Assembly (NCBI GenBank): GCA_943704425.1
Contig: CALSCP010000099.1
Coordinates: 78,383-115,145 of the forward strand
Source of the DNA: Ministeria vibrans ATCC 50519
Lineage: Eukaryota > Protista > Filasterea
Direction: 5' to 3'
Length of the DNA: 36,763 nucleotides
The notes beneath the pieces were generated by a model. That model did not search any database and was not told the DNA's origin. It saw only the letters and a list, made by a program, of their open reading frames with translations. A program made the translations under genes and the position numbers. Positions 1 through 36,763 of this stretch are shown here, one piece after another (positions within the stretch are counted from its first letter, which is position 1; each line of letters begins with the position of its first letter).

Positions 1-531
1 GCAGCTGTTCTTCGACCGCACGACGCAGGGCATTCTCAGCGGCGACCCTTCGTGAACTTTTCGAACTTTCCTCCGCTCTCACAGAAGACTCGAGCGAGTC
101 TGCGGCGTACCTCTGTCGTTTGCATTCTCATACTCAAGACACTGTCTCGCAAGCCAGTCTCGGTGGCGCTGCCAATCGAGCATTCTACAGAGAAAGCGAG
201 AGCGGGTCAGAGCGATCCTTTGTGTTTTGGCGCCAAGTCGTGCAACGGGCGCTGGACGGGCACCAGGCGGCGGGCGCAGCTGGAAAGACACTGTGTGCGC
301 TACCTTGCGTGGGTGGGCGGGAGGGCAAGGGCGTCGTGGGCCGCAGTATCGCCGGATGCGGTTCGGCAGCGACGCGCGCCAATGGGGCATCTGAGAGCCA
401 CCTCCAGAAGCCGGTTGGCAACACTCGCGACGCTTGCGGACATTGCGTTCCGTCGTCTGTCTTTAAGTGCTGTCTTGAACGAGGGCGACAGTAAAATAAT
501 AATGAATTTAATGATAACTCATAAGTCATAA
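1..531 (+). CDS. Probable 3' end of an unidentified gene entering the window (frame unresolved)
   Basis: GC-rich coding-like sequence followed by an AT-rich tail with AATAAA (~545) converging on the transporter stop at 580. Several frames are open and no family motif was recognised. Confidence 0.25.
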   Translation, partial: AAVLRPHDAGHSQRRPFVNFSNFPPLSQKTRASLRRTSVVCILILKTLSRKPVSVALPIEHSTEKARAGQSDPLCFGAKSCNGRWTGTRRRAQLERHCVRYLAWVGGRARASWAAVSPDAVRQRRAPMGHLRATSRSRLATLATLADIAFRRLSLSAVLNEGDSKIIMNLMITHKS

Positions 532-579
532 CAGATAAAATATGAATAAAAGCTTCTGGTATGGAATCATAGATTTACA

Positions 580-3279
<2,700 letters not shown>

Positions 3280-3399
3280 GCGAAATGATTGACTGCCGAA
3301 TTTGCTATTACTTATTTGACCAATTCATAATATTTTTTTTCATATTGAATATTCAAACTCTCAATTTTGTTTTAAGAGTTGGATTTCTAACCAATTGGT

Positions 3400-4741
<1,342 letters not shown>

Positions 4742-4787
4742 CGGTGTAGAATTGAAAGAAAAAAACTTTTTTTTGTTGTTGTTTTGT

Positions 4788-10705
<5,918 letters not shown>

Positions 10706-10790
10706 TTGCAGGAAAATAATTAATTAAAATCCCAATAATTATTTATAATAATAATTATTAATGAATAACACTACTACTAATTTAATAATT

Positions 10791-10875
10791 TAAATGGGTT
10801 GTATTCTTCTTCTTCTTCTAATAATTAATACTAATAAATGGGTTGTATTCTTCTTCTTCTAATAATTAATACTAA
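10791..10875 (+). repeat. Dispersed short element, two tandem copies between MSH4 and CSN6
   Basis: taaatgggttgtattcttcttcttcttctaataattaatactaa repeated twice. Confidence 0.85.
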
Positions 10876-11009
10876 TAATAAAAATAAATAATAATCAGAT
10901 TTGAAAGAGAGGAGAGCCACAGATGGATAATTGTAATGCACTGATGCTCTGCGTTATGCATATTCATTTTTTATGTGACAGGGCGTTTCATTTTTTATAT
11001 TTTTTACTA

Positions 11010-12469
11010 TCAGTGCAAGTCAGCAACGGACATGGTGTGAATGGGATGAGATGGCATCATTTTGCGCTCGTTGACGACACTAAAGTCCTCGACAAGGCGA
11101 CGGATGTGATTGCAGCCATTGGTCATAGTTGCCATGTACGTGGTGAGCAGAACATCATTGGTCATCTGAGAGACGAAATGAGGCGCGTGTCGTTAAAAAC
11201 TTGGTTATAATCAAGAACAATCAAACTTACGGTGAGCTGCTCTTGGTCGAGCGCAGCGGGGTTGGTTGCAGCAGGCAGACGGCCAGCAAGCAGACTGGCC
11301 TCGCGCACAATGGCCTGCAGACGCTCCGTTGCGGTCACGTCGGAAGGATCCGTCGCCACTCGACCGGCTCGTACGTCCGCCAGAAACGCCGTAATGAGTG
11401 ACAGACGACTGCGTAGCATCTCAATTGCGTTGAACTGCTTTGACAAGAACTGATTGACTGCGCCCAAAAACAAAACAATTATTGTTGCATGGGCATTTTT
11501 TTTTGTTTTTTTTTTGTACCAGTCGATGTGCCTTCACTCTCTTGACCCAATTGTGTGGCAACATGATCAACAGCAATCTTTTCTCCGTCGCTTGTCTCGA
11601 TCTTGTACGCTGTCGGACTCAGAAAAACTCTAGACGAAATGTGTGAAGAGGAGTGCGTGAGCGAATACTCTACACTGTACCTGGGTAGCTCTAAGGAAGT
11701 GTCGAGGATCGTCTCGTACAGCGTCATTGGCAAGTCAGTACTAGTCGACTCGCTCTGTGGCTGCACTTGCAAATACAATGCACTCTAAATAAAAGCAAAC
11801 GTCAATAGTATAATAAATTGTTGCACTGTTCGACAACGCACTTCGTTGCACTTGAGAATCTGTTGGTGGATGGCCAGCTCGCGCGGACCAACAGCTTCGC
11901 CAGTCGAGTACCAGCCAAGCACATCGTAGTCGGGGAACACTTGGCTGAACTGTTCCTTTTTTGCGGCGTAGTACTCTCGGTCGAGTGTGTGCGACTAAGG
12001 GACAGGGGTCAGTGTGGAAGAGACACGTCGCACAAACGGCCTTGCACGCTCACCTCGTCCCCCATTTCGGCCTGGCTCCTGATCACAAGCTCATACGAGG
12101 TGAATATTTCGACTTTGCGATCCATTAGGACACCGAGAAGCGCACCGGCGGCTGCACAAAGAGTAACGGAGTGTCGAAGTGGGTCGCAAAACACAACGCA
12201 AACACAGTACCGAAAGGCTTCTCGTCTCCTGTGCGTTCGCCACGCATCATGACACGCGTGAAATGGTCCCCGACGTTGATGAGCACGAGAGGATGGATCG
12301 ACACGCTGCTATGGCCCTTTTTGAACCGTTTCTCTTCTAGCACTCCCGACACGACTGTGCCCTGTCCTTGGGCAAGAGCAGCCGCCGCAGCTGCCGCCGC
12401 CTCTGCTGCTGCTGCTGCTGCTGCATCAGTGCCCACTGCGGGAGTCCCCGTCTCAGTTGCGCTCGACAT
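11010..12469 (-). CDS. COPS6: COP9 signalosome subunit 6 (MPN- domain)
   Basis: ATG 12469; 'VSIHPLVLINVGDHFTR', 'GALLGVLMDRKVEIFTSYELVI', 'FPDYDVLGWYST', 'YKIETSDGEKIAVDHVA', 'NAIEMLRSRL', 'NDVLLTTYMATMT'; stop TGA 11010-11012. Motifs fit CSN6 better than PSMD7 or eIF3f. Confidence 0.88.
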
Positions 12470-12655
12470 ACAAAAGAAAATAAATTGAAAATAAATTAAT
12501 TATTATGACTTATTGTTCAATGAGAGTCACTTGAAAAACACAATAATAAATTGTTACTTGCTTGAGTAAATAATACGTTTTTTCGTATGTTCATTGTTCG
12601 AATGTATTGTGAGATGTGTGAATGAAATATGTGGGTGTTTTTTTATGATTATTTT

Positions 12656-13830
12656 TCAATCGTCCTTGTCCTTGGGAGCGTTTCGGTAGAGTGCAATGTA
12701 GCACAGGGCAGCAAGCATCGAGCCAGCAACGGGACCGGCAATGTACACATAGAAATCATGGAAGTTGTCCGTCACCTACAATATACAAGGTCCACACACA
12801 CATACACACAGGGTATCGTAGTATGAGGAAAGTTTTCGTACCACTGCCGGACCAAAGGAACGTGCCGGATTCATCGATGCGCCAGTGATAGGTACGCTGC
12901 ACGACAAGCAAGAGACACACAAAGGCGCGGTCAAAACGCCCTCATTTTATAATAGAGAGATCGTACCCAATCAGATGATCAACGAGCACAGTAAAGCCAA
13001 TGGCGAGGGGTGCATTGGTGCCGACCGCCCTGCCATCTTTGTCGGTACGCAGAATCACAAACACAAGCACAAAGGTGAGCATTCCTTCCATCACAATGCC
13101 GTTGGCAATCGAAACGCCAGGTCCCAACTGATGCAGACCCAAGTTGCCTTGGTCGCTGGAGGGAAAGGCAGCCTGATCAGAGACGAGGAAACGGACAGAG
13201 GAGATCAGTTCAAACGGGACGTGTCCAACTTGATCGGACCTTGAGCATCAAAGCACCCAAACAGGCTCCACACAGTTGAGCGATGACATACAAAATCCCC
13301 TTGATGATGTCGATGTAGCCACACATCACCATGGCGAGCGTCACAACTGCAACAGAACAGCAATATCAAAAAAAAAGTCCTTCCCGAGATCAAAATGCCA
13401 AAAGTGCGCTCCGGTTTCGGTTCGTTTTTTACCCGGGTTGATATGGCCACCACTGCAAAGCAAAAGGGGAGGTGGAGAGACGGGCGAGAGGGGTGAGTGC
13501 GGCCGACGGGGGGGGGTTTGTTGACATCGAATAATACCTGATGCTCGCACTGGCATAGACAAGGACGCAGATGGCCAGGCCGTGTGCCACTGCAATGCAG
13601 ATGAGGGGTGTCGCAGGCAGCATAAGCCCCGAGCTGAGGACGGCGCCGCAGCCAACGAAGACGAACAGAAAGGTCGCGAGCAGTTCCATGAAGACCGGTC
13701 GAATGTACACTCCCAGGAGACTCTCGTCCTTGCCTTGTGCCGTGCTTCCAATCCCCGACGAAGTGTTGATGGGGTCATCTAGATCGCCGTCGAGCAGAAA
13801 CGCTCTCTCATTCCGGTCGCGGTATGCCAT
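12656..13830 (-). CDS. Aquaporin (MIP family, AQP8/TIP-like)
   Basis: ATG 13830; 'ELLATFLFVFVG', 'IAVAHGLAI', 'SGGHINP|VVTLA', 'YVIAQLCGA', 'EGMLTFVLVFVI', 'PLAIGFTV', 'TGASMNPARSFGPAV', 'VYIAGPVAG'; stop at 12656-12658. Confidence 0.95.
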
Positions 13831-13905
13831 AGTACCAGTAAACAAACAATTCTATTTCGCAAAATTTTGATCTCGTGACAATTCGAAAAATGAAACTTCA
13901 AAGGT

Positions 13906-13942
13906 GAATGTTCAATGTTCAATGTTCAATGTTCATTGTTCA
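13906..13942. promoter_or_regulatory. (AATGTTC)x4-5 heptamer array in the divergent aquaporin/ZIP promoter
   Basis: gaatgttcaatgttcaatgttcaatgttcattgttc lies within a 190-bp head-to-head intergenic region. A regulatory role is only inferred from position. Confidence 0.35.
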
Positions 13943-14019
13943 GTAATCACTTATCAGTTCATTCTGTTTGTCTACTCCCTTGAAATCCTCCCCACTCTCT
14001 CATCCTCGCCTGGACACCG

Positions 14020-15191
14020 ATGGTGTCGGTGACGGAGCTGAAATGGGTACGTGCAATCCATCGTTGGACAAGTTTACCTTCTGACACTCATTCTGGCAGA
14101 TTGCCGTCGTGAGTACGCTGATTGGTGGACTCCTGGGCCTCTCTGCATTATGGTAAGCACCGAGAGACACGCGCCGCGCGACGTTTGATCTCTGACGCGC
14201 CTCATTTGTGCCCAGCATGACACGCGTCAATTCGACGTGGCGTGCACGCCTCTTTGCCATCGCCAACGCCTTCAGCGGCGGCGTCTTCTTGGGCGTTGCC
14301 CTCCTCCACATGCTGGCGGAGGCACAGGAATCGCTGGCGCAGTATGACTATCCCTGGGCCTTCTTCTCGGCGGGCGTGGCTGCCGTCGTAGTGCATGTCC
14401 TTGAGTCGACGGCGCTGCCGGCGGTCGTCAAGGCCATGTACCCGGCTACGGCGGATGCCGAGTGCGACGCAGGGGCCAAGGGCAACGGTGTGGATGGGGC
14501 TCTTGTGAACGGCGGCGACGTGCTCACGACGACGGTCACGCTGGACGAGACGGACAGATTATTATCAGCAGGTCAACGACGCTCATCGTTATCGGTGCTC
14601 AAACGCGAAAAGGAACAGCGCGCTCGACTCGTCGCCATTGTTCTACTGGTTGTCGTCAGTATTCACAGTGCGTTTGCAGGACTTGCACTGGGCGTGCAGA
14701 GCACCATGGGCAATGTGGGTGCCACCATGATCGCCATTCTCGTGCACAAAATGGTGGAGTCCTTTGCCATCTGTACCGCCTTCCTCACCACGGCCCTCTC
14801 GCTCTTCACCATCTCCATTCTCATGTGTGCCTTTTCTCTTGTTACGCCCGTCTTCATCACCATCGGCATCTGTGCGTTTCACGGCGACGACGAGTCGCTC
14901 GCCAGTGGCATCATCACGTCTGCCGCTGCCGGCAGCTTCCTCTACCTCGCCGTGCTCATCATGATGGGCGAGCACAGTCACGATGCGCCGTCGTCCCCAG
15001 GCAGAAGCAGTCAAGAGGCTAGCAGGGAGTCGCCACCAGTCGGAGAGAGCGAAGCAAAGGCAAGTGTGCGAGAGACGGAGCTCAAAGCGCACTCTCATGC
15101 GCCGCACGAGAGTGGCGCATTGGCTGCCGCGCGCATTGTTGCCATCTTTGTGGGCTATGGCGCAATGGCCGCACTGGCCATTGTTGCCTGA
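14020..15191 (+). CDS. ZIP (SLC39/ZRT-IRT) zinc/iron transporter
   Basis: ATG 14020 plus two short 5' exons; 'ANAFSGGVFLGVALLHMLAEA', TM4 'SIHSAFAGLALG', TM5 'AILVHKMVESFA', 'FSLVTPVFI', 'AAAGSFLY'. Confidence 0.93.
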
Positions 15192-15273
15192 TTTATATAA
15201 TTATAATTGTGTGTAACAAATAAAAGACGTAAATTTATTTTCAATTCTGAAAGAGTGTCATAACAATGAAAAC

Positions 15274-18200
15274 TTAAACCGACGAAGAATCTGAGGAATT
15301 ATTAGCGTATGTTGCTGTGAGAGTGCCATCGTCGAATTCGCCGATCAAAAAGAAAGGGTTTGGAAAAGAGGCATCCCATTCACCACGCTTCAACGTGGTA
15401 TTGTTGACGGTAACGCATCCTCCCTGGCCGCCTTGAAGCGTGTCACTATTACCATGCGGATGTGGCTCCTCTTTGCGTCGGCAATGCGCGCGATAGAGCC
15501 TGAAAGCACAAATCACTATTATCAGGCCGACAATCGCAGCCACAATGGCAATCGCGGCAAGAACGCCCGCGCTAGGAGTCGTGGGGGAGGCACTCTGAGC
15601 ACAGGTGGTGCCGGAGAAAGCATCAGCGCAGGTGCACAGGAAGCCTGTCGGACCCAGCGGGGAGCACTGGCCGCCATTTTCACAAGGGTAGTCCGAACAA
15701 CTTGTCCGGACAAACACCGCAAATGTCACATTGCCAACGAAGTCATAAAAGGCCTGCTTAGGCGCGTCACGCCGTCCCGAAAACACCGGTGTCTGCGGCA
15801 TCCAACGATCGGTACTTCCACTGCGCGTCGCATACACACCCGTGCCAATCGCAGGACTCGGGATGCCAACCCGTGCCATCGTGGTAGCATAGATGGAGAG
15901 GTAGGCACTGAGGCGCGTCGAGCCAGGGGGGCTCACGTTTGTTTCTGGCAGAAACACTGAGTCGGGTTCAGGACCGTAGATCATACCGAGTCGTGTGTGC
16001 GTCAAAACGGTGATGTTCTCACCAACACCACGAGGGGAGTTTGACCCGGCAATGTGGAAGCTCTGAAAACTAGAGAGGCCCTCCACGTCAACTCGCGTGC
16101 AGGGGGCACAAAGAAGACCGCAGTAATTGCTTTGGGGAGACGGGCATTCACAAAAGAAGTCATCGGCGGCGGTGAACCTTGAAGGTGGGTAAGTCTTACA
16201 CTCACCGTTGCGACACAGGTTGCTCAGGCAAGGGCTAGGCGTCTCGCAAAAGTATCCGACCCACAGAGCGGTACATGTACAATCGCCCGTGAGTGAGACA
16301 CAAGTGGCGCCATTCTGACAGTGCGACGACACACAACGATCACATGTGGGCCCTGAATAACCATCGATGCATTGGCACCGATACTGTCCGGACTGATCGA
16401 GGTCATGACAAGTACCACCAAATCCACACGGTGAGACCGAACAGCCGCTGAAAAATTCACATTGAGTGCCTGACCAGCCAGTGGGACATTGACACGTAAA
16501 GGACCCTACAGGACTGAAGGCGCGCATGCAAGTCCCCCCATTCAAGCATGGGTTCGAATCGCACGCCATGTGAATAGCCTCACACAGCTTTCCAATGTAG
16601 CCGGGCAGACACACACAACCAAAATCACCAAACTTATTGTGGCAATATCCCGCATGCTGACAAGGGCTCGACTCGCACTCGTCCACATCCAATTCACACA
16701 GAGTGCCTGAAAATTCGGCGGGGCAAACACATGCAACCTCCGACGACACGGAGCCGTTGGCGGGTGGGTTTTCTACACAGCGGCCGCCATGACGACAAGG
16801 ATTTGGGGTACACTTGTCCATGGAGTAGTCACATAGAGCGCCGGTAAAAAGAGCCGCACACGCACACACAACTTGGTCGTCCATCTGTACACATGTGCCA
16901 AACAGACATGGCGTCGATGCACACAGATCCAAAAGAGTCTCGCAATGCGCTCCGGTGTAGCCAAAGGGACACTCGCATGTGTATTCGCACACACTATCAG
17001 AGCATAAGGCGCCATTGTGGCACGGGCTCGACAAACATTCGTTGGTATTGACAGCACAGTCCACACCCTCAAAACCACATGCACAGGTGCACGTGAAGCC
17101 ACCAAGATCATTGCTGCAGGTACCGCCAGATTGACAGGGACTCGAGTCGCACTCGTTTACATCCGTTTCGCAGCGCGATCCTGAAAACCCTAGCGCGCAA
17201 AGGCAAGAAAATCCATCAATGGCGTCATTGCAAGTGGCGCCATTCTTGCATGGTGACGATGTGCACTCATCAACGTTGGTCTCACAGTGAGTGCCTACAA
17301 ATCCCACAACACAAACACACATAAATCCATTGACAGCATCGGTACAGTCGGCGCCGTTCTGGCACGGCGTCGAAGCACACTCGTCCACGTCTGACTCGCA
17401 GAGGATGCCCGTATAGCCACTGGTGCAGACACACGTAAATCCGTCGACGCTGTCGGTACATGTGGCACCAAAAGAGCACGGGCTCGACGCACACTCGTTC
17501 AACTCGGATTTACATAGAACACCGGTAAAGCCACTGGGACAGACACACAGGTAGAGACCGACACTGTCGCTACAAGTGGCGCCATTCAAACACGGGCCCG
17601 ACGCACACTCATCAACGTCGGTCTCGCAGTTGGCACCAGCAAACCCAATCGCACAAGTGCATGCAAAGCTGTCCACAGTGTCGCTGCAGATTGCACCATT
17701 GGAGCATGGGCTCGACGCGCACTCGTCCATTTCAGACCCACACTCCACTCCGGTGAACCCGCGGACACACGTACACACAAATCCATTAATGCCGTCCGTA
17801 CAGCTGGCACCATTCGTACAAGGACTCGAAGTACACTCATCCACGTTGCTCGTACAGTCGGTGCCGAGGAAGCCGCTGGCGCACACACAAGAGAAACCCA
17901 AAAGTGAATCGTGGCAAGTGGCACCATTCGAGCACGGGCTCGAAGCACACACGTCTACATCGGTCTCGCACAGCGTACCAATTGCGCCAGACGGACAGGC
18001 GCAAGTAAAACCATCAATGGTGTCCGTACATGTGCCGGTGTTCTGGCAGGGACTCGACACACACTCGTTGATATCAGTGTTGCACAAAGTGCCAAAATAT
18101 CCACCGGCGCAGATGCACGTGAATCCGTTCACATGGTCGGTGCAGGTCGCGCCATTCATGCACGGACTCGATGCACACTCGTCCATGTCCACCTCGCAGT

Positions 18201-21200
18201 TAAAGCCCAAGTATCCACTTGCGCACATGCACGAATATCGATCTACTTGGTCCATGCAGCTTGCGCCATTCGAGCATGGGCTTGAAGCACACTCGTCCAT
18301 CTCAGACTCACACAATATTCCCGTGAAACCGCTTGCACAAGTACACAGGTAGCCATTGACAGAATCGACACAAACAGCTCCATTTGAGCAAGGACTCGAC
18401 GCACACTCGTTCACATTGGTCTCACAGCTAATGCCAACATAACCGTCCCCACATACGCACACAAAGCCATCAATATCATTGAGGCATGTGGCAGTACTTA
18501 AGCACGGGCTCGAGGCGCACTCGTCCATGTCAGATTCACACTGGAGACCAGTGAAGCCAACAAGACAGTCACACGCAAAAGCATTCGGAGATTCAATGCA
18601 TGCCGCACCATTGACACAGGGTGACGAGGCGCATTCATTCATATCTGTTTCACATAAGTCACCAACAAAGCCGTTAGGACACGTACAATTGTGACCAAAC
18701 AGCGAATCACTACAGACCCCACCATTGGTGCACGGCTGCGACGCACACACGTCCAAATCAAACTGGCACATATCGCCTGCCGTGCCGCCAAGACAGTCGC
18801 ACGCAAACTCGTTGACCCCGTCCACACACGTGCCCGCATAGCGACACGGCGACGATGCGCATTCGTCCACATTGGTTTCGCACAGCACCCCCACATATCC
18901 AGGTACACAATCGCACGCAAACATATCTAGATGGTCCGTGCACGTCCCGCCAGACTGGCACGGTGAGGAATCGCACTCGTCAATCTCCACGTCACACACC
19001 GTTCCAGTGTACGCACTGCGACACGTGCAAACAAACCCGTCTACCACGTCGGTGCACGTCGCGTTGTTCTGACACGGACTCGACGCGCACTCGTTCGTGT
19101 TGGCCTCGCACCTCGCGCCAAAGTAGCCCGACGCGCACATACACGTGAAACCATCCACCTTGTCGGCGCAGGTAGCTCCATTCCAGCACGGACTCGACGC
19201 ACACTCATCAACGTCACTCTCGCACACAACACCCAGGTAGCCGGCGGCGCAGTCACACACAAAGATGCCCGTCGTGTCGTTGCACACCCCGCCATTTTGA
19301 CACGGCGACGACACGCACTTGCCAACGTCCGTTTCGCATTGTATGCCGGCATATCCGTACGGACATTCGCATGCAAACCCCTGATGACTATCGACGCAGG
19401 TGCCACCGTTGACACACGGCTGAGACGCACACACGTCCAAGTCGTACTCGCACACGTCTCCTACCGTACCGGCCAAACAATCGCACGAATACGTGTTGAC
19501 ATCATCAACACAGGTGCCTGCGTTGCGACATGGTGACGAAGCACACTCGTCCACGTTCGTTTCACACACGTCGCCCACAAACCCAGGACCACACAAGCAC
19601 GAAAAGCCATCGATTCGTGCAGTGCAAGCAGCAAAGTTTTGGCACGGCGACGAAGCACACTCGTTGATTTCCATGTCACAGAGTGTGCCGGTGTACGCAC
19701 TGCTGCAAGAGCATATGAATCCATCGATAATGTCCGCGCACGTTGCACCGTTCTGGCACGGACTTGATGCACACTCGTTCACATTAGTTTCGCAGTTGGT
19801 GCCAAAGTAGCCGGAAGCACAGATACAATCAAAGCGGTCGATATTATCAACGCAAGTCGCGCCGTTTGCACACGGACTCGAAACACAATCGTCAATATCA
19901 GATTCACACTGAATGCCCGTGAAGCCAACAACACAGAGACACTCAAAAGCGTCCAGCGAATCACTGCATGTACCACCATTTTGACACGGTGCAGACGAAC
20001 ACTTGCCGATGTCCGTTTCGCACTGTGTACCCACAAATCCGTGTCGACAAGCGCATAGAAATCCCTCGAGAGAGTCGCTGCAGACCCCACCATTGGTGCA
20101 CGGCTGCGACGCACACACGTCCAAATCAAACTGGCACATATCGCCTGCCGTGCCGCCAAGACAGTCGCACGCAAACTCGTTGACCCCGTCCACACACGTG
20201 CCCGCATAGCGACACGGCGACGATGCGCATTCGTCCACATTGGTTTCGCACAGCACCCCCACATATCCAGGTACACAATCGCACGCAAACATATCTAGAT
20301 GGTCCGTGCACGTCCCGCCAGACTGGCACGGTGAGGAATCGCACTCGTCAATCTCCACGTCACACACCGTTCCAGTGTACGCACTGCGACACGTGCAAAC
20401 AAACCCGTCTACCACGTCGGTGCACGTCGCGTTGTTCTGACACGGACTCGACGCGCACTCGTTCGTGTTGGCCTCGCACCTCGCGCCAAAGTAGCCCGAC
20501 GCGCACATACACGTGAAACCATCCACCTTGTCGGCGCAGGTAGCTCCATTCCAGCACGGACTCGACGCACACTCATCAACGTCACTCTCGCACACAACAC
20601 CCAGGTAGCCGGCGGCGCAGTCACACACAAAGATGCCCGTCGTGTCGTTGCACACCCCGCCATTTTGACACGGCGACGACACGCACTTGCCAACGTCCGT
20701 TTCGCATTGTATGCCGGCATATCCGTACGGACATTTGCATGCAAACCCCTGATGACTATCGACGCAGGTGCCACCGTTGACACACGGCTGAGACGCACAC
20801 ACGTCCAAGTCGTACTGGCACACGTCTCCTACCGTACCGGCCAAACAATCGCACGAATACGTGTTGACATCATCAACACAGGTGCCTGCGTTGCGACATG
20901 GTGACGAAGCACACTCGTCCACGTTCGTTTCACACACGTCGCCCACAAACCCAGGACGNNNNNNNNNNNNNNNNNNNNNNNNNNNNNNNNNNNNNNNNNN
21001 NNNNNNNNNNNNNNNNNNNNNNNNNNNNNNNNNNNNNNNNNNNNNNNNNNNNNNNNATCGCACGAATACGTGTTGACATCATCAACACAGGTGCCTGCGT
21101 TGCGACATGGTGACGAAGCACACTCGTCCACGTTCGTTTCACACACGTCGCCCACAAACCCAGGACGACACGAGCAGTAGAATCCGTCAAGATGATCGGA

Positions 21201-22556
21201 GCACGTGCCATTAAACTGGCACGGCGACGAATCACACTCGTTGATTTCCATGTCACAGAGTGTGCCGGTGTACGCACTGCTGCAAGAGCATATGAATCCA
21301 TCGATAATGTCCGTGCACGTTGCACCGTTCTGGCACGGACTCGACACGCACTCGCTCACATCTGCTTCGCAGTTGGTGCCAAAGTAGCCGGAAGCACAGA
21401 TACAATCAAAGCGGTCGATATTATCAACGCAAGTCGCGCCGTTTGCACACGGGCTTGACAAACATTCGTCCACTTCCGACTCACACTGGATGCCCGTATA
21501 ACCAAAAGCACAGCGGCACACAAAAGCATCCTGCAAATCAATGCATGCCGCACCATTCTGGCATGGCGACGATATACACTTGCCAACGTCCGTTTCGCAA
21601 TGTATGCCAACAAATCCATGAGGACAGTCGCATGTGAAACCTTGCTTGGAGTCAACGCAAGTAGCGCCGTTGACGCATGGACTCGAAATGCACACGTCCA
21701 AATCAAACTGACACCAAATCCCGGCCGTTCCAGCGAGACAATCACAATGGAACTCATCGAAGCCATCAACACACGTTGCGGCGTTCCGGCACGGCGATGA
21801 TTCACACTCGTCAATGTTTGTCTCACATTGCAGACCGACAACTCCAAGGCGACACGCACATGTAAAACGGTCAAAATGGTCCGTGCATGTGCCGCCAAAT
21901 TGACATGGTGACGAGTCGCACTCGTTGATTTCTATGTCACACACAGTACCGGTGTAGGCACTGTGACAGAGGCAGATAAATCCATCAATGACGTCGATGC
22001 ACTGGGCGCCGTGCTGGCAAGGGATTGAAGCACATTCGTTCACGTCCGCCTCGCAGCTGATGCCAAAGTAACCCGAGGCGCAGGTACACATGAATCCATT
22101 TGCTTGATCGACACACGTCGCACCATTCCAGCACGGACTCGACGCACACTCATCAATGTTGGTTCCGCACATAATTCCTTCAAATCCTGCCGCACATACG
22201 CAAGCAAACACATCGCGTCCATGAATGCATGTGGCACCGTTTGCGCACGGTGACGAAGCGCACTCATCCACGTCCAACTCGCAGTAGATCCCCTCGTCAC
22301 CAGCGTGACACGCACATAAAAACCCATTGAGCTGGTCGATACAAGTGCTGCCTTGCTGGCATGGCGACGATTCGCACTCGTAAATTTCGATGCTACAACA
22401 CAGTCAAATGTCCATGTTACTTGCCGAACACTCCCAGAAACACTTATTTACCAAGAGGTGGCGGCAGCCTGTAAGTTGTATCGGCCTGCAGGGCAGGCGG
22501 TGCAGGAGGAGCTTGAAGCTAAGGAAGCGTACTAACCCCCCCCAAAAAAAACAAAA

Positions 22557-22587
<31 letters not shown>

Positions 22588-23924
22588 CAAACAACCATGC
22601 AAGGAATCAGATACATAAGATACATCTCAGCAATGAAACTTGAATACGTATCCAATTTGGCAGGCGGTGCATGCCACAGAGGAAATTGGGCTGTACTGTT
22701 TGGAAAAATTGAATGGTTAAAATTTCGTTAAAATTGGCAATGAAAAGAGCTCAGATTGCATACATATCCGGAAGCGCATGTGGCACAGCTACCCTGGTGA
22801 GCATTGGGGTTGTACTAAAACAACAACAACAACAACAAAAAGAATTAGATGATGAACAAGCAAACGAGCGTATGATACAGTTCCAGGTTGGCAACTTCGG
22901 CAGGAACTTGAATCAGAAGTCGCGGGATTGTACTATGAAAAGAAGAAGTGAGCGCGGTAAGATGGGAAACAGTCATTCGATACTGTTGCGGCGGGACAGC
23001 CGGCACACACGGGAGACCGACGACGCCGACGACGCCGTCCACCTCCAGAAACCCAGTACATGTACCAGCCCGGTCCACAGTAGGCACGAGTGTCTCGTTG
23101 GAGGGTAGTTTCAGAGTGGGTTAAGACAATTTCCACTTCAGCAGGCTTGAGAGCATCGATGATGTCCGGGTCAGTGTAGCTGCCAAAGGCGTCCTCGAGA
23201 TCTGACATGTTGAAAGTTCAACGTTTGCTTTAGAGCTGAATTTAAGAAATGTTCTCACCATTGGCATCCTCGGAGAAACGCCGATGAAGGGGTTGACGGT
23301 GCCGTGTGTCGTCTTCGCTCTCCTCATTCGTGTCAATCCCGCTTTCTACAAGACGAATACACAGAGCAAGACAAAATTAAATTTAGACTTCTATAAAAAT
23401 GTTTCGTTTTTTTTCTCCCCTCTCTCCCTCTGTCTCTCTGTCTCTCCCTCTCTTCAACTATACTGTCTATCAGCTCCCTATCAGCCTCGCACACACACAC
23501 ACACACTCTCTCTCTCCTTGTGGTCTTTTTGTCATCTTTTTCCTACCCAAAATCTCTTGCGTCCATTGTGTCAAATCCCCAGGCAACGGCTGTAGGTCGC
23601 CAGAGTCACGTGGAGAATGTCCTTTTACTCCTATTAGCAAAGAATTTAAAACAATAATAGTTATTAGTTAAAATAATAATTATTAATTGAAATAAAATAG
23701 TACGTCGGTTCAGTGGCATTTGGAAGGAGAGAAGGGGTTTGTTTTCGCTACGGAAACATAAATTATGAGCTTTGCTTCATCTTCGCAGATTATCCATACA
23801 CGTTTCCAATGGTCGTCGTCACACTGACAGCAGAAGCGTCGTTCTTTGCGATCGTCTTGGCTTGCGAGTGCGATAGGTGTACATACGCAATCAGAAGAAC
23901 GAACCCAAAAAAAATCCGCGTCAT
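15274..23924 (-). CDS. Giant type I membrane protein: signal peptide, acidic region, about 5 CxxC/GCC2-GCC3-like repeats, about 50 Ca-binding EGF repeats, unknown ~140-aa domain, EGF, TM, short tail
   Basis: ATG 23924 MTRIFFGFVLLIAYVHLSHS (signal-like). Small frame-compatible exons 23924-22452 splice into one large exon 22392-15274 (TG|C joins a Cys codon). Repeated D(V/I)(D/N)ECxSxPCxNGxTC modules; TM 'GVLAAIAIVAAIVGLIIVICAF' followed by RLYRAHCRRK; ends DSSSV*. The apparent frame break at the N gap is an assembly artefact. Confidence 0.88.
18713..21450. repeat. Internal 1368-bp (12-EGF, 456-aa) tandem duplication
   Basis: 18713-19589 is nearly identical to 20081-20957 (offset 1368; identical ORFs in the track, e.g. 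18855 and 20223). 19661.. matches 21238.. at offset 1368+209. Confidence 0.95.
20959..21056. other. Assembly gap (98 N) flanked by an identical 111-bp overlap
   Basis: 20848-20958 is repeated at 21057-21167. Confidence 0.95.
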
Positions 23925-25809
23925 GTTTTTGCCTAAGTAGCTAAGAGCCATTTTCAAGAGAAAAACATACAGTTTAAGTTTGATAGGTTCACTGGGTTCA
24001 CCTGGGTTGGATACTGATTATTATGCGCTGAGTGCGACTTTAATGAAAGGAAAATATTGCACTTATTATTCAGACCATCGAGAGTTTGCATGTGAATTTG
24101 TCGTCAATGAATAATGTATATCAGATTCTCGAGACTGAGAATGATGCATATAAATTATGGCTTTGAATGGGAAGCGTTATCGAAACGTTGGCGACAACAA
24201 TAGATTTCCCTCAGGTTATGGGAAAGTGTTCGGCAAGTGGAGATTGGGGAGCAACAGATTGGAACTTGAAAGCGAAAAGAGCAAAGAAGGAGCGGCCGGG
24301 GTCACCTTTGGACTTGGCTGGACGGACAGGGACAAAATGAAAAAAAGAAAACGGTTGCGCGTATTTTATGGATATTGCTCGGCCGCCGGGAACAGACGCA
24401 GACTTGCGCTCCTCAGTCCCAGCGAGTCACCAGATGTCTTTGTAGTACACATGTACCCTAGGTGGGCCGTACAGCCGGGCTTGCAAATTTTCCGGGACGA
24501 AGAAAGATGAAAAACTTCTGAAAAACTGAAGTGACAACTTCTGAGAAAACAAACCCCAACAATCCCAAGAGAGAGAGAGAGAGAGAGTTCAGAGAGAGAG
24601 AGGGAGGGAGGGCGAGAGACTAGAGAGAGAAAGCGAGAAATGGGAAAGAGTGCAGGAGACATACCAAAGGAAGTTTTGCTGATCCAAATGGACACGCGTG
24701 TTTCAGAAAAAAAAAAAACACTGAATTGTTTATTTGAATTGGATGACACTTAAGAAATACTCATGGACTCCTCATGGACATTTTCTGATTAAATATTTCT
24801 CAATTCTCTCACTATTTGCTGTCCAATACTCCACAGTTCAGACTTCAGTGAGTGAGTCCACTGACATTACTGGATAAAAGTGGATATTACGAGACTCACG
24901 CGCGCACGAATCCCCCAAGCCAATGGGGTTTGTGTTTTTCCGCGTCGTCCCGATTTGGAATAGCGCTAAATCGTCCTCTCTGTCGGGTTTTCCACTTGAG
25001 GGTCGCAGTCGTCTTACTAAACTGGTTCAGTCAAGTCTTAAGCCACCCGGTATTAGAGATCGGCCCGCCAGATTTTTTTTCTCGACAAAAATGTGGTAAA
25101 AAGAAGCGAACGAAAAAATCGACTGAAAAAGCTTAGCGTCGTCGACCCACCAATGACCAATCATTTTTTTATTGCTTTCCCCAGAGATATATCTATCTCT
25201 TCCCTCTCGACCAATTAAACGCCACTCCTGCAGACAAGAGTGGGGCGCGAATGGTATGTTGTTTTATCTCGTCTTTTACACGCACTGTCGCACTCACAGT
25301 CGAAACATTGTTCGTCCCAACCTCGTCTCAACTTTTGCTCTAGGCGAAACACTTTAAAGTCCAACGCCTCGCCAAGCGTACGTTGCAAGAGGTGTCTCTT
25401 ATTCTACTCCCAGATGCCATTGATGTAGTCGCAGTCCAAGCTGTAATAGAGAATAAGCATAGAATTCGTCCGAACGTCTTTGTTTTGCTCTTTTTTAGTC
25501 AGAGACGCTTCCACTGCTTCAAATCTGGGCCATAGATGGAACTGCGTCTACATGCAAGCTGGGAAGCGCCAAAGGCGATTGCACGTTTGCAATTTGGACT
25601 GGCTGCAGGTTTCAGCGGCCGTCCGAGCAGAATCCACTTCAACCCCATTATTTTGTCACTGGCTCTCGTGAGCAACGTAACGACATCGTCACGATCTTCC
25701 GCCTTCGTACGACATTTTATTATGCCTTTTGATTGTCTATTAATTTTGTGAATGATTTACACGGTCGACGTCGACTCGTGTAGATTGGGCGACTGCCTGC
25801 GGAAAAAAT

Positions 25810-25930
25810 ATGATGAAGTTGACGCACGACTGTTTGTTGTCGAAGAAACGCAAGGTAACAATAATAATAATTGTTAAAAAAAATAATCAATAATAATAAT
25901 AATAATTAATTAATTTTAATAATAATAATC

Positions 25931-26008
<78 letters not shown>

Positions 26009-26032
26009 GTAATAATAATAATAATAATAATA

Positions 26033-26063
<31 letters not shown>

Positions 26064-27534
26064 TTCTATTATAATTATAATAATAATAAATTGATTATTA
26101 TTAATTTTATTTTTGTTAATAATTATTATCATTATAATTATAATTAGTAATTTTGTATAAGAAAGGGAAAGAAAAGTAGAAAAGAGAATCATAATATTTA
26201 TGACGTACTGCTCTATGTCTTTGTTGAAGTACATGCGGGTCTCTATTATCTCTTTAAAATAATAATAGTTCTTTCTTTCATCTCACCAGTATGAGTGCTG
26301 CGGCGGGGCGCTCGGTAGTGCCGGCTGTTCGTTTGTGGTGGGACCACATGCTTGGAAGATGCTTGCCGACTGCCCGCCCGCTGTCGAATTCGCTGTGCGC
26401 TACCACACTCAGCGACAGTCGGGGTGCCTGACTCGCGACCTGGAAGTGGGCACTCTCCATCTCAAGGGTACACTTGTGATTCGCCCAAACCACAGTGTCG
26501 CGCTCTACGATGTCAACGACCGCCTTGTCCGCGTCGAAGAAAACCACCTCACTGCACTGGGCGCGCTTTGGAAATGCGATAAAGAACACCAAGCAGCGCC
26601 CCACATCACCAACTTTGTGGCAATGAACGGGGATAATGCGGAAGATGGCAGGGTTGAAATCACTGTCACTGGACCGATGGACTCTCAATGTCACTGTTAC
26701 TCTCTTCTGGTACGGCGAAACAGAGCAATCAAGTTACAGAACGTCTTAATAATTATTAGAAGAAGAATACAACCCATTTATTAATGATACAGTTGTTATA
26801 ATTATAAAATTTTTCTTTATTCGTAGCACGTTGATCCAAACTCGGTCGTACATGTTTACAACGGTGGTAAGGTACACGACGCCAACTATGTTCACCACTC
26901 TGCGGTAATTATTAATTCTATTGAATTTATGTTTCGAATTTATCTTTCGAGTGATCTATGCTTTTGCGCTGAACGTACTTTGTAGGCGAGCTTCACAGAG
27001 CAAACGATATACGAACCACCTATCCAGATGGTTGACCTTGACCATATCATTGCCCAATTCACTCATAATTATGACGAGGTTTACGGTTTTGGAGAGGCTG
27101 CAGCAAGTGCCGCACAACCGCAGTCGGAGGCATATGATAAGGTGTTTCATTTTGAAGAGGCTGCAGCAAGTGCCGCACAACCGCAGTCGGAGGCATATGA
27201 TAAGGTGTTTCATTTTGAAGAGGCTGCAGTAAGCGCCGCACAACCGGCATGTGTTATGCATTTGGGAGAGACTGCGGGAACCGACGATGCAGAGCCGCAG
27301 CAGGTGTACGGGAACAATGAGGTTGATTGCGAGTCTATTGAGGCGCAGTCGCAAGACACGAGTGACGCAGTGGAGGTTCAGTGCCAATGCGTCAATTCTT
27401 TTTCTCCGTCAGAGGATGAAACTCAGCAATCCGACCCGGACGAATGCGCTAATAATAATAGCACACACACTGCATATGAAGCCACGCACGATAATCCGGA
27501 GGCCACCAACGCGTACGGGTGTGTGGAATATTAA
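25810..27534 (+). CDS. Uncharacterised 4-exon protein: N-terminal Btk-type Zn motif, possible DUF2439/ZGRF1-N-like domain, acidic repetitive tail
   Basis: MMKLTHDCLLSKKRK|gtaaca...ccag|YECCGGALGSAGCSFVVGPH (H..CC..GC pattern); 'VEFAVRYHTQ..KGTLVIRPNHSVALYDVND..EITVTG'; exons ~25810-25854, 26290-26709, 26827-26904, 26986-27534, all phase 0. Confidence 0.6.
25858..26145. repeat. (TAA)n microsatellite in intron
   Basis: Long TAA tract with few interruptions. Confidence 0.95.
26757..26793 (-). repeat. Dispersed short element copy (reverse) in an intron
   Basis: tagaagaagaatacaacccatttattaatgatacagt, 16 kb from the nearest other copy. Confidence 0.85.
27093..27249 (+). repeat. 63-bp coding tandem repeat (EAAASAAQPQSEAYDKVFHFE, about 2.5 copies)
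   Basis: Direct repeat visible in the DNA and in ORF 27028..27534. Confidence 0.9.
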
Positions 27535-27953
27535 ACTCAATTCGAATAAAGAAGCAAAAATTCATGAGAAATTAGTAATAATAGTAAGTATTAGAGTAAA
27601 TACAATGCTTTTGCAATAGACTAACCCAAAAAATGGAGCCTTTCGACTCACAAAAAATTATACAATCAGAATGCAATAAAATGCTACAAAAATGAGTAAT
27701 AACAATAATTTTATTTGAGTCGCGACGAATGGTCGAGATTTGGTGTGGCAGGTTTAGATGACGGGCGGTGTAGGATTATCAATCAATATAACAATCAAAA
27801 AATGATTTTAACGATGCGTCGGTATAGAAACTCTAATCGTCGCTAATGATAATTAATTATTTTTCTTATTATTTTCTTGTTACTACTTCTCCGTACTCAG
27901 GGTATATTCAAAATTAAGTCTAAAAAGGAGGGGAAAAGGTCCGCGTTCCAGGA

Positions 27954-28517
27954 TTACACATCTGAGCTGATAGATGGGCCAATAGCTGACATTTCAAACT
28001 CGTCACAGTCGAGCGACGTGCCGAGTCCCGACTCTCTGGCCCATACCTTGAGGCGAGGCACGACCGCTGCCGTTGATGCGTCAGGTGGGCACGTAGTTGT
28101 CATTGTCGTAGACGCTGAAGATAGAGTCCGCGTGGCCGTCGCACTCGCCGCTGCCGCTGCGGCAACAGGTGGACGCGTTGTTGAACTCCGCGTGGCCGGC
28201 GCACCTGCCGCTGCCGCTGCCGCGACAGGTAGAGATGCCGTTGTCGTTGACGTGGACGGTGTCGATGAACTCCGCGTGGCCGGCGCACCTGCCGCTGCCG
28301 CTGCCGCGACAGGTAGAGATGCCGTTGTCGTTGACGTGGACGGTGTTGATGAACTCCGCGTGGCCGGCGCACCTGCCGCTGCCGCTGCCGCGACAGGTAG
28401 AGATGCCGTTGTCGTTGACGTGGACGGTGTCGATGAACTCCGCGTGGCCGGCGCACCTGCCGCTGCCGCTGCCGCGACAGGTAGAGATGCCGTTGTCGTT
28501 GACGTGGACGGTGTTCG
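27954..28517 (-). CDS. Terminal exon with an 84-bp Ser/Thr/Ala-rich tandem repeat (TPSTSTTTASLPVAAAAAAGAPATRSSS); possibly the C-terminal tail of the kinase gene
   Basis: At least 4 near-perfect 84-bp units run into the N gap. One minus frame continues into unique sequence ending AIGPSISSDV*. Linkage to the upstream gene is hidden by the gap. Confidence 0.5.
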   Translation of the reverse strand, partial: RTPSTSTTTASLPVAAAAAAGAPATRSSSTPSTSTTTASLPVAAAAAAGAPATRSSSTPSTSTTTASLPVAAAAAAGAPATRSSSTPSTSTTTASLPVAAAAAAGAPATRSSTTRPPVAAAAAASATATRTLSSASTTMTTTCPPDASTAAVVPRLKVWARESGLGTSLDCDEFEMSAIGPSISSDV

Positions 28518-29499
28518 NNNNNNNNNNNNNNNNNNNNNNNNNNNNNNNNNNNNNNNNNNNNNNNNNNNNNNNNNNNNNNNNNNNNNNNNNNNNNNNNNNN
28601 NNNNNNNNNNNNNNNNNNNNNNNNNNNNNNNNNNNNNNNNNNNNNNNNNNNNNNNNNNNNNNNNNNNNNNNNNNNNNNNNNNNNNNNNNNNNNNNNNNNN
28701 NNNNNNNNNNNNNNNNNNNNNNNNNNNNNNNNNNNNNNNNNNNNNNNNNNNNNNNNNNNNNNNNNNNNNNNNNNNNNNNNNNNNNNNNNNNNNNNNNNNN
28801 NNNNNNNNNNNNNNNNNNNNNNNNNNNNNNNNNNNNNNNNNNNNNNNNNNNNNNNNNNNNNNNNNNNNNNNNNNNNNNNNNNNNNNNNNNNNNNNNNNNN
28901 NNNNNNNNNNNNNNNNNNNNNNNNNNNNNNNNNNNNNNNNNNNNNNNNNNNNNNNNNNNNNNNNNNNNNNNNNNNNNNNNNNNNNNNNNNNNNNNNNNNN
29001 NNNNNNNNNNNNNNNNNNNNNNNNNNNNNNNNNNNNNNNNNNNNNNNNNNNNNNNNNNNNNNNNNNNNNNNNNNNNNNNNNNNNNNNNNNNNNNNNNNNN
29101 NNNNNNNNNNNNNNNNNNNNNNNNNNNNNNNNNNNNNNNNNNNNNNNNNNNNNNNNNNNNNNNNNNNNNNNNNNNNNNNNNNNNNNNNNNNNNNNNNNNN
29201 NNNNNNNNNNNNNNNNNNNNNNNNNNNNNNNNNNNNNNNNNNNNNNNNNNNNNNNNNNNNNNNNNNNNNNNNNNNNNNNNNNNNNNNNNNNNNNNNNNNN
29301 NNNNNNNNNNNNNNNNNNNNNNNNNNNNNNNNNNNNNNNNNNNNNNNNNNNNNNNNNNNNNNNNNNNNNNNNNNNNNNNNNNNNNNNNNNNNNNNNNNNN
29401 NNNNNNNNNNNNNNNNNNNNNNNNNNNNNNNNNNNNNNNNNNNNNNNNNNNNNNNNNNNNNNNNNNNNNNNNNNNNNNNNNNNNNNNNNNNNNNNNNNN
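28518..29499. other. Assembly gap (~980 N) between the 84-bp repeat and a GA-rich microsatellite
   Basis: N run; GA/GAGTAA repeats at 29500-29700. Confidence 0.97.
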
Positions 29500-29929
29500 G
29501 AGAGTAAGAGAGAGAGAGAGAGAGAGAGAGAGTAAGAGAGAGAGAGAGAGAGAGTAAGAGAGAGAGAGAGAGTAAGAGAGAGAGAGAGAGTGATAGAGAG
29601 AGAGAGTAAGAGAGAGAGAGAGTAAGAGAGAGAGAGAGTAAGAGCGAGCAAGCAAGCGAGAGAGAGAGAGAGAAAGAGAGGAGAAAGAAACAAAGTGAAA
29701 GAAAGAGGGTGAGAAAAAGAGAGAGAGAAGAGAAGGCGAAGAAAAGGAAAACAATAGAGGGAGGGAGAAAGATAAGTGAGAGAGACACACAGTAACGGAG
29801 TAGGAAGAAAGAACAAAATGAGAGTAAAGGAAATAGAAAACTTAATAGGTTTAGCGCACTTTCACAAGAATAATGGCACAGCAAATTAACAATTAAAATC
29901 ATTGATAATAATAAAAATAATAATAATAC

Positions 29930-32900
29930 CTCTGGGTAACTCCACTCTCGTTTAAAACAAGCATTGAATTGATTTTCAGAACTCGGTGTTTCCGGGCTGC
30001 GGAAAATCTCGAGTTCGTAAGGTGCAAGTTTGGCGTCCGCGTTGGTCGACAGAGCTCTGAGGAAATATAGCCAGAACTGGCGGAAATGTTGAAGAACACA
30101 GGAGGCGGAGGGGCGTCTTTTGGGATTGGACAGCCGACAGAACAGTGACACACGGTTGCTATCAAGAAAGAGTGTCAGGAATAAAAATAATAAAAATGGA
30201 CGGATGGCTTTCATAGAGGGTACGGTACGGAGTAGTAGGAATAAAAAAGAGAGAGTCTTACATGAATTTGGAAAACAGATTATTCGCATTGAGAATACTA
30301 CGACGTCGTGTGTTTTTCTCCAGATTGACGTGAACAGAGTAAGACCGCAAAGGTGTGACGCCCAAATTATGCGACAGCAGTTGCACCAACGCCTTCGCCC
30401 TCATGGTTTCCGATGCCACGTTTGCCTCGTTGGGGGTTATTTGTTCGGGTGCTCGAAACATCCCCCATAAAAGGTATCCAAGAGCATAAATGTCCGTCTT
30501 GGTTGAAGTCATGCCACGCCAGTGAATTTTGTTGCTTCGTTGCTCTTCAGCGGAAAACGGCGTTGGTGGTGGCTCGGTACTGCGAAAAAACCACCAAATG
30601 TAGTCTTCAGTGGCAGTGAAGGGCAGCAGCCACGGGTCTGCCTCAGGTGGAAGGATTCTCAGTGTGTTGGTGCTATGGATATACCCACGAGATGATGTCA
30701 GACGACGAACTATTCAACAAGGAAAAAAAAAAGAAAAAAAAATAGGGTACGTAATCGTCGCGGCCTGGCAACCGTTCCCGAGGGCCCAAGACAAGCCGTA
30801 GTCAAAGAGAAGAACGTTCTCGCCGTCATTGCTCACCATCACATTCCGCAAAGCCAAATCACTGAAGAGAATTAGAATTAAAAGACAGGAATAATTATTA
30901 GAGCAAAGACACAGTGTTTCGAGAGAGAAGGAGAGAGCTTAATTAATGAAGGCAGAAAGTAACAAAGTGGGAGTAGAGAAACAAAATTAAAAATAGAAGA
31001 GGGGTGAAATGCAAACAAAGTGATGCTTTCGCTTACCGATGCACAATGCATAGAGAGTGCATAAATTCCACTGCTTCCAGAAGTTGACAGGCAAACTTGA
31101 ACTAAAACAAATTAATAATTATTATAATTATTATAATTGAAAAAAAAAAAAACAAACCTACCCTCTTTGCAAAAGGAACGACTTCTCCCGAAAACAAATA
31201 TGACTGCGGGGACAATAGCAGTATTAATAATAATTATTAATATTATAAATCATTATTTTGATACTATACCGAAAGAGAACCATTTCGGTAGAGGGGCATA
31301 ATCAGAATGTACTCTAGATCTCTCGTGTTTTCAATTCGGTGCTTGACAAACCCAAACATATGTGCGCAGAACTGCTTGTGAAGTCCCATTCGCATAGACA
31401 TTTTAATCTCGTTCCTAGATATAGAAAAGAATAAACGTTACTCCGTACTTGCAGCGATGTACTCAATGGCACGACACAAGCCAAGGGCAAGCACATATAA
31501 GAATCATAGAAACAAAATGGAAAAAATATTAAAGCAACAGAGAACGACTTACTCGGCAGCAACAGAATTCCCTCCATTGGTCTGCATATTCGCATCCTCA
31601 GTCACAGTTGTAATCTTCACAACATAGGGTCCAAACCCATCCCTGCCTAAAACGTTGCCGTAGTAGATTTTACAATTTTCTTTGTCAACGAGGCAGTTTT
31701 CAAGACGAATGTCCACTTTGTAGGTGGCTGGTGGCACAACAACTATACACACGCCCAGATTGACGACCGTTAAAGGAGCAATAATCTTAGACGAAAGCAT
31801 TTTCGTGTTGTCGCCCCGCGAGAACGCCATCGAGCTCGTTCCAGTGATCTCCGAGTAAAACTCATGTCCAGAATTCGCGAGGGACTCGCTCAATGTGCGC
31901 TTGTTCCAGAAACACAGCAACCTTTTCGTTTTGAAAATCCACGCCACAATCACAACAATGACGATGAAAATGCCGGCAGAAACGGCTCCAATCAATGGAG
32001 CTAAGCTTTTTTGACGACAGGAAAAGCTACCGACGGTGTTGACGCAAGTGCTTTTCTTGTCACAGGGTGCACTGGTGCACTCGTCGATGTCTTCTTCGCA
32101 CAGGGCACCAGTAAAGCCGCCCATACACACACAGGCAAACTGATTGACGGCGTCCTCACAAGTACCACCATTGGTACAGGGACTCGACGCACACTCGTTC
32201 AAGTCTGTCTCGCATCGGTGCCCCGAGAAGCCGCTGGCACAGAAGCATTGAAAATTGTCGCTGGTCGATCCTTGGGAGCATGTGCCGTCGTTGGAGCAGG
32301 GCGACGAGGCACACTCGTTAATGTCCATCTCACACCAAACGCTTGTGAACCCGCTGGCACACAAACACGTAAAGTGATCCGCTTCGTTCATGCACGTACC
32401 ACCATTGGTGCAAGGACTCGACGCGCACTCGTCCACGTCGCTCTCACACAGCATGCCAGTGTAGCCACTTTGGCACACACACGCAAAAAAATTGGGCAAT
32501 GCACCTTGGTTGCACGTGGCTCCGTTGTGACACGGCGTCGACGCACACTCATTCATGTCACCCTCGCAAAGGGTTCCGGTGAACCCGGCGGCACAGGCAC
32601 ACGAGAAGGCGTCCACACCAATGCTGTGCGAACAGGAAGCGCCATTGGCACAAGGTGATGACGCACACTCGTCGACGTCGTTCTCGCATCGAATGCCCAT
32701 GAATCCCAAAGGACATTCACACAGAAAGATGTCTGGCGTGCTGCCTTGCGAGCAGGTGCCACCGTTGGTGCAGGGACTCGAGGCGCATTCGTCCACGTCC
32801 GTCTCGCATTGAAGTCCCCAGAACCCATCGGCACAAAAGCACTGAAAGAAGTCGGCGCTCGATCCTTGAGAACACGTACCGCCATTAGAGCAAGGCGACG

Positions 32901-33996
32901 AGTCGCACTCGACAATGTCTGTTTCGCAGTGAGCGCCAACAAATCCGTCGAGACAATCGCACGACAAGCGATTCACTCCGTCGGTACAGGTAGCGCCGTT
33001 GGTGCACGGACTCGATGCACACTCGTCGACGTTTGTCTCGCAAAGTTCACCCGTGTAGCCTGGCTGACACGCGCAGCTGAAGAGCGTACTGTTGGCGATG
33101 GCCGCTCTGACAAACGTGGCGTTGAGTCGAAACACTGGCGAGGCGCTCACAAGAAATGGATTGGCTGTGACGGCGCAGGCAAACTCGGACGATTTGGTGA
33201 AGTAGCCGAGGTTTCCACCGGGCACATAGAGGGACCTGACGAGATGGCGGGCGTCGGAGGTGCCGTTGTAGCACAGCTCGACAAGCAAACCGCTGCGACC
33301 GTCGTACGCAAACGACTGCACGTTGAAGGGATGCGTGCGCCAGCCGGTGCCAGACGCGGGGTTGGTGAGCACTGCAACGGTCGTGAACGACGTGTCGATC
33401 GCCGAAACGTTGTATGTGAGTTCTTTGAGCGAGTCGGATACATGAGAGATTTTGATCGTCGTCTCGGTAATGGTGCCGTCAAAATCGACAACGTTGTAGG
33501 CAAGGGAGTGGATGAGGCCACGAGTAATTCCCACGGCGGAGAGAAGCGAGGCTGGGAGCAGAACAAACTGCCTGGGAAAAAATAAATAAATAATTAATAA
33601 CATTCGACCCGAGCGTGGAAAAAAAAAAATAAGGGAACGTTCGACTTGAGACTTTCACTTTTCGTCCGGAACGTACCTCGACGCCGTGAAAATACCGGCT
33701 GCAAATAGGGTTTTGTCTCCCGACTGGTACGGGTCAACCTCAATCAACTGGTGGTGGTGAACGACTGCTTCTGTGCCGCGGAGACAGCGTGCGGAGTTTT
33801 GGCAGGGATGCGACAAGCAAATGTCGAAAAACGTTTCACACGCTGCGCCAGTGTAGCCCGCGTCGCATTCGCACGTCTCAAAGGCGTTGTCACAAAACCC
33901 GTTGATGGTACAGGGACTGCTCTCGCAGAAAGCAAAGACGCGCACCGCAGCAAAACTGAAACTGAAGCAAAGCACCAAAATCGAAACGGATTGCAT
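29930..33996 (-). CDS. Receptor tyrosine-kinase-like protein: signal peptide, EGF, split EGF with inserted domain, about 9 EGF, TM, divergent kinase (3' end unresolved)
   Basis: ATG 33996 MQSVSILVLCFSFSFAAVRVFA; TM 'LIGAVSAGIFIVIVVIVAWIF'KTKR. Kinase exons spliced by eye: 'KIYYG..YVVK', 'ENEIKM', 'LIMPLYRNGSL', 'FACQLLEAVEFMHSLCIVHR|DLALRNVMV', 'LFDYGLS', 'LRILPPE', 'TSTKTDIYALGYLLWGMF', 'NPKRRPSA'. Confidence 0.85.
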
Positions 33997-34582
33997 ATCC
34001 CTGGGCGGAGGCGCTGTCACAGACGCACAGGTTAAGCGCTAGTGCTGGTTACCACCGTGTGCTCCACAGTCTACAATGTTCTTTGATCAAAAGAAAAGAA
34101 AAAAATCCTATTCTTTTTGAGCCAGAATTTAGGTTGTCAATTCTTGTGTTTGTTTCATAACGACAGACAGGTGGTAGTACTAAGTGAGGCTCTGGCACCA
34201 CGAATTAACAGCTCCGTCTGCGGACGTCAGTTGCTTGTCTGTCGAGTGTCGACCAGGAAGAGTGAAGTTAAAGTCCAGCTAAACGTGGGGTCGGGGGAAA
34301 AATAAATCGGACCGGTGATTGACGGCCGCGGGCCGTTGGCTGCAGCAGAGGTGCAGTAGTACTAATGTGCTTGACTCCTGAGTCGTCACTCATGAGTCAG
34401 TCATGACTGCTTGTGTCACATGTGGTGGTATATTGTATAGTTATTATTTTTCGTTGACCTCAAATTTCTTATTAATTAAAGGGAGTCGATTGAGTCGAAA
34501 GTTTTGTCGAAAAAATTAAAAATTAAAAATGGTGCATGATAAGAAAAATCGTCCAATTTCTGTCACGAACACTTTTTCTTGA
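33997..34582. promoter_or_regulatory. Bidirectional promoter region between two EGF genes, with clustered TGACTC/GAGTCA palindromes
   Basis: Head-to-head ATGs at 33996 (-) and 34583 (+); 34372-34424 tgactcctgagtcgtcactcatgagtcagtcatgact...cacatgtg contains a perfect TGAGTCA. Confidence 0.5.
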
Positions 34583-36763
34583 ATGAGTTCCGTTACACCT
34601 TGTGCCACGCATGTGGTGCTTTTGCTAAGCTTTTTGATTAGCCTTTGCAACGGTTTGACGTGCGGAAACGGCGGCACCCTTGTCGGCGCTGCTTGTGTTT
34701 GTCCGCCTGACCTTACGGGCGCTCTGTGCGAAACCCCAGCTGTTTGCGCCTCGCTTCCTTGTACCAATGGAGGAACATGTTCTATGGCGTTCCAAGCGTC
34801 TGTTCCAGTTCTCAAGGCGGACGCAGGCTCATTGGGACCAAATGGCATCACAATTGGCACAACCGTTGTGAACTCGTGGTCGTTTAACCTCACAAGCGCA
34901 ACCGCACAAGTCCTGACCCACCTTGGGACTTACGACGTGTCCGCCGATGGACTGGTAGAGGATAGACCAGTGGGCATCTTCAACAGCGCCGGGCGTCTTC
35001 TCGGCCAGGTTGTCATCACGAGTCAATCGCCAATTGACTCGCAAGTTGACCCGACACTCTTTTTTCGATATGAAAAGCTTGCGAGTGAGGTGGTGCTTCA
35101 ACCTGGCCACACCTACACCATAGCAGCTCTCCATACTCCAGAGTACTTAACGGACTCTGCCACGAGCGACACCCTGTTCACTCTGGAGCGTCCGATTGTC
35201 GTCGTGTCCACTCGAATTTTCTCGTCAAATACATTGGGAATCGATGGGAACGGCCTTAAGCTTGAAAACACGTCTCCGACTATGATACGGTTTGGGCCCA
35301 ACATGAAGTTCAGGGGCCCTCCAGCGCCGTCGCAGTTTGTCTGTGACTGTCCTCCATTCACAACGGGGCCGTTCTGTGAGGTCTCCAACGACGCATGCGC
35401 CTCGTCACCCTGCATGAACGGCGGGTCGTGCGGAGGAGTGTTCGACGGACCAGAGGCAGAAGCGGTGTTGACCAACCAGGCCCAGTTTCTGGCGGCCCAG
35501 TCGAACATTGGCAGCATCGTCTCGTGGACCTTTAACGTCTCGACGGACCTTGCTCTCTCGCACTTGGGCGTTTTCGATCATCAAAGCAATGGCTTTGCAA
35601 CAAGTCATCCAGTTGGGTTTTATGACAGTTCGGGAACGCTATTGGTTGAGGTCCTTGTCACTAGCACGTCGCCTGTGGAACGGGAAGTCTCATCCCCTCT
35701 GTTTTTTCGATACGAAGCGCTGCAAACTCCCATCGACCTCGCCCCTGGTGAGCAATACACCATCGTTGTCCTGTACCCGAGCAACGACCCGGAGGACGAT
35801 GATGCTCTTGCCGTTGTCTACACCATGCATCCAAACTTGAAGCTGGTGAAGAGCTTTTACCAGGCAAGCGATGTTCTTGCGCATCCCAGCACTCTCTCAC
35901 CGTCAGCAACTGCATCGACCACGGAGTATGTGCTGTTCGGAGGGAATATGAAACTTCGCGGGGAGACGCGAGACGAGTACACCTGCAGGTGTCCATCGCA
36001 TTCCAGTGGTGTCAACTGCGAAGTCACAGTGAACGAGTGCGCGTCGAGTCCGTGTCGGAACGGCGCGACCTGTGCAGACCTGGCCAATGGCTTTGTGTGC
36101 ACCTGTGCTGCCGGCTACACCGGTGTGGCGTGCGCCGTGGGTATTGACGAGTGCGTGTCGCAGCCGTGCCAAAACGGCGGGAGTTGTGACCAGGGTGCTC
36201 AGCTCAACTTCTGGCGTTGTGTGTGTCCAAGTGGATGGACTGGGAGCCAGTGCGAGTCGGATGTCAACGAGTGCGACTCGTCGCCGTGCTCGAATGGTGC
36301 AACCTGCACTAGCAATGTGAATGGCTATACATGCATGTGTGCAAAGGGGTATAACGGTTCCAAGTGTGACACGAATGTGAACGAGTGCTTGTCGAGTCCG
36401 TGTTTAAATCATGCCTCGTGCAACGATGGGATTGACAGCTATGTGTGTGAATGCGCAGCTGGATTTGCTGGTGCGACGTGTGAGTCGGATGTGGACGAGT
36501 GTCTTTCATCTCCCTGTTTGAACGGTGGATCGTGCACCAACCTTGAAGGGGCCTTTTCTTGCGGCTGCCCAAGCGGCTTCTTCGGCGTACTTTGCAATGT
36601 GGAAACTGACGAATGCGCTTCAAGTCCTTGCTCCAATAATGCGGCGTGTACGGACGTCGTTGATGGTTTTAGCTGTCAATGCGATTCTGGGTTTACCGGT
36701 GCGTTGTGTGAGTCGGACATGAACGAGTGTGCGTCGTCGCCGTGCATCAACGGCGGCACATGC
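34583..36763 (+). CDS. Secreted/surface EGF-repeat protein with two DUF4082-like domains inserted into EGF modules (3' partial)
   Basis: Uninterrupted 727-codon frame from ATG 34583 to the window end (absent from the ORF track because it has no stop). MSSVTPCATHVVLLLSFLISLCNG signal-like; EGF; two split EGFs; then at least 6 canonical Ca-EGF repeats. Confidence 0.9.
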   Translation, partial: MSSVTPCATHVVLLLSFLISLCNGLTCGNGGTLVGAACVCPPDLTGALCETPAVCASLPCTNGGTCSMAFQASVPVLKADAGSLGPNGITIGTTVVNSWSFNLTSATAQVLTHLGTYDVSADGLVEDRPVGIFNSAGRLLGQVVITSQSPIDSQVDPTLFFRYEKLASEVVLQPGHTYTIAALHTPEYLTDSATSDTLFTLERPIVVVSTRIFSSNTLGIDGNGLKLENTSPTMIRFGPNMKFRGPPAPSQFVCDCPPFTTGPFCEVSNDACASSPCMNGGSCGGVFDGPEAEAVLTNQAQFLAAQSNIGSIVSWTFNVSTDLALSHLGVFDHQSNGFATSHPVGFYDSSGTLLVEVLVTSTSPVEREVSSPLFFRYEALQTPIDLAPGEQYTIVVLYPSNDPEDDDALAVVYTMHPNLKLVKSFYQASDVLAHPSTLSPSATASTTEYVLFGGNMKLRGETRDEYTCRCPSHSSGVNCEVTVNECASSPCRNGATCADLANGFVCTCAAGYTGVACAVGIDECVSQPCQNGGSCDQGAQLNFWRCVCPSGWTGSQCESDVNECDSSPCSNGATCTSNVNGYTCMCAKGYNGSKCDTNVNECLSSPCLNHASCNDGIDSYVCECAAGFAGATCESDVDECLSSPCLNGGSCTNLEGAFSCGCPSGFFGVLCNVETDECASSPCSNNAACTDVVDGFSCQCDSGFTGALCESDMNECASSPCINGGTC

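Follow-up and report, generated by a model that had tools for sequence, protein, structure and literature searches.

Predicted jelly-roll domains between the third and fourth cysteines of split EGF modules in two divergent genes of Ministeria vibrans

The window (the whole analysed stretch of 36,763 nucleotides) ends with two head-to-head genes whose EGF modules are interrupted in three cases at the same position, between Cys3 and Cys4. The question raised by this locus is whether the separated halves still form one EGF from which a complete domain is looped out, and how such composite modules arose. The features of the plus-strand gene and of the region between the genes are listed below.

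34583..36763, plus strand: plus gene, ATG at 34583, frame open up to 36763, which is the contig end
34745..34780, plus strand: split EGF-A, N half (Cys1-Cys3), CASLPCTNGGTC, Pfam EGF profile positions 1-12
34781..35335, plus strand: insert A, type 1 (DUF4082-like) predicted beta-sandwich, 185 aa, AF2 model m31f1ab75a1d0, pLDDT 83.6
35336..35377, plus strand: split EGF-A, C half (Cys4-Cys6), FVCDCPPFTTGPFC, profile positions matching Notch EGF C halves
35396..35431, plus strand: split EGF-B, N half, CASSPCMNGGSC
35432..35977, plus strand: insert B, type 1, 182 aa, 36% identity with insert A
35978..36019, plus strand: split EGF-B, C half, YTCRCPSHSSGVNC
33997..34582: divergent intergenic region between both start codons, 586 bp

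The product of the plus gene starts with a predicted signal peptide and EGF1, which are followed by the two split EGFs and then by ordinary EGFs (Pfam EGF match, 4.3e-47). The gene, whose frame is truncated at the end of the contig, may encode a receptor. Between inserts A and B the similarity has an E value of 2e-27, and the frame is open through both of them (555 and 546 nt, respectively). The RNA contigs of runs X1 and X2 span 34661-36718 of this gene without joints, and contigs of the polyA RNA-Seq run X6 were found within both inserts. Between the genes, at 34140-34600, the RNA-like runs X1 and X2 had a depth of about 0-2, compared with 335 in the DNA run X7.

The minus-strand gene carries the third split EGF, and its insert is interrupted by an intron.

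33677..33996, minus strand: exon 1, coding part, with signal peptide, EGF1, split-EGF N half and type 2 insert residues 1-35
33784..33819, minus strand: split EGF, N half, CLSHPCQNSARC
33572..33676, minus strand: GT..AG intron within the insert, 105 nt, with an in-frame stop, joint in X1 and X2 contigs
33082..33571, minus strand: type 2 insert, exon-2 part, aligned to the type 2 HMM
33040..33081, minus strand: split EGF, C half, FSCACQPGYTGELC
31552..33039, minus strand: exon 2 remainder, about 9 ordinary EGFs, transmembrane helix and start of the cytoplasmic tail, Pfam EGF 1e-46
31933-32004, minus strand: transmembrane helix, hydrophobic LAPLIGAVSAGIFIVIVVIVAWIF, then KTKR
30261..31437, minus strand: open pieces with kinase-like motifs (DLALRN..DYG, TDIYALGYLLWGMF), putative exons, unjoined

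The half-EGFs of the minus gene are 702 nt apart, of which 105 nt are intron, resulting in an insert of 199 aa. The joint was seen in the X1 and X2 contigs and was absent in the DNA run X7, and an intron is found at the corresponding position of the paralog L014. The RNA contigs of X1 and X2 cover 31552-33570 and 33676-34075/34097; the piece that stops at 31552 then runs on into sequence outside the aligned stretch. The exon-1 piece aligns to positions 1-40 of the type 2 HMM, and the exon-2 piece together with the C half aligns to positions 51-223 with an E value of 7.7e-25, determined with an HMM built without the minus-gene row. A signal peptide, an ectodomain and a single transmembrane helix are predicted for the product, as read from the sequence by eye. 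The preliminary description of this locus had placed the split EGF correctly in the minus gene and had overlooked the intron within its insert. The inserts themselves proved to be exonic, with only the 105-nt GT..AG intron removed in the RNA contigs.

The three split EGFs lie where they had been described, and in the translation the inserts are flanked by Cys3 and Cys4 of EGFs that are otherwise canonical. The spacing C-x4-C-x5-C ... C-x-C-x8-C with all six Cys is kept in 3 out of 3 modules, and 41 different split EGFs with this layout were detected in about 60 loci of the genome. Across these 41 modules the EGF consensus, SSPC.NGG.C and F/Y-x-C-x-C-x2-G-F/Y-x-G-x2-C, is conserved along with all six Cys. 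The host module has the six-Cys spacing and the Gly and aromatic consensus residues of EGF (PF00008). The N halves correspond to positions 1-12 and the C halves to positions 16-31 of the Pfam EGF profile, and Pfam EGF matches on the halves were obtained with 20/23 and 8/8 modules in two sets. The module profiles also match solved Notch EGFs of 40-42 aa, the first 15-16 positions corresponding to chain residues ~5-20 and the last 17 positions to residues ~20-38. The linkers from the split EGFs to the adjoining EGFs are of normal length.

An EGF is one compact module with the disulfides 1-3, 2-4 and 5-6. Each half-EGF holds an odd number of Cys, three, and a bond across the halves is therefore required. 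In the AlphaFold2 models long strands are located right after Cys3 and before Cys4 (E11-16 with E193-201; E12-27 with E198-217), whereas the pLDDT within the half-EGF blocks is only 60-85. According to the sequence and the models, both halves most likely form one EGF, in which Cys1 would pair with Cys3, Cys2 with Cys4 and Cys5 with Cys6.

The inserts of the plus gene are probably related to the DUF4082 family, as indicated by profile matches. Insert B matched Pfam DUF4082 (PF13313) with an E value of 1.8e-4 and 21.9 bits, which is below the gathering score of 28.4 bits, and no match to this model was obtained with insert A. Among 23 type 1 modules, 12 matched DUF4082 at E<=1, the best with 1.1e-11, and the nearest Atlas cluster to type 1 is also a DUF4082 cluster. 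DUF4082 is found mostly in bacterial surface proteins. In contrast to those exoproteins, the inserts described here sit inside EGFs of a eukaryotic protein, and they stay below the curated cut-off. No link between DUF4082 and EGF was found in the literature. At least 24 type 1 copies are present in the genome. One type 1 copy, at locus L022, is apparently without EGF nesting.

By its profile matches, the insert of the minus gene belongs to a family otherwise seen in giant surface proteins exported by the bacterial T9SS. The type 2 profile, for which there is no Pfam model, matched 6736 proteins of a representative library at E<=1e-3 and 359 at E<=1e-30. These relatives reach E values as low as 2e-109, and each protein contains 2-14 copies. 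Examples among the bacterial relatives carry Por_Secre_tail, fn3, MAM or GEVED domains, and some are annotated as T9SS sorting-domain proteins (Bacteroidia, Ignavibacteria). They share GW..F, DG.SN and a Cys pair with type 2. However, every type 2 copy examined in this genome is EGF-nested, while EGF was absent from the top 150 bacterial relatives. In the genome at least 23 type 2 copies were counted, and 21 of them cover the profile from end to end including both half-EGFs. The earlier designation of the inserts as bacterial-type globular domains is in agreement with both families, and the inserted domains may be of bacterial origin.

AlphaFold2 predicted the same jelly-roll sandwich for both types, with pLDDT values of 84 (type 1) and 81 (type 2) from alignments of 21-23 paralogs that all come from one genome. 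Because the minus-gene module is split by the intron and its exons are unjoined, the type 2 fold was taken from the intron-less paralog L015, which shares about 31% identity with the minus-gene piece. Due to the weak E-values of Foldseek (2e-4 or higher), the VIA-align Z scores were preferred. The ten best structural neighbours, with Z scores of 8-11, are common to both types and include PHR domains, the Cwp84 lectin-like domain, AcXE CBMs and phage tail or capsid proteins. The PHR domains (MYCBP2, BTBD2) are the best structural matches of type 1, with Z scores of 10.9, 10.6 and 9.9 and 134-139 aligned residues, and they are in the top ten of type 2. In contrast to the inserts, PHR domains are cytoplasmic and are not EGF-nested, and the identity is 10-16%. 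The likeness is structural only, since no Pfam PHR (PF08005) match was obtained with the plus and minus proteins or the type 1 modules. Laminin beta2 LF was among the type 2 neighbours with a Z score of 6.0, and L4 was absent from the top 50 structural neighbours.

In the profile-profile comparison of type 1 with type 2 only the last 41 columns aligned, corresponding to the last strand and the C half-EGF, and homology of the two insert types is thus not supported by sequence. The pairwise BLASTP value, E 0.009, is suggestive only. The claimed lack of a relationship between the minus-gene insert and the plus-gene pair holds by sequence but not by fold, given the same jelly-roll and the ten shared neighbours.

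Nearly all type 1 and type 2 copies are located at the same EGF site. The composite modules are found on many contigs within EGF frames that are open over as many as 4239 aa, and the paralogs keep the inserts at the protein level with 25-37% identity. At least four insert types were distinguished. Besides the DUF4082-like type and the bacterial T9SS-associated family, they comprise a VWA domain and a Cys-containing domain of 100 aa. The VWA domain occupies the same EGF site at locus L062, which together with the 41 split EGFs bears out the idea of a reused modular layout that also accepts an unrelated fold. The three inserts of the window had been regarded as independent insertions. This was not confirmed: each belongs to a family of at least 20 already EGF-nested copies, and on this sequence evidence they go back to duplication of composite modules. 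The common fold and the ten structural neighbours shared by types 1 and 2 also speak against independent insertions. The proposed position at the distal tip of EGF stalks applies to this locus, with the split EGFs being EGF 2-3 from the N-terminus, but paralogous modules lie deep in long EGF arrays.

Homolog searches with plus-gene residues 54-479, insensitive owing to the length window and the word index, resulted in EGF-level matches with 8-9% coverage. Profile A2 gave nothing at E<=1e-3, and profile A4 gave two short bacterial-looking proteins without EGF (P0165, P0166) and generic EGF proteins. A second eukaryote with the composite module was not found by these searches, which is no proof of absence.

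The minus gene may signal through a divergent kinase-like tail, as the motifs in its downstream pieces suggest. The best exon piece matched Pkinase with an E value of 0.039 and 13.8 bits in a search of unjoined exons, which is a weak test, and no PDB kinase match was obtained with the same unjoined pieces. A paralog piece matched PK_Tyr_Ser-Thr with an E value of 5e-4 and 19.9 bits, compared with a cut-off of 23.1. With all matches below threshold, the wiring of one member to a kinase, as proposed in the preliminary description, was not substantiated.

The closest known design is laminin L4 in the LE module; here the parts are different and the copies number dozens. The architecture had been thought to be undescribed. 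However, L4, a CBM-like beta-sandwich, is already known to be inserted between Cys3 and Cys4 of LE (PMC5338690), and the design principle is therefore known. The laminin rod of tandem modules is thought to be continuous despite the L4 insertion, and the function of the inserted L4/LF domains of laminin and perlecan is still called enigmatic (PMC5338690). In the literature searched, inserts between the third and the fourth cysteine of an EGF-type module were found for laminin and perlecan only. The Cys3-Cys4 site, the sandwich insert and the rod of tandem modules are all common to the laminin/perlecan design and the split EGFs described here. In contrast, the host here is an ordinary 6-Cys EGF (EGF and hEGF matches, no Laminin_EGF match) instead of the 8-Cys LE, DUF4082-like domains or members of the T9SS-associated family are inserted in place of Laminin_B, and dozens of copies per genome are distributed over many proteins of a protist, not an animal. 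No Laminin_B match was obtained with the inserts, and LAMININ_IV_B appeared in 1 of 23 modules with an E value of 0.16.

In integrins, the alpha I domain, which is a VWA domain, interrupts the beta-propeller and offers another comparison. Like the VWA domain in the EGF of L062, this ligand-binding domain has adjacent termini and loops out from its host; the host domain and the insertion site are different, and the comparison is an analogy only.

Taken together, we consider it likely, with a probability of roughly 0.8, that these are EGF-array proteins in which a jelly-roll sandwich is looped out from the Cys3-Cys4 hairpin, the halves being reunited and the composite modules multiplied by duplication. 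Both genes would encode secreted or membrane proteins made of EGF arrays. In selected EGFs the Cys3-Cys4 hairpin would be opened and a complete jelly-roll of about 185-200 aa looped out, with Cys1-Cys3 and Cys5-Cys6 closing within the halves and Cys2-Cys4 tying the halves together. The EGF rod would stay continuous and the sandwich would project from it as laminin L4 does from LE, and duplication of both composite modules would have led to dozens of copies in the genome.

The halves might instead stay apart as linkers or engage in other disulfides, leaving the sandwich between two degenerate EGF remnants. The modest pLDDT of the half-EGF blocks would allow this, the pairing of the halves being judged from sequence and secondary structure. 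Nevertheless, such an arrangement is unlikely given that six Cys and the EGF consensus are conserved in 41 modules, that the halves map to the two halves of single solved EGFs and that three Cys per half need a cross-half bond; moreover, laminin L4 in LE does exactly the same (PMC5338690). Membership of divergent proteins in the laminin/perlecan family, with L4 in LE and no separate invention, would account for the common insertion site and fold class and for laminin beta2 LF among the type 2 neighbours. It is a very improbable explanation, since the 6-Cys hosts match PF00008 and hEGF but not Laminin_EGF, the inserts match DUF4082 or nothing apart from the single laminin IV match, and neither an LN domain nor a coiled coil was seen.

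It is scarcely credible that the proteins lack the inserts and that these represent introns, retained introns or chimeras of the assembly with bacterial DNA, even though the inserted families are otherwise bacterial and the minus-gene insert does contain one genuine intron. The plus-gene inserts are open over their full lengths, no joint other than the removal of the 105-nt intron is seen in the RNA contigs that cross the inserts, and the conservation of the inserts in paralogs and the occurrence of the composite in long EGF frames on many contigs also argue against it.

With regard to function, the sandwiches of the looped-out modules could serve as binding heads for a glycan or a surface ligand, and the sensing of bacteria or glycans by the inserts, proposed earlier, is conceivable from the modelled fold. 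To our knowledge, PHR domains and laminin L4/LF, which are of the same fold class, have no known sugar binding.

Nested domains in EGF-type modules were previously known essentially from laminin and perlecan. In this genome the same position, within the most common extracellular module, is occupied by different sandwiches of bacterial type and at L062 even by a VWA domain, and the expressed copies number in the dozens. These copies would provide a natural series for the effect of a Cys3-Cys4 insert on an EGF rod, and they would be a likely example of the incorporation of domains from bacterial surface proteins into adhesion or receptor proteins of eukaryotes. Since half-EGFs flanking a domain escape standard domain callers, the finding would also be a practical warning for annotation. 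More tentatively, and with the odds somewhat against it, the Cys3-Cys4 hairpin of EGF may be a general docking site for passenger domains, several of them from bacteria or phages. The resulting proteins would form a large and diversifying repertoire for surface recognition or adhesion, some with kinase-like tails, and laminin L4 in LE would be the one animal example of a wider and older mechanism.

The window (G000:C99:78383-115145) belongs to a eukaryotic assembly of 29.7 Mb in 2860 contigs, and seawater and marine metagenomes were among the sequencing runs containing this stretch. The plus and minus genes diverge from an intergenic region of 586 bp. Their three split EGFs, in which an inserted domain separates an N half (Cys1-Cys3) from a C half (Cys4-Cys6), are located as follows.

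Features of the two divergent genes (window coordinates).
ATG 34583, plus strand: start of the plus gene; the frame stays open as far as the end of the window and of the contig, which coincide
Plus strand: hydrophobic N-terminus of the plus gene, then a short EGF-like stretch
34745-34780, plus strand: module A, N half, CASLPCTNGGTC
34781-35335, plus strand: module A, insert of 185 aa
35336-35377, plus strand: module A, C half, FVCDCPPFTTGPFC
35396-35431, plus strand: module B, N half, CASSPCMNGGSC
35432-35977, plus strand: module B, insert of 182 aa
35978-36019, plus strand: module B, C half, YTCRCPSHSSGVNC
ATG 33996, minus strand: start of the minus gene; signal-like N-terminus, then one complete EGF
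33819-33784, minus strand: split EGF, N half, CLSHPCQNSARC
Minus strand: insert of 199 aa, broken by a 105-nt GT..AG intron
33676-33572, minus strand: this intron, 105 nt, GT..AG, with an in-frame stop
33081-33040, minus strand: split EGF, C half, FSCACQPGYTGELC
Minus strand: array of about nine EGFs after the C half
31933-32004, minus strand: transmembrane stretch, then KTKR

In the plus gene, ordinary EGFs come after module B (Pfam EGF 4.3e-47). The coordinates and motifs of the three split EGFs in the preliminary description were correct on re-reading of the sequence. The minus-gene insert had also been positioned properly, but the intron inside it (33676-33572) was overlooked.

To follow transcription, four sequencing runs were aligned over window 31500-36763. 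The contigs of the RNA-like runs X1 and X2 span 31552-33570 and 33676-34075/34097 in a single record, with a skip of exactly 105 nt whose ends read GT..AG on the minus strand; in the DNA run X7 the same site is spanned without a joint. The plus gene was covered by X1 and X2 at 34661-36718 with zero joints, and the depth over the intergenic 34140-34600 was 0-2 in X1/X2 versus 335 in X7. Due to the 105-nt joint, the joint-free plus gene and the near-empty intergenic region, X1 and X2 behave as transcript assemblies, their run label being a guess. Contigs of X6, a marine-sample polyA RNA-Seq run, were found at 34599-34861, 35541-35794 and 35767-35943, inside both plus-gene inserts. Thus, the inserts are retained in X1 and X2, answering the question raised earlier of whether they are exonic; since the RNA contigs cover the inserts and skip only the 105-nt intron, removal of the inserts as introns fails as an explanation. 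Assembled contigs are uninformative on expression level and transcript ends. At 35150-35173 and 35255-35261, within insert A, clusters of bases in the X1/X2 contigs differ from the assembly; these are probably strain or allele differences. X7 lacks 3 nt at 33593, within the minus-gene intron.

Several findings favour the reading that the two halves make up one EGF. The N halves align to positions 1-12 and the C halves to positions 16-31 of the Pfam EGF profile. In the module profiles, the first 15-16 positions fall on residues ~5-20 of the solved Notch and factor VII/IX EGFs (40-42 residues), and the last 17 on residues ~20-38 of chains of this kind. Each half-EGF has three Cys, therefore a bond between the halves is needed; the disulfide pairing itself we infer. 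Between Cys6 of module A and Cys1 of module B lies a linker of the usual six residues. AlphaFold2 was run on paralog alignments for the two insert families, type 1 being represented by window module A (pLDDT 83.6, pTM 0.81) and type 2 by paralog L015 (pLDDT 80.9, pTM 0.75). In both models, long strands begin at Cys3 and finish at Cys4 (E11-16 with E193-201; E12-27 with E198-217), as would be expected of an extended EGF hairpin carrying a domain.

The insert B query returned at least 24 places in the genome and the minus-gene insert query 7, and in the returned loci the inserted domain is flanked by C-x4-C-x5-C and C-x-C-x8-C, apart from L022, where it is apparently not nested. Two families were obtained from the alignments: type 1 (inserts A and B) and type 2 (the minus-gene insert). 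Among the 24 type 1 matches of the insert B query, 21 are fully nested and one ends after the N half, at the end of a 563-bp contig. In L027 (G000:C2169:5000-7400) the domain starts the open frame and the C half alone is in frame; an upstream exon may hold the N half. In L022 (G000:C2772) the domain opens the frame and ordinary EGFs come next with no C half, hence this type 1 domain seems not to be nested. Pfam DUF4082 was matched by 12 of 23 type 1 modules (best E 1.1e-11); of the window copies, insert B scored 21.9 bits, sub-threshold, and insert A gave no match. Type 2 modules matched nothing in Pfam apart from the EGF halves. The type 2 profile detected at least 23 modules in the genome, of which 21 match it end to end including both half-EGFs; the two further ones are the window minus gene and a 66%-identical paralog on C1679. 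For an HMM built without the window row, the aligned positions were 1-40 for window exon 1 and 51-223 for exon 2 (E 7.7e-25). Across the extracted loci 41 distinct split EGFs were counted (22 type 1, 17 type 2 and 2 with a 100-aa insert). The preliminary description had proposed independent insertions into the same loop. As composite modules recur across the genome, with both families EGF-nested, the three window inserts are copies of pre-existing modules and not fresh insertions.

The minus-gene paralog L014/L064 (G000:C1679:141474-148000), 66% identical in the insert, shares with the window gene the codon at which the intron lies and the EGF/TM layout; its kinase-like pieces (HSDLALRN..DYG, RPSAS..FRQF) are conserved. 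L021 (G000:C2737, 563 bp), either a paralog or a haplotig, is near-identical to the N-terminal region of the plus gene, with EGFs upstream, in the position of the plus gene's signal peptide. Short type 1 variants of 137-142 aa without the last third of the domain (L025:2364-2861, minus strand; L026:935-1417, plus strand) end in an atypical C half (CFCDNAASSDVC, CYCATTDPEHMC). Types 1 and 2 occur a few kb apart or less, often on the same strand, on C2169, C320, C2675, C439 and C99; both are intermingled in genes or gene clusters, the head-to-head pair of the window being one case.

VIA-align gave the same ten top chains for both models (Z 7.7-11.1): PHR domains (MYCBP2, BTBD2), the Cwp84 lectin-like domain, an acetyl-xylan esterase CBM, the PVA esterase N-domain, and phage tail-tip, baseplate and capsid-decoration proteins. 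The next neighbours of type 2 were CBM32, CBM35, CBM6, the Eph ligand-binding domain and laminin beta2 LF. Because these ten neighbours are shared, the models place types 1 and 2 in one fold class, jelly-roll sandwiches; sequence profiles of the two types showed no connection beyond the last strand and the half-EGF. The type 2 profile matched 6736 proteins among 1.84 billion representatives. The best 150 of these are 222-6928 aa long, with up to 14 domain copies, and EGF is absent from them. Por_Secre_tail, fn3, MAM or GEVED domains occur in examples of them. Examples are also named as Ignavibacteria proteins with a T9SS type A sorting domain, or come from Bacteroidia. The 222-aa match, P0044, is identical to the L017 module of the own genome and comes from a Logan run. 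In the Atlas, bacterial, archaeal and phage clusters were nearest to both inserts. The domains may plausibly have come from bacteria or phages.

A different fold was also detected at this site. The VWA search of the genome resulted in nine matches, one of them nested in an EGF (L062:1435-2223, plus strand, G000:C524): CNPWSCLNGGTC, 239 aa including the VWA match (PF00092, E 4.5e-6, above cut-off), and CTCPAGYTGARC, after which come ordinary EGFs and a long repeat tail rich in Arg/Pro. Seven of seven other matches examined do not adjoin EGFs; the ninth, on a 501-bp contig, was left out. With a VWA domain between Cys3 and Cys4, the hairpin has taken at least one unrelated alpha/beta fold, which is better support for a reusable scaffold, as proposed earlier, than the three window inserts provide. 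Two split EGFs of L053 (883-1254 and 1501-1872, minus strand, G000:C1633) hold a 100-aa insert with three Cys; as it fits neither of the two profiles (type 1, type 2), it is a further insert type.

The minus gene was also thought to be wired to a kinase. Its start is signal-like, it has one transmembrane helix, and its downstream open pieces include DLALRN..DYG and TDIYALGYLLWGMF. With the exons scored singly, the best Pfam score of these pieces was Pkinase, E 0.039, and phmmer against solved structures matched them to no kinase. The catalytic-loop piece of the L014/L064 paralog (HSDLALRN..DYG) reached PK_Tyr_Ser-Thr with E 5e-4, under the cut-off. All these Pfam scores are sub-threshold. As each exon was scored on its own, the pieces likely, though not demonstrably, belong to a divergent kinase or pseudokinase. 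At window 28100-30289, just downstream of these pieces on the minus strand, an assembly gap (run of N) is bordered by Leu/Ser-rich and Arg/Gln-rich simple repeats; GC drops to 0.20-0.34 here.

The literature search found no paper linking DUF4082 with EGF, and for inserts at the Cys3-Cys4 position of EGF-type modules it returned laminin and perlecan papers only. In laminin, L4 sits between Cys3 and Cys4 of LE modules; both L4 and LF are reported to be sandwiches like CBM35, their function being unknown, and the LE array stays regular around LF (PMC5338690). What the window modules have in common with L4 in LE is insertion site, passenger class and rod context. The differences lie in the host, here a 6-Cys EGF, and in passenger families, copy number and organism. 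While the function of the nested modules is something we infer, the split EGFs are a real, expressed and recurrent nested-domain module, a variation on the laminin-type design.
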